Assembly: GCA_047617785.1 (NCBI GenBank)
Contig: JBLGBK010000003.1
Coordinates: 1-64,000 of the forward strand
Direction: 5' to 3'
Length of the DNA: 64,000 nt
Origin: Colwellia polaris
GTDB lineage: Archaea > Nanohalarchaeota > Nanosalinia > Nanosalinales > Nanosalinaceae
In this document: positions 1-64,000 of the stretch, piece after piece
Numbering within the stretch: the first letter of the stretch is position 1
How the letters are laid out: the number at the start of each line of letters is the position of its first letter
Notes under the pieces: model-generated
Databases searched by the model: none
Seen by the model: only the letters and a program-made list of their open reading frames with translations
What the model was told of the DNA's origin: nothing
Program-made: the position numbers and the translations under genes

Positions 1-1283
1 TAACGCTCTATCTAGTCAATATACTGGTTCTAATAATGTCTGTGGGTATTGAGAAGTATAAAAGAATTTTAGCTGTCTCTTTAACACAACCTGTAATGCT
101 TGTAGCTTTGTTCCATCTTGTTATAGGGCAGTTTATTGAAATATCAACTATAGAGTACTTTTTCAACTTTGGATCTTTGTTTACGGCGGCAGCATTCCTT
201 ATTGTGCTGCTTTTAATAGTTGACTATCTTATCAAAAGCAATGCGGATGTTTCCGCATTTAAATTGACTTCGGGGCTGTTGCAGGATGATAGAGAGTCTC
301 TAAATCTTGGTTTCGAAGCGCAACCTGACGTTCAAACTTTGAGAATAGAAGGGAAAGATTCGCTTACTCTTGCTGCACCATGGACTCATCCAGGTCCGCT
401 AGGCGGGTTTGGTGGCGGAGAATTGAGCAGCAATGTGATTGAAAACCTGAACAGCAAAGGTAAAGGATTCTTCCTTCATGTTCCATGCACTCATAAGGAG
501 GATCTTGCGGATCCTGAAGACTCTGAAAAACTTATAAATGCAGTTAAAGAGCCGGAAACGCATGATGAGGTCTCGAAAATGATTTACCGTAATTATGAGG
601 AGGTATGTTTCTATGGGAGGGTAGTCAACGGCAAGAAAATAGTTTTCATGCAGGCTGAAGGAGTTGATGATTATGATGTAGGAATTTTTATGGAGGATAA
701 GAATAAAGATGAAGTCTTGCTTGTAGATCTACATAATCACGACATCCATGAGGGCCCGGAGAAGGAAATTCAATATGGCACTAAAGAGGCAGACGATCTT
801 AAGCAAAGTTTTGATGCATTTCTTAACGAGCTAGAAGGTCTGGATCTATACCCTTATCGAGCTGGTTTTGATGTATCTTGCTCTGATCATTCGATGATGG
901 CTCTAGTAGAGGAAGTGGATGATCAGCGGGTTCTAATAATAGGTAGTGATACCAATGGAGTTACAGAGGACTTAAGACGGTTTAGAAGTCAGAAAAGAGA
1001 GGAATATGATTTTGTTCTTCTTTTCTCTACTGATACTCATGCCTCCGTTTATGATCTTGCAAATATGAAACATTCTGATATTGAAAGCATGCAGAAGCTG
1101 GTTAAAAATGCTGAAGGGAGTGTTGAAGATGCTGATATAGGTTTTACCAGTCAAAAATCTGAATCTGTGCAGCTTCTAAAGAATGACTATAATGGTTTAA
1201 TCTTCAGTATCAACATACTCATACGTCTTGTTGTTATAGCTCTGCTGTTTTTCTACCTGCTTCTGATAATGTGGTTATTCTAA
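1..1283 (+). CDS. DUF2070-family membrane protein, 5'-truncated by the window edge
   Basis: Frame is open from position 3 up to the ATG at 36. N-terminal TM helices, HPGPLGGFGGG, DLHN and TDTH motifs and a C-terminal TM helix match archaeal DUF2070. Confidence 0.75.
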   Translation, partial: TLYLVNILVLIMSVGIEKYKRILAVSLTQPVMLVALFHLVIGQFIEISTIEYFFNFGSLFTAAAFLIVLLLIVDYLIKSNADVSAFKLTSGLLQDDRESLNLGFEAQPDVQTLRIEGKDSLTLAAPWTHPGPLGGFGGGELSSNVIENLNSKGKGFFLHVPCTHKEDLADPEDSEKLINAVKEPETHDEVSKMIYRNYEEVCFYGRVVNGKKIVFMQAEGVDDYDVGIFMEDKNKDEVLLVDLHNHDIHEGPEKEIQYGTKEADDLKQSFDAFLNELEGLDLYPYRAGFDVSCSDHSMMALVEEVDDQRVLIIGSDTNGVTEDLRRFRSQKREEYDFVLLFSTDTHASVYDLANMKHSDIESMQKLVKNAEGSVEDADIGFTSQKSESVQLLKNDYNGLIFSINILIRLVVIALLFFYLLLIMWLF

Positions 1284-2303
1284 TTCTGAGATCGTCTCTT
1301 CATCTATTTCGTCTTTGCTTGTTTTTGGAAGTGTTATAAACGACAAATATCCTAGGACTATATCCTGCCAGTAGGTTACTGCTCTAAAAAGAACGGCAGC
1401 AGCTAAAGCGGGAGTGTAACTTATACCGGCTAATGTTATCAGTATAGAGGTCATTGTGGCTTCATAAGCTCCCGAACCTCCTGGGGTGGGGGCAAATGTA
1501 GCTAGACTAGCAAGTGGAAGCGCAAATATGATTAGTACCACTGGTACCTCTAGACCTAGACCTCTAGTAATGAGATAAAAACATGTAACTTGTAAGATAA
1601 AGAAAATGTGAGCTACTAAAGCGGTCTTTGCTAGAAAGCTCTTGCTGCTTCCAAGAGTTTCAAATGAATCTTCTATCTCCTTTAAACGCTCCTCCAAAGA
1701 CTCAATATAGTGTTCTCCTCTTCCTATGATCCTAGTTATCTTATCTACGCTAACAAGTACTCGTTGTTCGATAAAGCCGGGTTTAAACCAGAGAAGAAAT
1801 ATTAGAGTTCCTCCAACAACTGAGAAGATAAAGACAACGAAGAGAAGCTCTAGTAAAAAGTTGTTAAGAGATGAAGAAGCAAACATATAGATAGTTCCAA
1901 TTAATGTGAACGTAAGTACAGGTATTGTATTTATAATATCTGCAGAAATAACTGAAGAAAGAGCCTGCTGATAACTAATATCGGTGTTATCCTTGATTAT
2001 GTAGGCCATAAAAGGCTCTCCTCCGAACTGGCCTAGCGGTGTTACTGCATTCATAAAGTTTCCTGCCATGAAAAGGCGTAAAGAACTCGGGAACGACTGT
2101 TTACCTCCAACTCTATTGATGAATTGATGCCAGGAGTTAGCTAAGAAGGGTACTGCAGTTAAACCGCATAAGAGAGCGCCTAGAAGATATGTTTTATTTG
2201 AGCTGCCTATAAAATGGAGGAACTCTCTTACATCTGCCAGATAGATTAAAATACCTAGGAAAACAGTTGCTACCAACGCCCATTTCAGTCGCTTGCCTTT
2301 CAT
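1275..2303 (-). CDS. Lysylphosphatidylglycerol synthase TM / flippase-like (UPF0104) membrane protein
   Basis: Multi-TM protein with NAVTPLGQFGGEP, PTPGGSGAYE and LFRAVTYW motifs. Confidence 0.85.
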   Translation of the reverse strand: MKGKRLKWALVATVFLGILIYLADVREFLHFIGSSNKTYLLGALLCGLTAVPFLANSWHQFINRVGGKQSFPSSLRLFMAGNFMNAVTPLGQFGGEPFMAYIIKDNTDISYQQALSSVISADIINTIPVLTFTLIGTIYMFASSSLNNFLLELLFVVFIFSVVGGTLIFLLWFKPGFIEQRVLVSVDKITRIIGRGEHYIESLEERLKEIEDSFETLGSSKSFLAKTALVAHIFFILQVTCFYLITRGLGLEVPVVLIIFALPLASLATFAPTPGGSGAYEATMTSILITLAGISYTPALAAAVLFRAVTYWQDIVLGYLSFITLPKTSKDEIDEETISELE

Positions 2304-2406
2304 ATCTATTTACTCTCTCAAGCTCTTTTTGAAAAAAATGATTTATTACCTCTTCGCTGCAGATTAAATCCAGATAGTAGTTTCTTCATGTAAGAATGAT
2401 AGTTTA

Positions 2407-2478
2407 TGCGGCGTCCGGGATTTGAACCCGGGTCACCGGCTTGGAAGGCCGGGGTCTTAGCCACTGGACCAACACCGC
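2407..2478 (-). tRNA. tRNA-Gly(TCC)
   Basis: Reverse complement GCGGTGTTGGTCCAGTGGCTAAGACCCCGGCCTTCCAAGCCGGTGACCCGGGTTCAAATCCCGGACGCCGCA folds as a cloverleaf; anticodon arm CCGGC-CTTCCAA-GCCGG; CCA not encoded. Confidence 0.96.
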
Positions 2479-2538
2479 CTTTGTCTGTAATCTTTGTTTT
2501 GTCGGGTAATTTTCTTAAGTAGGACGGATGCCTGTTCT

Positions 2539-5220
2539 TTACTCGTCCGATCTCTTGCCATATTTCAAGGATAGTATTTTGTAAAATACTGTTTCAAGTA
2601 CGGTGAACACTGCGACCGTCAAAGCACTGACTCCGAATTCAAAGGCTGTCAGAGGCACAACCTTGAATGCTGCTGCCAGTGGTGTGTAGAGCACTAGTAG
2701 CTGTGCTATGAACGCCAGAGAAACTCCTAGTATCAGGTACTTGTTGTCCCAGAATTTCAGATTGTATCCTCTTCTGATCATCTGGATCATCACTATCTCG
2801 AACAGGGCTAGTGATGTGAATAGTACTGTCTGTGGGAGGATAAGATCTGTGCCTTCTAGGAAGTAGAAGAATCCTGGGAGCATAACTGCTGCGGCTAGCG
2901 GTCCTGTTACTGCAATTGAAGTAAGTATTCTTTTGTCAAGGATGTTGTCGTCAGGTCCTCTTGGAGAACGCTCCATTATGCCGTCCATTTTCTTATCCAT
3001 GCTCATGGCGAGGCTTGGAGGTACGTCTGTTGCGAAGTTAACCCAGAGGATCATTATAGCTGTAAGTACTACAGAGTTGCTGCCTGCAAATGCTTCAGGG
3101 TAGAAAAGTCCTCCTATTAGCGTCCCTAGGAATACAAGCATTACTTCTGCGGAGTTTGTGGACATCAGGTAGTTGACGACTTTTCTTATATTGTCGTAGA
3201 TAGCTCTTCCTTCAGCGATTGCATCTCTTATAGTAGCGAAGTTGTCGTCCTGCAGTATCATGTCGCTGCTCTTCTTGGCGACGTCTGTTCCTCTTTGACC
3301 CATAGCTACTCCTACATCTGAGTTTTTCAGAGCAGGAGCATCATTGACTCCGTCACCTGTCATTGCTACGTCCATTCCCTTGTTTTGAAGTGCTTCAAGT
3401 ATTCTTACCTTGTGGTTGGGTGATACGCGTGCAAATATCTCTGTTTTTTCTATCTGTTCTTCTAGTTCATAGTCTGTCATTTCCTCGACTTCGTTTCCGG
3501 TAACTGCGTTTTCTGCCTTGAACCCGAGTTCTTTTCCGATTGCTTTCGCTGTCTCAATGTTGTCGCCTGTAGCCATTACTAGGCTGATTCCTGCTTTTCT
3601 GCAGTCCTCTACGGCGTCTTTAACCTCTTCACGTGCAGGATCAATCATTCCTTGTAGACCGAGGAAGGTCATTTCGTTCTCGACTACTTCGCTGTCCGCC
3701 TCTGGATCTTCTACTGTCTTTCTGGCGAATCCGAGAACCCTTAGCGCTTGACTGGCGAACTCAGTGTTCTTATCAATTAATTCTTGCTTATTCTGTTCGG
3801 TGAGTTCTTTTCTTTCTCCATCTATGAGTATGTGGCTGCATCTGTCAAGGACTGTTTCTGGAGCCCCTTTCATGTAGGCTGTGTTGTCTTCCATAATGAC
3901 TGTCATCCTTTTTCGGTCTGAGCTGAATGGTATGCTCTTCTTTCTCTCCTTATCTTCTTCTAGACCCGCTTTAAGGCCTGAGACTTTCAGCGCTACTTCG
4001 GTTGGTTCTCCGAAGAAGTCTTTATCCTCCTTTTCACTGGCTTTCTCTGAATTGTTGCAGTAGAAGCCACATTCAAGCAAAGGTTTCAGATATTCTGGAT
4101 CTGTTGCATATCCTTCCTTTTGGAACTTTCCTTCAACAGAGGTTCCTCCGCCTGTAACCTCAAACTCTTCTCCCTGGTAGTAAAGTTTCTGCACAGTCAT
4201 GACACCTTCTGTTAGTGTTCCAGTCTTGTCGGTTACGATCGCGTTAACTGAACCGAGTGCTTCAACTACTGGGAGACGCCGGACTAATGCGTTTTTCTCA
4301 AGCATTCTACGAGAACCAAGCGCGAGTGAAAGCGTTACAATAGCTGGAAGAGATTCTGGTATAGCTGCTACGAGAAGGCTGACGGCCATAAGGAATATGG
4401 TTATAGGACCGGAGCCTGTTACAAAGAACATTATCAATGCCAGAACTCCAATAAATGCGGAGATTAGATATCCCATTTTACGACCCATTTCATCCACTTC
4501 TTGCTGGAAAGGAGTCTGACCTTTCTCGGCATCTTCAAGCTCCTCTGCAATGCTCCCTACCTGTGTTTTCATTCCGGTTTCCACAACAACGGCTTTTCCA
4601 CGACCTTTGACAATATGTGTATTCATGAAAACCATGTTCTCTCTTTCCGCTACTGATTCGTCTTCATCAATTATAGTAGCGCGCTTGGTAACGTTTGTGC
4701 TTTCGCCTGTCAGAGCTGCTTCGTCTGTAGAAAGAGAATCCTCCTCAATAAGTCGTGCGTCTGCTGGTATTGCGTCACCTTGTTCTAAATGAATTATATC
4801 GCCGGGTACAACTTCTGTTGAGTCAATTTCTGTCTTCTTTCCATCTCGTATAACTGTAGCATTCGGTGTCGACATCTTCTTCAGGGCCTCAATCGATTTC
4901 TCGGCCTTGTAGTCCTGTACAAAACCGAAAACGCCGTTGAAGAAAAGGATCAAAAATATGATTATAGGCTCAGTGAATCCATGTTCGGGGTCTAGAATCC
5001 CTACTATCCCGGATACGATAGCTGCAAATATAAGAAGGTATATCAGATTGTCCTGGAACTGGCTTAATAGTATTTGAAGCGGCGATGCAGAGTCTTCTCT
5101 TTCTATCCTGTTCTCACCCTCCTTTTCTAGCCGTCTTTCTGCTTCTTCCTCTGTTAAACCCTCTCTATCTGTATCAAGTTCTGAGAATATATCTTCCAAG
5201 GAGTCACTATGCCAGACCAT
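2539..5220 (-). CDS. P-type (IIA, Ca2+-like) cation-transporting ATPase
   Basis: TGES, PESLP, DKTGTLT phosphorylation site, KGAPE, TGDN and MTGDGVNDAPAL motifs. Confidence 0.95.
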   Translation of the reverse strand: MVWHSDSLEDIFSELDTDREGLTEEEAERRLEKEGENRIEREDSASPLQILLSQFQDNLIYLLIFAAIVSGIVGILDPEHGFTEPIIIFLILFFNGVFGFVQDYKAEKSIEALKKMSTPNATVIRDGKKTEIDSTEVVPGDIIHLEQGDAIPADARLIEEDSLSTDEAALTGESTNVTKRATIIDEDESVAERENMVFMNTHIVKGRGKAVVVETGMKTQVGSIAEELEDAEKGQTPFQQEVDEMGRKMGYLISAFIGVLALIMFFVTGSGPITIFLMAVSLLVAAIPESLPAIVTLSLALGSRRMLEKNALVRRLPVVEALGSVNAIVTDKTGTLTEGVMTVQKLYYQGEEFEVTGGGTSVEGKFQKEGYATDPEYLKPLLECGFYCNNSEKASEKEDKDFFGEPTEVALKVSGLKAGLEEDKERKKSIPFSSDRKRMTVIMEDNTAYMKGAPETVLDRCSHILIDGERKELTEQNKQELIDKNTEFASQALRVLGFARKTVEDPEADSEVVENEMTFLGLQGMIDPAREEVKDAVEDCRKAGISLVMATGDNIETAKAIGKELGFKAENAVTGNEVEEMTDYELEEQIEKTEIFARVSPNHKVRILEALQNKGMDVAMTGDGVNDAPALKNSDVGVAMGQRGTDVAKKSSDMILQDDNFATIRDAIAEGRAIYDNIRKVVNYLMSTNSAEVMLVFLGTLIGGLFYPEAFAGSNSVVLTAIMILWVNFATDVPPSLAMSMDKKMDGIMERSPRGPDDNILDKRILTSIAVTGPLAAAVMLPGFFYFLEGTDLILPQTVLFTSLALFEIVMIQMIRRGYNLKFWDNKYLILGVSLAFIAQLLVLYTPLAAAFKVVPLTAFEFGVSALTVAVFTVLETVFYKILSLKYGKRSDE

Positions 5221-5325
5221 GCAGGTTAGGTTTACTGAATGTTCGTTAATAATACTTCAGCCCGAGACATCTTTGGGCTGGATTTTTGAATTACTGTTTT
5301 CAAGCTTTGCTGCTAAAATGTTGAT

Positions 5326-5739
5326 GTGATGAACGGTTTTGATGAAGAGGAAATGAGTTCGGCTGTAGAGGAGATGGTTGAAGATATCACCGAAACAGAA
5401 AATAATACTAGAAAAAACCCTCGAAAAGAGGTTATAGAGAACTCAAAGGAAGAACAGGATGTCGGAAGTAAGATACCACGAAGCTGGGATCCTGTAGAAC
5501 TGGACTTCCTTATCAACAACCGTACAAGCCTTGGAAACAAAGAGCTGGAAGACTTCCTTCAGGAAGACTCTGAAGTTCATGAGAAAATGGAGAAGCTCAG
5601 CAACTTCTCAAACACAGAAAAACGATTCCTAATGGAGCACGCACAGGCAATGAATATAGAACAACTTGCAGAAAGACTTGACAGGGAAGAAGAGGTAGTA
5701 CAGCTCAAACTTGAATCTCTAGGACTTTACGGTGTATAG
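5326..5739 (+). CDS. Hypothetical acidic protein with Myb/SANT-like HTH repeats
   Basis: WDPVELDFLINN...ELEDFL and FSNTEKRFLMEH...IEQLAERLDREEEVVQLKLESLGL resemble Myb-like repeats; start could be the ATG at 5329. Confidence 0.6.
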   Translation: MMNGFDEEEMSSAVEEMVEDITETENNTRKNPRKEVIENSKEEQDVGSKIPRSWDPVELDFLINNRTSLGNKELEDFLQEDSEVHEKMEKLSNFSNTEKRFLMEHAQAMNIEQLAERLDREEEVVQLKLESLGLYGV

Positions 5740-5743
5740 AAAA

Positions 5744-6496
5744 ATGGTTAAAGAGATAAGAGATCAAGCAATACAAGAAGCCAAAGAAGAGCTAAGAAAA
5801 GATGTTCCAAGAGACAAGGTAGTTGTCAGGGCAGTCAAATACCTGGAAAAGGTTTCAAGCGATCTGGACGAAGAAATTCAGGTCTTCCGCGACTGGTACG
5901 GCATACATTTCCCAGAATTCGTCGAACAGATACAGGATAACGATCATTTTCTCAAACTGCTTTCAAACGGTCTGGAAAGAACAGATGTTAACGGTTTTGA
6001 AAGCCTGGCAAAAGAATCGACCGGCTCAATGCTTGTAGACGAAGATCTCGAAGCACTTGAAGTAGCATTTGAAGACCTCAAGGACAAGTACCAGATGAGA
6101 GAGGAACTGGAAAGTTATATTGAAGAAGTAGTTGAAGATGAGATGGGTAATCTGACTGCGTTCATGGAGCCAATGCTTGTCGCAAAACTATTGGCTCACG
6201 CGGGCAGCCTTGAAACACTGGCAAAGAAGCCGGCATCAACTGTACAGATGTATGGAGCTGAAAAAGCACTTTTCCGCTATCTCAAGGGGGAAGGCACACC
6301 GCCAAAGCATGGTGTAATATATGAGCACCGATTCGTAAACAGCCTTCCGGAAGAAAAAAGAGGTAAAATGTCGCGATTTATGGCTAACAAGATCTCCATA
6401 GCCGCAAGACTTGATTACTATGGAGGCGACTTCAAAGGCGATGAACTGAGAGAAGAAATTACAGGAAAATATCATTCACTGGAGGAAGATAACTGA
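5744..6496 (+). CDS. nop5: Box C/D sRNP protein Nop5 (Nop56/58)
   Basis: RDWYGIHFPE, PASTVQMYGAEKALF, PPKHGVIY and RGKMSR...IAARLD; start moved to the ATG at 5744 after the upstream stop. Confidence 0.95.
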   Translation: MVKEIRDQAIQEAKEELRKDVPRDKVVVRAVKYLEKVSSDLDEEIQVFRDWYGIHFPEFVEQIQDNDHFLKLLSNGLERTDVNGFESLAKESTGSMLVDEDLEALEVAFEDLKDKYQMREELESYIEEVVEDEMGNLTAFMEPMLVAKLLAHAGSLETLAKKPASTVQMYGAEKALFRYLKGEGTPPKHGVIYEHRFVNSLPEEKRGKMSRFMANKISIAARLDYYGGDFKGDELREEITGKYHSLEEDN

Positions 6497-7146
6497 TGGA
6501 AGAAATACAAACAGGAATATACGAACAAAACGATACTATATATACCTTAAACGCAAATCCGGGAGAAAACGTTTACGGCGAACCTTTGATAGATGTAAAT
6601 CATGAAGAGTATCGTAAATGGGAGCCAAAACGCTCCAAAGCAGGAGCGGCAGTAAAAAAAGGCGTAGAACTCGGCCTCGATCGAGATGATATCGTTCTGT
6701 ACTTGGGAGCTGCTTCAGGTACAACAGTATCGCATTTCGCAGATATCGTTATGGAGGGCCTAGTTGTTGGGGTAGAGTACTCTGATACAGTAGCACGGAA
6801 GCTTGTACGACTGGCTGAAAAGAGAGAGAACATTGCGCCAGTACTTGGAGATGCCAGAAATCCAGAAGGCTACGAACACTTAATTGAGGAAGCTGATGTA
6901 GTTTTCCAGGATATATCCCAACGAGATCAACCAGAAATATTCTTGAAGAATGTAGAGAAGTACCTGAAGGATGATGGTGTGGCATTACTAGCTGTTAAAG
7001 CCAAGTCGATTTCCGACTCTCGCGATCCAGAGGATATCTACTCTGAAGTTAAAGAGAAGTTGACTGAAAAACTGGAGATTATCGAGGAAACCACTTTGGA
7101 CCCTTATGAGACAGACCATCTTTTCCTGAAGATGAAGTTAAACTGA
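6496..7146 (+). CDS. flpA: Fibrillarin-like rRNA/tRNA 2'-O-methyltransferase
   Basis: VYGE, VLYLGAASGTTVSH, NIAPVLGDARNP and DISQRDQ; TGATG coupling with nop5. Confidence 0.97.
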   Translation: MEEIQTGIYEQNDTIYTLNANPGENVYGEPLIDVNHEEYRKWEPKRSKAGAAVKKGVELGLDRDDIVLYLGAASGTTVSHFADIVMEGLVVGVEYSDTVARKLVRLAEKRENIAPVLGDARNPEGYEHLIEEADVVFQDISQRDQPEIFLKNVEKYLKDDGVALLAVKAKSISDSRDPEDIYSEVKEKLTEKLEIIEETTLDPYETDHLFLKMKLN

Positions 7147-7158
7147 AAAATTGATTTT

Positions 7159-7914
7159 TTAGGCTGCTGCCTTTTCTTTAGCCCATTCGTATCCTTCGTC
7201 TTCCAGTTTCTCGGCAAGTTCTGGTCCGCCGCTTTCTACGATCTCGCCGTCAACCATGACGTGTACATGATCGGGTTCGACGTAGTCAAGAATTCTCTGG
7301 TAGTGTGTAATCATCAGGATTCCTCGGTCGTCGTTTGCTAGCCTGTTTATTCCCTTTGCAACGATTTTCAACGCGTCGATGTCGAGTCCTGAGTCGATTT
7401 CGTCTAGCATGGCGTATTTAGGATTTAGGACGGCCATTTGAAGGATTTCGTTACGCTTCTTTTCTCCTCCAGAGAATCCTTCGTTTAGATATCTACGCGC
7501 GTAGTCTTCTTCCATGTCTAGGATATCGAGTTTCTTTCGTAGTAGTTCGTTGAATTCGCTTTGCGGCATAGGGTCTTCTCCTTTCTCTTCCCGTCGTGCG
7601 TCAAGTGCTTCTTTCAGGAATTCTGAAACAGTTATTCCAGAAATCTCGCTTGGGTACTGGAATCCGAGGAAAAGTCCTTCTCTTGCTCGTTCATCTGTTT
7701 CCTCTTCTGTAACGTCTTCTCCGTCGATCAGTATTTTACCTTTTTCAAGGCTGTAGATAGGGTTGCCCATCAGAGTCTTACATAGAGTGGACTTCCCTGA
7801 ACCGTTTGGTCCCATGATTGCATGAATCTCGCCGGGTTCTACTTCCAGGGAGACTCCTTTCACGATTTTTTCGCCTTCTACACTTGCTTCCAAATTTTCA
7901 ACTTTCAAACTCAT
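7159..7914 (-). CDS. sufC: Fe-S assembly ATPase SufC
   Basis: GPNGSGKSTL, FQYPSEISG, NEGFSGGEKKRNE, LDEIDSGLDID and ITHYQRIL. Confidence 0.97.
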   Translation of the reverse strand: MSLKVENLEASVEGEKIVKGVSLEVEPGEIHAIMGPNGSGKSTLCKTLMGNPIYSLEKGKILIDGEDVTEEETDERAREGLFLGFQYPSEISGITVSEFLKEALDARREEKGEDPMPQSEFNELLRKKLDILDMEEDYARRYLNEGFSGGEKKRNEILQMAVLNPKYAMLDEIDSGLDIDALKIVAKGINRLANDDRGILMITHYQRILDYVEPDHVHVMVDGEIVESGGPELAEKLEDEGYEWAKEKAAA

Positions 7915-8074
7915 ATTCAAACTGTAATCGGCAAGATTCTTAATAATGGCCAGATTTCAGAAAAATTGATGGGGGGCGGGAGGTCCCTTGTTTCTCGCCT
8001 TGTATATTCTGCTTGGTTATTCTTGCAAAAAATCTTCTTCTCTAGGATAAGGTTATCAATATCTCCTTCATCTT

Positions 8075-8437
8075 TTAGTCCTCTTTAACTGCTTCTTGGA
8101 TCGTCTTTATAGGTAGCATGGCGCATTTGATCCTCATAGGCGATAGATCTATATCTAGCTTTTCCTGTATCCATTCTGCATCGTAGTCTCTCACTTCTTC
8201 CGCGCTGGTTCCTACAAGTGCTTCCGATAGGATGCTGGTTGAAGCTGTGGAAATAGCGCAGCCATCGGTTTCATGCTTGATTTCTTGGATGACTCCGTCT
8301 TCCAATTTTAGGTATATCGTGGTCTTATCGCCGCAGCTAGGGTTTTTACCTTCAAACTCGGTATCTTTCTTTCCTTCATCTAATTTGCCTTCATTTCGCG
8401 GCTTCTTGTAGTGGTCAAGTATTTCTTCTCTGTACAT
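8075..8437 (-). CDS. sufU: SufU/IscU-type scaffold or sulfur acceptor
   Basis: MYREEILDHYKKPRN, NPSCGD, GCAIS and RIKCA (three conserved Cys); start at ATG 8437. Confidence 0.92.
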   Translation of the reverse strand: MYREEILDHYKKPRNEGKLDEGKKDTEFEGKNPSCGDKTTIYLKLEDGVIQEIKHETDGCAISTASTSILSEALVGTSAEEVRDYDAEWIQEKLDIDLSPMRIKCAMLPIKTIQEAVKED

Positions 8438-8453
8438 TTTCCTTGTTTTACCT

Positions 8454-9650
8454 CTAGAATACCTCTTTAACTTTTTCAACTGCGTCCAGGAACTTTTCAA
8501 CTTCTTCTTCTGTGTTGTACAGATATGGGGACGCGCGCACTGTTCCTGATAAGCCGAGATCTTGCATCTGTGGCTGTGCGCAGTGATGGCCTGCTCTGAC
8601 TGCCACTCCTTCAGTATTCAGTACTTCGGCAACGTCATGAGGGTGTGCGTCATTCATTGTGAATGAAACTACTGAAGGACTTTGATCTTCGGGTGCGTAA
8701 ATTTCAACGCCTTCTATCTGGTTTAATCCGTCAATCATCTGGTCAGCCAGCTTCTTCTCGTGTTCATCGATATTTTCAAGACCGATATCTTCAAGGTATT
8801 CGATTGCTGCCGCTAAACCTACTGCACCTGAAATATTCGGGGTGCCAGCTTCGAAGCGATCTGGTACGCTGCCGTACTTGACTTCATTTTCCTCTACTGT
8901 TTCGATCATGCCTCCTCCGACGTTGAAAGGTTCCATGTCTTCAAGTATTTCTTTCTTCCCGTAAACTACCCCTATACCGGTTGGACCGCACATTTTGTGG
9001 CCTGAGAAAGCCAGGAAGTCGATATCAGCTTTCTTTACGTTAATAGGGATGCGTGGGATGGACTGTGCGCCATCAACGAATATGTATGCATCGTTTTCAT
9101 GAGCGATCTCTGCTAGTTCTTCAATAGGGTTTGTGCATCCAAAGACATTGGATACATGTGAAACGGATACAAGAGCTGTATCTTCATCTATCTTTTCCTT
9201 TGCTGCTTCAAGATCTAGTTTGCCTTTTTCTGTAGGCAAGTAATCTACTTCAAGTCCTTTTTCCTCTGCTTTCCGTCTCCAAGGTAATTGTTCGCTGTGA
9301 TGAGACATTTTTGGGACTAGGATTTTTCCTTCAAGCTCCAGTCCTTCTGCTACAAGATTTGCTGATTCGGTAGTATTGCGTGTGAATATTATTTCTTTGC
9401 TGTCGGCTCCTACGAAATCTGCTACCTTTTCACGTGCGCCTTCGTATGCTACTGTTGCACGGTTGGCTAGTTCGTGGAGACTTCGGCCCTCGTTTGAGTT
9501 TTCTTCTTTGTAGAACTTTTCGATACGTTTTATAACCTGGTTAGGGGTATGTGTGGTTGCTGCGTTGTCCAGATATACTATCTGCTGTTCGTTTGATTTT
9601 TCCTGAAGTACTGGGAAATCATCCCTATAGTTCTGAGGGTTCAAAGCCAT
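8454..9650 (-). CDS. sufS: Cysteine desulfurase SufS
   Basis: YLDNAATT, FSGHKMCGPTGIG, FEAGTP and group II RAGHHCAQP; GGAGG RBS before ATG 9650. Confidence 0.96.
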   Translation of the reverse strand: MALNPQNYRDDFPVLQEKSNEQQIVYLDNAATTHTPNQVIKRIEKFYKEENSNEGRSLHELANRATVAYEGAREKVADFVGADSKEIIFTRNTTESANLVAEGLELEGKILVPKMSHHSEQLPWRRKAEEKGLEVDYLPTEKGKLDLEAAKEKIDEDTALVSVSHVSNVFGCTNPIEELAEIAHENDAYIFVDGAQSIPRIPINVKKADIDFLAFSGHKMCGPTGIGVVYGKKEILEDMEPFNVGGGMIETVEENEVKYGSVPDRFEAGTPNISGAVGLAAAIEYLEDIGLENIDEHEKKLADQMIDGLNQIEGVEIYAPEDQSPSVVSFTMNDAHPHDVAEVLNTEGVAVRAGHHCAQPQMQDLGLSGTVRASPYLYNTEEEVEKFLDAVEKVKEVF

Positions 9651-9729
9651 CTTTAGAAACTTGCCTCCGTGTACATTTCGAAACTCGCGTGTTAAATAAA
9701 GGTAACCTTTGTGTAATGCTGTCAAACCT

Positions 9730-10818
9730 CTACTTGTTATCTAGCTTCCGCTGAACCTCTTCTCGAATACGTTTCTTCACTTCTGGAACCTTGATTTCGC
9801 GCATAACTGGCTCGAAGAAACCTTTCACAACAAGTCGCTCAGACTTCTGCTCGTTTAAACCGCGTGATTCAAGGTAGTGCTTTTTATCCTTCTCTACCGT
9901 TCCAGCCGCTGCTGCGTGTGAAGCCTCGACGTTTGGATTCTCGATCATTAGTTTAGGTGACGCATCTGATTCTGCTTTGTCGGAAAGCATCAGTGTTTCC
10001 TGATCTTGGAAACTGGATGTGTCGACAGCTGAACTTTCTACCTTTTGAAGTCCTTCGTACAGGCTTCTGGCTTTATGATCCACTACGCTTCGTGAATCCA
10101 TATCGCATTTTGTTTTGTCGCCGAGATGTCTTACATGAAGCGAGATATCATGGTGTTGTTCTCCTGTCGGATACCATACGCCAGTCATCTCGGTCTCTGA
10201 GTTATCTCCTTTCAGAACTGTCTCGATTTTTGTACGGTTAAGTTCTCCTTCGAACATACTGTTTAACCAGTTAATTGTACCGTACTTCCTATTGATCGAT
10301 TTTCTCTGACTGTAGGAAAATCCTTCTGGTGTTTCGATTGCGCCGTAGGTGACTGTTGCGTTCTCTCCGACATAAATTTCGGTGAAAGACGTGTTGAATT
10401 CCTTGCTTACAGTCTCTTCAGTAACTGTTACCTCGGCGTTATCTTCAGCATCGATTATCAGGTGACTGAGGACGGGAGAATTAGCATCGTAAGTTACATG
10501 GATTTCTGATTTACCAGAAGCTTCTGCATAGATAAGTGAATTGAAGTTAGCCGCGTGAATAGCATTAACTTTGTTCTCTTCCGCTTTGATAAGGTCAAAA
10601 GCTCTCTCTCCTGCTTCTTGCAAAGCTTCTTCTCCTTGGTAAACTTCTACGCCTCCTTCAGTTCGGATCTCCGGTCTGATATCTTCCAGGTTATCAAGTT
10701 TTTCTTCCAAGTCATCAGGGTAGCGTGTCCAGGTTCTTCCCGGTGTACGGATTGACTCAGGGTTTTCAAGATTTCCTATCTTCTGCTTCGCGTCCTTTTT
10801 CACGGTTTGAATATCCAT
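9730..10818 (-). CDS. sufD: SufD (SufB/SufD family)
   Basis: C-terminal beta-helix with PKLMIENPNVEASHAAAAG, YLESRGL and VKGFF; lies in the suf cluster. Confidence 0.9.
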   Translation of the reverse strand: MDIQTVKKDAKQKIGNLENPESIRTPGRTWTRYPDDLEEKLDNLEDIRPEIRTEGGVEVYQGEEALQEAGERAFDLIKAEENKVNAIHAANFNSLIYAEASGKSEIHVTYDANSPVLSHLIIDAEDNAEVTVTEETVSKEFNTSFTEIYVGENATVTYGAIETPEGFSYSQRKSINRKYGTINWLNSMFEGELNRTKIETVLKGDNSETEMTGVWYPTGEQHHDISLHVRHLGDKTKCDMDSRSVVDHKARSLYEGLQKVESSAVDTSSFQDQETLMLSDKAESDASPKLMIENPNVEASHAAAAGTVEKDKKHYLESRGLNEQKSERLVVKGFFEPVMREIKVPEVKKRIREEVQRKLDNK

Positions 10819-10872
10819 GGTATCTAGTTGGTTGGTAAACTGTAAAAAGGAAACTGGAAGAAAGGAGGGGAG

Positions 10873-12381
10873 TTAGAAAGGTTTGAAACTCTTCAAGATT
10901 TTCAGAACAGAGTTTCCAATTTGTTCGGTGATTGTTTCTCCGAAGTCTTCAGTTTCTTCTGCCACCTCTCCACGCATCTGATCTTCCTCAGTAATTGTCT
11001 GCCTCCATGTGCCTTTCTGGAACCAGAGATAGGCGATTATTGCGCCAGCAATATTGGACGCGGCGAACGCTATCCATACTCCCTTGGTGCCTATGTTGGC
11101 TGCGCCGAAGTAAGCGATCGGAAGCCGGATAAGTCCAAGTGTGGCAATAGAGATTACTGCGGCGGTGACGGTTTTTCCTGCTCCTCTGAAGCTGCCGTTG
11201 TAGCTTCTCAGTACTCCGATGAATCCGAAACTGAATGCTACATAACGGAGGAATTCGGCGCTGACCGCTGCAATTTCGGGGCTTTTCGTGAATATTGAGG
11301 ATATTGGTTGTGCAAGAATGAAGATGATTACTCCTAGTCCTGTCAGTATGAGGAATGTCCATTTTGCTCCGAATCGTGCGGTTTCTGCTGCCCTATCGTA
11401 GTTTCTGGCTCCGAGGTTCTGTCCTGTCATCGATTCTACCCCTCTTCCTACTGCTGCGGCTGGAAGAAATACCATTGAGAAGATACGTACTGCGATTCCG
11501 TATCCTGGTACTACTGCTGTTCCAGCGAAGAATGCTCCGATTACTGCTACCAACGCGTTTACGGAGAGCGATCTACCGGTTCCTTCCGCTGAAGCTGGTA
11601 CTCCAATGTGCAACATTTTCTTGAAGAAGCTGAGATTTGGTTTCATCTGGTTGAGCGATATCTGTATTCCTCTGCTTCCTCTGAACAGTATTGCTATTCC
11701 TACTGCAAGTGAAAGTGTTCTTGAGAGCACTGTTGCGACTGCTGCTCCCTGCACTCCTAGTTCTGGGATGGGTCCGAATCCGAAGATGAATAACGGATCT
11801 ATTATTATGTTAAGTATGACTGTTCCTAGCATCAGTATCATAGGAGTGACTGTGTCTCCGAATCCTCGCATTAGTGACTGGAAGACGAAGAATCCAAACA
11901 TCGAGAATAATCCTATTGATATCATTTCCATATAACTGGATGCGGCTGTTGCAACTGCTCCTGATGCGCCTAGGAGTGTTACTAGGTCGCTGATGAAAAA
12001 GAATCCTGCTACTCCAAGTATAGCTGATGCAAGGGCGCTGAATGCGATTGTCTGGCTAGCTGCGAAATCTCTTTTCTCTTTATTACCTGATCCTGTGAAC
12101 TGTGCGACCAGAACGCTTCCTGCTACTGAAAGCCCCATTCCCAGAGAGATTAGGAAGAATACGAGAGGGAATGCATACGTTATTGCACCCAGTGCGGTAT
12201 CGCTGTACTGTCCTAGCCAGAATGTATCTGCCAGGTTGTAGGCTGTCTGCAGCAAGTTAATTACGATTACAGGTAGTGAAAGGTAGAAGAGGTTCTTACC
12301 TACAGGCCCGTTAAGCAAGTCTAGGTCTTCTCTTGATTTGAACTTGCTACGGATTTTATCTGCGATTTTATTTAGGAACAT
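10873..12381 (-). CDS. MATE family efflux transporter
   Basis: About 12 TM helices; YNLADTFWLG, RGFGDTVTPM, NIIIDPLFIFG and GQNLGA. Confidence 0.95.
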   Translation of the reverse strand: MFLNKIADKIRSKFKSREDLDLLNGPVGKNLFYLSLPVIVINLLQTAYNLADTFWLGQYSDTALGAITYAFPLVFFLISLGMGLSVAGSVLVAQFTGSGNKEKRDFAASQTIAFSALASAILGVAGFFFISDLVTLLGASGAVATAASSYMEMISIGLFSMFGFFVFQSLMRGFGDTVTPMILMLGTVILNIIIDPLFIFGFGPIPELGVQGAAVATVLSRTLSLAVGIAILFRGSRGIQISLNQMKPNLSFFKKMLHIGVPASAEGTGRSLSVNALVAVIGAFFAGTAVVPGYGIAVRIFSMVFLPAAAVGRGVESMTGQNLGARNYDRAAETARFGAKWTFLILTGLGVIIFILAQPISSIFTKSPEIAAVSAEFLRYVAFSFGFIGVLRSYNGSFRGAGKTVTAAVISIATLGLIRLPIAYFGAANIGTKGVWIAFAASNIAGAIIAYLWFQKGTWRQTITEEDQMRGEVAEETEDFGETITEQIGNSVLKILKSFKPF

Positions 12382-12394
12382 ATCCTACAGGTTT

Positions 12395-12464
12395 CTGTCA
12401 AAATCTTAAAAATGTGTTAAGAATCGAAACATTTCGAACCGATACACACTAAAAGTTTTGACAG
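12395..12464. promoter_or_regulatory. Divergent MATE/PadR promoter region with nested inverted repeats (candidate operator)
   Basis: CTGTCAAAA...TTTTGACAG, TGTGT...ACACA and TCGAAA-CA-TTTCGA are all centred at about 12430. Confidence 0.55.
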
Positions 12465-12480
12465 TATCTTCTCCCCAAAG

Positions 12481-12882
12481 ATGGGTAAAAAACTTCCAAG
12501 TGACATCCTCCGCTATATGGTGCTGAAGATCTTCGAGGAGGGGCCAAGCTACGGCTACGAAGTAGTCTCAAGAATTGAAGAGCTTACCGACGGCTACTGG
12601 AGTCCCAGCTATGGTACAATATATCCGTTGATCCAGCGTATGGAAGAAGATAATCTTCTACGTTCTCTAGATGAAGACGAGTTAGCGGAAAGGGAACTGA
12701 GTGAGGGCGATAGGAAATACTTTGAACTAACTGAAAAAGGCAAAGAGGAAGTCTTACCTGATGAAGAAAGTGAAGAGCACAGAGAAAACTTCGAAAACCT
12801 GATTCTTGGCTATCTGAAGATATACGAAGAAAAATACGGTGAAAATGCTACTGAAGAACTTTTAGCTGATTTCAAGCAGTAG
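12481..12882 (+). CDS. PadR family transcriptional regulator
   Basis: GPSYGYEV, PSYGTIYPLI and RKYFELTEKG winged-HTH motifs; divergent from the MATE gene. Confidence 0.93.
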   Translation: MGKKLPSDILRYMVLKIFEEGPSYGYEVVSRIEELTDGYWSPSYGTIYPLIQRMEEDNLLRSLDEDELAERELSEGDRKYFELTEKGKEEVLPDEESEEHRENFENLILGYLKIYEEKYGENATEELLADFKQ

Positions 12883-12893
12883 ACTTGTTCTTT

Positions 12894-13098
12894 TTATCTT
12901 CCTAGATTTTCAGACCAGTTAACAGCTTTCTCGAAACCAAACATCACTGGTAGAAATACTGCCAGAAAAAACAGCTGGGTGCAACAGATTAAGGCTTCCT
13001 GTAAAGGCTATATTGCTGAAAATATATGGTGCGAATGCAGCAACAACTCCGGCTATAGTTTTTTTCTGGAACTCATGTGCTAGTTTTTCAATTCTCAA
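12894..13098 (-). pseudogene. Possible frameshifted small two-TM membrane protein
   Basis: TTG-LRIEKLAHEFQKKTIAGVVAAFAPYIFSNIAF... continues in another frame as QLFFLAVFLPVMFGFEKAVNWSENLGR*; span is 205 nt (3n+1). Confidence 0.3.
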
Positions 13099-13142
13099 TA
13101 TAAATTTAATCAGCTAAGAAGGGCTGATTGAAGAGATCAGTT

Positions 13143-14543
13143 TTATCCTAGACTTCCTTCCATCTCGAGCTGTATTAATCTATTAAGCTCGACAGCATAC
13201 TCAAGCGGAAGTTCCTTTGCAATAGGTTCGATAAAACCTCTTACGATCATTTCCTTGGCTTCCTCCTCTTCGATACCCCTGCTCTGCATATAGTGGATCT
13301 CTTCATCGCCGATTCTTCCGACTGTAGCTTCGTGCGCCATCTCTACATCATCCTCCTTTATCTCGATATAAGGTTCGGTGTCAGAAGTTGCTTTATCGGA
13401 GAACATCATCGCGTCGCATTCGATGCTGACTTTGCTGCCATGACTTCCTTCTGGAACACGTACTAGTCCTCTATAATTTGTTCGGCCGTCTCCCTGTGTG
13501 ATTGATTTAGATTCAATCGTGGACTTGGTTTTTGGCGCGTTGTGGACTACTTTTGCGCCTGTGTCGATGTTCTGGCCGTCTCCCGCGAATCCAATTGTGA
13601 TGTGGTTAGCTCTGGCGCCTTCACCGTTGAGGTGTGAAGAGGGATAAAGCATCGTCACTTTGCTCCCCATGCTTCCAGAAACCCATTCCATGACTCCGTC
13701 TTTAGCTACTTTTGCTCTTTTAGTATTCAGATTGTATGTATTTTTACTCCAGTTTTGTACTGTTGAGTACTGTACGTGTGCGTCTTCTTTGACAAATACT
13801 TCTACACATCCGGCGTGCAGGTTATTTCTTGTGTACTGTGGGGCGCTACAACCCTCAATATAGTGTACTCGGGCGTTTTTCTCTGCTACTATGAGAGTGT
13901 GCTCAAACTGTCCCATTCCTTTGGAGTTCATCCTGAAGTAGGCCTGTACAGGTATCTCTACTTCTACACCTTCGGGTACGTAGACAAATGAACCTCCGCT
14001 CCATACTGCGCCGTGTAATGCAGCGAACTTGTTGTCTTGAGGAGGTACATTCTTTGTCATGAAATATTCTTTAACGATCTCTGGATGTTCCTGGACTGCT
14101 TTGTCCATGTCCATGAAAATGACTCCTTTCTCTTCCCACTCTTCTTTCATGTTCTGGTATACGACTTCTGATTCGTATTGCGCTCCTACACCGGAAAGCG
14201 CTTCTCTTTCCGCATCTGGTATCCCTAGTTTGTCGAATGTGTCTTTAATTTCTTCAGGTACTTCTTCCCAGTCATCGCTTTGTTCGCCTTCTGCTACTTT
14301 GAACGGAGTGATTTCATCGATGTTTAGTTCGGAAAGGTCTGGACCCCAGTCTGGCATCGGTCGTCTTTTGAAGTGTCTGAAGGCCTGTAAACGTTTTTCA
14401 AGCATCCAGTCTGGTTCGTCTTTCTCTTCGGATATTTTCCGTACTGTTTCCTCTGTTAGTCCTTCACCGGAGTCGTATTTGATCTCTGCGTCGGTTACGT
14501 GGTTGAATTTTTCCTGGTCTTTCTGGATTTCGTCTTCGCTCAT
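13143..14543 (-). CDS. sufB: Fe-S assembly protein SufB
   Basis: GVGAQYESE, WSGGSFVYVP, GQFEHTL, YIEGCSAP, YSTVQNW, HEATVG and PLEYAVELN. Confidence 0.98.
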   Translation of the reverse strand: MSEDEIQKDQEKFNHVTDAEIKYDSGEGLTEETVRKISEEKDEPDWMLEKRLQAFRHFKRRPMPDWGPDLSELNIDEITPFKVAEGEQSDDWEEVPEEIKDTFDKLGIPDAEREALSGVGAQYESEVVYQNMKEEWEEKGVIFMDMDKAVQEHPEIVKEYFMTKNVPPQDNKFAALHGAVWSGGSFVYVPEGVEVEIPVQAYFRMNSKGMGQFEHTLIVAEKNARVHYIEGCSAPQYTRNNLHAGCVEVFVKEDAHVQYSTVQNWSKNTYNLNTKRAKVAKDGVMEWVSGSMGSKVTMLYPSSHLNGEGARANHITIGFAGDGQNIDTGAKVVHNAPKTKSTIESKSITQGDGRTNYRGLVRVPEGSHGSKVSIECDAMMFSDKATSDTEPYIEIKEDDVEMAHEATVGRIGDEEIHYMQSRGIEEEEAKEMIVRGFIEPIAKELPLEYAVELNRLIQLEMEGSLG

Positions 14544-14624
14544 AAAACAGTATTAGTGGTGTAAATCTTTAAATCCTGAATAAGAGGTCAGAGATTCTGT
14601 TCCTGAATGAGTTGAAAAGAAAAG

Positions 14625-15020
14625 TTAGTGACTGAAATTTCTGATGCTGCTGGAGGAGTAGTCTTCATGTTTTGATATTCTTGAAACTTCTACCTCATGT
14701 CCTGTTATGTCTTCAGCCATATCTTTGACCTGTTCTTCATCGTGATCCTGATCGTATCCTAGTGTGATTACATCCGGGTTTATTTCTTCCAGAACTTTGT
14801 ATATGCTACCTTTGTTTCCAAGAAGGGCTTTGTCCACGTTTTCGAGTGCTTCTACCATTTCTCTACGCTCTTCTTCGCTGAAGTATGTGTCCTTCTCTAT
14901 TCTTGAATCTCTAGCTATAACTACAATCAGTTCTTCTCCTCTCTCCTTTGATTGTTCGAAATAGTGGAGGTGTCCGGGATGTAGAATATCGAATACTCCC
15001 TGCGCCATTACTGTCTTCAT
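14625..15020 (-). CDS. ribL: FAD synthase / cytidylyltransferase family
   Basis: GVFDILHPGH, VVIARD, PDVITLGYDQ and SSSSI. Confidence 0.8.
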   Translation of the reverse strand: MKTVMAQGVFDILHPGHLHYFEQSKERGEELIVVIARDSRIEKDTYFSEEERREMVEALENVDKALLGNKGSIYKVLEEINPDVITLGYDQDHDEEQVKDMAEDITGHEVEVSRISKHEDYSSSSIRNFSH

Positions 15021-15124
15021 AAATCAGGTTTTGCGGTGGAAATTCATAATACCTTTGATGCCTGAAGAAATAGTTTGGAGGGTTTATCTGCAGTGAACTC
15101 CATAACTATGTGCCTTACTGATCT

Positions 15125-16948
15125 TTATGAACTGAAGAATTCAGAGAGTTCCTTCCAGGGTGCCTGTGTTTCCTTCAAACTGATGTCCTTAGGTAAGGTC
15201 TTTCTGTAGTTGCTCCAGTTGTAACGCTTATCCATGAATATTATCGCACCTTTATCGGTTTTGCTTCGGATGCAACGCCCGGCTGCCTGTATAGCGCGGT
15301 TGATTGCAGGGTATGTGTATCCGTACTCCCATCCTTTCCCGTATTTCTCGTCTAAGAAGTTTATTAGATCCTTTGTCTCAAGATCTGGTCTTTGAAGAGG
15401 TAACCCGACTATGAAAACTGCTTTCAGTATTTCGCCAGGGAAGTCGATTCCTTCACCGAAGCTTCCGGCAGTAACTCCAAGAAGCACTGCATCACCTTCT
15501 TCTTTCCGATCTTTGAATCGGTTTAGTGTTTTCTGTTTCTCCTCTTTGTCCATCTGCGGCTTTTCAACAAATATTCTTCGGTCACTGTGCATTTTCAGCT
15601 CATCTTTAACCTCTTCCATGTAGCTATAGCTTGGGAAAAATACTGCTGCGTTTCCAGGAATCTCTTCTAGGCTCTTGTGCAGATACCAGGCGTATTTCTG
15701 CGTCATAGATTTGTCTCGTTCGCTGTACTTTGTGGTCAGCTTCGGTATGACGAGCTCAGTCTTATTTTCGCTAGGAAAGGGTGATTTGAACTCTCGTGTA
15801 ATGTTGTTCTCTTCCTCGATTCCTAGCAAGTCGTTGTACATCTCTGTAGGGGTCAGTGTTCCAGACATCAGTACTGTGGAGTGTGAGTTCTTGATTGGTT
15901 TTCGTGTAGTTGCTTCTGGATTGAGGCAGGAGTACTTTAGCATGACTTCTCCGTAATTTGTACGTTTCAGTATACGCGAGAATCCTTCGTCCTTTCCATT
16001 CCAGTCGTCCATAAACTCTGCTACTTTCAGAACTTTGGATGCTTTGTCCTGTCGACCTTCTATCTCTTCGCCTGCTTTTTCCAAATCTACGATCATTTCT
16101 TTGTAGCTGTGGAAGCTGTCGACAAGGTCTTTAAAGTCTTCTTTCTCTATACGTTTTTCAGAGTCTTTTTGCGATAGTTTTTCCTTTACTAGTCGTTGAA
16201 ACTTTCTCTTTAGCTGCTGTAGGTGCTGCTGGTCTTCGTGGAACTGTTGTTTGCCAGCTTCTGTGACGGCGTTGCTTAGTAAAGAATCTTTTAGTGTTGC
16301 AGAGTACAGGCTTCGGGTACGTGACGGAACATTATGTGCTTCATCTACTATTATTATGCAATCTGATAGATCGGTGTCTGCCTTCTCCATTACAACATCT
16401 CTGACGCCAGGGTGGAAGATGTGGAAGTAGTCTGCGATTATGAGTCTGCTTTGTTTAAGGCTATGCATCTGAACTTGGTAAGCACATACTTTGTGGCATT
16501 TTTTCTTTACTTCATGTGCCGATAGGTTCTGAGTTCGTATTTCGCGTACCCGTTTCTTCGCTTGCTCTGTTAACTGATGGTTGTCATCGAAAGTTGCATC
16601 GTGACGCGGACAGTCAGGCTCGTCTTCATCTGCTACAACGTTTTTAGCTTCGCATAGATGGCTTTTACCGATAAGATCTGTTGAGCTGATATTTTTCCCG
16701 TGTTTTTCGTTAATATTTCTCACTGTTTCTAATGCGATCTGGTGCTGGCTGTGGCGTGGTGTTAGGAAGAATACTTTCTTGTTGTTTTCAAGTGCATGTT
16801 CTAGGGCAGGAGTGATTGATGCTGCGGTCTTCCCTAGGCCTGTAGGCGCGTGTATTGTTGCAGTACCTTCGTTTTCCAGTGTTTTTTCTACGTCTTCTAT
16901 CATATCTTGCTGCATGTCTCGCGGGTTTTCAAACGGGAATAGGTTCAT
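15125..16948 (-). CDS. xpd: XPD/Rad3-like ATP-dependent DNA helicase
   Basis: APTGLGKT, DEAHN, MSGTL, FFPSY, EGIDF and QAAGRCIRS. Confidence 0.92.
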   Translation of the reverse strand: MNLFPFENPRDMQQDMIEDVEKTLENEGTATIHAPTGLGKTAASITPALEHALENNKKVFFLTPRHSQHQIALETVRNINEKHGKNISSTDLIGKSHLCEAKNVVADEDEPDCPRHDATFDDNHQLTEQAKKRVREIRTQNLSAHEVKKKCHKVCAYQVQMHSLKQSRLIIADYFHIFHPGVRDVVMEKADTDLSDCIIIVDEAHNVPSRTRSLYSATLKDSLLSNAVTEAGKQQFHEDQQHLQQLKRKFQRLVKEKLSQKDSEKRIEKEDFKDLVDSFHSYKEMIVDLEKAGEEIEGRQDKASKVLKVAEFMDDWNGKDEGFSRILKRTNYGEVMLKYSCLNPEATTRKPIKNSHSTVLMSGTLTPTEMYNDLLGIEEENNITREFKSPFPSENKTELVIPKLTTKYSERDKSMTQKYAWYLHKSLEEIPGNAAVFFPSYSYMEEVKDELKMHSDRRIFVEKPQMDKEEKQKTLNRFKDRKEEGDAVLLGVTAGSFGEGIDFPGEILKAVFIVGLPLQRPDLETKDLINFLDEKYGKGWEYGYTYPAINRAIQAAGRCIRSKTDKGAIIFMDKRYNWSNYRKTLPKDISLKETQAPWKELSEFFSS

Positions 16949-17068
16949 GTAGAATACGATAGCCGGTTACTGTAAAAAACACTGCGGACTAGCGGGATTT
17001 GAGTCTGTTATTTCATAGATTGAGAAAACACAACTTTCTTTAAATTAGGTTTTCGAATTACAATTGTT

Positions 17069-18043
17069 ATGTCTTGGTACGCGCTTGAAAAGATTGAAGA
17101 AGCATTAAACCAGACAAAAGACTTTCTCACTCCGTTTGATCTCGGTTTATGGACAAGATTAGCTGTTATCGTTCTCTTTCTAGGAGGAGGACTGAATAAC
17201 GTTCCTACAGGTAATTCCCCTACAACAGATTCAGGAACACAGGGGGTGTCGGGAGCTGATCTTTCTATTCCGGGCACGGACATGACTTCTAGTATGCACA
17301 GTGGAATTATTCCAAATACAGATGGCTTGATGACTGGAGCTGCCACTTCTGATGCGGCAACATTAGGCATCATAGCATTAGTAGGTGTGATAGCTCTTGT
17401 ATTTGTAGTTCTAAGCACTATTGCACGTTTTGCCATCTTCCAGTCGGTTATGGAGAAAAGAGCAAGTATTAGAGAGATGTTCAAATCCAACTTCAATAGG
17501 GCACTTCAGTTGATAGGACTTAATGTTTTAACGCTGATAGCTGTTCTACTACCTACAATCCCATATTTAGCAGGTATTGAAGTTGCATCTATAGTCGGCG
17601 GAGTTCTGTTTGTCGTAGCAGTGTTCTACTGGCTAGCAATCCTGCTCGCAATGACCTTTGTCAACGACTTTGGATTGCCGCTGATGGTCTATGAAAACAT
17701 CAGCATTATTGATGCAGTCAAGAGATCTCTAGGAACAGTATGGAGTCAAAAGGCTCAAGCTGCTATCTACTTCCTGACCAAGATCGGTATAGGGATAGTA
17801 ATAGGAGTAATTTATCTAGTAGCGCTTCTTACAGTATTCCTTGCACTACTTATTCCATTTGGAATACTTGGTTTCATAGCCTACACCCTATCGCCTATCG
17901 CAGGAGGAGTAGTGGGAGTTCTAGGTCTGCTTACACTGGCAATAGTTATGCTCTATGTAAGAGTACCTCTAGAAGTTTACAGACACTACTTCTACGTATT
18001 GAACCTAGAAGAGTTTGAGGAAGTTGAACTGGTAGAAAGATAA
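17069..18043 (+). CDS. Conserved archaeal multi-pass membrane protein of unknown function
   Basis: Several hydrophobic helices; N-terminal pattern LTPFDLGLWTRLAVIVLFLGG. Confidence 0.7.
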   Translation: MSWYALEKIEEALNQTKDFLTPFDLGLWTRLAVIVLFLGGGLNNVPTGNSPTTDSGTQGVSGADLSIPGTDMTSSMHSGIIPNTDGLMTGAATSDAATLGIIALVGVIALVFVVLSTIARFAIFQSVMEKRASIREMFKSNFNRALQLIGLNVLTLIAVLLPTIPYLAGIEVASIVGGVLFVVAVFYWLAILLAMTFVNDFGLPLMVYENISIIDAVKRSLGTVWSQKAQAAIYFLTKIGIGIVIGVIYLVALLTVFLALLIPFGILGFIAYTLSPIAGGVVGVLGLLTLAIVMLYVRVPLEVYRHYFYVLNLEEFEEVELVER

Positions 18044-19215
18044 CTTTCAAGACTGGACTGGCGACGGTCTAGCATTTTACTTCTTTTCTTTATCCTCTTG
18101 AACAAGAAACGGAAATTACTGTTTATACGCCACTTAACTTGCTCCATATTCTCAAGCTCCTCAGGATTATTGAACGCGTTCCGAACTGTTTCACGGATCA
18201 CCCATACGCCTAGCGGAGCCCAATAATCAGGTGTAACTTCGCGTAGAACGATTGCTTTCGCCTGACGTTTCCGCTGCTGCAGATGCTCCATTATTCCAAG
18301 TTTTGTGGCGTAGTAGGCTCCTGCTGTTTGCTCTGCGTACTCTGTACGACCTGAAAATCCTTCATAGTTGTTTGCGATGTAGGTGTTTTTCATTGCATTC
18401 CATGCGGAATCTGGTCGTTTGAGTTCAAGTAGCTCGTACTCCCATTTTCCAGGTATGAGGAATATGTGGAAGTTGTTGCCAATGTAGCTGTTCTTGTAGT
18501 ATTCAATCTGTCCTAGTTCTTGGAACTGCTTTACATCATCAAGTATCTGTGAAGAAATAGTATCGTCTGTAGCAGTGATACTCCAGCGTGTCGGAACCAA
18601 TTTTCGGTTCTCCTCTTTTCCAAGCATTCCCGTGGACATGACTTGTTGGATGGTGTAGTTGTCGACACCCTTGCTGTAAAGTTTCTGCATAGCGCTCTCT
18701 GCCTGGAACTCTTTGTCGTAGAAAGCTTTCTCCACTTGTTTATCGACCGAAGGATTCTCACCAAGTTTGAACTGCTTCAAGTTGCCGGATGCAGATACTG
18801 GTTTCACCCGACCGGCGCTAATACTGTTGAAAGGTTTCTTATCCAGTTCTACCTCTACATGTGTGGGTTTGCACGCCATGGCGATCTCTCGAGCAGTGTC
18901 TACGAACTGGTCAGTCTGCTTAACGCGTGTCTGTTTCTTCGAGTTTACTAGGCTGGTACGGAGAGAAGCCACTTTCTCAATAGAGTATTTTTCGCTGTAC
19001 CATTTATCCGGGGAGTCCATGAGCATGGAGTCGCCTTGATGTTGGGGTGAGAGAACACCGGTACTTGGCTTGGGGTAGTTGTGTGAGCCGATGAAAACGC
19101 TTGGCGGGGTGGACCCGTTGAACTTCTTAGCATTGTTCTGTATAGGCATGACTGACTCGAGCTTTCTCTTCGCCTGTTCTTCAGACATGCCTTTTGCGAG
19201 TTTGCCGTAGCCCAT
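17992..19215 (-). CDS. nreA: Nre family DNA repair protein
   Basis: PPSVFIGSHNYP, RKLVPTRWSITATD, GAYYA and YWAPLGVWVIRE; PIP-like QSSLESY near the C-terminus. Confidence 0.9.
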   Translation of the reverse strand: MGYGKLAKGMSEEQAKRKLESVMPIQNNAKKFNGSTPPSVFIGSHNYPKPSTGVLSPQHQGDSMLMDSPDKWYSEKYSIEKVASLRTSLVNSKKQTRVKQTDQFVDTAREIAMACKPTHVEVELDKKPFNSISAGRVKPVSASGNLKQFKLGENPSVDKQVEKAFYDKEFQAESAMQKLYSKGVDNYTIQQVMSTGMLGKEENRKLVPTRWSITATDDTISSQILDDVKQFQELGQIEYYKNSYIGNNFHIFLIPGKWEYELLELKRPDSAWNAMKNTYIANNYEGFSGRTEYAEQTAGAYYATKLGIMEHLQQRKRQAKAIVLREVTPDYWAPLGVWVIRETVRNAFNNPEELENMEQVKWRINSNFRFLFKRIKKRSKMLDRRQSSLESYLSTSSTSSNSSRFNT

Positions 19216-19273
19216 GATAGTTAGTTAGAGATCAAAATGTAAATTAGTGGTGTAAAAGAGGAATCTGGATTAT

Positions 19274-21028
19274 TTACCCTATCTTCCAGTGTGGATCTTT
19301 GTTGTCTTTGATATCAACGATTTCTTCCAGTACTTGTTTCTCTCCCTGTGAGAGATGCTCATCTAGGTGCTGTAGCTGACGATACTGTTTGCCGGTGATA
19401 TCGGTGAAGAGGACTTCATCGTCTTCAAATGTACGTCCAACTGTTGCGCCGCTGATCGATACTGCGACTTCTGCTCCTTTTGAAGCTTTGTCGATGCTCT
19501 CATTATGTTCCTGAATAGCTTTCAGTTTCCCTACCCTGTCACCCTGCGCGTTCATCAGGGTTGTATCTGGCTTAATTACTCCTTTTTTAACTTTCGCTCC
19601 GATTACAGCAGGCTTGGCTTGATTAAAGATGTGTTGCGGCATCAACTGGATCTTTCCTGGGCGTGGAATCTTTTCCAAGGCTTGTTCCTGTTGTTTCTCT
19701 TCCAATATCCTCTTCCATTCTTCGTAGTCTTCTACAATCTTGTATATTACCTGATTCTGGAAAATTTGTATTCCCTTGTCTTCGATCATATCCTCTGCTT
19801 GTGCTGTTGCTTCTACATTGAATGCAAAGATTGCCCTGTTTTCAGGATCCTCGTTCTCTACTTTGACTACATCATTCTTCTTTACAGGTCCGACTTTAGC
19901 TTCCTGTACAGGTATGCTCTCTATTTCACGCATTAATGCTTCCAGAGATCCAAGCGAGTCTGCTTTAACTATTATTCCTTCGTTCTGTGTTTCGAACTCT
20001 ATGGTTTCTAGTTCTTCTTGTACTTCTTCTTTGACTTCTTCTATGTTTTCGCTTGTTGTTCTTACTGGTGCTCCTGCTATTGCGCCTTCAAGGTCTTTTC
20101 CACTTATTTTTACTCCGGAAGCAGGATCTATTTCGTCTACCTGGCTGTACTGTTTGTCCAATCGTATTTCTTTTAGCGGTCTAGGTTGTAGGAGTGCTCT
20201 TATGTCTGTTGTCTTTACTCCGTCCTGTGTTCCGTAGATAAGTGTGTCGTCGGCTTTTATTTTGCCGTCGTAGTGGATTATGTCGAGAGTGGTGCCTAGT
20301 CCTTTTTCTTTGGTAACTTCAAGTACTGTTCCTTTTCCTATACTTTTTTCCTCTGTTTTCAGTTGATCTGAAAGGTAGTTCTGGCTTAAACCAGTTAGTG
20401 TCATTAGGAGTTCTGGGATTCCTTCTCCTGTCATTGCGCTGATTGGTACGATAGCTGCTTTCTTCTGGAAGTCATCTACGCGGTCGAATCTTTCCGCTGT
20501 TACGCCTGTTTGATCGTGTAGGTCGCCCATAAGGCTGTATATTTCTTCATCCAGTTTCTGCTGGTTCTTATCTGTCTGTTCCCGCAGGTTTTTGGTGAAG
20601 ATTTTGTGTTTGCTCTGCCAGCCTGGTAGTGTATCAATCTTGTTCAGTGCGATGATGAACGGCGTGCCCGTGTCTTGTAGTATTTTTAGTGCTTCTTCCG
20701 TCTGTGGCTGGATACCGTTCTTTATGTCAACTACTACAATTGCGATGTCGCTTATGCTTCCTCCGCGTTTTCTGAGGCTGGAGAATGCAGCGTGTCCGGG
20801 TGTGTCGATGAAAAGCATACCAGGGATGGTTATGTCTGTATCTAGTTGTTTGAGGAGGTCGCCGCATACGTCTTCGATAGTCTCAAGGGGTATCTCTGTG
20901 GCTCCGATCATCTGTGTGATGCCCCCTTCTTCTCCCTCTACAATCCGTGATTCTCTTATTCTGTCAAGAAGAGTTGTTTTACCGGAATCTACGTGACCTA
21001 GAACTGATAGTATGGGTTGTCGCGGCAT
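19274..21028 (-). CDS. infB: Translation initiation factor aIF5B (IF-2)
   Basis: RQPILSVLGHVDSGKT, GGITQMIGA, DTPGH, NKID and DSLGSLEAL. Confidence 0.98.
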   Translation of the reverse strand: MPRQPILSVLGHVDSGKTTLLDRIRESRIVEGEEGGITQMIGATEIPLETIEDVCGDLLKQLDTDITIPGMLFIDTPGHAAFSSLRKRGGSISDIAIVVVDIKNGIQPQTEEALKILQDTGTPFIIALNKIDTLPGWQSKHKIFTKNLREQTDKNQQKLDEEIYSLMGDLHDQTGVTAERFDRVDDFQKKAAIVPISAMTGEGIPELLMTLTGLSQNYLSDQLKTEEKSIGKGTVLEVTKEKGLGTTLDIIHYDGKIKADDTLIYGTQDGVKTTDIRALLQPRPLKEIRLDKQYSQVDEIDPASGVKISGKDLEGAIAGAPVRTTSENIEEVKEEVQEELETIEFETQNEGIIVKADSLGSLEALMREIESIPVQEAKVGPVKKNDVVKVENEDPENRAIFAFNVEATAQAEDMIEDKGIQIFQNQVIYKIVEDYEEWKRILEEKQQEQALEKIPRPGKIQLMPQHIFNQAKPAVIGAKVKKGVIKPDTTLMNAQGDRVGKLKAIQEHNESIDKASKGAEVAVSISGATVGRTFEDDEVLFTDITGKQYRQLQHLDEHLSQGEKQVLEEIVDIKDNKDPHWKIG

Positions 21029-21187
21029 CTCTATATCACCTGATGTTGCTCTGCCTTAATTCTACAGAGCTCTTACCCGTTAACTCCTTTTTAAATTTTA
21101 TATATAAGGGTTGTAAGTCAGAAAATTATATTGAATTGGGAGGTAAAATGTAAATTGAGAAGGGAGGGGGGGAAAAGAGAGGAAGAT

Positions 21188-21343
21188 TTATTCTCCCTTG
21201 TTAGGGTAGCTGTGGCTTCTGTTGTTTGCAGCGTTCTTTTCGCATTTGCCGGAGCAGTAGAAATGTTTGTCTCCGTTTGTTTCAACAACAAGCTTGCCCT
21301 GTGTCTTAGGTAGTTCTTCTCCGCAGTAGTCACATTCTGTCAT
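21188..21343 (-). CDS. rpl24e: 50S ribosomal protein L24e (not in ORF track)
   Basis: Manual translation MTECDYCGEELPKTQGKLVVETNGDKHFYCSGKCEKNAANNRSHSYPNKGE*; GAGGTGA RBS; conserved gene order. Confidence 0.93.
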   Translation of the reverse strand: MTECDYCGEELPKTQGKLVVETNGDKHFYCSGKCEKNAANNRSHSYPNKGE

Positions 21344-21358
21344 TCTAGTTCTTCACCT

Positions 21359-21535
21359 CTATCCTTCCATCTCTGTTTCTTTGATGTGTACGACGTCGTC
21401 TTCTCGGATTGGTCCTCTGACATTTCTGACAAGGATTTTTCCTTCTTCATTTCCTGCGAGAACTCTGCATCGTACTTTGCGGACGGTTCTGTGTCCCTGC
21501 TCTCCAATTACTTCAATGATCTTGGCTTTTACCAT
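21359..21535 (-). CDS. rps28e: 30S ribosomal protein S28e (not in ORF track)
   Basis: Manual translation MVKAKIIEVIGEQGHRTVRKVRCRVLAGNEEGKILVRNVRGPIREDDVVHIKETEMEG*. Confidence 0.95.
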   Translation of the reverse strand: MVKAKIIEVIGEQGHRTVRKVRCRVLAGNEEGKILVRNVRGPIREDDVVHIKETEMEG

Positions 21536-21591
21536 TCTTGATTACCTTTTTGATATTTTTTAGAGGTTTTTACAGGTAGAAAAGGAGTTTA

Positions 21592-21969
21592 TTACTCCTC
21601 TTCTTCTGCTTCTAGCAGTTCTTCTGCTTTTGCGCTGATTTCTTCTATTTCGTCTTCTGCGTTACCTGAGTCTGTTACAGCGATTGCTGCGGACTGTACG
21701 TTGATTCCTGCTGCTAGTCCGAGTTCTTCTTTGTCAGGTACGAATGTGAAGCTGATGTCTCGTTCTTCTGCTAGGCTTGGGATGTGCATTACGATTTCTT
21801 CTGGGGAGACATCTCCAGCTACTATTACTAGGTCTGCATCGTTTCGTTCGATGCTTTTGGTTACTTCGTTAGTACCGATTACGACTTTTCCTGTGTCGCG
21901 TGCTTTTTCGATTGCGTTGTAGGTTTTCTCTGCTAATGAGTCCGTTGGTTCGAATTTTTGATATACCAT
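21592..21969 (-). CDS. rpl7ae: 50S ribosomal protein L7Ae (K-turn binding)
   Basis: GTNEVTKSIER, DVSPEEIVMHIP and ELGLAAGI. Confidence 0.98.
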   Translation of the reverse strand: MVYQKFEPTDSLAEKTYNAIEKARDTGKVVIGTNEVTKSIERNDADLVIVAGDVSPEEIVMHIPSLAEERDISFTFVPDKEELGLAAGINVQSAAIAVTDSGNAEDEIEEISAKAEELLEAEEEE

Positions 21970-21982
21970 TTTTGGTTAAACA

Positions 21983-22006
21983 CCTTTCACAAACTGTTCA
22001 TCAAGG
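21983..22006 (-). promoter_or_regulatory. Kink-turn in the rpl7ae 5' UTR overlapping the SD sequence
   Basis: CCUU-GAU-GA-ACA-GUU-UGU-GA-AAGG: 4-bp C-stem, 3-nt bulge, tandem G.A pairs, 3-bp NC stem; AAGG is part of the SD AAGGUG. Confidence 0.8.
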
Positions 22007-22087
22007 TCTGTGTTACAAACTGTAAGAGAATAGAACTTTTTTATACCCTCAACCTTTACGATCAGTTGAATTTTTGATGTATAGAAA

Positions 22088-22315
22088 TTATTGGTGTTCG
22101 GGATTGAATTCGTCTAGTTTATCGTTTTCGACCCAGTGAAGTTCTTCTTCAAGATCTCTTATGATCTCGTTTAACTTGTGTTTCTGTTGTGTCTGTTCAG
22201 ATGGAAAACTTTCTAGCTCTTCGATAAGTTCGTCAGCTAGAAGGGAGACAGCCTTCTCTGGAGTATTAGCGTCTCTGTATTCCTCTATGACTTCCGTTAT
22301 CTCCCGTCTTTCCAT
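22088..22315 (-). CDS. Small acidic helical hypothetical protein
   Basis: 75-aa ORF with host-like acidic composition, co-directional with neighbours. Confidence 0.6.
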   Translation of the reverse strand: MERREITEVIEEYRDANTPEKAVSLLADELIEELESFPSEQTQQKHKLNEIIRDLEEELHWVENDKLDEFNPEHQ

Positions 22316-22342
22316 ACCGTTAACTTGTTTAGGAATTCTTTT

Positions 22343-23065
22343 TTAGTTTTCATCCGATTCAAGAACGACGCTCTCTACCTCTTGCTTTCTGTCTTCAAAG
22401 TTGTCAAGTAGTTGCTGAGCGACATTTTCGCTCTCTTTCTCATCTTCTATTTGCTCTTCTAGATCTGTAGAGGTAGTCTCAATGTCCTGCGTAAGCTGCT
22501 GCATTTCTTCAATCATGTCTTTAACTTTCTCAAAGCGCTCAACTTCAAGGAAAAGCTTCTGACTCTCATCTCTGCGAGATCTAGAATCAAAGCTTGTTTC
22601 TTTGCCTTGTGGGGCAGAGTTCTGTTGTACCGTTTTAGGTTCTACAGGTGAACTATTCTGGCTGTTGTCCTGCTGACTGAAATCTGGCGTATTATTAGCC
22701 TGATCTACATTGTTTTCTATACTGGTTTCTGATTTGTTACCTGGGTTGAAGCTCTGATTATCTTGTGAGCTATTAACGGGTTCTTGGCCAATTTGTTCGG
22801 TCTGTGAAGGAGAATTAGAGTTAACGGGGTTGTCAGAAGACTGGTTTAGAGGAGAACCGCTATCAAAGCTGCTTTCTTCAATGCTACCTCCCTCTCTATC
22901 CAAGTTACCTTTACTTATCCTGTCATTATTGTTATTTACGGCGGCAGGGTTGTTAGCAGTTGAGGGCTGTTTATTTGAACTGTCTCCGTGTCCTTGTATG
23001 AGGTTTTTGATTTCCTCCATGTTTTCTCTTAGTTTCTCCTTGTCTTCTGATCCAACGTTGAACAT
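22343..23065 (-). CDS. Hypothetical protein: N-terminal helix, S/N/Q-rich disordered linker, C-terminal coiled coil
   Basis: Composition, plus heptad-like C-terminus after LFLEVERFEKVKDMIEEM. Confidence 0.75.
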   Translation of the reverse strand: MFNVGSEDKEKLRENMEEIKNLIQGHGDSSNKQPSTANNPAAVNNNNDRISKGNLDREGGSIEESSFDSGSPLNQSSDNPVNSNSPSQTEQIGQEPVNSSQDNQSFNPGNKSETSIENNVDQANNTPDFSQQDNSQNSSPVEPKTVQQNSAPQGKETSFDSRSRRDESQKLFLEVERFEKVKDMIEEMQQLTQDIETTSTDLEEQIEDEKESENVAQQLLDNFEDRKQEVESVVLESDEN

Positions 23066-23140
23066 GGCTAATTCTAATTTACAATATGGTGCTGCCTCGG
23101 TTTAAAACATGCAGGTTACAAAAGAAGGAAACTGTCTATA

Positions 23141-23680
23141 TCATTTGATTCGCTCTATATGTTCTCCTGTCTTCTCGATAAAACTATTGATCCGGCTATC
23201 ATAACTTTCATCAAGAAGTTCTCCGTTCTCACTCACAGTTTTACTTAGATTGGATATAGATAGGCTAGGTCCTGGATGAGCGTTTACGGCTAAGGTGATG
23301 TCGTGCAGATGTGATTGAGCTCTTACGCCTCCAAAACCACCTTCAGAAGTAGTTACGTAGCTAAAAGCCTTTTCCTCGTACTCAGGGTAGAAATGGTCCA
23401 GTATATTCTTCATTTCGCCGGGAATACTGTGGTTGTACTCTGGAGTGACTGGTATTATGCAGTTAGAGTTCTCTATAAGCTGGCCAAGAAGCTCAACGTT
23501 TTCTCCGGGGTTATCAGCATGGTGTCGTCTCTTGTTCAAGAAAGGGAGAGGATTAGTTTTAGGGTCGAATACACTAACCTTGTACCCTTCATCCAGGAAT
23601 CTGTCCTCTATAAGGTCTGCAGCACGGATGGTCTTGCGACCTTCCCTGCTTGTACCTATTATGAGAAGAATATTCTTCAT
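23141..23680 (-). CDS. NADPH-dependent FMN reductase
   Basis: GTSREGR, TPEYNHSIPGEMKNILD and GGFGGVRAQSHL. Confidence 0.92.
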   Translation of the reverse strand: MKNILLIIGTSREGRKTIRAADLIEDRFLDEGYKVSVFDPKTNPLPFLNKRRHHADNPGENVELLGQLIENSNCIIPVTPEYNHSIPGEMKNILDHFYPEYEEKAFSYVTTSEGGFGGVRAQSHLHDITLAVNAHPGPSLSISNLSKTVSENGELLDESYDSRINSFIEKTGEHIERIK

Positions 23681-24285
23681 TCTTCCTCTTCTTCAGGTTC
23701 TGGATTCTCCTTGAAGAAGTCAAGTTCATAGTCGAACTCTTCGCCTTTCTGTTCTGCCATCTGCTGAGATAGTAGGTAGAAAACTGTCGAAAGGCTGTTT
23801 TCTCCTTTATTGTTAGCAGGTATTACATAGTCGACGTTTTCTAGGCTGCTTTCGCTGTCTGCAATTCCAATTACGGGAATATTAGATTCATGTGCTTCCT
23901 TGATCGCCTGACTGTCTTCTTCAGGGTCGCATGCGACTAGTACTTCTGGTTCCTGGAACTCTACGCTTTCAGGGTTAGTTAGTGTTCCTGGCATGAACCG
24001 TCCAATAATCTTGGAAGCTCCTGTGACTTCTGTGAATCTGTCAATGGGATAATGTGCTTCATCTTTTCTTCCAACTACAAGTATTTCCTCTACAGGAATG
24101 TCTGCAAGGTATTCTGCAAGTTCTCTTATTTTTTCGTCTGTCTGCTGTACATCTAGTACTGCAAGTTGATTCTTCTTTACGTGGAAGATATACGGTTCCA
24201 TGTCTTTAGTTTGGCTTCTGGTGCCGATATGTACGCCGTTAGCCAGGTACTCGTCCCGGTCGATCAAGAGTTCTTCTTCGCTCAT
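23677..24285 (-). CDS. rps2: 30S ribosomal protein S2
   Basis: YLANGVHIG, GRFMPGTLTNP and IPANNKG. Confidence 0.97.
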   Translation of the reverse strand: MSEEELLIDRDEYLANGVHIGTRSQTKDMEPYIFHVKKNQLAVLDVQQTDEKIRELAEYLADIPVEEILVVGRKDEAHYPIDRFTEVTGASKIIGRFMPGTLTNPESVEFQEPEVLVACDPEEDSQAIKEAHESNIPVIGIADSESSLENVDYVIPANNKGENSLSTVFYLLSQQMAEQKGEEFDYELDFFKENPEPEEEEE

Positions 24286-24330
24286 AGAGTTGAAATTAGA
24301 GAAAAAAAGTTAAATAAGAGGTAGATACGG

Positions 24331-24522
24331 CTACTTAGAATCTGTTCTATTGTACAGATGACGGTAAAGTAAACCTCCAGACCAGATGATTCCAATTGTT
24401 AATGGAATTATGAATTGGACGCTCCCCGATAGACTAACTCTAGAGGTGGTTAAACTTGCTGTAAGTACTGCAACTACTCCTAGAGCGCTCTCAATAAAAA
24501 TTTGTCTATTTCTATCGTCCAT
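24331..24522 (-). CDS. Small two-TM membrane protein
   Basis: 63 aa with two hydrophobic segments; ATG 3 nt after the eno stop. Confidence 0.55.
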   Translation of the reverse strand: MDDRNRQIFIESALGVVAVLTASLTTSRVSLSGSVQFIIPLTIGIIWSGGLLYRHLYNRTDSK

Positions 24523-24525
24523 AGA

Positions 24526-25647
24526 TTAGAAGCTGTTCATCTCGGGTTCTTCGATTTTATCCCATAGCTTGATCAACCTGTTTAACTTAGCGATCCGAAT
24601 GTCGGCTATACCTGCCTTGATTATTGGGCATTTCCATTCAAGTGCCAGATCTGAAATAGTGTAATCGCAGGTTTCACCGCTTCTATGGGATATGACTGGC
24701 GTGTAATCTTCCTCTTTTGCTAGGTCGACTGTTTTCTTCGCCTGTGTGACCGTTCCGATCTGGTTGGGTTTCACGATCAACGAGTTGCATGCGCCAGTCT
24801 CTATGCCCTCGCGTAGCCGCGTCTTGTTGGTTGTAAACAGGTCGTCGCCGCATATAAGCACGTCAGGATTTGCTCTAGCAAGCTGTGCATGGTTCCGGAA
24901 ATCTTCCTGATCGAAGGGGTCTTCTACGTAGATTAATTCAAACTCGTTTATCAGTTTCTGAATGAACTTTCTGTGTTCCTCTGGTGTCATAACCTGGTTA
25001 ACAGAGTCAAGATGGTACTTGCCATCCTCATATAGTTCGCCTGCTGCAACGTCAAGACCTATCCGTGCATCATGACGGTCAGCAACCTTCTTCAATACTT
25101 TCAGAGTCTGTTCATCATCCATAGACGTGATCAGTGCGCCCTCATCATTCATTCCTTTGATCTTATGTGAATAGTTATCTTTCAGATCCTGATAGATTGC
25201 GGTATTTGTTTTGATGGCTTCCGGAAAGCTTTCTGCGTTTACAGGTAGTACAAGAAATTCCTGGATGCTTGTATTTCCACCGTGCTCGCCTCCACCAATT
25301 ATGTTGCTTAGAGGTAGAGGGAACTCTTTTCCGTGATCAAATCCGGATGCGTTCTTGAATGCGAAGCTTGATGCAATTGCTGTGGCTCCGAGACGTGAGA
25401 AATTGTTTGTATCATCTAGTGTCTTCAGTTTATCGTCGAATTCTTTCTGTGTGAGGTCGCTGCCTTCTAGGTTTTTGATCAAGCTGGTTATTTCGTCTAG
25501 GTTTTCTGGTACGAAACATTTGGCTTCGTGTGTTCCTGTGGATGCTCCGGAAGGTGCTTTTCCGCTGTGGCTGTTTATCTCAGTCTCTACTGTTGGTTTT
25601 GTACGCGAATCAATTATCTCCCTGATCTCCAGGTTTCGTATCTTCAT
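24526..25647 (-). CDS. eno: Enolase
   Basis: IIDSR..PTVE, PSGASTGTHEA, QEFL, EDPFDQED, GDDLFTTN, KPNQIG and SHRSGET. Confidence 0.96.
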   Translation of the reverse strand: MKIRNLEIREIIDSRTKPTVETEINSHSGKAPSGASTGTHEAKCFVPENLDEITSLIKNLEGSDLTQKEFDDKLKTLDDTNNFSRLGATAIASSFAFKNASGFDHGKEFPLPLSNIIGGGEHGGNTSIQEFLVLPVNAESFPEAIKTNTAIYQDLKDNYSHKIKGMNDEGALITSMDDEQTLKVLKKVADRHDARIGLDVAAGELYEDGKYHLDSVNQVMTPEEHRKFIQKLINEFELIYVEDPFDQEDFRNHAQLARANPDVLICGDDLFTTNKTRLREGIETGACNSLIVKPNQIGTVTQAKKTVDLAKEEDYTPVISHRSGETCDYTISDLALEWKCPIIKAGIADIRIAKLNRLIKLWDKIEEPEMNSF

Positions 25648-25778
25648 ATAATGAAAAACTGTATTACCTTGATATTAAGTCTAACCCTTATCTACTAGGA
25701 AATAATCAGGTTTGATAGAATAAGCTGTCAGAAAGTAGTTGTAGAAATTAGAAAAAGAGAGGTGTAAAAGCTGGTTTT

Positions 25779-25943
25779 TCAGCTCTTTACTGTAATCGGT
25801 AGCTTGCCTTCATTAAGTTCTTTCTTTGCGATATCAAGAGGCTGTGCTCCGCTGTCATAATCAACGAATGGTGGAGCGCCCATTGCTATCTGAAGGCTTC
25901 TTGCACCGAGGATTCTTGCTTTCTCGTAACGTGTGTAACTCAT
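25779..25943 (-). CDS. rpoK: RNA polymerase subunit Rpo6/K (not in ORF track)
   Basis: Manual translation MSYTRYEKARILGARSLQIAMGAPPFVDYDSGAQPLDIAKKELNEGKLPITVKS*. Confidence 0.97.
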   Translation of the reverse strand: MSYTRYEKARILGARSLQIAMGAPPFVDYDSGAQPLDIAKKELNEGKLPITVKS

Positions 25944-25950
25944 AGTATTT

Positions 25951-26721
25951 TTACCCTATGTAGCCTAGATCGTTTCCAGACTGTTGCTGGTCTTGGTCCG
26001 GGCTCTGCTGATTTTTCATGTTTTGAAGTTTTTTAAGTACTTCCTGTGATTCTTCGACTTTATCGTCAAGCTCGCTGTAGTCAAGATCTACATTCATGAT
26101 GCTTTCGACTACCTTCAGAACTGCTTCTGTACTCTTTGGATCGCTTAGCAGGAAGCCAGGTGTCTCTCCCAGAAGACAAATTCCAGGAATTTCTTTATCC
26201 TGTGCTTGACCAAGTAGTAGGCCTGAAACGCCTACAATCTGATCTACATCATGCTCAAACTGGATGCCGTTATCTGAATAGTCTTCCTTGAGATCTTCTG
26301 TTGTAACTGCTCCAAATACGTCAGGATCTTCTACTACATCTCCTGTACCGTATCCTCCGATGGTCAGCACTCGAGAGATATCATTTTCTTCCGCGAACTT
26401 GATTAGTTTTCGTGCTACTTCGTGATGTCCTTCTGGAGTCTGTGCCTGTGCATTTCCTTCAACGAGGATGTAGTCGCCGTTATCGGTGTGTAGCTGGTAT
26501 ATGCTGTTCTTTATTTTTTCAATTGTCTTGTCATCTTTTACTATTGTGTAAGGAGGGAAGTGGTCGCTCTGCAGTTCTCCAATTTTCTCTGCGTCTAGGT
26601 GTTCTGCTAGGTAGCTTACTACGTTTCTTCCGATGTGACCTATTCCTGCTAGGCCTTCTACTAGTGTAGGGTTTTCGACATCAGGTTGTTTTTCTAGGTT
26701 AAGTGTTGTAGTGGTTGTCAT
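25951..26721 (-). CDS. PAC2-family proteasome assembly chaperone-like protein
   Basis: LVEGLAGIGHIG, TIGGY, IVGVSGLLLG, CLLGETPG and DPKS; usual position after nop10. Confidence 0.9.
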   Translation of the reverse strand: MTTTTTLNLEKQPDVENPTLVEGLAGIGHIGRNVVSYLAEHLDAEKIGELQSDHFPPYTIVKDDKTIEKIKNSIYQLHTDNGDYILVEGNAQAQTPEGHHEVARKLIKFAEENDISRVLTIGGYGTGDVVEDPDVFGAVTTEDLKEDYSDNGIQFEHDVDQIVGVSGLLLGQAQDKEIPGICLLGETPGFLLSDPKSTEAVLKVVESIMNVDLDYSELDDKVEESQEVLKKLQNMKNQQSPDQDQQQSGNDLGYIG

Positions 26722-26724
26722 TGA

Positions 26725-26865
26725 TTAACTCCTCTTGGTCTTTCTACGGTATTTGCCATAATGATCTGGGTAAGAAAATTTAGGCGGTCTGCTTGTCTCT
26801 GTCTCTTCACCGCAGTGTTCCTTCTTCATTGTGTACGAATTACATTCCACGCATTTTTTAATCAC
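26725..26865 (-). CDS. nop10: H/ACA RNP protein Nop10 (not in ORF track)
   Basis: Manual translation (GTG)IKKCVECNSYTMKKEHCGEETETSRPPKFSYPDHYGKYRRKTKRS*. Confidence 0.93.
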   Translation of the reverse strand: MIKKCVECNSYTMKKEHCGEETETSRPPKFSYPDHYGKYRRKTKRS

Positions 26866-26925
26866 GGGTGGGTTTCACGCTCCTAGAGGGGTAAAAAATG
26901 CACTCGGCGATTCTAATCAAGTCCA

Positions 26926-27684
26926 TTATGCGCGTGAGAACTCGAATTTGCCGTCAAGTTCCTGGGTTTTTTCTCTGACTTGTTCGATTGTTTTGTCCAT
27001 TTTCTCCTTTGCTAATTCTTTGGTTCGTCCCCAAGTTGTGATAGCGTAGTTTGGTGCTGATACGTACTTTATCTCAACTCCGTCCATATCGTTTACAAGT
27101 GCTTCCTGAATTCTTTCTAGCCCGTTACCTTGGTAGAAATTAAGCTCTACTTCTCCTTCAAGCTTCTCTTTCTTCAGGTCGATGTTGTTCTCTGCTACCT
27201 TCTGGATGGCGTCTACAACTTCTTCATCAAATAAATCTTCCAGTTGGTCTTCTTTTCCTACTGATATTTCGAATCCGTGGAAGCTGGATCCAAACTCTTC
27301 CTGCATAGGGAATGCGATTTCTTCAATAGCTTCCTCTAGATCCATGCCCAGTTCTTCAGCTACTTCTTCAATAAATTCTTCCGCTTTCTGTTCCTTGTTC
27401 CATCGGCTCATTGCCTCTCGCTTCTGTTTATCGTTTACGCGTTTGATTGAGAGGCTGATATTATTCTCGTCTTCTGCTTCAACTACTTGTGCTACTGTTT
27501 TCTCTCCTTCGCTTAGTTCTTTGTTTATGTCCTGTACCCAGGATCTAGAAACTTCAGAAATATGGATTAAACCGCTTAGATCCTCATATTCGTCCAGTTC
27601 TGCATATGCTGAGTTCTGGTCGATGTCTGTAAGGGTTATTACAACGAAATCTCCTTCATCCGGTATGTCTTTGTACCATTTCAT
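26926..27684 (-). CDS. eif2a: Translation initiation factor aIF2 alpha
   Basis: S1 domain AYAELDEY..GLIHISEV..WV, ISLSIKRV, WNKEQKA and YVSAPNY. Confidence 0.96.
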   Translation of the reverse strand: MKWYKDIPDEGDFVVITLTDIDQNSAYAELDEYEDLSGLIHISEVSRSWVQDINKELSEGEKTVAQVVEAEDENNISLSIKRVNDKQKREAMSRWNKEQKAEEFIEEVAEELGMDLEEAIEEIAFPMQEEFGSSFHGFEISVGKEDQLEDLFDEEVVDAIQKVAENNIDLKKEKLEGEVELNFYQGNGLERIQEALVNDMDGVEIKYVSAPNYAITTWGRTKELAKEKMDKTIEQVREKTQELDGKFEFSRA

Positions 27685-27736
27685 ATTCTTAGCTTTACCT
27701 CGATAAAAAATAGGGATTTATGTGTTTTTTAACCCG

Positions 27737-27910
27737 TTATTCCGGACTCAGTGTCTCCACTACGTTACCGTTGAGTTCAGGCTTTCCGCCCTTTGGGTCT
27801 GCGATGACTGTGCTGCATACCAGGCATTGTACTTCAGATGCTGCTCTTGAGAAGATTGTCTGCTGGTTGCCGCATTCTTCGCATTCTACTCTTAGAAAGT
27901 CTTGTGCCAT
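27737..27910 (-). CDS. rps27e: 30S ribosomal protein S27e (not in ORF track)
   Basis: Manual translation MAQDFLRVECEECGNQQTIFSRAASEVQCLVCSTVIADPKGGKPELNGNVVETLSPE*. Confidence 0.96.
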   Translation of the reverse strand: MAQDFLRVECEECGNQQTIFSRAASEVQCLVCSTVIADPKGGKPELNGNVVETLSPE

Positions 27911-27918
27911 TACTTAAT

Positions 27919-28221
27919 TCACCTCTCAATCTCGAACTTTGCTGCTCTAATAGCATTCTTAGGTTTGTTTGACTTTCCGCATTCCTGACACTGGAACTGA
28001 AGATCTCTCTTCTTGGATGTCGGGTTCTTTCCTCCACGGCTTCTGATTGCCGGATTCTCGTATGGGAACGAACCGTATCCGTGGTCAATCTTTCGTTGTC
28101 TCTTCCGGAACTTCTTTCTCATCTTTCCGTCAGGTCTTCCAGTTACTTCTTTCACTGTTTGAGTTGTATGTTGGTCACAGTGAGGGCAGTACCTTTTCTG
28201 CTCTTTTGGAATCTTAACCAT
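27919..28221 (-). CDS. rpl44e: 50S ribosomal protein L44e
   Basis: KIPK..RYCPHCDQHT, GYGS and KKRDLQFQCQECGK. Confidence 0.95.
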   Translation of the reverse strand: MVKIPKEQKRYCPHCDQHTTQTVKEVTGRPDGKMRKKFRKRQRKIDHGYGSFPYENPAIRSRGGKNPTSKKRDLQFQCQECGKSNKPKNAIRAAKFEIER

Positions 28222-28253
28222 ACAAGACAAGTATAGAATAAAACTTTAAAAGG

Positions 28254-28895
28254 TCACTTATTCGAGGGTTCGATTTCTGTGCCTTCAGCCTGTTCAGGGT
28301 CAACAATATTCTCGTTAGTCGCGTAGAAAACTTTGGTCGAGATATTTGATCTCTCAATCAGCCGGATCGCAGCCTCATCTACAACCGAGTAAGTTCCTGG
28401 CTCATTTCGTCCTCCAGCCAGTTCAAGAAGTTTGTCCGTAGTGATGGAATCAAACTTCTTAGCGCTGTCGTCCTTCTCTGGATCAGCTGAGTAGATGCCA
28501 TCAACGCGTGTAGCGATATACAGTTCGGCATCAAGAAGCTCCGCTACTGTTGCAGCAACAGCATCGGTCGAATAACCGGGCACAAGTCCGCCGGTTACAA
28601 CATTTTTTCCTGTCGAAGCTGCTTTCTGAACTTCTTCAGGTTTCTCAGGAACTTCAGGGTAGGTGTTGTCTATCTCGGTGATAAGTGTCTGTGCATGTAG
28701 ACGTGTGGCTTTGATCCCGATAAGATCTTTTTCCCCTTTATTACCTTCTACAGCTTTCTGATATTTGCTTAGTCCTCCTGCGCCGGTTACAACTACTATC
28801 TGTTCGCTGTTCTGGTTGATTGATTCGGCAAATTCTCCGATTTCGTCTAGTTTGTTTCTGATTATTGATCCGCTGACTGCAAATACTTTTGTCAT
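28254..28895 (-). CDS. pyrH: UMP kinase (archaeal type)
   Basis: SGS, VVVTGAG, DLIGIKATRLHA, PGYSTDAVAA and VDGIYSADP. Confidence 0.9.
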   Translation of the reverse strand: MTKVFAVSGSIIRNKLDEIGEFAESINQNSEQIVVVTGAGGLSKYQKAVEGNKGEKDLIGIKATRLHAQTLITEIDNTYPEVPEKPEEVQKAASTGKNVVTGGLVPGYSTDAVAATVAELLDAELYIATRVDGIYSADPEKDDSAKKFDSITTDKLLELAGGRNEPGTYSVVDEAAIRLIERSNISTKVFYATNENIVDPEQAEGTEIEPSNK

Positions 28896-29563
28896 TCTAC
28901 TACCTCTGCGTTTCCACGGTTTACAAGTATTTCGGCGTTCTCCTCGGGTATCGCTGCTTTCTCGCCTTCATCAAATGGTCCATATGGTTCTAAGTCTGTG
29001 CCCATGAATTCTGGGACCTCAGAAGTTATCTTTACTTTCTCATAACCGTCTTCTACTTCCTCTTCTGAAGTTTTCTCTTCTTCCTCTTTCTCTGTCTCAT
29101 TTTCTATTCTCTCAGGTTCTCCGCTTGGTTCGGCTATTTCTTCCTCTGAGCTGCTTTCCGTATTCGTTTCTTCAGCAGTGGTTGTTTCTTGTACTTCTGT
29201 ATCAACTTTCTGGACGGATGTTGTGTCTATACGGTCTTCTATGCGTCCTCTGTGCTGTTTGAACTCTTTCTTTATCTCGCGGAAAAGTTCTTGTTCGCTT
29301 GGTAGAAGATTGAGATTGCCTGCGTTCAGATCTGTTTTTACTGCGATCTGTGCTTGTCTGTATATTTTTTTCTCTCTGAGAGATATTATTTTGTCGAATA
29401 CACGTTTGGCGTTATTGTATTCTCTTTGTTCGCCTAGTTCTTCTTTGTTAGAAAGGTATTCGGATACTTGTCGGAAGAAGTTATCATCCAGTTCGGTTAG
29501 TTCTTCCTGGCGTTTCTCGGATTTCTGTACTTTCCGGAGTTCGCTGAATGTCAGTGGATCCAT
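28892..29563 (-). CDS. gins: GINS complex subunit (Gins51-type)
   Basis: LTELDDNFF, REKKI, acidic linker, B-domain PEFMGTDLEPYGPF...IPEENAEILVNRG; follows the primase gene. Confidence 0.88.
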   Translation of the reverse strand: MDPLTFSELRKVQKSEKRQEELTELDDNFFRQVSEYLSNKEELGEQREYNNAKRVFDKIISLREKKIYRQAQIAVKTDLNAGNLNLLPSEQELFREIKKEFKQHRGRIEDRIDTTSVQKVDTEVQETTTAEETNTESSSEEEIAEPSGEPERIENETEKEEEEKTSEEEVEDGYEKVKITSEVPEFMGTDLEPYGPFDEGEKAAIPEENAEILVNRGNAEVVE

Positions 29564-29600
29564 TTTCTATAGAAATAGTCACAGTGTAAACTTTTTTACC

Positions 29601-30998
29601 TTACTCAATCTTCCGAACTTTCTTATCCTCGTCATTATTACAGCTACGAACATGTTTCTTATACCACTGATTCTCATCGGAATACTCTTTACCGCAATAA
29701 GGACACTGAACACTGTTATCGCTGCCTTTATCGCTATTTGAGTCATCTCCGCCGCGATTGGCTTTCCGGAATGCGTAGCTTACAGGGTTGGGAACTTTTT
29801 CCTCAAGGTTGTCGCCTTCGTATACTTGCATATCTTTGTAGTAACCTTTGGAATCATAGTTTGGAGGTGGAACTGTTTCACCACGCTTCTTATGCCAGTT
29901 TAACTGTCCTTTCACGTAGCTTTCACGTAGCTCTTCCTTATTCTCTTCGTTCCATTTCCATATTTTGGATTCGACCTCTTCCCAGGAGTAACCTATTGTT
30001 CGGAAGAAGTTGATCAGTATGAATAATGCGCGTTTCCTACCATCTTCTAAACCTTCAAGTATATTGTTTATTGTCGGAGGGAAGTATTTTTCAGGAATGG
30101 CCTCTTCAGGTCGGTCAAAGTCCTTCTCCTCATTCTTAATCCGTTTTTCATGCTTTTCTTGCCGTCTTTCCTCTATAAAGTCTAAGGCTTGGACAACTAG
30201 GTTCCGTGCTTCGTCTTCCTCATAGCTGTCGAGGAATCCTGATTCGAAGTCGATGTTATCGATTTTTGCGTCTTCCTTTTCGAAATTTGGTATTTCTTCG
30301 ATCTTGATTGGTTTGGATACTAACCAGCTCTTATCGTTGATAGAATAAGGCATTCTGAAGAGATGTCTTTGTCCCCAATCGTTCTCCACGTCAGCTACTT
30401 GGAAGGGGTCAACGCCGTCGTCAGTCTGTATTTCTTCTTCAAATCCGTACTCCTTTACGAGCTTTTCTACCTCGTCTCGTATGTTTTCGCGTATGTAGTC
30501 GATTATTCCTCGTGGAAGTTCCGGATAGTGGTCGGCTAGTTCTGTTTCCTCTGCTTCTTCAGGAAAGGCCTCCTGTCTTACGCCGATGTGGAAGCCTCGA
30601 TTTCCTGAGAATTTTACTGAGATATGGTCTATGCCGTGATGCTGTATTTCCTGTATTACGAGCTGTGCTACTTCCTTGGATAGTTCAAAGCTGTGATCGC
30701 AGTCGATATCGATTACTAGGTCCCAGCCGGTTCTGAGGTCGTTCAGGTTGCTGACTTTATCGATTAGAAGAGGGTTTCTCCAGTGTTCAACTGATGCATG
30801 GAATGCTATTGCACCATCTTCAACAAGCTGTGTGAAGTCGCCTGGAAAGTTGATTGCATCAGGGCGTTTTCCGTAACCCTGCGGGTATGTAGGAGCAATT
30901 TCTCGGTACTGGCAGAGTTCTACTATCTTTTCTACAAGCTCTTCCTGCTGGTAGTACTGCCTTATTTTCCAGTCTTGTGGTTTCTCCTGTTCCCCCAT
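29601..30998 (-). CDS. priSL: Fused DNA primase PriS-PriL with C-terminal Zn finger
   Basis: PriS motifs WDLVIDID, FSGNRGFH and HLFRMPYS; PriL-CTD-like FPPTINNILEG..GRKRALFILINF...PPPN...NPVSY; CPYC..H..C tail. Confidence 0.9.
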   Translation of the reverse strand: MGEQEKPQDWKIRQYYQQEELVEKIVELCQYREIAPTYPQGYGKRPDAINFPGDFTQLVEDGAIAFHASVEHWRNPLLIDKVSNLNDLRTGWDLVIDIDCDHSFELSKEVAQLVIQEIQHHGIDHISVKFSGNRGFHIGVRQEAFPEEAEETELADHYPELPRGIIDYIRENIRDEVEKLVKEYGFEEEIQTDDGVDPFQVADVENDWGQRHLFRMPYSINDKSWLVSKPIKIEEIPNFEKEDAKIDNIDFESGFLDSYEEDEARNLVVQALDFIEERRQEKHEKRIKNEEKDFDRPEEAIPEKYFPPTINNILEGLEDGRKRALFILINFFRTIGYSWEEVESKIWKWNEENKEELRESYVKGQLNWHKKRGETVPPPNYDSKGYYKDMQVYEGDNLEEKVPNPVSYAFRKANRGGDDSNSDKGSDNSVQCPYCGKEYSDENQWYKKHVRSCNNDEDKKVRKIE

Positions 30999-31130
30999 CT
31001 GTTTAATTCACTTTAATTTGTGAAAAGGTAAAAAGCCGTTTGATACACTTGGTTTTTTCTGCTGCACGTATTGGCCGCTGATGCCGTAGAAAGCAGTAAA
31101 TTAAAGGTAAAGAAAGGTTGAGAAGGAAGT

Positions 31131-31883
31131 TTAATCTTCCTCGATTCTTGGTGCGAGAACAAAGCTTAGATTGGCTTCGTCAGGGATAACGAATTCAAGT
31201 CGCATTGGGAAGTCCTGTCCTAGTTTCATTGTTACCTGTTTGGACAGTTTCTTTCCACCAATCATCTTGGATAGGTAGTCTAGGCTGAACATGGATTTGG
31301 CTTCTCCGCCTTCTAGTTCAAGTACTCCTGGTGAGTCGCCGGTGATTGTGAATGATGCGTCGCTCTGATCGCCTTCTGCGCTGATGTTGATTTTTTCGTC
31401 GTCTGCGGTTACTGTTACAGAGTCGGATACAACCATTGCGTCCTTGATGGCGCTTTCAAGCACTGATGTTTCCAGTTCTGCTTCGACTGTGAAGTCAAGT
31501 TGGTCTGTGCTTGGGATGTCGTCTTCGGAAAGGTTTAGTATTGGTAGTGAGAAGTTTCGTGTGGAAGAGCTTTCCATTGTGATGTGGAACTTTGAGTTTT
31601 CTTCATCAAGTTCGAAGGTTAGTGTGTCGTCGCTGTTTGCTCTTCTGAGGATTGAGTAGAAGTTTTCTAGGTTTAGCCCGACTTTGGTTTCTTCGTCAAG
31701 TTCGTAGCTGTCGAATACGTCTTTTTCTATTTTGAAGTCGACTAGTCCGACCATTGCTGGATCTGCTGCGACTAGTTTGATTCCGTCTTCCTGCAGCTGG
31801 AAAAGTCCTTCGCTGATCAGGTCGGATACGGTTTTCATGGAGTCTTTGATGAGGCTTACTTCTTCTATTTCTGCTTTGAACAC
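31131..31883 (-). CDS. pcn: Sliding clamp PCNA
   Basis: DPAMVGLVD, FSLDYL, GQDFPMRLEF and FVLAPRIEE; probable GTG start after AGGTG RBS. Confidence 0.97.
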   Translation of the reverse strand: MFKAEIEEVSLIKDSMKTVSDLISEGLFQLQEDGIKLVAADPAMVGLVDFKIEKDVFDSYELDEETKVGLNLENFYSILRRANSDDTLTFELDEENSKFHITMESSSTRNFSLPILNLSEDDIPSTDQLDFTVEAELETSVLESAIKDAMVVSDSVTVTADDEKINISAEGDQSDASFTITGDSPGVLELEGGEAKSMFSLDYLSKMIGGKKLSKQVTMKLGQDFPMRLEFVIPDEANLSFVLAPRIEED

Positions 31884-31898
31884 TGAAAACACCTATTG

Positions 31899-32231
31899 TT
31901 ATTGAGTAGTGTTAACAACTTTTTTAACTTTGTTGTGGAGTTCGGAGTCGATGCTAGAGAAGTCCTGCACGATCTCTCCCTGTACTTCAAAGCTGTCAGG
32001 AGTTGGCAATACTCTACCAAGAACGCGGATCCGATCCTGTTCCTCAACATCATCAAGTAGGTCTTCTTCTAGGAATACTTCTGTGCTTCCTGTTCCGTCG
32101 TCAAGTGTTAGTGAGTCTTCGGATTTGGAAAGTACTGTACCTACTATTCTTACACGGATATCGGACTCAGGTGATATATCTTCGATGTCCCGTGGTTCGG
32201 CTGCAGCTCTTCTCTGTCTTTCTTCTGGCAT
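31899..32231 (-). CDS. Single-OB-fold RPA small subunit (Rpa3/RPA14-like)
   Basis: RVRIVGTV, LDDGTG, RVLGRV and EIVQDFS followed by a C-terminal helix. Confidence 0.8.
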   Translation of the reverse strand: MPEERQRRAAAEPRDIEDISPESDIRVRIVGTVLSKSEDSLTLDDGTGSTEVFLEEDLLDDVEEQDRIRVLGRVLPTPDSFEVQGEIVQDFSSIDSELHNKVKKVVNTTQ

Positions 32232-32315
32232 ACTCAGAAAAACTCATCTAAATGTTTTAACTCTTCCCCGGATTTTCCGAAGTTTCAAATACCACCAGCT
32301 AGAAACTTTACCTAA

Positions 32316-32909
32316 ATGGATCTAACTGGAAAGAAAGCAGAACAGGCAGCAGAAGGCGTGCAAAATATTTCGCAGCGCCTGGAGCAGCTGGAATCTCATC
32401 TGAACGCTGTAGACGATGCGGTGCAAGACAACCAGAATAAGATCCAGAATATTTCTGCTATAGAGGATAAAGTTGAGAATCTCAGGTCACAACTAGGAAG
32501 CTACTTCACAAATTATCATAACAGAATCAACACTTTAGAAGACGCCAAAGATTCTATGCAGCAGGATGTTGACAGTAACTCCGATCGCCTATCCGGTCTC
32601 GAGCAGATGAATATTAAGCTTGAAGATAGACTGGATGAGATTGAAGATAAAGTTAAACGGAATGAAGAGAGTTTAGAAGATCTTAAAACTAAAGTCGATG
32701 GTTTGAAAGAAGACATAGATAATCTAGATGCTAGAAGCGAACAGGAAGGGGTATCTGAATTCAAGGAGCAACTTGGCCAAAAACTTGACCGCACAAGGTT
32801 TACTAATCGTCAGAGAGCAGTTAATCACGAGATCAACAAATTAAGAACCTCTATAAATGCATTAGCGGATAGTATAGATGAAAATGATAAAATAGAGGTT
32901 GATGAATAA
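32316..32909 (+). CDS. Long coiled-coil hypothetical protein
   Basis: Continuous heptad pattern over most of 197 aa; no TM segment. Confidence 0.75.
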   Translation: MDLTGKKAEQAAEGVQNISQRLEQLESHLNAVDDAVQDNQNKIQNISAIEDKVENLRSQLGSYFTNYHNRINTLEDAKDSMQQDVDSNSDRLSGLEQMNIKLEDRLDEIEDKVKRNEESLEDLKTKVDGLKEDIDNLDARSEQEGVSEFKEQLGQKLDRTRFTNRQRAVNHEINKLRTSINALADSIDENDKIEVDE

Positions 32910-32949
32910 CCTCTAACATGTTTCTAAGTATAGTAGGCTCTATATTAGC

Positions 32950-33282
32950 CTAGTCGTATTCTTTGTGGACATTACTGCACTCTGTACATCTATAAAATCG
33001 GGTTGGCGGTTCGTCTGATGCTCTTGTCTGTTCCATCCAGAATTCGCATTCCATGTTCCCACATTTGGGACACTCTTTCTCGGTAGTAGGGTTCATGGTT
33101 TCGCTGTCTCCTTCTTCGTTAACATTCAGCCGATCCATTGGATCGTCTTCTTTTTCTTCGGTTACTTTGTAATCTTCTTCGTTTGCTTCCTGAATTTCTC
33201 CGCAGTTGCGGCATTTCATGACAGTTCCGTCATCGGTTTTCTCAGAGACAAGCATGCCTCCACATTCGTCACAGAAGTCCAT
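32950..33282 (-). CDS. tfs: Transcription factor S (TFS/RpoM)
   Basis: FCDECG...CRNCG and CPKCG..QTRASDEP.TRFYRCTEC. Confidence 0.96.
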   Translation of the reverse strand: MDFCDECGGMLVSEKTDDGTVMKCRNCGEIQEANEEDYKVTEEKEDDPMDRLNVNEEGDSETMNPTTEKECPKCGNMECEFWMEQTRASDEPPTRFYRCTECSNVHKEYD

Positions 33283-33324
33283 GGTTAGGAAGAATTATCG
33301 AGAAATTTTTTTATACCTATTACC

Positions 33325-34038
33325 TTAAACGGTTTCTTGGCATACTGGGTAGGTGTCAAAGAGTATAGGTTTACCTCCATTCAAACCAAGGAAGTCCATT
33401 GCTAGGAGCTTTACACCACCTAATCTTGGGATGCGGAAAATGGAGGTGCCGTATATCTGTTCTGGCTCAACGCGTTTCTCGAATGGTATCTGTTTCGGGT
33501 TATTGTCTCCTTTGGTCTCTAGGTAGGTCTCTTCTTTCTCTATAACGCGATGTACTACTGGTATGTCCATACCTGCTGCATAATTCAGCCGGATGTTAGT
33601 TCCTCTTGAAATTGTTTCTCCGATTTCCATGCGGACTGTTTCTCCTTCTATATCGAGTAAGGCGTATCCACCTTCCTCTGTTGACTGAGCTCCGATTAAA
33701 GTTATTTCTCCTGCTGCTGTTTCCGCGGAGGTGTTACTGCTATCAAGGTTTACTTTTTCTCCTCCTACTGATAGAACGGCTTGTTTATCCACATTGTAAA
33801 CAACAATATCCTCCTCTTCTATTTGATCAAAATCTATGCCATTTACAAGCAATATATCGCCAACATTCAACGCGGGGTACATGGAACAGGAGACTACTGA
33901 AACGACAGGTCTTTCAGTTCCCATGACTGTTCCTGCGGTTTGAAGGCTACCGAACGCAAGTAAAACTGCTATAGTTAGGAAGAAAAACGTATCCAGATAT
34001 TCTGTGGCTTCTTCAGGTATTATTTCTGGATCCATCAA
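33325..34038 (-). CDS. Signal peptidase I (S26B/Sec11-like)
   Basis: N-terminal TM, VVSCSMYP (catalytic Ser), GD, VVHRV, TKGDNN and RIPRLG. Confidence 0.88.
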   Translation of the reverse strand: MMDPEIIPEEATEYLDTFFFLTIAVLLAFGSLQTAGTVMGTERPVVSVVSCSMYPALNVGDILLVNGIDFDQIEEEDIVVYNVDKQAVLSVGGEKVNLDSSNTSAETAAGEITLIGAQSTEEGGYALLDIEGETVRMEIGETISRGTNIRLNYAAGMDIPVVHRVIEKEETYLETKGDNNPKQIPFEKRVEPEQIYGTSIFRIPRLGGVKLLAMDFLGLNGGKPILFDTYPVCQETV

Positions 34039-34074
34039 TAAAGAGAAGATAGGTAAGAAGTTACTTTAAACTGT

Positions 34075-34317
34075 TCAAATCTGGCTCTGAAGCTCGTCAA
34101 CCCAGTCCTTAGCTGTCTCTACTGCCTGATTGAGGTCGTCTTCAGGTGTGTCGGATACTACTACAAGGTTTGATTCGTCGCCCAGCGGGTGGCCTTTGTC
34201 GTATCCAGCTTCGCTCCCGTTCTGCCATAGAGCTTTACGTACAAGGTTTGCTACAGTATGGTTTCTATCCATGTCGATGATAAGCCTGTCGTCCTTTTCT
34301 ACAGTTGTAATGTCCAT
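34075..34317 (-). CDS. rpoL: RNA polymerase subunit Rpo11/L
   Basis: HTVANLVRKAL and AGYDKGHPL; size and position upstream of tfs. Confidence 0.88.
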   Translation of the reverse strand: MDITTVEKDDRLIIDMDRNHTVANLVRKALWQNGSEAGYDKGHPLGDESNLVVVSDTPEDDLNQAVETAKDWVDELQSQI

Positions 34318-34329
34318 AGTATAAGTTTG

Positions 34330-34935
34330 TCAATCCTCCTGTTCTGCTATTATAATATCCACTTCGATTTCTTGGCTTGCCTCGGTATGGAAGCCAAAAG
34401 TCGGTGGAAGCGACACCGTGTAGCCTTCAGTAGCTACAACTCTAAAACCTGATTTCTCTACAAAATCTTTTATAACTGAACGCTTACCGTGTGGAGAAAC
34501 TGCATAAACCTTAGAACCTGTTTCAACAGCTTTCTGCCAGAACTTCATCCCTAGCTCGCTGTGAACAGAAAACGGAGGGTTCATCACAACGGTGTCAGAA
34601 TCTAACTCGATACTCTCAACATCCTTGTTTAATATACTGAATTCTACGCCAAACGTTTCTCTATTCTTTTTCAAGGATTTAATAGCTTCTTCATCCTTTT
34701 CAATAGAAGTAACCTTTCCGTTAAGAAGAGAGGCTCCTATAGAAAGAATCCCTGTACCTGCGCCCAGGTCGACAACTTTCTTTCCTTCGATATCGCCTTG
34801 CATATATGCAGTATGCAATAAATCGGCAGCGAGGCTGGCAGGGGTAATATACTGTTCCAGCTTGACTTTAGGATTCTCAAAGTCTTCTACTTTTGAAAGC
34901 TTACGGGCTAAGTGGCTTTTCCTCACAGCGAACAA
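34330..34935 (-). CDS. METTL5-family RNA methyltransferase
   Basis: FENPKVKLEQYITP, VDLGAGTG, MNPPF and FGFHT. Confidence 0.92.
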   Translation of the reverse strand: MFAVRKSHLARKLSKVEDFENPKVKLEQYITPASLAADLLHTAYMQGDIEGKKVVDLGAGTGILSIGASLLNGKVTSIEKDEEAIKSLKKNRETFGVEFSILNKDVESIELDSDTVVMNPPFSVHSELGMKFWQKAVETGSKVYAVSPHGKRSVIKDFVEKSGFRVVATEGYTVSLPPTFGFHTEASQEIEVDIIIAEQED

Positions 34936-34984
34936 ATTTCCGACAGTACTGATTTAAGATTAAGCAAGCCATACCCGAAAAGTA

Positions 34985-36607
34985 ATGTCCGAGTACGAAG
35001 ATCTATCCCGAGAAGAACTTATAGAATTGCTTCAAGAGCAGGAAAAACAAGATCAGGTGGTTTTCTTTGAACCACAGAGAGAGATAATAGTATCTGAACC
35101 TGGAGAAGAAACACTTCATGAACTTTCAAGCATAGCACACATGGAAACATCTTCCGAGAGTCATTACAAGTTCCAGGTTCGGGAAATGGACGTATGGAAC
35201 TCGGATAGATCTCTTGAAGAGATGAAAGAGGCATATACACGTATAGTAGGAAATTATCCAAGCTTTCTGGAATGGATTGAAAGAACATACGAGCGCCAGG
35301 AAATCTTCTCAATTGAACACAAAGGACGTTACCATGCTCTTGAATCCACGGATGCAGAAAGAATGGAGTGGGCGAGAGGAATAGACAAGGTAAGAAAGAA
35401 CCTGGCAGTAGATCTATCAGATACTTCTTCAAGAATAAAGATGGGGTCAAAGGCCAGAGCAGAGATCAAGGAAGCACTTCTTAAGAAAGGGTATCCGGTA
35501 GAAGACAACTCCAAGTTCCGAGAAGTCGACGAGAAAATTGGGTGCGATCTTACAATCGATCTCAGAGAATATCAGCAAGAATATGTTGATAAAGCATACG
35601 ACGAACGCGCAGCCGTTCTAGCCAACCCTGCAGGATCCGGTAAAACAGTTACGTCTATAGGATTGATGGCAAAGATCGATGCTCCAACACTTGTTCTTGT
35701 ACCGCAGAGATCGCTTGTAAACCAGTGGAAACGAGAAATACTAGACAAAACAACGCTCACAGAGGATCAAATTGGTGAATACCACGGCGGCCAAAAGAAA
35801 ATGAAAGATGTAACTATAGCAACCTACCACATGGCTGCAGAAAAAACGTCATTGTTCAGAAAGGACTGGGGTCTAATCATCTTCGACGAAGTACACCATA
35901 TTCCATCCAAGATGTTCAGAAAGACCGCAAATCTCCAGTCGACGCGTAGAATCGGTCTATCAGCCTCTCCTGTCCGAGAAGACAATAAGGAAAGAGAAAT
36001 ATTTGCTTTGATAGGAAAAGAAATCGGTGGAGAATGGGCTCGCTTCTTCCAGGAAGGACACGTTGTTAAACCGGATGTAGAGCTACGTTTCGTTGAGTTT
36101 GAATCCGACTACTACCGTAACAAGTACGAACAGGCTTCAGGAATCAAGAAAGCGATTGTAGCTTCGAAGAATCCGGCAAAGATCCCGCTTCTGGAGAAGC
36201 TTCTGGAGAAGCATGAAGGGGATAAGACAATTATCTTCTGTGACTGGATCGATCAGGGAGAACAGATTTCCGAACAGTTCGATATTCCTTTCGTCTCAGG
36301 AGAAACAGAATTCGAAGATAGAGAGGACTACTTCCAAAAATTCCGGGAAAACGAACTCACAACACTTATTGTATCAAGAATTGGAGATGAAGGGCTTGAC
36401 CTTCCTGACGCAGAGATAGGAATTGTTATGAGCGGACAAGGAGGAAGCCGAAGACAAGCAACACAGCGAGCAGGACGAGTAATGCGACCATTCGGAGATG
36501 CACAAGTCTATATGATAGCGACGAAAGGAAGTAATGAGGAAGACTTCGTCAAGAGACAGGTAGAATTGCTGAAAGAAAAAGGAGTTCCTGTAACTATCAA
36601 AGAATAA
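34985..36607 (+). CDS. xpb: XPB/Rad25-like SF2 helicase
   Basis: LREYQ, PAGSGKT, QW, DEVHH, GLSASPVRED, GDEGLDLPDA and QRAGRVMRP. Confidence 0.93.
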   Translation: MSEYEDLSREELIELLQEQEKQDQVVFFEPQREIIVSEPGEETLHELSSIAHMETSSESHYKFQVREMDVWNSDRSLEEMKEAYTRIVGNYPSFLEWIERTYERQEIFSIEHKGRYHALESTDAERMEWARGIDKVRKNLAVDLSDTSSRIKMGSKARAEIKEALLKKGYPVEDNSKFREVDEKIGCDLTIDLREYQQEYVDKAYDERAAVLANPAGSGKTVTSIGLMAKIDAPTLVLVPQRSLVNQWKREILDKTTLTEDQIGEYHGGQKKMKDVTIATYHMAAEKTSLFRKDWGLIIFDEVHHIPSKMFRKTANLQSTRRIGLSASPVREDNKEREIFALIGKEIGGEWARFFQEGHVVKPDVELRFVEFESDYYRNKYEQASGIKKAIVASKNPAKIPLLEKLLEKHEGDKTIIFCDWIDQGEQISEQFDIPFVSGETEFEDREDYFQKFRENELTTLIVSRIGDEGLDLPDAEIGIVMSGQGGSRRQATQRAGRVMRPFGDAQVYMIATKGSNEEDFVKRQVELLKEKGVPVTIKE

Positions 36608-36883
36608 GGTTAAACAGCTGTCTGATAAAAGATCCCTATACTTTCTGGGTGAAAATACCTGGTGCTGAATTAAAATCAGGGCCTATAACAGGATACTTGT
36701 TGTAAGAGAAGTAATCCCCGAGCTGAAGTGGCGTTCCCGAAGTCTGCTCGGTTATGGATATTGATGGACACTATTTCGTTGCAAAAGGTAATTCTGCATG
36801 TTACGTCCAATAAAGTGGTTCTTCAGAATTTTACGGATTCTGAATAAGTTGATTTTTCAAACTACTTCAACCAATTTTAGAAC

Positions 36884-37867
36884 ATGACGCTAATTAAAGC
36901 AGAAAATCTGGACAAGACCTTCCGCATCTACAACCAGGGCGAAGGAATCCGCGGATACCTCAAATCCTTCATCAGTAGAGATTACGAAGAAATACATGCA
37001 GTAGAAGATCTCAACCTGCAGATAGATGAAGGTGAGATGATAGGATATATTGGTTCAAATGGGGCAGGAAAAAGCACAACAGTCAAGATGCTGACTGGTA
37101 TACTAGAGCCATCTTCCGGTAATATAGAAGTAGATGGTCTAAATCCAAACAAAAACCGGAAGAAGAATGCGATGAATATCGGAGTTGTATTCGGCCAAAA
37201 AACACAGCTCTGGTGGGACCTACCCGTTAAAGAATCATTCAAACTTCTGAAAGAAATTTACGAAGTCGGCGATCAAGAATACGATAAGAGAATAGATGAG
37301 TTCGACGAAGTTCTCCAGCTTTCTGATTTCTGGGATCAACCTGTTAGAAAACTGAGTCTTGGTCAGAAGATGCGTTGCGAGCTAGCAGCAGCATTCCTTC
37401 ACCACCCGAAGATCGTCTACTTGGATGAACCGACTATTGGTCTCGACGTAGCGGTTAAGGAAAGGATAAGAGATTTTATCCGTAAAATGAACCAGGAAAA
37501 AGACATCACGGTAATGTTGACAACGCACGATATCGGTGATATAGAAGATTTGTGTGACAGAATTGTTGTTCTTGATAAAGGCAAGAAAATATACGACGGC
37601 CAGCTAGATGACTTAGTAAATCGTTTCTCCTCTAGAAGGCTTGTTCTAGAGACGGATGATACTATAAAGATAGAAATCGACGGTATAAAGGATATTCAGA
37701 CGCCTAACGGCAAAACAGAGATAGTTTTCGACCGTGAAATAATTTCCGCCGCTGATCTGATGAAAGAAGTGCTTGACAGATATGATGTCAGCGACTTCCA
37801 GATTAAAGAACCAGATATTGAAGCAGTAGTCAAGAAAATCTACAATGAAGGACTGGCTGAGGAATAA
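36884..37867 (+). CDS. ABC exporter ATP-binding subunit
   Basis: GSNGAGKST, VFGQKTQLWWDLP, LSLGQKMR, LDEPTIGLD and TTHD. Confidence 0.95.
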   Translation: MTLIKAENLDKTFRIYNQGEGIRGYLKSFISRDYEEIHAVEDLNLQIDEGEMIGYIGSNGAGKSTTVKMLTGILEPSSGNIEVDGLNPNKNRKKNAMNIGVVFGQKTQLWWDLPVKESFKLLKEIYEVGDQEYDKRIDEFDEVLQLSDFWDQPVRKLSLGQKMRCELAAAFLHHPKIVYLDEPTIGLDVAVKERIRDFIRKMNQEKDITVMLTTHDIGDIEDLCDRIVVLDKGKKIYDGQLDDLVNRFSSRRLVLETDDTIKIEIDGIKDIQTPNGKTEIVFDREIISAADLMKEVLDRYDVSDFQIKEPDIEAVVKKIYNEGLAEE

Positions 37868-37868
37868 A

Positions 37869-38660
37869 ATGTCCAAGATAAGGAAATACTTCGAATTTGT
37901 CCGCATAGGATTCAGAGAATCAACAGCATATCGATTTAATGCTGTTATGTCTTTAGTAGCATCAATTCTCTACTTGATAATGGTTTATGCCATCTGGACA
38001 GCGATAGATGCAGGAGGACAACTTGCAGCCAGTCTAACCGGGGTTCTTACATATATTCTACTCGGACAGGTTGTATCTAACTCTGTTTTTATTGACGTAG
38101 AAAGTTTCATGTCCGAAAGAGTCAGAGAAGGAACTATAGTGAACGAACTGAAGCGTCCTGTCTCGCTCAGGCTTCAGGTATACTCGTATCTCGTAGGAAA
38201 GTCAGCTTTCAACATCGTAACAAAGGGCCTGCCAGTCCTGATTATCGGCTTCCTTTTCATCAATATCCAGGCTCCATCCTTAATGAACGCCTTGGCATTT
38301 GTAGTCTCGCTCATATTGAGCTTTAACCTCGTATTCGCATTTTCATTCCTGACCTCAATGTTGGTTTTCTGGACAGAAATTGGTTGGGGGATCAGAGCAA
38401 TGCGTACAAACATACAGGACGTATTTTCAGGGGTTCTATTCCCGCTTTATCTGCTTCCTGTAGGGCTAGTATCGTTCTTCGATATACTACCTTTCAAGTG
38501 GATGGCAGACGGACCGATACAAATTTTCACCATGGAAGCAACAGGAGCGGAGGTAATCCGGATTTTTGGCCTCCAGTTATTCTGGATTTTTATAATGTCA
38601 GTTCTAGGAGAACTAGCCTGGCGAAAAGCTAAGACAAAGTTAACGGTTCAAGGGGGATAA
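37869..38660 (+). CDS. ABC-2 family permease
   Basis: About 6 TM helices; VREGTIVNELKRP, FSGVLFPL and C-terminal VQGG. Confidence 0.9.
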   Translation: MSKIRKYFEFVRIGFRESTAYRFNAVMSLVASILYLIMVYAIWTAIDAGGQLAASLTGVLTYILLGQVVSNSVFIDVESFMSERVREGTIVNELKRPVSLRLQVYSYLVGKSAFNIVTKGLPVLIIGFLFINIQAPSLMNALAFVVSLILSFNLVFAFSFLTSMLVFWTEIGWGIRAMRTNIQDVFSGVLFPLYLLPVGLVSFFDILPFKWMADGPIQIFTMEATGAEVIRIFGLQLFWIFIMSVLGELAWRKAKTKLTVQGG

Positions 38661-38663
38661 AAA

Positions 38664-39479
38664 ATGATTAAAGACAAATTAGCGGTTGTAAAGAAATACC
38701 TCAGTATCTACTGGTATTACTTCAAACAGTACTGGAAAACACGACTTGTCTACAAGGGAGACTTTGCCGTAGGATTTATCGCACAGCTAATCAACCTCGG
38801 GGCATCTCTCGCTTTCCTGACTCTCCTCTTCACGCAAGTTGAATCACTCAACGGTTGGAGCTTCAACGAGATGCTATTTCTCGCAGGGGTTGGAGGATTC
38901 ATCATGAACTTCCACCATGTCTTCTTATTCAATATGTTCAGTCTGGAAGACTACATCGTCGAAGGACGCATGGACAGATTCCTAGTAAGGCCGTTAAGCC
39001 CTTTATTCCAGGTATACGCTGATGACGTCTCAGACAATAACCTGTCCAAGCTGATAGCTAACTCTGCATTAATTATCTACTCGGCAAACCAGATGGGGCT
39101 AAATCTGCTAACGTTTTCAAACGTCGCATATGGGGTAGCCGCTCTTGTATCGGGAGTTCTGGTTTTTGCAGCAGCTTACATGGCATTTGCTACAACAGGT
39201 TTCTGGACGGGAAGATCAAGAAGCGCTATCTGGCTGATATTTCGGCTAAGCGAGTACCGGCGCTATCCATACAATATCTACAGCTTGCCGATCCAGATAA
39301 TACTGGTTACAGCTATACCTATAGCCTTTGCTTCATTCTTCCCGGCAACATACTTCCTTGGAAAAGAAGGGTGGCAGATTTGGCAGTACGCATCTATAGC
39401 AGCAGGACCGGTTCTATACAGCCTGGCGCTGGCTTTCTGGAAGTACGGTCTCAGCAACTACTCTAGTACAGGGAGCTGA
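38664..39479 (+). CDS. ABC-2 family permease
   Basis: GWSFNEM, GRMDRFLVRP, YPYNIY and C-terminal YSSTGS. Confidence 0.9.
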   Translation: MIKDKLAVVKKYLSIYWYYFKQYWKTRLVYKGDFAVGFIAQLINLGASLAFLTLLFTQVESLNGWSFNEMLFLAGVGGFIMNFHHVFLFNMFSLEDYIVEGRMDRFLVRPLSPLFQVYADDVSDNNLSKLIANSALIIYSANQMGLNLLTFSNVAYGVAALVSGVLVFAAAYMAFATTGFWTGRSRSAIWLIFRLSEYRRYPYNIYSLPIQIILVTAIPIAFASFFPATYFLGKEGWQIWQYASIAAGPVLYSLALAFWKYGLSNYSSTGS

Positions 39480-39523
39480 CTACCCTCACTTATTAAACAG
39501 TTCCTTTCTTTTGCTTTTGCTAC

Positions 39524-40138
39524 ATGACAACATTTCACGAGTTTGTTTACTCGGAATTGGGGGAGCCAGATTCTCTTGATATTGTAGGTCTTGGACCTGC
39601 TGAAAGAGAGTATGATAATCAGTGGCTTTATGAGATGAATCGCAATTTTTCTCGAATAGACAGTCTTGATCAAGCAAGCGATTACTGGCTTGGTTTTGAG
39701 CAGGATGACCGAGATTATGATATTGAAGGAGATGTTTTCGAACAGGACTTCTACGATGCGATTCTGGATGGAGATGCAGCAATTCTTGTGGCTCCTAAGC
39801 CAACCATATACAGAGGTTCTGCTACAGAAGATAATTCGTATACGTCTAATTATGTCGAGTTAGGTGAACTTGCCAAAACTGGTCTTGACGCTGTACTAAT
39901 GAGAAAGATTGATGAGGGCTTTGAAGCACTAACTCATCTAGAGTACAAGGATATGGCGGATAACTTCCGTGAGGGATTCCAGAAAAAGGAGCGTTCAATG
40001 CAGGAAATGGAGCCAAGAGACATGGCGAATGTAGTTCAGAATCAACCTGATATCCAAGCTACACACTTGAACTGGACTACTCAAGATGAAGAGGTAATTC
40101 TCGTTACTGAGAGTCAGAAACCACTTTCAACGCTTTGA
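39524..40138 (+). CDS. Hypothetical protein, possibly a degenerate SAM-dependent methyltransferase fold
   Basis: LDIVGLGP / IDSLD / IEGDVF / DAAILVAP occur in class I MTase motif order. Confidence 0.55.
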   Translation: MTTFHEFVYSELGEPDSLDIVGLGPAEREYDNQWLYEMNRNFSRIDSLDQASDYWLGFEQDDRDYDIEGDVFEQDFYDAILDGDAAILVAPKPTIYRGSATEDNSYTSNYVELGELAKTGLDAVLMRKIDEGFEALTHLEYKDMADNFREGFQKKERSMQEMEPRDMANVVQNQPDIQATHLNWTTQDEEVILVTESQKPLSTL

Positions 40139-40232
40139 AAACCAGGTAGAATACTTCAAACCTCATCTTCTGAAATCGAAGCAGGCAGTTCCATTAAAGA
40201 AAAATCTTGAAAAGTAAATAAAAAGTAGTAGA

Positions 40233-40250
40233 GAGGTCTTGACAGACCTC
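40233..40250 (-). terminator. Hairpin plus U-rich tract downstream of ppa
   Basis: GAGGTCT-TGAC-AGACCTC perfect 7-bp inverted repeat followed on the minus strand by T-rich runs. Confidence 0.5.
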
Positions 40251-40256
40251 AAGTTT

Positions 40257-40790
40257 TTACTCGAATTTCTCGCTGTAAAGTTCTTGACTTCTCTCAATGG
40301 CTTCTTTAGCGTCTTCTGCGTCGCCCCAGCCTTCAATCTCTACTTCTTTCTTAGGTTCGAGGTTCTTGTATGTCTTGAAGAACTCTGCGATCTCTTTCTT
40401 CTTGTGCTCATTGACGTCTTCAAGATCTTCAACGTTGTTCCAGCGCGGATCTTCTGTAGGTACTGCGATGATGTTGTCGTCCTGTTCTCCGTCGTCGTCC
40501 ATGTAGAGGATTCCAACTGGTCTGACTTCGATTACGCATCCTGGGAAAGTTGAGTGTGTGGTCAGTACGAGGATGTCCATTGGGTCGCCGTCTTCGTAGT
40601 AGGCTTGTGGGATGAATCCGTAGTCACCGGGGTACTGGATTGATGAGTAGAGTACTCTGTCGAGGACAACTGACTCTTTTTCTTTGTCGTATTCGTATTT
40701 GTTTTCTGTTCCGTCAGGGTTTTCGATTATTGCGTTGATTACATCCGGCGCGTCCGGACCTGTTTCGTAGTCCTGCCACTTGTTTACCAT
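40257..40790 (-). CDS. ppa: Inorganic pyrophosphatase (family I)
   Basis: NKYEYDK, LDRVL, YPGDYGFIP, DGDPMD and FFKTYKNLE. Confidence 0.97.
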   Translation of the reverse strand: MVNKWQDYETGPDAPDVINAIIENPDGTENKYEYDKEKESVVLDRVLYSSIQYPGDYGFIPQAYYEDGDPMDILVLTTHSTFPGCVIEVRPVGILYMDDDGEQDDNIIAVPTEDPRWNNVEDLEDVNEHKKKEIAEFFKTYKNLEPKKEVEIEGWGDAEDAKEAIERSQELYSEKFE

Positions 40791-40880
40791 TTTGCTTCTA
40801 ACCGTGGATTGGTTAGTTACACTTTTTTAACTGATTGTAGAAGGAGAATTAGAGAAAGATAAGAGAGGGGAATTTTGGTT

Positions 40881-41036
40881 TTATTCGTGGTTCTTGGTTG
40901 TAGCAGATAGTCTAATCATTGAGATATCTGTTACGTGGCCGCAGTTGCTGCAGACAACTTTAACCCAGTCGATATTAGGTTTATCTACTGCGTTCACATG
41001 TAGTTCGTTCCCACATTCTTCGCATTCAAGTGTCAT
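40881..41036 (-). CDS. Small Zn-ribbon protein, 51 aa (not in ORF track)
   Basis: Manual translation MTLECEECGNELHVNAVDKPNIDWVKVVCSNCGHVTDISMIRLSATTKNHE*; two CxxCG knuckles; GAGG upstream. Confidence 0.75.
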   Translation of the reverse strand: MTLECEECGNELHVNAVDKPNIDWVKVVCSNCGHVTDISMIRLSATTKNHE

Positions 41037-41130
41037 GAATTTTGTTCTGCCTCGTCTCCCAGTTTAAAAACAGGTTCCCAACTATTTAAGCCTAACTTGA
41101 ACTGAATAAAACACAGACGAAAAAGCACTT

Positions 41131-41205
41131 GGGTTCGTGGTCTAGCTTGGTTATGACACCTCCTTGACGTGGAGGAGATCCCCAGTTCAAATCTGGGCGA
41201 ACCCA
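41131..41205 (+). tRNA. tRNA-Val(GAC)
   Basis: GGGTTCG...CGAACCC acceptor stem, CCTCC-TTGACGT-GGAGG anticodon arm, CCCAG-TTCAAAT-CTGGG T arm. Confidence 0.96.
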
Positions 41206-41215
41206 CTACGCATTT

Positions 41216-41379
41216 GGGAAAGTAGCTCAGGGGTTAGAGCGCTGCGCTCATAACAACTTTTATGAGCGATGAGGGAGCAGGCGATTTCTGGATAGCCGGC
41301 TTTCCGATGATTAAAAACTCTTCCAGAATCATGTTTGTGAGAAACGCAGAGGTCCCGGGTTCGATTCCCGGCTTTCCCA
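41216..41379 (+). tRNA. tRNA-Met(CAT), elongator-type, with 91-nt intron (41253-41343) at position 37/38
   Basis: GGGAAAG/CTTTCCC acceptor stem, CTGCG/CGCAG anticodon stem, BHB motif (CTCA/TGAG central helix, bulges TA|A and AA|A); Ile2(CAT) identity not formally excluded. Confidence 0.9.
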
Positions 41380-41560
41380 TATAGTTTTGACTTAATTAGA
41401 TTTTATCGTAGCCATCATCTTTTTTTTTGTGTCTAGATAGAAGTAAATTTCCCTGAGCTAGATGAAGATATGTTCTAGCTGGTTTAATTTGGTTTTTGTA
41501 CCAGGTTTTTCCCTCTCTGATAGGGGAACATTAAAATGCATGTATTTAGAATAAGTTGAT

Positions 41561-41926
41561 ATGGCAAGTAAAGAGGAAAAACTCGAGGAGCCTTTAAATG
41601 ATCTGGACGATGTTCAAAGTGTAAATGGTGCTGCAGTTGTCCGACGAGATGGATTGTTAATTGCTTCTAATATGGGCGATGATATTAATGATGATCAGGT
41701 TGGTGCTATGACGGCATCTACAGTAGGGTCTGGAGAGACGGCAAGTGAATCACTGGAAATGGGAGATGTAGAAGCAGTAACAATCGAAGCAAAAAACGGA
41801 AAACTAGTCGCTACAGGAGCAGGAGACGAAGGAATCCTAGCAATACTAACAGACGACGACGTCAACATGGGACTAGTAAAAGTCGAAATGGAAAAAGCAA
41901 CAGACAAAATCAAAAGAGTACTTTAA
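41561..41926 (+). CDS. Roadblock/LC7 (MglB-like) domain protein
   Basis: VNGAAVVRRDGLLIAS, VGAMTAS, VTIEAKNG and NMGLVKVEM. Confidence 0.92.
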   Translation: MASKEEKLEEPLNDLDDVQSVNGAAVVRRDGLLIASNMGDDINDDQVGAMTASTVGSGETASESLEMGDVEAVTIEAKNGKLVATGAGDEGILAILTDDDVNMGLVKVEMEKATDKIKRVL

Positions 41927-42306
41927 ACCCTTTTTCTCCTTACGTTTCTATATCTGTATTTAATAGTATGAAGGAGAGGCAGAAGGATATTTTATTACCT
42001 TCTCCCTCTGGTTAAGTTTTCAGGCTTCGGCTCTTTGCGCCTTAGGAATACATTCTTTATGGCAGTAACCGTCTGATGACTTCAGGTAATCATCCCTCTT
42101 GAAAACTCTTTCTTGGCAAAGAGTGCAGAAACCTAGCCTTACAGATCTTAGTTTAGACATAGTTCGAAAATCCCCCGTCTCCCCTCGGGAATCAGTATTA
42201 CTTTCTCCTTGCTTTTATGGATATATTTACAGCTCTACAATACTACTGTTGAGACAAAAACAGAGAATGAAAAAAGGTTTTTTAGGTCGTTAAATGCTGA
42301 AAAATT

Positions 42307-43977
42307 CTACTGATGGCCGTAGATAAACAGGTTCTCTTCTTCTTTGCGTACAAATCCGAAACGCTCGAACTGGACTATTTCATCTAGCGTGATTTCATTA
42401 GGTTCGATACGGCCTTCAGCTTTTCGACCGTCGGGCATCCACACGATAGATGTCTCAGATTCTTCAGGTGTCCACTGAACAAAGCTTATGTCTTGGTCGA
42501 GAGCTTCCTTGTAATCCTCTTCTACGTAGACTGCAGTTTGCTCGTCTTCAAACTCGATGGTGCATAATCCTTTCAGTCGAAGCTTTCCGTCATTTATATC
42601 CTTTCTATCAACATATACTGTGAATTCTCCCTCTTCTAAGTTGACGTCAGGGCTTCTGTAACCGCGGTCAACGTCAGGATGAATAGGGATCTTCGCTTCT
42701 AGATCTTCCGGAGCGTCTTCGACTGTTATCGCTACAGGTTCTTCTACAAAGAAGTATCGGTCGGCGTCTTCGTCAATTACTCGGGTGTTCTCCTTCTCTA
42801 GACTTTCAATACTCGCTTCGATATTGTTCTCTGTTACTCCCATATCAACGAAGAACTTCTGAATGGCTTCCGGCTGGAAGCCTCTTCTCTTTAACGCTCG
42901 CAGTGTACCGCAGCGAGGATCATTCCATCCTTCAAGCTCGCCATCTTCCACCATTTCTGCTATGGATGAGGTGGACATTGGAGCGGTGAAACCTGATACC
43001 TCTACCGTACCCCAGTATTGGATATACGGGTAATCCCAGTCAAGGTAATCGTAGATGTACTTCTGTCGCTTTGTAGATGCACGTAAATCTTTTCCACGGA
43101 CAATGTGGGTGGTTCCCATGACGTGATCTTCAATAGCGCCTTGGAAGTCAAGCATAGGCCATACGCGGTACTTGTTCTCTGTAATAGGGTGGTTGGCGTT
43201 ATCTATTATTCTAAATGCTACAAAGTCTCTTACTGCAGGGTTTTTGTGGTCCATGTCGGTTTTGATCTTGAGAACGGCTTCTCCTTCTTCAATACTGCCG
43301 TTTTTCATTTCTTCCCAGTTTTTCATTGCCTTTGAAGGAACTTGTTCTCGGTGTGGGCACGCTTCTCCTTCTTTTCTGTATTTCTGTCCTTCTTCCTGGC
43401 TGCAGAAGCAAACATATGCTTTGCCCATGTCAATTAGTTTTTCAGCGTACTCTATGTAGGTATCAAAATTCTTTGAGCTGTAACGTACTTCATCTGGTTC
43501 GTAGCCAAGCCATTTGTAGTCTTCAAGATACATTTCGTAGGCTTCTTCCATCGGACGCTTAGTAACGGGGTCGGTATCGTCGTAGCGAAGAATTAGTTTT
43601 CCGTCATACTTGTCTCTTAGCTCTCCGTTGACTGTCATTCCACGTGCGTGACCGAGGTGAGGCGGTCCGTTAGGATTTGGTGCGAACCGTACCACTACTT
43701 CGTCCATTTCCTCTGCGTTCGTTAGATCGGGCACAGGGTCGTGTTCTTTTTTCTCTGGTATATCGAATTCGTATTGTTCAAGTTCTTCTTCTTGTTCTTC
43801 TAGAGATAGCTGGTTTACTTCCTGGCAGACCTCTTGTGCTGTCGAAGTTACCTCGCCTTTATCATCAAATTCCTCTTCTGCGAATATCTTTCCGATTACT
43901 GCTCCAGGGTTGCATTCGCCGCCGTGCTGGACAGCGTTTCTCAAAGCGTATTTCCGTGCTATCTCTTCTAAACTCAT
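42307..43977 (-). CDS. gltX: Glutamyl-tRNA synthetase (archaeal, likely non-discriminating)
   Basis: RFAPNPNGPPHLGH, LRYDDTDP, THIVRGKD, MSTS and QFERFGF. Confidence 0.97.
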   Translation of the reverse strand: MSLEEIARKYALRNAVQHGGECNPGAVIGKIFAEEEFDDKGEVTSTAQEVCQEVNQLSLEEQEEELEQYEFDIPEKKEHDPVPDLTNAEEMDEVVVRFAPNPNGPPHLGHARGMTVNGELRDKYDGKLILRYDDTDPVTKRPMEEAYEMYLEDYKWLGYEPDEVRYSSKNFDTYIEYAEKLIDMGKAYVCFCSQEEGQKYRKEGEACPHREQVPSKAMKNWEEMKNGSIEEGEAVLKIKTDMDHKNPAVRDFVAFRIIDNANHPITENKYRVWPMLDFQGAIEDHVMGTTHIVRGKDLRASTKRQKYIYDYLDWDYPYIQYWGTVEVSGFTAPMSTSSIAEMVEDGELEGWNDPRCGTLRALKRRGFQPEAIQKFFVDMGVTENNIEASIESLEKENTRVIDEDADRYFFVEEPVAITVEDAPEDLEAKIPIHPDVDRGYRSPDVNLEEGEFTVYVDRKDINDGKLRLKGLCTIEFEDEQTAVYVEEDYKEALDQDISFVQWTPEESETSIVWMPDGRKAEGRIEPNEITLDEIVQFERFGFVRKEEENLFIYGHQ

Positions 43978-44033
43978 ACAAGAACTTTATGAGGTAAAAA
44001 TTTCTATAAAGTCAGTGGTTAGTTTTCCTATCA

Positions 44034-44531
44034 TTATTGGTCTCGTATTAAAGTCCATTTCTTCTCGACGTCGGAGTTGTTTATAACACGTAGATTTCCG
44101 TCTTCTAATTCTAGCCGCGACTTCCTGAGCCCGACATTAGTTATCTCTCCTTTTAACCCGTCAACCTCGACGAAGTCCCCGTTGTTGAAGTCCGGATCTT
44201 TCGCTAGGTAGACGCCTGCAACTGTGTCGGATAGAACGTCCTTTAACGCGAATGATACACCTAGAGCGACGAATCCGGCTGCTGTTCCAAGTGCTGCGGC
44301 GATTTCGCTGAATCCAAGGATGCTTAGGGTGATGAGTGTTGCTGAGAACCATAGTAGTCCTTTAGATATGCTTTCCATAAGGTTCAGGATTGTTTCTTCC
44401 TCGAACTTGTGGGACAAGATATTATGGATAACTTTTCCGCCATAATTTATTGCCAGACTGGCAAATACCAAGAAAAGTGCTGCGGCGATTATGCGTGCGC
44501 CTACAGCGGTTAGAACAGCTTCCGAGATCAT
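44034..44531 (-). CDS. Small-conductance mechanosensitive channel (MscS core)
   Basis: Three TM helices, ALGVSFALKDVLSDTVAG and GDFVEV..G.I..VGLR. Confidence 0.88.
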   Translation of the reverse strand: MISEAVLTAVGARIIAAALFLVFASLAINYGGKVIHNILSHKFEEETILNLMESISKGLLWFSATLITLSILGFSEIAAALGTAAGFVALGVSFALKDVLSDTVAGVYLAKDPDFNNGDFVEVDGLKGEITNVGLRKSRLELEDGNLRVINNSDVEKKWTLIRDQ

Positions 44532-44653
44532 ACGTTCTTAATTTCTTCCTGTGTCTTTTACTTCTGTCGGTCGGCAGAAAAAGAAAGTTTGGTAGTATAT
44601 ATGATTGTTTTTAACCTCTCGTATTTTTAACCAGTAGTTTGTATAACTCGGTT

Positions 44654-45133
44654 ATGGATGAACTCAAAGCTTCGATGATTATTTTGGCTATACTTGCTAT
44701 CGGTTTTGCTGCACTAGGTTTTCTACCTACTCAGAATCAGTCAAAAGTGGTTTTCCAGACCGGATCTCTTGATTCAGCAGTAAAAGTTGAGGTGGCTGAT
44801 AACAGTTCTACGAGGGCGAAAGGCTTGATGAATAGAGAATCGCTTTGCAGAAGATGTGGTATGATCTTTGTCTTTGAGAATGCCGAACAGCGTGCTTTTT
44901 GGATGAAGAACACGTCGATACCGCTGGACATAATTTTCATATCGGAGGATAGAGAGGTTATCAATGTCGAGCAGGCTGATCCTGAACCGGATGTAGCTGA
45001 TGAGAATTTAACGCTTTACAGAAGTGATGAACCTGCAAAGTATGTTGTTGAAGTTAATCAGGGATTTGCTGAAGAAAAAAGTATAGAGGAGGGAACGAAA
45101 GTGTTGTTCCGCTCTATTCCTCTAGATCAATAA
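44654..45133 (+). CDS. DUF192 domain exported protein
   Basis: N-terminal TM, VEVAD...RAKGLM.R, FWMKNTSIPLDIIF and YVVEVNQG. Confidence 0.92.
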   Translation: MDELKASMIILAILAIGFAALGFLPTQNQSKVVFQTGSLDSAVKVEVADNSSTRAKGLMNRESLCRRCGMIFVFENAEQRAFWMKNTSIPLDIIFISEDREVINVEQADPEPDVADENLTLYRSDEPAKYVVEVNQGFAEEKSIEEGTKVLFRSIPLDQ

Positions 45134-46430
45134 CGCTTTGGTTCTCGCTTATGAAGATGTCTTCGTTCAGTGTGTAACCTTCTTGTCGAGCAAGCTCTAC
45201 GTAGCTTCCAAGCTTCTGGATGTGCCCGTGGCTTGGAATGATGTTGTCGGGGTCGAAGAACTTGATGAAGTCTCTGTGATCTTCTTTCTTTGCGTGTCCG
45301 GATGTGTGGACGTTTTTGTAAAGTCTTACGCCCTGTTCCTTCATCTTTTTCTCTAGGTTGTATCTGTTTGCTCTTGTAGGCGGTGTTGGAATCGTTCGGC
45401 TGGAGAAGATTACGTGATCTCCTTCCTTGAACTTGAATGGGTATGTCTGAGATGCGACTTTGTCCATCTGTGCTCCAGGTTCTCCCTGGTTTCCTGTCGC
45501 AACGATTAGCCATTCTTCTCTTTCTCCGTCTACCCGGTCCATTAGCTCCTTACATTCATCGAAGTAGGAAACCATCTTGACGTCAGAGAGATCGATCAGA
45601 TCAAGCTTCTCGGCTGCTTCTGTGTATTCTCTGAGGCTACGCCCCATAAATGCTACCTTTCTTCTGCCATTGTTTGCGTCTAGAATTGAGTTTAGACGTG
45701 CTATCTGACTGGAAAATGTTGTTACGAATACTGCACCACCTGCGTCGTAGCAAGCGTTCAGTACGTTGTCGAGCTCTACCTGAACTGCTTTTTCAGGCTT
45801 TACTCTTCCAGGTTCGTCTACAGAGGTTGTTCCAGGAACCATTACTCGGACTCCTTCTTCTCCTACTTCCTTGAGTCTTTCTGAGTCGGTGTTCTTTCCG
45901 ATTACTGGACTTCGGTCGAACTTCATGTCGTTTCCGTAGACAACATTCCCTTCCTCTGTCCGAAGAAGTGATAGTGTTGCGTCTGGTATACTGTGATTGA
46001 CATGCAAGAATTCAAGAGACTTTTTGGAATTGATTTCGTATTTGTCTCCTGTTTCCAGTTCAACAAGTTCGTTGTTGATGTTCTTCCGATCTCCTTCCAT
46101 CCCGTTCTCGATAATCTTCTTTGTGAACGGGGTACATAGGATTGGTGCGTCGTACTGTCCTGCAAGTTTTGGAATTGCTCCTACGTGGTCAAGGTGTCCG
46201 TGGCCGATAACGATTGCCACGACGTTCTTGTCCATAATCTGTTTGTCTTTAGGAATTGCTCCTGTTTCTAGGGTTTGATTTGTGGTTAGTTCGTCGATTT
46301 GGTCTTCTGCGGCCACGACCTCTTCCATATCATAACCCATGTCGAAGATGACGACTTCTCCGTCATCTGTTTCGACTGCGGTCATGTTCTTTCCGATTTC
46401 TTCGTAGCCTCCAATTGTGTGTACTTTCAT
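45114..46430 (-). CDS. rnj: RNase J (beta-CASP ribonuclease)
   Basis: GGYEEIGKNMT, HGHLDH, HSIPD, TTFSS, TGNQGEP, HTSGH and IPSHG. Confidence 0.95.
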   Translation of the reverse strand: MKVHTIGGYEEIGKNMTAVETDDGEVVIFDMGYDMEEVVAAEDQIDELTTNQTLETGAIPKDKQIMDKNVVAIVIGHGHLDHVGAIPKLAGQYDAPILCTPFTKKIIENGMEGDRKNINNELVELETGDKYEINSKKSLEFLHVNHSIPDATLSLLRTEEGNVVYGNDMKFDRSPVIGKNTDSERLKEVGEEGVRVMVPGTTSVDEPGRVKPEKAVQVELDNVLNACYDAGGAVFVTTFSSQIARLNSILDANNGRRKVAFMGRSLREYTEAAEKLDLIDLSDVKMVSYFDECKELMDRVDGEREEWLIVATGNQGEPGAQMDKVASQTYPFKFKEGDHVIFSSRTIPTPPTRANRYNLEKKMKEQGVRLYKNVHTSGHAKKEDHRDFIKFFDPDNIIPSHGHIQKLGSYVELARQEGYTLNEDIFISENQSVIDLEE

Positions 46431-46560
46431 AAAGTGAGAAATTCACCTGAAATTTTGAAGTCTTTATAACATGTATCATAAATGAGACTCTTTTAAATCC
46501 CTCCTCGATTTCGGCCGGTGGAATACTTAAGACTTCCACTAACTCATACAAACTGTAGAT

Positions 46561-47865
46561 ATGTACTCCGATCAAATCCAGCAACTTCTCGACGAAAAAG
46601 ATATCGAAACCGGAGACCGGATAAAAGTAAATAAGCGTGAAGGCGTACTGATGCCGAAACCGGAGACTGGCGATGAAAGTATAATTAATCTCAAGCTGGA
46701 AAGCGGGTACAATATAGGTCTTAAACCAGAAAACATCGAACTAGTTGAGAAGAAATATGTAGAGGACAGCGAACTAGAGGAGAAAATTACATACAGCGAT
46801 GATAAGAAGGATATCTTACTTCTTCATACAGGAGGTACAATTGCATCAAGAGTTTCCTATGAAACTGGTGGCGTAAAGGCCTCTTTTGAGCAGGAAGATA
46901 TGGTACAGATGTACCCCGAGGTTGTAGAGGAAGCCAACATTCACTCAGAAGTGTATGTAGGGAAGATAATGTCTGAAGACATGGAGCCAGGTCACTGGCA
47001 GGGACTAGCCCAAAAAATAGATGAGGTTAAAGATGAATACGATGGAATAATAATCGGTCATGGTACCGATACTCTCGGCAGCACGGCAGCAGCTCTGAAC
47101 CTGATGATGAAAGGACTGGATACTGGCGTCCTTATTGTAGGTTCACAGAGATCTTCTGACCGGCCAAGTACTGACGCAAGAATGAATATTTTCTGCGCCA
47201 CCAAATTCCTCTCCGAAACTGATTTCACAGGCATAGGTGTCTGTATGCACAAGAACACGAGCGACGACATGTGCTCGATTCTTCCCGGAGGAAAAGCAAG
47301 AAAAATGCACACCTCAAGAAGAGATGCTTTTGAGGCGATAAATTCTGAAGAACTAGCTACTGTAGACTACCAGACAGGAGAAATAAACTATGAGGAAACT
47401 GAAGAGAAGAGCAAATACGAACTAAGAACGGACTTAAATGAAAATGTAGGTTTCCTTAAAGTGAGGCCTGGATTTGATCCAGAAGAACTACAGTTCTACA
47501 TAGATCAAGACTATGACGGTGTAATTATTGAAGGCACAGGTTTAGGCCATATGCCGATCAGTGCATTCGATGATAAAACTCAGCATCATAAAGAGATACA
47601 AGAGAAACTAGAGGAGCTAACGGATAAGGCCCTGGTTATCATGAGTTCCAACTGCATCCATGGCCGAGTAAATATGGATGTATACGACAACCAGGTAAAG
47701 GTTAAGAAGAGAGGAGTATTTGAATCAGAAGACATGCATCCGGAACTAGCCTACGTCAAACTTATGTGGTCTCTAGGCCAGGCCGAGGATAGCGAGGAAG
47801 CACTAGAAATTTTCCAGAACAACGTAAACGGAGAAATAAATGAAAGGACTCCCTACGTAGAATAA
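46561..47865 (+). CDS. gatD: Glu-tRNA(Gln) amidotransferase subunit D
   Basis: KLESGYNIG, HTGGTIASRV, HGTDT, GSQRSSDRPSTD, RKMHTSRRDAF and GTGLGH. Confidence 0.97.
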   Translation: MYSDQIQQLLDEKDIETGDRIKVNKREGVLMPKPETGDESIINLKLESGYNIGLKPENIELVEKKYVEDSELEEKITYSDDKKDILLLHTGGTIASRVSYETGGVKASFEQEDMVQMYPEVVEEANIHSEVYVGKIMSEDMEPGHWQGLAQKIDEVKDEYDGIIIGHGTDTLGSTAAALNLMMKGLDTGVLIVGSQRSSDRPSTDARMNIFCATKFLSETDFTGIGVCMHKNTSDDMCSILPGGKARKMHTSRRDAFEAINSEELATVDYQTGEINYEETEEKSKYELRTDLNENVGFLKVRPGFDPEELQFYIDQDYDGVIIEGTGLGHMPISAFDDKTQHHKEIQEKLEELTDKALVIMSSNCIHGRVNMDVYDNQVKVKKRGVFESEDMHPELAYVKLMWSLGQAEDSEEALEIFQNNVNGEINERTPYVE

Positions 47866-47878
47866 CAGGGTTTAAACG

Positions 47879-48118
47879 ATGGATAAAGACGAATTTGATG
47901 CAAAAGCAGAGAAGTTTCTAGACGATGGAAACCAGGAAAGAGTTAGAGATATTCTCAGAGAGTACGCTATGTGTATAGCATTCGAAGAGGACAAAGAGCT
48001 TGATAACCCTACACATCTTCTTGACTCGGTTGTTGATATTTCTACAGTGAACGACTTCACAGAATACCGTGTTGCAAAATCGCTTATACGCAACGAAATC
48101 AAAAGAGGATCAATATGA
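47879..48118 (+). CDS. Small hypothetical protein
   Basis: 79-aa acidic ORF with ATGA overlap into the next gene. Confidence 0.6.
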   Translation: MDKDEFDAKAEKFLDDGNQERVRDILREYAMCIAFEEDKELDNPTHLLDSVVDISTVNDFTEYRVAKSLIRNEIKRGSI

Positions 48119-48663
48119 CGCAGCTTTACGGTGTTGCTGGCCTGCCTCTATCAGGTAAAACCACTGTAGCCGGCAAGATGCAGCAAAATGGCTTCAAAAA
48201 AGTCGACATGGGTGATGTCGTAAGAGAAGAAATGGATAAAAGAGGAGTTCCAGCTGAGGAAACAGGAGATTTCGTCTCCGCTCTAAGAAAACAGAATGGT
48301 ATGGCTGCTATAGCAGAACTTACGCTTCCATATGTTGAAGAAGTATTACAGGAAAACGAAAAAGTGGTTATCAGCGGTATGCGAAGCTGGATGGAAAAAG
48401 AATGCTTTGAAAAGAATCTTAGCGAGCAATTAAATATAATTGCAGTATGGGCATCTCGAGAAACACGTTTTGAAAGACAGGAAGGTCGTGGAAGAGAAGA
48501 AGATCAGGTAGTAAAGCTTGAGGAAAGAGATGAACGTGAGATTGAGCACGGTGCTGCCAAATTAATTACTTTAGCAGATTATCTTCTCGTTAACGAGTTT
48601 GATAGTCTAGAAGGTTTTGAGCAGGAAGTAGAAAATGCTTTACAAGAATTGGAGGTAAAATAA
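48115..48663 (+). CDS. UPF0200 / dephospho-CoA-kinase-like P-loop nucleotide kinase
   Basis: GLPLSGKT, MGDVVREE, GMRS.E, RFER..RGREED and RDERE. Confidence 0.85.
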   Translation: MTQLYGVAGLPLSGKTTVAGKMQQNGFKKVDMGDVVREEMDKRGVPAEETGDFVSALRKQNGMAAIAELTLPYVEEVLQENEKVVISGMRSWMEKECFEKNLSEQLNIIAVWASRETRFERQEGRGREEDQVVKLEERDEREIEHGAAKLITLADYLLVNEFDSLEGFEQEVENALQELEVK

Positions 48664-48668
48664 GTACT

Positions 48669-50513
48669 ATGGATTACGAAAATCTCGGCTTTAAATGTGG
48701 GATCGAAATACATCAACAGCTAGCAACAGAAACCAAACTCTTCTGCAACTGTCCAGTTGACATGGAAGACGAAGAAAAGGACTTCCAGGTTAGAAGGCAG
48801 TTAAAATCGGTCGCAGGAGAAAGCGGAGAACGAGACGAAGCCGCAGAAGTTGAATCAGAAAGCTCAAACATATTTTTGTACAACTACTACGCAAGAAACA
48901 ACTGCCTGGTTGAACTAGACGAGGAACCGCCGCATAAACTCAATCAGGAAGCACTTGATACAGCATTAACCTTCGCACGAATGATAGGTGCTAATATACC
49001 AAGTGAAATTCAGATAATGCGTAAAATAGTGGTTGATGGCTCCAATACGTCAGGATTCCAGAGAACAGCGATGGTAGGGCTTGATGGCGAACTAGAAACA
49101 GAGACGGGAAAAGTAGCTATCGATGATATTGAACTTGAAGAAGAGTCAGCAGGAATTCACAGCAGAAGCGCAGAAGAATCAGTATACGACCTCAATCGAC
49201 TAGGAATACCGCTAGTCGAAGTAGGAACTGATGCATCAATCCAGAATCCAGAACACGCACGCGAAGTCGCAAAAGAACTCGGAATGCTACTACGATCAAC
49301 AGGCAAAGCACGTAGAGGAATAGGAACAATCAGACAGGACGTCAACGTATCAATAGAAGACGGTGCACGTGTCGAAATCAAAGGATTCCAGGATGTAGAG
49401 AACATCGATAACTTGATTGAATTGGAAGTAACACGTCAGAAGAACCTTGTTGAACTAGGCCAAGAACTTGAAGAAAGCGAAGTACTTGTAGACAACGTAA
49501 CACATCTTTTCGATGACTCAGATAACGAAATACTATCAACAGTACTAGGAAATAATGGGGAGGTCTACGGCTTCAAACTGCCGCAGCTTGAAGGTAAGAT
49601 GAAACAGATAATCTCGGGAGACCGATACCTAGCCAAAGAACTAGTCGACTATGGGAAAAAATATGGAATCAACGGACTAATTCACACAGACGAAGATATA
49701 GAAGGCTATGGGCTCGAAACAGAGTTTAAGGAGCTTGCAGATACCTTTAAACGAGAAGACGGGGATGTCCTCGCGATAATGGCGGGTCCAAAACAGAAGG
49801 TAAGAGCAGCCGCCAAAGCAGTTCGAGACCGAGCAGAAAAGATTTACAGAGGAGAAGTCCCTGAAGAAACACGCAACGCGGAACAGGACTTCACATCAAC
49901 GTACCTCAGACCTCTTCCGGGAAGCGCACGAATGTATCCGGAGACAGATATACAACCTGTCAAAATAACAGATGAAGAAATAGGAAAGATCGACCATAAT
50001 CTGCCCGATACGCTAGAAGAACGCAGAGAAAAGTATGCGGAAGAAATCGGTGAAGAACTGGCCATACAGATCACAAGCAGCAGGAAGCTCAACACGTTTG
50101 AAGAACTCAAAGAGAGTCACGATATGAAGAATGCTGCAAATCTTCTGGTCAACACTCTTCCACAGCTGGAAGATGACGGGGTGGCGGTTAATAGGCTTTC
50201 CACGGAAGATCTTAGCTATCTCCTGGACGCTCTTGAGAGCGATGAAATAAAGTCAGGAGAGTTAGAGAAGGCGGTAAGACTTTCAGTTGAATCTGGTCCT
50301 GAAGAAGCAGTTGAACGGATACAAGAGAACAGGGTGAGCGAAGATGAAATACGTGAAGCAGTTCAAGAAGTAATCGATGAGAAACAGGACATGATTGAAG
50401 AACAGGGCGAGCACGCGCAGGGAGCTTTGATGGGATTAGTAATGCAGAAGGTTGAGGCCGACGGCTCAACGGTTTCAAGAATTCTATCCGAAGAACTGCA
50501 AGAGCACCTGTAA
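48669..50513 (+). CDS. gatE: Glu-tRNA(Gln) amidotransferase subunit E
   Basis: GIEIHQQL, KLFC, MRKIVVDGSNTSGFQRT, RGIGTIRQDVNVSI and RPLPGSARMYPETD. Confidence 0.98.
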   Translation: MDYENLGFKCGIEIHQQLATETKLFCNCPVDMEDEEKDFQVRRQLKSVAGESGERDEAAEVESESSNIFLYNYYARNNCLVELDEEPPHKLNQEALDTALTFARMIGANIPSEIQIMRKIVVDGSNTSGFQRTAMVGLDGELETETGKVAIDDIELEEESAGIHSRSAEESVYDLNRLGIPLVEVGTDASIQNPEHAREVAKELGMLLRSTGKARRGIGTIRQDVNVSIEDGARVEIKGFQDVENIDNLIELEVTRQKNLVELGQELEESEVLVDNVTHLFDDSDNEILSTVLGNNGEVYGFKLPQLEGKMKQIISGDRYLAKELVDYGKKYGINGLIHTDEDIEGYGLETEFKELADTFKREDGDVLAIMAGPKQKVRAAAKAVRDRAEKIYRGEVPEETRNAEQDFTSTYLRPLPGSARMYPETDIQPVKITDEEIGKIDHNLPDTLEERREKYAEEIGEELAIQITSSRKLNTFEELKESHDMKNAANLLVNTLPQLEDDGVAVNRLSTEDLSYLLDALESDEIKSGELEKAVRLSVESGPEEAVERIQENRVSEDEIREAVQEVIDEKQDMIEEQGEHAQGALMGLVMQKVEADGSTVSRILSEELQEHL

Positions 50514-50609
50514 ACCGATTCAAAACCGGTTTCAGTCAATCTTTTAAATTTTAACATACTTCTATTAAAACAAGTTCTACATTCTATTCAAGAGGTGTAA
50601 AAATAAACA

Positions 50610-52286
50610 ATGCCAGGATTCGGAAACAACCCGGTTTTCATCATGTCTGAAGATGCCGAGAGGCAGCATGGTGAAGACGCACAGCAAGAAAATATCGAAG
50701 CATGCAAAACCGTAGGAAACTCAGTAAGAACTACTCTAGGTCCAAAAGGAATGGATAAAATGATGGTCGACGGAGTAGGAGACCTAGTAGTCACCAACGA
50801 CGGTGTAACAATACTAGAAGAAATGGATATTCAGCATCCAGCAGCCAAAATGATGGTAGAAGTCGCACAGACCCAGGAAGAAGAAGTCGGCGATGGAACC
50901 ACCACTGCAGTAGTTCTCGCAGGGGAACTGCTCAAACAGGCAGAAGATCTGCTGGATCAGGAAATCCATCCAACAATAATCACACAGGGATACCGACTCG
51001 CGCGAGAAAAAAGCATCCAGGTGCTTGAAGACATCTCAGAAGAAGTAGATATCAACGATACTGAAACACTGGAGAAAGTAGCCAAGACAGCAATGACAGG
51101 CAAGTCAGCAGAAAGTTCACGCGACTACCTCTCAGAAATCACAGTCAGCGCTATCAAACAGGTAGCAGAAGAGAAAAATGATAGCATCCTAATTGACAGA
51201 GACCAAATCAAGGTTGAAAAACAACAGGGAGGTACAATCGACGATACAGAACTTGTAGAAGGAGTAATTCTCGATAAGGAGAAAGTGCATAGTGGGATGC
51301 CTAACACAGTTGAAGACAGCAATATAGCGCTTCTCAACACTGCAATCGAGGTCAAGGAGACAGAAACAGATGCAGAAATCAATATCTCCGATCCAAGCCA
51401 GATGAAAAACTTCGTAGAACAGGAAGAAGAACAATTGAAGGAAATGGTTGAAAAACTGGATGATGCAGGAGTAAACGTAGTATTCTGCAAGAAAGGAATC
51501 GATGACATCGCCCAGCACTACCTCGCCAAAAGAGGGATCCTCGCATTCAGAAGAGTCAGCAGCGGCGATCTAGAAAAGCTAAGCAAGGCAACAGGGGCAA
51601 ATATCCTCACAAGCTTAGAAGATATCCAGGACTCCGATCTAGGAACAGCAGGAACAATTGAACACCGAATCGTCGGAGGAGACTCCATGACATTCGTCTA
51701 CGACTGTCCAGAAGCCAAATCCGTCTCCATCCTCATCAGAGGAGGAACAGAACACGTAATTGATGAAATTGAAAGGGCAGTAGAAGACGCAATCGGCGGA
51801 GTAAGCTCAGCTCTACAACACGGAAGAGTAGTCGGTGGAGGAGGAGCAACAGAAGTAGAACTAGCACGAGAACTTCGAGACTACGCAGACAGCGTAGGTG
51901 GAAGAGAACAGCTAGCAATCAACGCATTCGCGGACGCAATGGAAGTCATCCCACGAACACTCGCAGAAAATGCAGGTCACGACCCAATCGATACACTCGT
52001 CGACCTCAGAAACAAACATGAGAAAGGAGAAGTATGGGCAGGAATCAACGTAACAACAGGAGAAAGCGATGCCCTATTCGATCAAGGAGTAGTAGAACCA
52101 CGACAGACCAAGACACAGGCAGTACAATCCGCCAGCGAAGCAGCAGAAATGATTCTCAGAATCGACGACGTAATCTCTGCATCAGGATTTGACAGCGATG
52201 GTGGAGATTCAGGAGGACCTCCAGCTGGCGGCCCAGGCGGCGGAATGCCTGGTGGCGGCATGGGAGGAATGGGCGGCATGATGTAA
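50610..52286 (+). CDS. ths: Thermosome (group II chaperonin) subunit
   Basis: [24 protein letters not shown] and GGM-rich tail; GAGGTG RBS. Confidence 0.98.
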
Positions 52287-52401
52287 AAACCGTCTCAACA
52301 CCCTATATCTTTCTTCTATCTATATTTTTCTTTCATCTATTCTCCATTGGTTATAAATACAGGCTCCGGGAATATTGGAATACAAGAGGTTTTCTAAAAA
52401 C

Positions 52402-53169
52402 ATGTCAGACCGATCAGATAACGAGGTTGAAATAAACCACGGTAACGGCGATGATTACGAAGTTGTCCCTGTAGGACCAATCAAGAAACTGGAAAGAAGA
52501 ATTGACGAGATGGAGCAACAAAACCAACAGGGAGGCGGTGCTGCCGGAGATCGTATGGTCAGCGATATGATGGAAATAATGAAAACTAACCAGAAGATCG
52601 TCAACGACATGACTGAGTCAACACACGAACTGAAGAACTCGGTAGAAGATCTCACACACAAAATGGATGAAGTAGTAGATAACATGAACAGCTTCATGGA
52701 TCTTCTTACAGAGGCTTCTGAAGTAGATATGGAAGGAGAAGTCATGGGAGACATGGAAAGCCGAATCTCCAAAGCAATCGGCGACGAAATGCAAGACGTA
52801 GCTGAGGATATTAAACAGTCTAATCAAAAAGTCGTTGAGAATTTAGACAATATTAATGAGAGTTTGAGAAGAGCTTATGCTTCTCAGGATAGTCAAGATT
52901 TCTCGCCTCAAAATAGTAGTAACTCTAGCCCGTCGGGTTCTCCACAGAACCGGCAAAAATCTGCTAGCTCTTCATCGACTAATTCGGTTAATAGAGCTTC
53001 TCAAAGTTCGGGAAGTTCCCATCAGCGAAGTAGCAGCTCATCTATTCAGTCAACGTCAGGCAGTTCTACTCAGAGTCAAGGTTCGGGGAATGGTAACAGT
53101 GATTTAGGCAGTATAGGTAATGATTCTGACCGTATGGAAAAGTTGAAGAAGAAGTTTTCTGAAGAATGA
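52402..53169 (+). CDS. Coiled-coil hypothetical protein with Ser-rich tail, first gene of the pilus operon
   Basis: GAGGT RBS before ATG 52402; YEVVPVGPIKKLERRI then helical heptads; ATGA overlap with the first pilin. Confidence 0.75.
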   Translation: MSDRSDNEVEINHGNGDDYEVVPVGPIKKLERRIDEMEQQNQQGGGAAGDRMVSDMMEIMKTNQKIVNDMTESTHELKNSVEDLTHKMDEVVDNMNSFMDLLTEASEVDMEGEVMGDMESRISKAIGDEMQDVAEDIKQSNQKVVENLDNINESLRRAYASQDSQDFSPQNSSNSSPSGSPQNRQKSASSSSTNSVNRASQSSGSSHQRSSSSSIQSTSGSSTQSQGSGNGNSDLGSIGNDSDRMEKLKKKFSEE

Positions 53170-53660
53170 TGGATAGAAAAGGAGTTACTCCTGTAGTTGC
53201 AACAGTACTTTTGATATCTATAGGTATAGCAGCAGTAGGTACTGCCGGAGTTTTTCTCCAGGATATTGGAGATACTCTTAGAGAGAATGCTAACGATAGG
53301 ATAGCAGGTGAGAACCGGATAGAGAATTCTGATATCTCTATAGAATATGCTTTTGAAAATGCTGACGGAGATATAGCTCTTGATGTTAGAAATACAGGTT
53401 CTACTAATTTAGAAGTTAAAGAAGATGGTGACGACTTATGGAATATCTATATTGAGGGGCGTCCTCAAGGCTCGTGGGAACTATCTGATACTGCTCTTGA
53501 TAATTCGGATGATGTCGATTTATCGCCTCAAGAACAGCTCAGAATAGATACAAATGAAGACTATCCTTCTACGGGGAACTCTAAAAGGGTCCAGGTATCA
53601 GGAATTTATGAAACACAGTCATCAATAATTTGCTCCTATAATGACGATGGGAGCTGCTAG
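53166..53660 (+). CDS. Archaeal type IV pilin
   Basis: Class III signal peptide RKG|VTPVVATVLLISI; VRNTG. Confidence 0.92.
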   Translation: MMDRKGVTPVVATVLLISIGIAAVGTAGVFLQDIGDTLRENANDRIAGENRIENSDISIEYAFENADGDIALDVRNTGSTNLEVKEDGDDLWNIYIEGRPQGSWELSDTALDNSDDVDLSPQEQLRIDTNEDYPSTGNSKRVQVSGIYETQSSIICSYNDDGSC

Positions 53661-53720
53661 AGGCAGTAATGACTTAGTTATATAAACCGTTTAACACTAT
53701 GAAATTTATAGAGAGATATT

Positions 53721-54251
53721 ATGTTTGATATGAAAAATAGAAAGGGTATTACGCCCGTAATCGCGATTGTCCTACTCCTTATGGTTACAGTAGGAGCGGT
53801 CGGAGTGGTTTACACACAGTTCCAGTCACTTGTAGGTGATCCTGCAGATGAAGTGGGTAATCAGCAGCAAGTGCAGAACACAGAACTGTCAATCCGACCT
53901 TATCTCAACGACGATGATGATACCATCAACATCACGGTAGAAAATACCGGTGACGAGTCATTTGTCCTTAACGAGACAATGAGAATTACCTACGCTCCAG
54001 ATGGAGAAAACTCTGGATTCGAGTATGGTAGTGCAGACGGTATTGGAAATCTTGTTGCCGCTGGAGGAACAACGCCTCTATGTCACAACGATGACACCAC
54101 TATGGATCCTGGAGATACCGTAGACTGTAATACCGGTATTCAATATCCGGAAGCAACTTCGTCCGTAGGAATCATCATCGAGTTTAGAGGAGAGGAAAAA
54201 TCTTGGTCAGAAACCTGTGATCCAGAGAATTCTGACTCGCTGACTTGTTAA
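53721..54251 (+). CDS. Archaeal type IV pilin (candidate major pilin)
   Basis: RKG|ITPVIAIVLLLMVTVGA; VENTG; four Cys; upstream TTATATAA box and downstream T-rich tract. Confidence 0.92.
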   Translation: MFDMKNRKGITPVIAIVLLLMVTVGAVGVVYTQFQSLVGDPADEVGNQQQVQNTELSIRPYLNDDDDTINITVENTGDESFVLNETMRITYAPDGENSGFEYGSADGIGNLVAAGGTTPLCHNDDTTMDPGDTVDCNTGIQYPEATSSVGIIIEFRGEEKSWSETCDPENSDSLTC

Positions 54252-54328
54252 AAAGTCGGATCTTATCTTTCCCCTTCGATTCTTTTTCCCCTTTATTTTA
54301 TATTCGGTTAAGTGCCTACACTTACTGT

Positions 54329-54991
54329 ATGAAGGTAGGCCAGACTCAGGCTGTAACTGCAGTAATTATTACAGGGATAACTCTAAGCGCAGTATCTGCG
54401 ACATATATATGGGGTACTCCTATACTGGAGAAAAGACAAAGTCAGCAGCAGTTGGTCCAGACTGAAGACCAGGTCAGGTCTCTTTATCAATCAATTGATT
54501 CAATCAGTAATAGCGGTGAAGGTACTACAGAGACTTTAGAGTTTGATTTTTCAGAGGATGCAAATATTCGTTTAAACGAATCAGGCAATTATATTGAAGT
54601 TAGTACTTCTGCTAGTAGTTCTCCGTATGCTAAAGGTACGTGGTTCCTTTTGGAAGGTGAGAGGCTGCAAGGATTATCTATAGGCGAAGGGACTTACGCA
54701 AGACGAGGTCAAGATCAGCCAGGGGTTATAGCGTTAAGAGCTACTGGCGATAGCAATGTTCAGTTAAGTTATCGTGTTGAGTTCAGAAATATGTATACTG
54801 AAACTGCATCTGGAAATAGACTTGAACAAGTCGATCTGCAATCTGTACGAGGGGATACGGCTACTGGAGATACCGAGGTAGTTATTTCCAATGAAGGAAC
54901 TGAGATAGATAGTGGTTCAGAAGCAGTAGACACAGAAACCGGAGAGACTATAGATCGTGAAAGAACTGTTGTAACTGTAGAGTTCCGGTAA
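54329..54991 (+). CDS. Minor pilin-like protein
   Basis: MKVG|QTQAVTAVIITGI...YIWG.P; start moved to ATG 54329. Confidence 0.78.
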   Translation: MKVGQTQAVTAVIITGITLSAVSATYIWGTPILEKRQSQQQLVQTEDQVRSLYQSIDSISNSGEGTTETLEFDFSEDANIRLNESGNYIEVSTSASSSPYAKGTWFLLEGERLQGLSIGEGTYARRGQDQPGVIALRATGDSNVQLSYRVEFRNMYTETASGNRLEQVDLQSVRGDTATGDTEVVISNEGTEIDSGSEAVDTETGETIDRERTVVTVEFR

Positions 54992-55012
54992 TATCTGAAG
55001 AGGTCGAGAATT

Positions 55013-55417
55013 TTGAAAGGACAGTATTTGGCCGTAGAATATATTTTTGTCATAGGTCTAAGTTTGATACTTGTTATAGCTTCGGTAGGTTTATTTAACG
55101 CCTATCGTGAGGAGGTTGTAGAGACCTCTATTGATGGTCAAACTGATATTGTTGCCTCCAAGATGAGCGTTCAACTGTATAATTTGAAGCAGCATGAACA
55201 AGGTACTGTTGAGAAGACTATTCAGTTACCGGAATCTATGGGTGATAGAGACTATGAAATTATTCTTGCTAATCCGTCGAACTTGATAATAGATATTCAA
55301 GGAGAAGAATACTCCTATGAATTTCCTTCACTTTCTGACTATGACTTCAGCGGTGATGCCGAAGGAGGAGACATAACTTTATACAAAAACAATAACCAGA
55401 TAAGTATAGCAGGGTGA
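55013..55417 (+). CDS. Minor pilin-like protein
   Basis: TTG start after GAGGT; KG|QYLAVEYIFVIGL hydrophobic N-terminus; LPESMGDRDY. Confidence 0.78.
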   Translation: MKGQYLAVEYIFVIGLSLILVIASVGLFNAYREEVVETSIDGQTDIVASKMSVQLYNLKQHEQGTVEKTIQLPESMGDRDYEIILANPSNLIIDIQGEEYSYEFPSLSDYDFSGDAEGGDITLYKNNNQISIAG

Positions 55418-55423
55418 AAAAAT

Positions 55424-57121
55424 ATGAATATGCATGGACTAGTTGAACGTCTTAGAAGAGTAAGGCACCCAGAGTGGTATGAGGAAGAGGAAGAAGAGAA
55501 TACACATCAAGAAGGGGTAAGTCTTCCTGCACCAGGTAAGTTTTCACCGGAAATGGTCGATGAGGGAGAAGCCTCAGCTGACTTAACAGATGTTGACACC
55601 ACATATCCTCTAGTACCAGAAGATCCGGATAAAGGCGAAATAGTCTATGCTTGGGCTCATATAAAATGGGATGAGGAAGCAGGAGAAGTTATATACCATA
55701 TAATAGAACCTGAGCTTACAGAAGAGACTGAGAAAACTCTTGATAAGATAAGCCAAATTATGGAGAGAAGCTTCGATGTAACATTCAATGATATGGAGAG
55801 CCAAGAAGCAGAGGAATATCTCGAAGAGAAAATAGACATGATTGTTGATAAATATGATATCTCTATTGATGATGAGCAGCGAGAAGTAATCAGATACTAC
55901 ACTAAAAGAGACTTTGCGGGACTAGGCAAGCTACAACCGCTAATGAATGATACAGAAGTCGAAGATATATCTTGTGACGGGAGCGGCATACCGGTATATG
56001 CTTATCACCGAAATCCACGTTTTGGATCGGTTAAGACTAGTATAACCTGGGAGGATAAAGGTGAACTTGACGAGTTCGTCATGAAACTAGCACAGAGGTG
56101 TGGAAAGTCTGTCTCTGTTTCCAGTCCTTTACTTGATGGATCGCTGCCAGATGGTTCTCGTGTGCAGGCAACGTTAGCGACTGATATTGCCCGCAAAGGA
56201 TCTAACTTCACCGTTCGACGGTTTACAGAGGATCCATTAACACCTATCCATATGATGGATTATGAAACTGAAAATGCCCAGATGCTTAGCTATCTTTGGA
56301 CGCTTGTAGAACATGGAAAGTCTATACTTGTATGTGGAACTACCGGAGCAGGTAAAACTTCGCAGTTGAACTCTCTAAGTCTGTTTATCAAACCTGAAAA
56401 AAAGATTGTATCTATTGAGGATACTCCTGAGTTACGGCTTCCTCACGATCACTGGGTGCCTGAAGTCGCCCGTTCAGGATTCGGATCCTCAGCTGAAGAA
56501 GGCGGAGAGGTATCAATGGATGACCTGCTTAAGGAATCTTTACGTCAGCGACCTGAATATATTATCGTCGGAGAGGTTCGAGGAGAAGAAGCATACATAC
56601 TTTTCCAGCAGATGGCAACAGGACACACAGGACTGTCTACGATCCACGCAGATTCACTTGACATGCTTATGGACAGGCTTACAACCGATCCGATCGACCT
56701 TTCTCCATCATTGATTGAGACATTGGATATGGTTATGCTGATTAAACGTATCCGGCGTGGAGGAAGCTACATCCGACGTATTACAGGACTTCATGAGATC
56801 CGAGGCTATGATGAGCGTACAGGTATTGATGAGAATCAGGTATTTGGATGGGATCCGGGAGAGGATGAGTATATTGTGAAGAATAACTCTCTGATTCTAA
56901 AGGATATTGCTGATCAGAGCGGTATGGATTACACCGATCTCCAGGATGAACTCCGTAATCGCCAGCATGTCTTGAGTTGGATGCAAGAGGAGCAACACAA
57001 ACATTACCGAAAAGTTGGTGACATTATTTCACGTTATTATTCTAATCCTGAATCAATTCTGGAGAGAGTTGGGCAAACATTTAATTCAAATAAAGACGAA
57101 TTAGAAGTCAAGGATGCTTAG
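55424..57121 (+). CDS. Type IV pilus assembly ATPase (PilB/VirB11-like)
   Basis: EDISCDG, LPDGSRV, FTVRRF, GTTGAGKTS, SIEDTPEL, LRQRPEYIIVGEVRG and TGH..STIHA. Confidence 0.96.
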   Translation: MNMHGLVERLRRVRHPEWYEEEEEENTHQEGVSLPAPGKFSPEMVDEGEASADLTDVDTTYPLVPEDPDKGEIVYAWAHIKWDEEAGEVIYHIIEPELTEETEKTLDKISQIMERSFDVTFNDMESQEAEEYLEEKIDMIVDKYDISIDDEQREVIRYYTKRDFAGLGKLQPLMNDTEVEDISCDGSGIPVYAYHRNPRFGSVKTSITWEDKGELDEFVMKLAQRCGKSVSVSSPLLDGSLPDGSRVQATLATDIARKGSNFTVRRFTEDPLTPIHMMDYETENAQMLSYLWTLVEHGKSILVCGTTGAGKTSQLNSLSLFIKPEKKIVSIEDTPELRLPHDHWVPEVARSGFGSSAEEGGEVSMDDLLKESLRQRPEYIIVGEVRGEEAYILFQQMATGHTGLSTIHADSLDMLMDRLTTDPIDLSPSLIETLDMVMLIKRIRRGGSYIRRITGLHEIRGYDERTGIDENQVFGWDPGEDEYIVKNNSLILKDIADQSGMDYTDLQDELRNRQHVLSWMQEEQHKHYRKVGDIISRYYSNPESILERVGQTFNSNKDELEVKDA

Positions 57122-57986
57122 AAAGTACGCCAACTTATGCTATAATTTAGTAGGCAGCTTTGTGCTTCCATATGTGGATCTTTTTGAGGGTTTAAGACCT
57201 CAAATATCGAAAGCAGATATAGAGGTATCGCTGCCAGAGTATGTAAGCTTGATGTTTGCTACTTCCGGATTTGTATCTTTGTTTATATTTTTAGTTGTTG
57301 GCACCCTGCTTCTGTTGTCTCAAGGTATTTCTGGCATAATATTAGCCTTAACACTTTCTATAGTATCTGGCGCGGCGACAATTATAGGTTTCTACATCTA
57401 TCCTTCTTTGATAAAGTCAAGTAGAGCTTCTGAGATCCGAGACACTCTGCCTTTTGCTACTATGTATCTCTCTACCTTGGCCGGTACTGGTACTTCTTTA
57501 CCGGAGATTTTCTCAAATCTTGCAGAGGTAGAGGAGTACGGAGAAGTTGCACGGGAGGCTGAGAAGATTGATAGAGATATTAAGACATTTGGTATGGATG
57601 CAAGTAAAGCAATTCAAAGAGCAGCTGAGAGAACCCCTAGTGAAGATTTTCGAGAGCTTATGTGGGGTCTTAACCATGTTTTGACGACAGGAGGAACTCT
57701 TAGAGACTTTCTACAGGAACGTGCAAGCCGTTTAATGGATGATTATGAAAGAAGAGTGGAAGAATTTGCAGATTCACTATCTTTATTGGTGGAAATGTAT
57801 ATTACTGTTGTAATTGTAGGTTCAATTGTATTTACATCAATGTCCGCAGTTATGACAACTTTTACAGATCTTTCTCCTAGTGTAATTGTAACAATACAGA
57901 TGCTTCTTATCTTCTTTGGGCTGCCATTAATTTCAGGCATGTTCATACTTCTTGTACAAGGTCTATCGCCGGGTGGAGTACAATGA
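57114..57986 (+). CDS. Type IV pilus membrane platform protein (PilC/TadC-like, T2SS F domain)
   Basis: LPFATMYLSTLAGTG, YGEVARE, FGMD and TPSEDFRE plus TM helices. Confidence 0.92.
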   Translation: MLRKYANLCYNLVGSFVLPYVDLFEGLRPQISKADIEVSLPEYVSLMFATSGFVSLFIFLVVGTLLLLSQGISGIILALTLSIVSGAATIIGFYIYPSLIKSSRASEIRDTLPFATMYLSTLAGTGTSLPEIFSNLAEVEEYGEVAREAEKIDRDIKTFGMDASKAIQRAAERTPSEDFRELMWGLNHVLTTGGTLRDFLQERASRLMDDYERRVEEFADSLSLLVEMYITVVIVGSIVFTSMSAVMTTFTDLSPSVIVTIQMLLIFFGLPLISGMFILLVQGLSPGGVQ

Positions 57987-59011
57987 TTGACTTTTTCCAA
58001 GACGAGAAACTGGAGGCAGGATGGTCTATTGAGGATAAAATCCTCTTTATATCAATTTCATTAGGTATTGTTCTTGTAGGATCAGGTCTCTTAACCTATG
58101 CTGCTTTAGGGCCGCAGCTAGGTGGTGCGATACTCATCTTTGGTTTAATAATGTCGGTCTTACCTTACTCTGGCTACTCGTTCTTGAAAAATAGGGCAAT
58201 TAGGGAAATAGAAAACCAGTTCCCTTCATTTTTGAACGACCTTGCTGAATCTAAGAGAGGAGGTATGACTCTATTAAGAGCTCTCGAGTCAGCAAGAGAG
58301 TCTGACTATGGAAGACTGAATAACGAGATAGAGAAAGTTCATAACCAAATGACCTGGGGCGTGCCGTTTCCTGAAGTAATGGAAAGATTTTCCAGGAGAA
58401 TGAGCGCTTCCTCAGTTGTTCAGCAATCTTTGTCTATCATTATTCAGAGCTTTCAGAGCGGAGGAAACATAACTGCTACTATTGAATCGGTCGCAGAGGA
58501 TGCAGATCAACTTAGAGAAGTTATTCAAGAGAAAGATGCTCAGCTTAAACAACAGCTCGTTATCATGTATGTTATTTTCTTCCTGTTCATAGGAATAACA
58601 GTAGGAATATATTTCCTGCTTGGACAGCTGTTAGGTCTAGGTTCTCCAGATGCAGGAGCACTCTCTGGAATAGGAGAGGTAATAGGTAGCGGCGGAAACA
58701 CTGATGTAAACTTCTGTAATGGCAACATACAAACAGCTACTCCGTTCTGCCAAACTGCTAGAATATTCGGTTTTGTACCTTCTGATATAGCACTTACGTC
58801 TCAACAAGCAGAAGACAGAAGTTATGGTAATATGGCCTACTATAAATCACTTCTTTTCCTTATGCTAATAGTTCAAGGTATGTGTACTGCTGCAGTAGCA
58901 GGTCAGATAAAGGAAGGAAGCCCTAGCGGAGGGGTAAAGCATGCTCTAATAATGCTTCCTTTAGCACTTGTTGTATATATGGTAGTGGTAGCTCCTGCAG
59001 GTGTAAGCTGA
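57983..59011 (+). CDS. Second type IV pilus membrane platform protein (T2SS F domain)
   Basis: FPSFLNDLAES..GG, DYGRL, WGVPF, SGG and GQIKEGS..GVKH. Confidence 0.92.
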   Translation: MIDFFQDEKLEAGWSIEDKILFISISLGIVLVGSGLLTYAALGPQLGGAILIFGLIMSVLPYSGYSFLKNRAIREIENQFPSFLNDLAESKRGGMTLLRALESARESDYGRLNNEIEKVHNQMTWGVPFPEVMERFSRRMSASSVVQQSLSIIIQSFQSGGNITATIESVAEDADQLREVIQEKDAQLKQQLVIMYVIFFLFIGITVGIYFLLGQLLGLGSPDAGALSGIGEVIGSGGNTDVNFCNGNIQTATPFCQTARIFGFVPSDIALTSQQAEDRSYGNMAYYKSLLFLMLIVQGMCTAAVAGQIKEGSPSGGVKHALIMLPLALVVYMVVVAPAGVS

Positions 59012-59838
59012 TGATGAAAGGTCAATCGACCATAGAGTTTCTTGGAACTTCAATGATGTTCATAGCGCTTTTAGGTACTATCATAATGGTTGCCTCCGAT
59101 AGCTTACCCCGATTTGATTCCGAGGTAGAAGAAGCATCATTAAATATGGAATTACAAACTCTTACGACAAAAATGCTGACACAGCCAGGTGAAACTACAG
59201 GAGGATCATCTGATTGGGAGCGTAATCCTGACTTAATCGAAACCTTTGGATTGGCAGATAAGAGCGGGGAGGTTGAACGATCAAAGATACAGGCACTGGA
59301 CGATAGCAGTAATTCGCCTTCGACTTTGAATTACACTGAATTTAGGTCTACGGAGAATATAGAGAATGAGTACAGAATGGTATTTACATGGTATCCTATT
59401 GTAGAATCGTCTAAAACATTTACTAGAACAAATTCTCCCTCTAAAATTCAGGAGCCTACAACCTCTGAATACACTGACGACGGTAATACTGTCCACTATG
59501 GGTCAGCCATGATTAATGGGCAAGATATGAAATTTCTTGTAACTTCACACGATAATGTCTACGATACAGTGTATATATCTCCAGAGTGGAATTTCCTAAA
59601 CGCAGAACCTAGAGTTGAAGGCGAGGTAGTTGATATTCAGGGTCAAAACTTTACCGTTTCCGAATTCCAGAACAGAGATGAAAATCCGGGTAATTTAGTA
59701 ATATTCTCCAAAAATTTGAACGACTTTGGTGCAATCCAAGGGCAGGCCAGCACCGTCATAAAACTCAATAGATATGCCATCTTGAAGGATGTAGGCTCAG
59801 ATGATTTCCCTCTTAAGATAGAGGTGTTAGCATGGTAA
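59011..59838 (+). CDS. Minor pilin-like protein
   Basis: MMKG|QSTIEFL (Q+1, E+5) class III-like signal; PG...W...FGLA motif. Confidence 0.82.
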   Translation: MMKGQSTIEFLGTSMMFIALLGTIIMVASDSLPRFDSEVEEASLNMELQTLTTKMLTQPGETTGGSSDWERNPDLIETFGLADKSGEVERSKIQALDDSSNSPSTLNYTEFRSTENIENEYRMVFTWYPIVESSKTFTRTNSPSKIQEPTTSEYTDDGNTVHYGSAMINGQDMKFLVTSHDNVYDTVYISPEWNFLNAEPRVEGEVVDIQGQNFTVSEFQNRDENPGNLVIFSKNLNDFGAIQGQASTVIKLNRYAILKDVGSDDFPLKIEVLAW

Positions 59839-61568
59839 GAAGAAAAGGGTTAAGCTATTCTCTTGAAGTTATAATATCGGCTATTATAATTCTAAGTTTC
59901 ACCTATGGTATTTTTGAAATTCCTCAAGGGAATGATTGGAATCAGCATAGATCTGAGATAGAAGCTCAAGATTTGACACAGACGCTCCATAAAACAGGGC
60001 TTGCCACTAGTTTAGTTAGTAGAGGAGAGACAGGTTCTTTGCAGACAGCTATTACTACAATTTCGGATAGAGATCGTACTATCTCAGGTAGTATTACTAA
60101 TATTCCTATAGGTGAGGTAGAAGTAGGATATCATACTGTTGATGAGGATCAGTACACAGTCAATCTAGAAGACGTACAAGGATCTGGTGATATGTGCCAA
60201 GGCGACTTACAAGATGATATTGATACTCAAAAAGATATTAAAAGAACCCAGCAACTAGGTACTTCGGATGAAAACTACGATGTTAGGCTTTATATCGCGG
60301 ATACCGGCTCTCAATTTGATGAGAGCGTTGATTATAATACGGTATGGGTAGATAATGGTACAGAATGTCAGTTTACGGCATCCGATGGACCTTTCTTTTT
60401 GGAAGACAATTTCAAATGGGGAGACAGTAATAACTCCGCACCAAGCGATCATTTTCAGATAAAAAGTATAGAAGGCAATCAACTGACTATCTACAAAACC
60501 ACGATACCTACTCAAATACATAAACAGATGAATGAGCCTGTAAATTCGCTTAGACCGGAAGTAGAGATGGATGCAATAGATATTAGGGATGAGGAACTGA
60601 CACAGGATATAATGGTCTTCAGAAAAACTGAAGCTCTTGATGACATAGACACTGAAAGGACTAAAGTAGAGGATTACATGCAGGACTACCCTGTTTTAAT
60701 GATGATGGATATAAATCAAGCAGATTTCTCAAACTCAGATTTTATGCAGAATACCAACTTCCATTGGGTAGATGCAGGGTTTTCAGGGGGTTATGGTGGT
60801 AATCCAACAAGTATTGAATTTACTAATTCGGATATATCTAGAAATATTGAGACTTTCTTTGAAGGAATGAATGGGGATAGTGCTTCTGCAGCTCTGCCTC
60901 CTGCAGGACCAATAGTGTCCAACAATTCGGATACTCTAACGCAGGAAAATCCTGCTCTTCAAGGAGGTGCAACTCTTAATACTGCTGCATGGAGTGATCG
61001 AGTTGATAATATGGCTACAACTCCCTACGATGGCGAACCTTCTCCAGACTGTGGAACTCGATATGAAGGAACGGTAAATCTTCCGGGAGGTAATTACCCT
61101 ATATTGAATACAGAACTAGTAGGATCAGAGGGAAGCTGTCCTACTGATGGATGGGCTGTGAACTTTGATTTTCAAGGTTCTGCAGACACTGGTAGAGGGC
61201 CATTTCTTCAAGGGGAAGAAACAATTATCGATAGAAGAGGTTACACTATTTTAACTAACTCTGATGACTCAGGATGTGATTTAGGAGAATGTGTCGAATT
61301 TAATTTCTCAGGAAATTCCAATGTAGAGGTAATTAACTACGGTGAGAGCTTCCAAGGATTTGATGGGGAGAGACTTGCACTGACGGGAAGGAAGACATCA
61401 TATAATGAGGAGGAATTTAAGCTACTATCGTCTACGATTTTCAGCCTTTACGATTCAGAAGTAACCTTTGGAACTCAGCAGTCTTCATCTATATCTACAG
61501 ATATAGTCTCTGGTGTTGATAATACTACATATATGCCTTATCAGTTACGTCTGAGGTGGAGTCGATGA
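59832..61568 (+). CDS. Large pilin-like / adhesin protein (578 aa)
   Basis: RRKG|LSYSLEVIISAIIIL N-terminus; large acidic beta-rich region with six Cys. Confidence 0.78.
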   Translation: MVRRKGLSYSLEVIISAIIILSFTYGIFEIPQGNDWNQHRSEIEAQDLTQTLHKTGLATSLVSRGETGSLQTAITTISDRDRTISGSITNIPIGEVEVGYHTVDEDQYTVNLEDVQGSGDMCQGDLQDDIDTQKDIKRTQQLGTSDENYDVRLYIADTGSQFDESVDYNTVWVDNGTECQFTASDGPFFLEDNFKWGDSNNSAPSDHFQIKSIEGNQLTIYKTTIPTQIHKQMNEPVNSLRPEVEMDAIDIRDEELTQDIMVFRKTEALDDIDTERTKVEDYMQDYPVLMMMDINQADFSNSDFMQNTNFHWVDAGFSGGYGGNPTSIEFTNSDISRNIETFFEGMNGDSASAALPPAGPIVSNNSDTLTQENPALQGGATLNTAAWSDRVDNMATTPYDGEPSPDCGTRYEGTVNLPGGNYPILNTELVGSEGSCPTDGWAVNFDFQGSADTGRGPFLQGEETIIDRRGYTILTNSDDSGCDLGECVEFNFSGNSNVEVINYGESFQGFDGERLALTGRKTSYNEEEFKLLSSTIFSLYDSEVTFGTQQSSSISTDIVSGVDNTTYMPYQLRLRWSR

Positions 61569-62422
61569 AAGGGCAGTTTATGGCGCTTACTGCAGTGTTG
61601 GTCTCTATAATCGTCCTTTCGATGACAGGCATAATTACAGAGTTTCAGAGCCAGAATTATCCTGATACTCAGGAAGATAGAGTTATCGATATGATTAAAG
61701 AAGAGGCTGGCAAAGTTGATGTAGCTCAGCCTGAGGAAAGGCGTAGTTTCACACGATTTGTTCAGTCAGTTCCTAACTATAGGGCTGAGACTACCTTTGA
61801 TAACACACGTCAATGCTTTGAAGTAATACTAGAACGATCAAATTCACGAATTACAATGGACTGTGTAGGAGGAGAGGAGTCTAAAGTTGAGGAGGTTAGA
61901 CTTATTTCAATAGGCTATGATGCAAGGCAAGATTATGGGGGTAACGCACCGGTACCTCCTAGAGGCACAGAATCTAGTTATGGTGGAGTCTACGATGCCG
62001 AAAACAACCGTCAACTTCACAGTGCAGGACGTTCATATTCCCTATCAGTCTATGATCTAGGTTCTAATACGTTTCTTAGTCATCAAACTTATGATATATA
62101 TGACGAGGATGATGGTGAGTCAAAAGCCGACCAAATGGCAAATGATATACAATCTATGACTGACGATGAAATAGCGTTAATAACGACCCAGAATGAGCCC
62201 CAAAATCACAGACTTCATGGTGACCTTGAAGATGCAATGTATAACTTAGGAGCTTCTCAAGATCTCTATGGGGCAGGGGATTCTATATTTAAGAACAGAA
62301 GCGCTTACTTACTGGTTGGAAGACCGGATCTCGGTGAAGGTAACGCCTATATTGAGAAGTACGCTGGTGAAGTAAATAACAGTTCTGATGCATGGGTTAA
62401 GGCAGATTTCAAGCTAAGCTGA
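61565..62422 (+). CDS. Minor pilin fused to an ILEI/GG-type lectin-like domain
   Basis: MKG|QFMALTAVLVSIIVL; C-terminal GRSYSLSVYD...TYDIY...MANDI...IALITTQNEP...LGAS...RSAYLLVG. Confidence 0.75.
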   Translation: MKGQFMALTAVLVSIIVLSMTGIITEFQSQNYPDTQEDRVIDMIKEEAGKVDVAQPEERRSFTRFVQSVPNYRAETTFDNTRQCFEVILERSNSRITMDCVGGEESKVEEVRLISIGYDARQDYGGNAPVPPRGTESSYGGVYDAENNRQLHSAGRSYSLSVYDLGSNTFLSHQTYDIYDEDDGESKADQMANDIQSMTDDEIALITTQNEPQNHRLHGDLEDAMYNLGASQDLYGAGDSIFKNRSAYLLVGRPDLGEGNAYIEKYAGEVNNSSDAWVKADFKLS

Positions 62423-63604
62423 AAATTTTTCTATAAACTCTACTTCTTTATCATCAAATTCAAGGTCTCCGGCTAGTGCTGGATTATCTTCCAGTATCTC
62501 AGCAAGGAATGGCAGCGATCTTTTTGCCTCTCTCTTTGAGATATGCATTTTGTCGGATAGCTTGGATGCGATGCCGTCCATACGGTTCCGTGCTGCATGT
62601 GTCTGTCCCATGCGCTTAATCTTTCCAGGATACTGGTACTTGGTCCATCCATCGTATTTTTCATCCTTGGAAAGAGCAACTCCTACACTGGAGAAGAAGT
62701 AGACATATTTCAACAGTTTCCAGTTTTGCCGGATCCGAATCCTTCCATTGAATAAATCCGCATTCGATAACTGCCTGTATGCTTTTGCAACATCCTCTTT
62801 TTTCTTGTATTCGCGCGGGATATTCTCTCTTATCCATTGAAGGAAGGTATCTGCATCTTCATCAAGATTCTCCGTAGCTTGCTTCGCATTTTGGGGAGTC
62901 GTTGTTTTGAAGATAACTTTCAGTGAGTCAAAGATTTCCTGTCGATTATCACGCTGGCTGATAGCATCAAGGTCTTCGACCTCAAGTTTATCCTTTCCGA
63001 GTGCTACAGCTTCAAGGTCGTTTATTGCTGACCGCATCTGGCCGCCGCTTCCACGGGCGATACGTTTGACCGCGCTTTCATCGTATTCAATTCCCTCGTT
63101 TTCAAGTATCCTTTTCAGATGTGCGTTGATGGAATTTGTGTGTACTGATCCAAGTTCGATAAGTTTGGATCTGTTTCTTATCGTCTGTACGTTGCTTGCG
63201 TAGGCGTCATTTGCGGTAAGTATTACTGGGAAACGTGATTCATCTATGATTTTAAGCAATTCGCTGCTTCCCCCTCTGTCGGCGCGCCCCATACCGTCTA
63301 CTTCGTCAATTAAAATCAGTTTTTCTTTTCCTAGAAAGCTGGCCTGTCGAGTTGCTTCTTTCAATTCTGACTTTAGTTTCTTCTTGGTCCGGACGTCTGA
63401 AGCGTTGGTCTCTACAAGTTCTCTGTCATAGTCTTCTGCTAGAGCTTCGGCCATTGAGGTTTTTCCTGTTCCTGCCTGTCCATGTAGAAGTACCGGTTTA
63501 TCTCCTTGTTTCCAGTTTTCAAGCCATTCTTTCAGCTCCTTTTTTTCGCTGGAAGCACCTCTATAGTCTTCTAGGCTGTCTGGACGGTATTTTTCTACCC
63601 ACAT
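62414..63604 (-). CDS. rfcL: Replication factor C large subunit
   Basis: WVEKYRP, GQAGTGKTS, ETNASDVRT, LIDEVDG, RSAINDL and WIRENIP. Confidence 0.95.
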   Translation of the reverse strand: MWVEKYRPDSLEDYRGASSEKKELKEWLENWKQGDKPVLLHGQAGTGKTSMAEALAEDYDRELVETNASDVRTKKKLKSELKEATRQASFLGKEKLILIDEVDGMGRADRGGSSELLKIIDESRFPVILTANDAYASNVQTIRNRSKLIELGSVHTNSINAHLKRILENEGIEYDESAVKRIARGSGGQMRSAINDLEAVALGKDKLEVEDLDAISQRDNRQEIFDSLKVIFKTTTPQNAKQATENLDEDADTFLQWIRENIPREYKKKEDVAKAYRQLSNADLFNGRIRIRQNWKLLKYVYFFSSVGVALSKDEKYDGWTKYQYPGKIKRMGQTHAARNRMDGIASKLSDKMHISKREAKRSLPFLAEILEDNPALAGDLEFDDKEVEFIEKFSA

Positions 63605-63610
63605 TGTCCT

Positions 63611-64000
63611 TTATTTCTGACCTATTTCTGCGAGTTTTGCGAGCATTGCCTCGATCTGGATGTCGCTGCTTCCTCCTTCGCTTATTCTGAATTCATATTC
63701 TCCTAGCTGTTCGACTACTTCCAGTTTCTGTTGGTCGTCTAGATCTAGGTCGAGAATTTCTCTGTGAATGGAATTTATTATGTCGGTTCCATCGAGCCCT
63801 CTGTCGACCATTAGATCGGTGAGTTTCTCTCTCGCATCCATGAAGCTGCCTTCAAAGGCGAGGTCGAGTACTTCACGGATTTCATCTGGTCGAAGGCTGG
63901 CTGCCACACCGTAAACGTCTTCTTCCTCGATCTCATCTTCCTGAATTGCTGCGGTCTGAAGGATGTTAGTAACTCTACGCATGTCTCCGCTTGATACTCT
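63611..64000 (-). CDS. rfcS: Replication factor C small subunit, C-terminal part (gene continues beyond the window)
   Basis: SGDMRRVTNILQ, FMDAREKL and GEYEFRISEG..IQIEAMLA; directly upstream of rfcL. Confidence 0.93.
   Translation of the reverse strand, partial: RVSSGDMRRVTNILQTAAIQEDEIEEEDVYGVAASLRPDEIREVLDLAFEGSFMDAREKLTDLMVDRGLDGTDIINSIHREILDLDLDDQQKLEVVEQLGEYEFRISEGGSSDIQIEAMLAKLAEIGQK

Follow-up and report, generated by a model that had tools for sequence, protein, structure and literature searches.

Two of the closest described systems are the box C/D guide carried by the pre-tRNA-Trp intron, reportedly described by Clouet-d'Orval 2001 and Singh 2004, and haloarchaeal sR-tMet, which Joardar 2011 is said to have described. 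The tRNA-Trp intron constitutes a complete sRNA that carries all four boxes (C, D', C' and D) and addresses both C34 and U39. According to the available parts of three articles, it guides modification from the intron of euryarchaeal pre-tRNA-Trp in Haloferax volcanii and as sR50 in Pyrococcus (PMC7994747, PMC4090602, PMC4033218), and in one of these, a review, it is still called a unique case (PMC4090602). The Cm34 of archaeal elongator tRNA-Met is likewise known and is C/D-guided in haloarchaea, where the guide, sR-tMet, is reported to come from a separate gene and to act in trans on the intron-containing precursor (PMC4033218, PMC6601510). Human SNORD97 and SCARNA97, in the available text of Vitali and Kiss (2019, PMC6601510), also guide Cm34 of elongator tRNA-Met; they are eukaryotic, free-standing, two-box snoRNAs. 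In Nanoarchaeum equitans, the 66-nt intron of elongator tRNA-Met gives rise to a stable, abundant RNA, presented in the accessible sections of the report as a potential C/D sRNA (Randau 2012, PMC3491384).

The window, the 64,000-nt stretch of DNA analysed here, contains an elongator tRNA-Met gene with an intron organized as follows.

41131-41206, plus strand: tRNA-Val(GAC), 9 nt upstream of tRNA-Met
41216-41379, plus strand: elongator tRNA-Met(CAU) gene (Rfam RF00005, 56.5 bits; ARAGORN -i)
41216-41252, plus strand: 5' exon, ending at A37 (41252) (sequence reading)
41245-41253, plus strand: putative target, comprising anticodon-arm positions C30-A37 and the first base of the intron, CGCTCATAA, with C34 at 41249 (sequence reading)
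41253-41343, plus strand: intron, 91 nt, between tRNA positions 37 and 38 (sequence reading; ARAGORN with introns allowed)
41260-41268, plus strand: antisense guide UUAUGAGCG, in which G41264 pairs with C34 (shuffles and comparison)
41269-41272, plus strand: D'-type box AUGA, forming 4n, U3n, G2n and A1n of a kink-turn (comparison of 115 unique introns)
41273-41305, plus strand: C-stem hairpin of the kink-turn, flush with the D' box (folding; stem register over 115 introns)
41286-41292, plus strand: loop strand UUCUGGA of a loop-to-tail pairing (complementarity in 13/44 introns of the phylum)
41306-41312, plus strand: C'-type box, consisting of the bulge GAU (L1-L3) and GAUU, with AUGAUU at 41307-41312 (comparison of 115 introns)
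41322-41328, plus strand: tail strand UCCAGAA, partner of 41286-41292 (complementarity in 13/44 introns of the phylum)
41335-41344, plus strand: 3' side of the bulge-helix-bulge (BHB) splice motif, with the bulge A41342, A41343 / A41344 (sequence reading; fold constraint)
41344-41379, plus strand: 3' exon, starting at A38 (41344) (sequence reading)

As read from these elements, the intron is probably a reduced box C'/D'-type methylation guide with a single kink-turn, directed at C34 of its own host tRNA. It is a conserved relative of the N. equitans intron RNA and is not new in kind; the initial annotation had suspected that an intron-borne version might already be reported for Nanoarchaeum, and the homologue is indeed described there (Randau 2012, PMC3491384, available sections). 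The two RNAs share the elongator tRNA-Met host, the intron position and the succession of elements (guide, D-type CUGA box, GC hairpin, GAUGA box), while the window's intron differs in its AUGA and AUGAUUA boxes, where the 4n/4b pair is changed together, in its longer hairpin, its loop-to-tail pairing and its length of 91 nt. The element that the accessible sections of the N. equitans report call 'box C with T to G at position 30' (GGGAUGA) is read here as a C' box and, in contrast with the reading proposed for the window, those sections speak of a 'potential' guide and name no target (PMC3491384). As in the tRNA-Trp system, a 37/38 intron would guide Cm34 of its own tRNA, and guide pairing and splice motif are alternative folds; the window's intron, however, has one kink-turn and one guide and resides in a different tRNA. 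With sR-tMet it would share the target, C34 of elongator tRNA-Met, and the enzyme system, whereas its guide lies inside the intron; this placement also separates it from the free-standing human RNAs. A literature search returned no description of the C34 self-target, the single kink-turn or the wide distribution, and Joardar 2011 and Clouet-d'Orval 2001, which lay outside that search, may bear on the point. A look-up of sequencing runs for the locus listed 24, all of them DNA.

By its sequence features, the gene at 41216-41379 is that of an elongator tRNA-Met. The Rfam tRNA model aligns to this interval on the plus strand with a long insert 3' of the anticodon, and ARAGORN calls tRNA-Met(cat) with a 91-nt intron only with introns allowed, the default run having missed the gene. 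An Rfam search of the intron with E values up to 10 returned no family besides tRNA. The tRNA presents G1-C72. The only other CAU tRNA of the genome (C1:8740-8814) displays A1-U72 and an anticodon stem with three G-C pairs, and is thus assigned as the initiator. A CAU-type tRNA-Ile2 is unlikely because the genome contains a tRNA-Ile(UAU) with a 51-nt intron and because TiaS (PF08489) was not found in it, while 4/4 archaeal control genomes matched. Initiator and elongator tRNAs carry an identical G31-A38 sequence. As tRNA-Val(GAC) lies only 9 nt upstream on the same strand, the two genes are probably transcribed together.

The segment TTATGAGCG (41260-41268) matches the reverse complement of CGCTCATAA (41245-41253) at every position and lies 6 nt away from it. 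It is followed directly by ATGA (41269-41272), and the fifth base upstream of this box, G41264, pairs with C34 (41249). Sequence, Rfam and ARAGORN -i therefore agree with the initial annotation that a 91-nt tRNA-Met intron contains an exact 9-nt complement of the anticodon arm and then ATGA. When the intron was shuffled 200,000 times, 0.13% of the shuffled sequences contained a complement of at least 9 nt to the anticodon arm, and 0.24% a guide of at least 5 bp placed for C34 with NUGA. The guide 9-mer matches four times in the window against 0.40 expected, two of the four being the guide/target pair itself. The shuffle odds alone are only suggestive, and it is the comparison with other genomes that carries the weight.

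With the 164-nt gene as query, 33 of the 41 related genomes searched gave a match. Both exons were recovered at 22 loci (the window and 21 relatives), and every one of these presents the guide, one base and NUGA at equal spacing, in introns of 65-262 nt that otherwise have very little in common; their common elements are U(A/G)UGAG-N-N-NUGA-G, then a hairpin whose sequence varies, then (N)AUGAU(U/C). The module is also displayed by L014 and by L016, which is truncated. Aligned across the phylum, as the initial annotation had proposed, the tRNA-Met introns thus keep guide, one base and NUGA in 24/24 precursors, and its reading of ATGA as a D or D' box with the fifth upstream base opposite C34 is upheld by a spacing that is the same in all of them. 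This N+5 spacing was not imposed by the search, since the 24 precursors were found through their exons. A scan of the Nanohaloarchaeota with the module pattern gave one match each in 47 of 70 genomes, against 1 match for the reversed-pattern control. The pattern was absent from the other 23, which include that of L027, whose spacer is longer than the pattern allows, and two in which the gene is cut at a contig end (G005 with L016, G024 with L017); L016 retains the guide and both boxes, and only the last intron bases remain in L017. In G008, a single contig, neither BLAST nor the pattern revealed a module, only chance matches, and its elongator tRNA-Met was found neither by exon similarity or pattern nor among 28 Rfam tRNA matches (7 long ones inspected); two congeners have the gene.

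Outside the phylum, the distribution was assessed by one scan of 185,579 species genomes with a pattern comprising the D-stem, anticodon loop, guide core and NUGA, which returned at least 121 loci. After removal of three mis-parsed rows (L093, L115 and L168), 84/100 archaeal-titled and 0/21 bacterial loci among the matches listed were intron-bearing tRNA(CAU) genes with the module. Among these listed matches, grouped by record title and given as parsed/loci, they comprise Micrarchaeota (29/35), Hadarchaeota (9/9), Aenigmatarchaeota (6/7), Marsarchaeota-titled records (4/4), Woesearchaeota (2/4), Nanoarchaeota (3/6, including N. equitans Kin4-M with its 66-nt intron, L131), Nanohaloarchaeota (7/8), Methanosarcinales-titled MAGs (4/4) and archaea without a group name in the title (20/22). 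Many of these introns are only 36-47 nt long and comprise little more than guide, D' box, a very small hairpin or loop, C' box and splice strand. The conserved guide core is U(A/G)UGAG, and duplexes extend over 6-12 bp (8-9 bp in the window), with G(N+5) pairing with C34 in all.

The base next to the box is usually unpaired in C/D guides. The guide bases opposite tRNA positions 30 and 31 were left free in the search pattern. Of the 115 unique sequences, 113 show position 31 paired with the guide (A-U 59, G-C 50, U-A 2, G.U 2), and only 35 show pairing of position 30, which adjoins the box. A formal count used 65 aligned sequences, namely the window and 64 of 90 short-hairpin ones, with 26 rows dropped by hand beforehand (mostly near-identical Micrarchaeota, and four with long 5' spacers). 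In this set 89.4% of cells are paired against 73.8% in shuffles, and the covariation score is 0.342 against 0.120 shuffled (0/500 reach it) and no more than 0.08 with slid partners, figures that overstate independence as the aligned sequences are related. The column pair formed by position 31 and the guide contains AU 36 times, GC 25, UA 2 and other combinations 2, and column pair 12/28, in which the guide meets intron bases 1-2, is paired in 46/62 cells. In the absence of pairing, three pair types distributed over several phyla are difficult to account for.

The guide is followed by the elements of a kink-turn, whose second box, the C'-type partner, was absent from the initial annotation. The window's sequence presents a flush C-stem of 5 bp (G41273-C41305, G41274-C41304, G41275.U41303, A41276-U41302, G41277.U41301), a 3-nt bulge (N-A-U), tandem G.A/A.G pairs and a U opposite a U. 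G41309 and A41310 form sheared pairs with A41272 and G41271, respectively, U41311 lies opposite U41270, and U41312 pairs with A41269. Beyond the C-stem, the hairpin contains an inner GGC/GCC stem and an apical loop carrying UUCUGGA. When the 115 unique introns were anchored on both boxes and the best candidate was picked separately for each bulge size, a flush stem of at least 3 bp with a 3-nt bulge occurred in 93/115, other bulge sizes in 34/115 at most; control values were 6.7 on average after interval shuffling and 0-2 with scrambled box motifs. NUGA is present in 115/115, as the search pattern required, in the forms AUGA (67), CUGA (34), UUGA (13) and GUGA (1). In the second box, AU precedes GA in 104/115, L1 is G in 73, A in 21 and U in 20, and U occupies 3b in 78. 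At the first position of 'GAUGA', 41/115 sequences have A or U instead of G, so the conserved core is AUGA, and the sheared pairs fall on the second GA. At 4n/4b, 44 introns have A-U, 15 C-G and 9 U-A, and in 13 C stands opposite C, an arrangement seen in families f2-f4; the formal count of 65 sequences gave 69.8% paired cells with 22 double changes for 4n/4b and 96.3% paired cells with two-sided changes in all 4 pairs for the C-stem. The earlier caveat that the boxes are noncanonical stands in part: the window has AUGA (as does its family) and no RUGAUGA, but families f2-f4 carry the canonical CUGA and a C'-type partner exists.

A terminal box C/D kink-turn was not detected, as the sequence 5' of the guide lacks a conserved RUGAUGA and that 3' of C' lacks a conserved CUGA at guide distance. 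The minimal introns, at 36-47 nt, leave no room for a second kink-turn. In the window, the 5' part of the intron contains no RUGAUGA, and the 3' GUGAGAA, considered as box C of a circular intron, was rejected because it reads GUGGG in several relatives, or AAGAG. CUGG (41288) and CAGA (41324) were likewise discarded as D' and D boxes, as they belong to the two strands of the loop-to-tail pairing and are exchanged in L005. Loop-to-tail complementarity of at least 7 nt is present in 13/44 introns of the phylum, all of family f1, and is longer in L007 and L009; it likely constitutes a lineage-specific pseudoknot.

In the BHB motif, the 4-bp central helix is formed by C32-A35 with UGAG (41338-41341) and is flanked by the 3-nt bulges UA/A and AA/A; a short helix of UUG (41335-41337) with C41254-A41256 closes the intron. 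All 4 pairs of the central helix are present in 68 of 115 sequences and 3/4 in 42. The guide hairpin and the BHB are mutually exclusive, since both use C32-A35. The minimum-free-energy fold of the precursor holds the 9-bp guide hairpin, at -55.7 kcal/mol, against -49.9 kcal/mol with the anticodon stem and splice helix forced, and the guide fold is the more stable in 109/115 segments comprising anticodon arm and intron, with a median difference of -3.7 kcal/mol; these energies are nearest-neighbour estimates that take in neither proteins nor tertiary contacts. In these energy models, free and constrained, the 9-bp hairpin does exclude the BHB motif, as had been proposed.

A module of the same type occurs outside the window but in the same genome, in the 72-nt intron of tRNA-Lys(UUU) (contig C6, 47817-47963, plus strand). 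It comprises the guide GUUAAAAGC, one base, CUGA, the hairpin GCCACG/CGUGGC and then GAU-GA, and U34 is paired with the base at the fifth position upstream of the box. A congener (L190) and members of families f4 (L191) and f5 (L192) carry the module in their tRNA-Lys introns as well. Across the phylum, the tRNA-Lys pattern was no more frequent than its reversed control, and inspection of 7 candidates gave 3 real tRNA-Lys introns and 4 chance matches. A strict search of the genome for canonical C/D sRNAs found none, and loose kink-turn scans of the genome gave no excess over controls (25 vs 34; 47 vs 37), with the tRNA-Met and tRNA-Lys introns alone standing out by context.

Three protein genes of the window encode components of the C/D methylation machinery.

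5732-6496, plus strand: Nop5 (aNOP56), 254 aa, coiled-coil and C-terminal domain only (Pfam Nop, 3.8e-48)
6496-7146, plus strand: fibrillarin 2'-O-methyltransferase (Pfam 2.1e-70; NCBIfam NF003276, 261 bits, above cut-off)
21592-21969, minus strand: L7Ae, kink-turn binding protein (NCBIfam TIGR03677, 140.3 bits, cut-off 134.6)

The Pfam and NCBIfam matches confirm that Nop5, fibrillarin and L7Ae are all encoded here, as initially noted, with the qualification that Nop5 is devoid of its N-terminal domain. Its ORF covers positions 116-375 of the 417 in the NCBIfam NF011121 profile and aligns with residues 121-374 of S. solfataricus Nop5 (3ID5_A). In solved complexes the N-terminal domain of Nop5 binds fibrillarin. 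A search detected no such domain elsewhere in the genome; in the PF08156 search, the archaeal controls themselves barely matched. Immediately upstream, an ORF at 5326-5739 (plus strand) overlaps the Nop5 start by 8 nt and encodes an acidic, all-helical product of 137 aa; it is a separate conserved ORF in 15/21 genomes searched, the window's own included. Its candidacy for the missing N-terminal domain was rejected, as it has no Pfam, NCBIfam or PDB sequence match. Its predicted structure consists of helices throughout (mean pLDDT 67) and matched no known fold at E values up to 0.001, and complex prediction with fibrillarin scored 0.00, which gives no answer.

If the intron acts in cis as proposed, the guide UUAUGAGCG would pair, once the anticodon loop is transcribed, with C30/G31-A37 and intron base 1, and the AUGA and AUGAUU boxes, joined by the hairpin 41273-41305, would form a kink-turn to which L7Ae could bind. 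Nop5 and fibrillarin would assemble on the L7Ae-bound kink-turn, and fibrillarin would methylate the 2'-OH of C34, the base opposite the fifth guide position upstream of the D' box. The RNA would subsequently refold into the bulge-helix-bulge form, and only then would the endonuclease remove the intron. Since C32-A35 are required by guide duplex and splice motif alike, methylation would come before splicing. As G31-A38 is identical in the two tRNAs, a guide acting in trans could not tell initiator from elongator, whereas one residing in the elongator precursor presumably can.

Several features count against a C34 guide of this kind. Half guides work poorly in vitro, and the intron has one kink-turn where canonical archaeal guides have two. 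The Nop5 ORF is without the fibrillarin-binding domain, the D' box is AUGA instead of CUGA in the window's family, families f2-f4 place C opposite C at 4n/4b, the duplex is short and the pattern is missing in 23/70 genomes of the phylum. The single kink-turn and the shortened Nop5 would also fit an intron that directs no methylation, in which the kink-turn recruits L7Ae and the antisense masks the anticodon loop, as a chaperone or as a timer that delays splicing or other anticodon-loop modifications; the predicted stability of the guide hairpin over the splice motif with which it competes (median -3.7 kcal/mol) points the same way. Masking alone, however, would not fix the distance between duplex and box, and the N+5 spacing is invariant in the 24 independently found precursors. 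The base beside the box is left unpaired as in true guides, and fibrillarin is retained next to Nop5 in a genome of 0.79 Mb, such that masking without methylation appears quite unlikely. Chance complementarity, or a sequence that is merely part of the splice motif, might be invoked because formation of the BHB requires any 37/38 intron to pair with the anticodon loop, but the BHB partner is another stretch (UGAG, 41338-41341), and the frequency in shuffles, together with a module conserved across phyla with covariation, makes this explanation hardly credible.

The same guide RNP might instead operate in trans, with the excised linear or circular intron, or one precursor, guiding Cm34 on other tRNA-Met precursors. 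Two reviews describe action in trans for the guide in the tRNA-Trp intron (PMC7994747, PMC4090602), and the H. salinarum tRNA-Met intron is circularised, as given in the accessible text of PMC12558985. The frequent pairing of the guide with intron bases 1-2 likewise fits a precursor as substrate. In contrast, a free guide would not discriminate against the initiator tRNA, which offers the identical G31-A38 target, and the guide lies 6 nt from its own target, with the cis hairpin as predicted ground state in 109/115 precursors; action in trans is accordingly a possibility that we consider the less likely one. Another interpretation takes the first box as box C of an ordinary sRNA with two kink-turns that would act on other targets, for instance rRNA. 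The window's letters GCGAUGA are one change from RUGAUGA, and the initial annotation had allowed that CGATGA could be read as box C. This fails in the relatives, where the base preceding AUGA varies between G, A, U and C and families f2-f4 have CUGA; moreover, no conserved D or D' box lies downstream at guide distance, and CUGG and CAGA are swapping strands of a pairing. A box C at this position is very improbable.

Under the favoured interpretation of a cis guide for C34, the tRNA gene would carry the instruction for its own wobble modification, and loss of the intron would mean loss of Cm34. This would explain why a long tRNA-Met intron is kept in very small genomes, from the Nanohaloarchaeota to Micrarchaeota, Hadarchaeota and N. 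equitans. Competition between the guide fold and the splice fold provides a testable model for modification before splicing, and the 36-47-nt versions would be the smallest natural substrate for a possible L7Ae/Nop5/fibrillarin particle and a clean test of one kink-turn. Tentatively, a wider class may be envisaged, of minimal intron-borne one-kink-turn cis guides that act co-transcriptionally on several tRNAs (Met, Lys(UUU)) to 'methylate wobble ribose, then splice', served by a reduced RNP whose Nop5 is without the fibrillarin-binding domain. The architecture of such an RNP would be unlike the two-kink-turn archaeal C/D particle.

Only 32 tRNA genes of the genome were identified by ARAGORN and by Rfam. 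Beyond this set no anticodon of the Trp, Tyr, His, Asn or Asp type was found, which points to gaps in the assembly or to genes that are split, permuted or interrupted by several introns. In 10/44 introns of the phylum, the D'-C' hairpin contains an insertion with the motif UU(C/U)-GA-GAAGA...UCUUC-GA (tRNA-Met introns L009, L012, L019, L020, L030, L033, L036 and L040-L042); it is also observed in the tRNA-Lys intron L191. From its sequence, this insertion may represent a second kink-turn on a three-way junction and a second L7Ae site. In L031 (family f5), tRNA-Met contains, besides the guide-bearing intron, a second intron of 15 nt inside the 5' strand of the anticodon stem.
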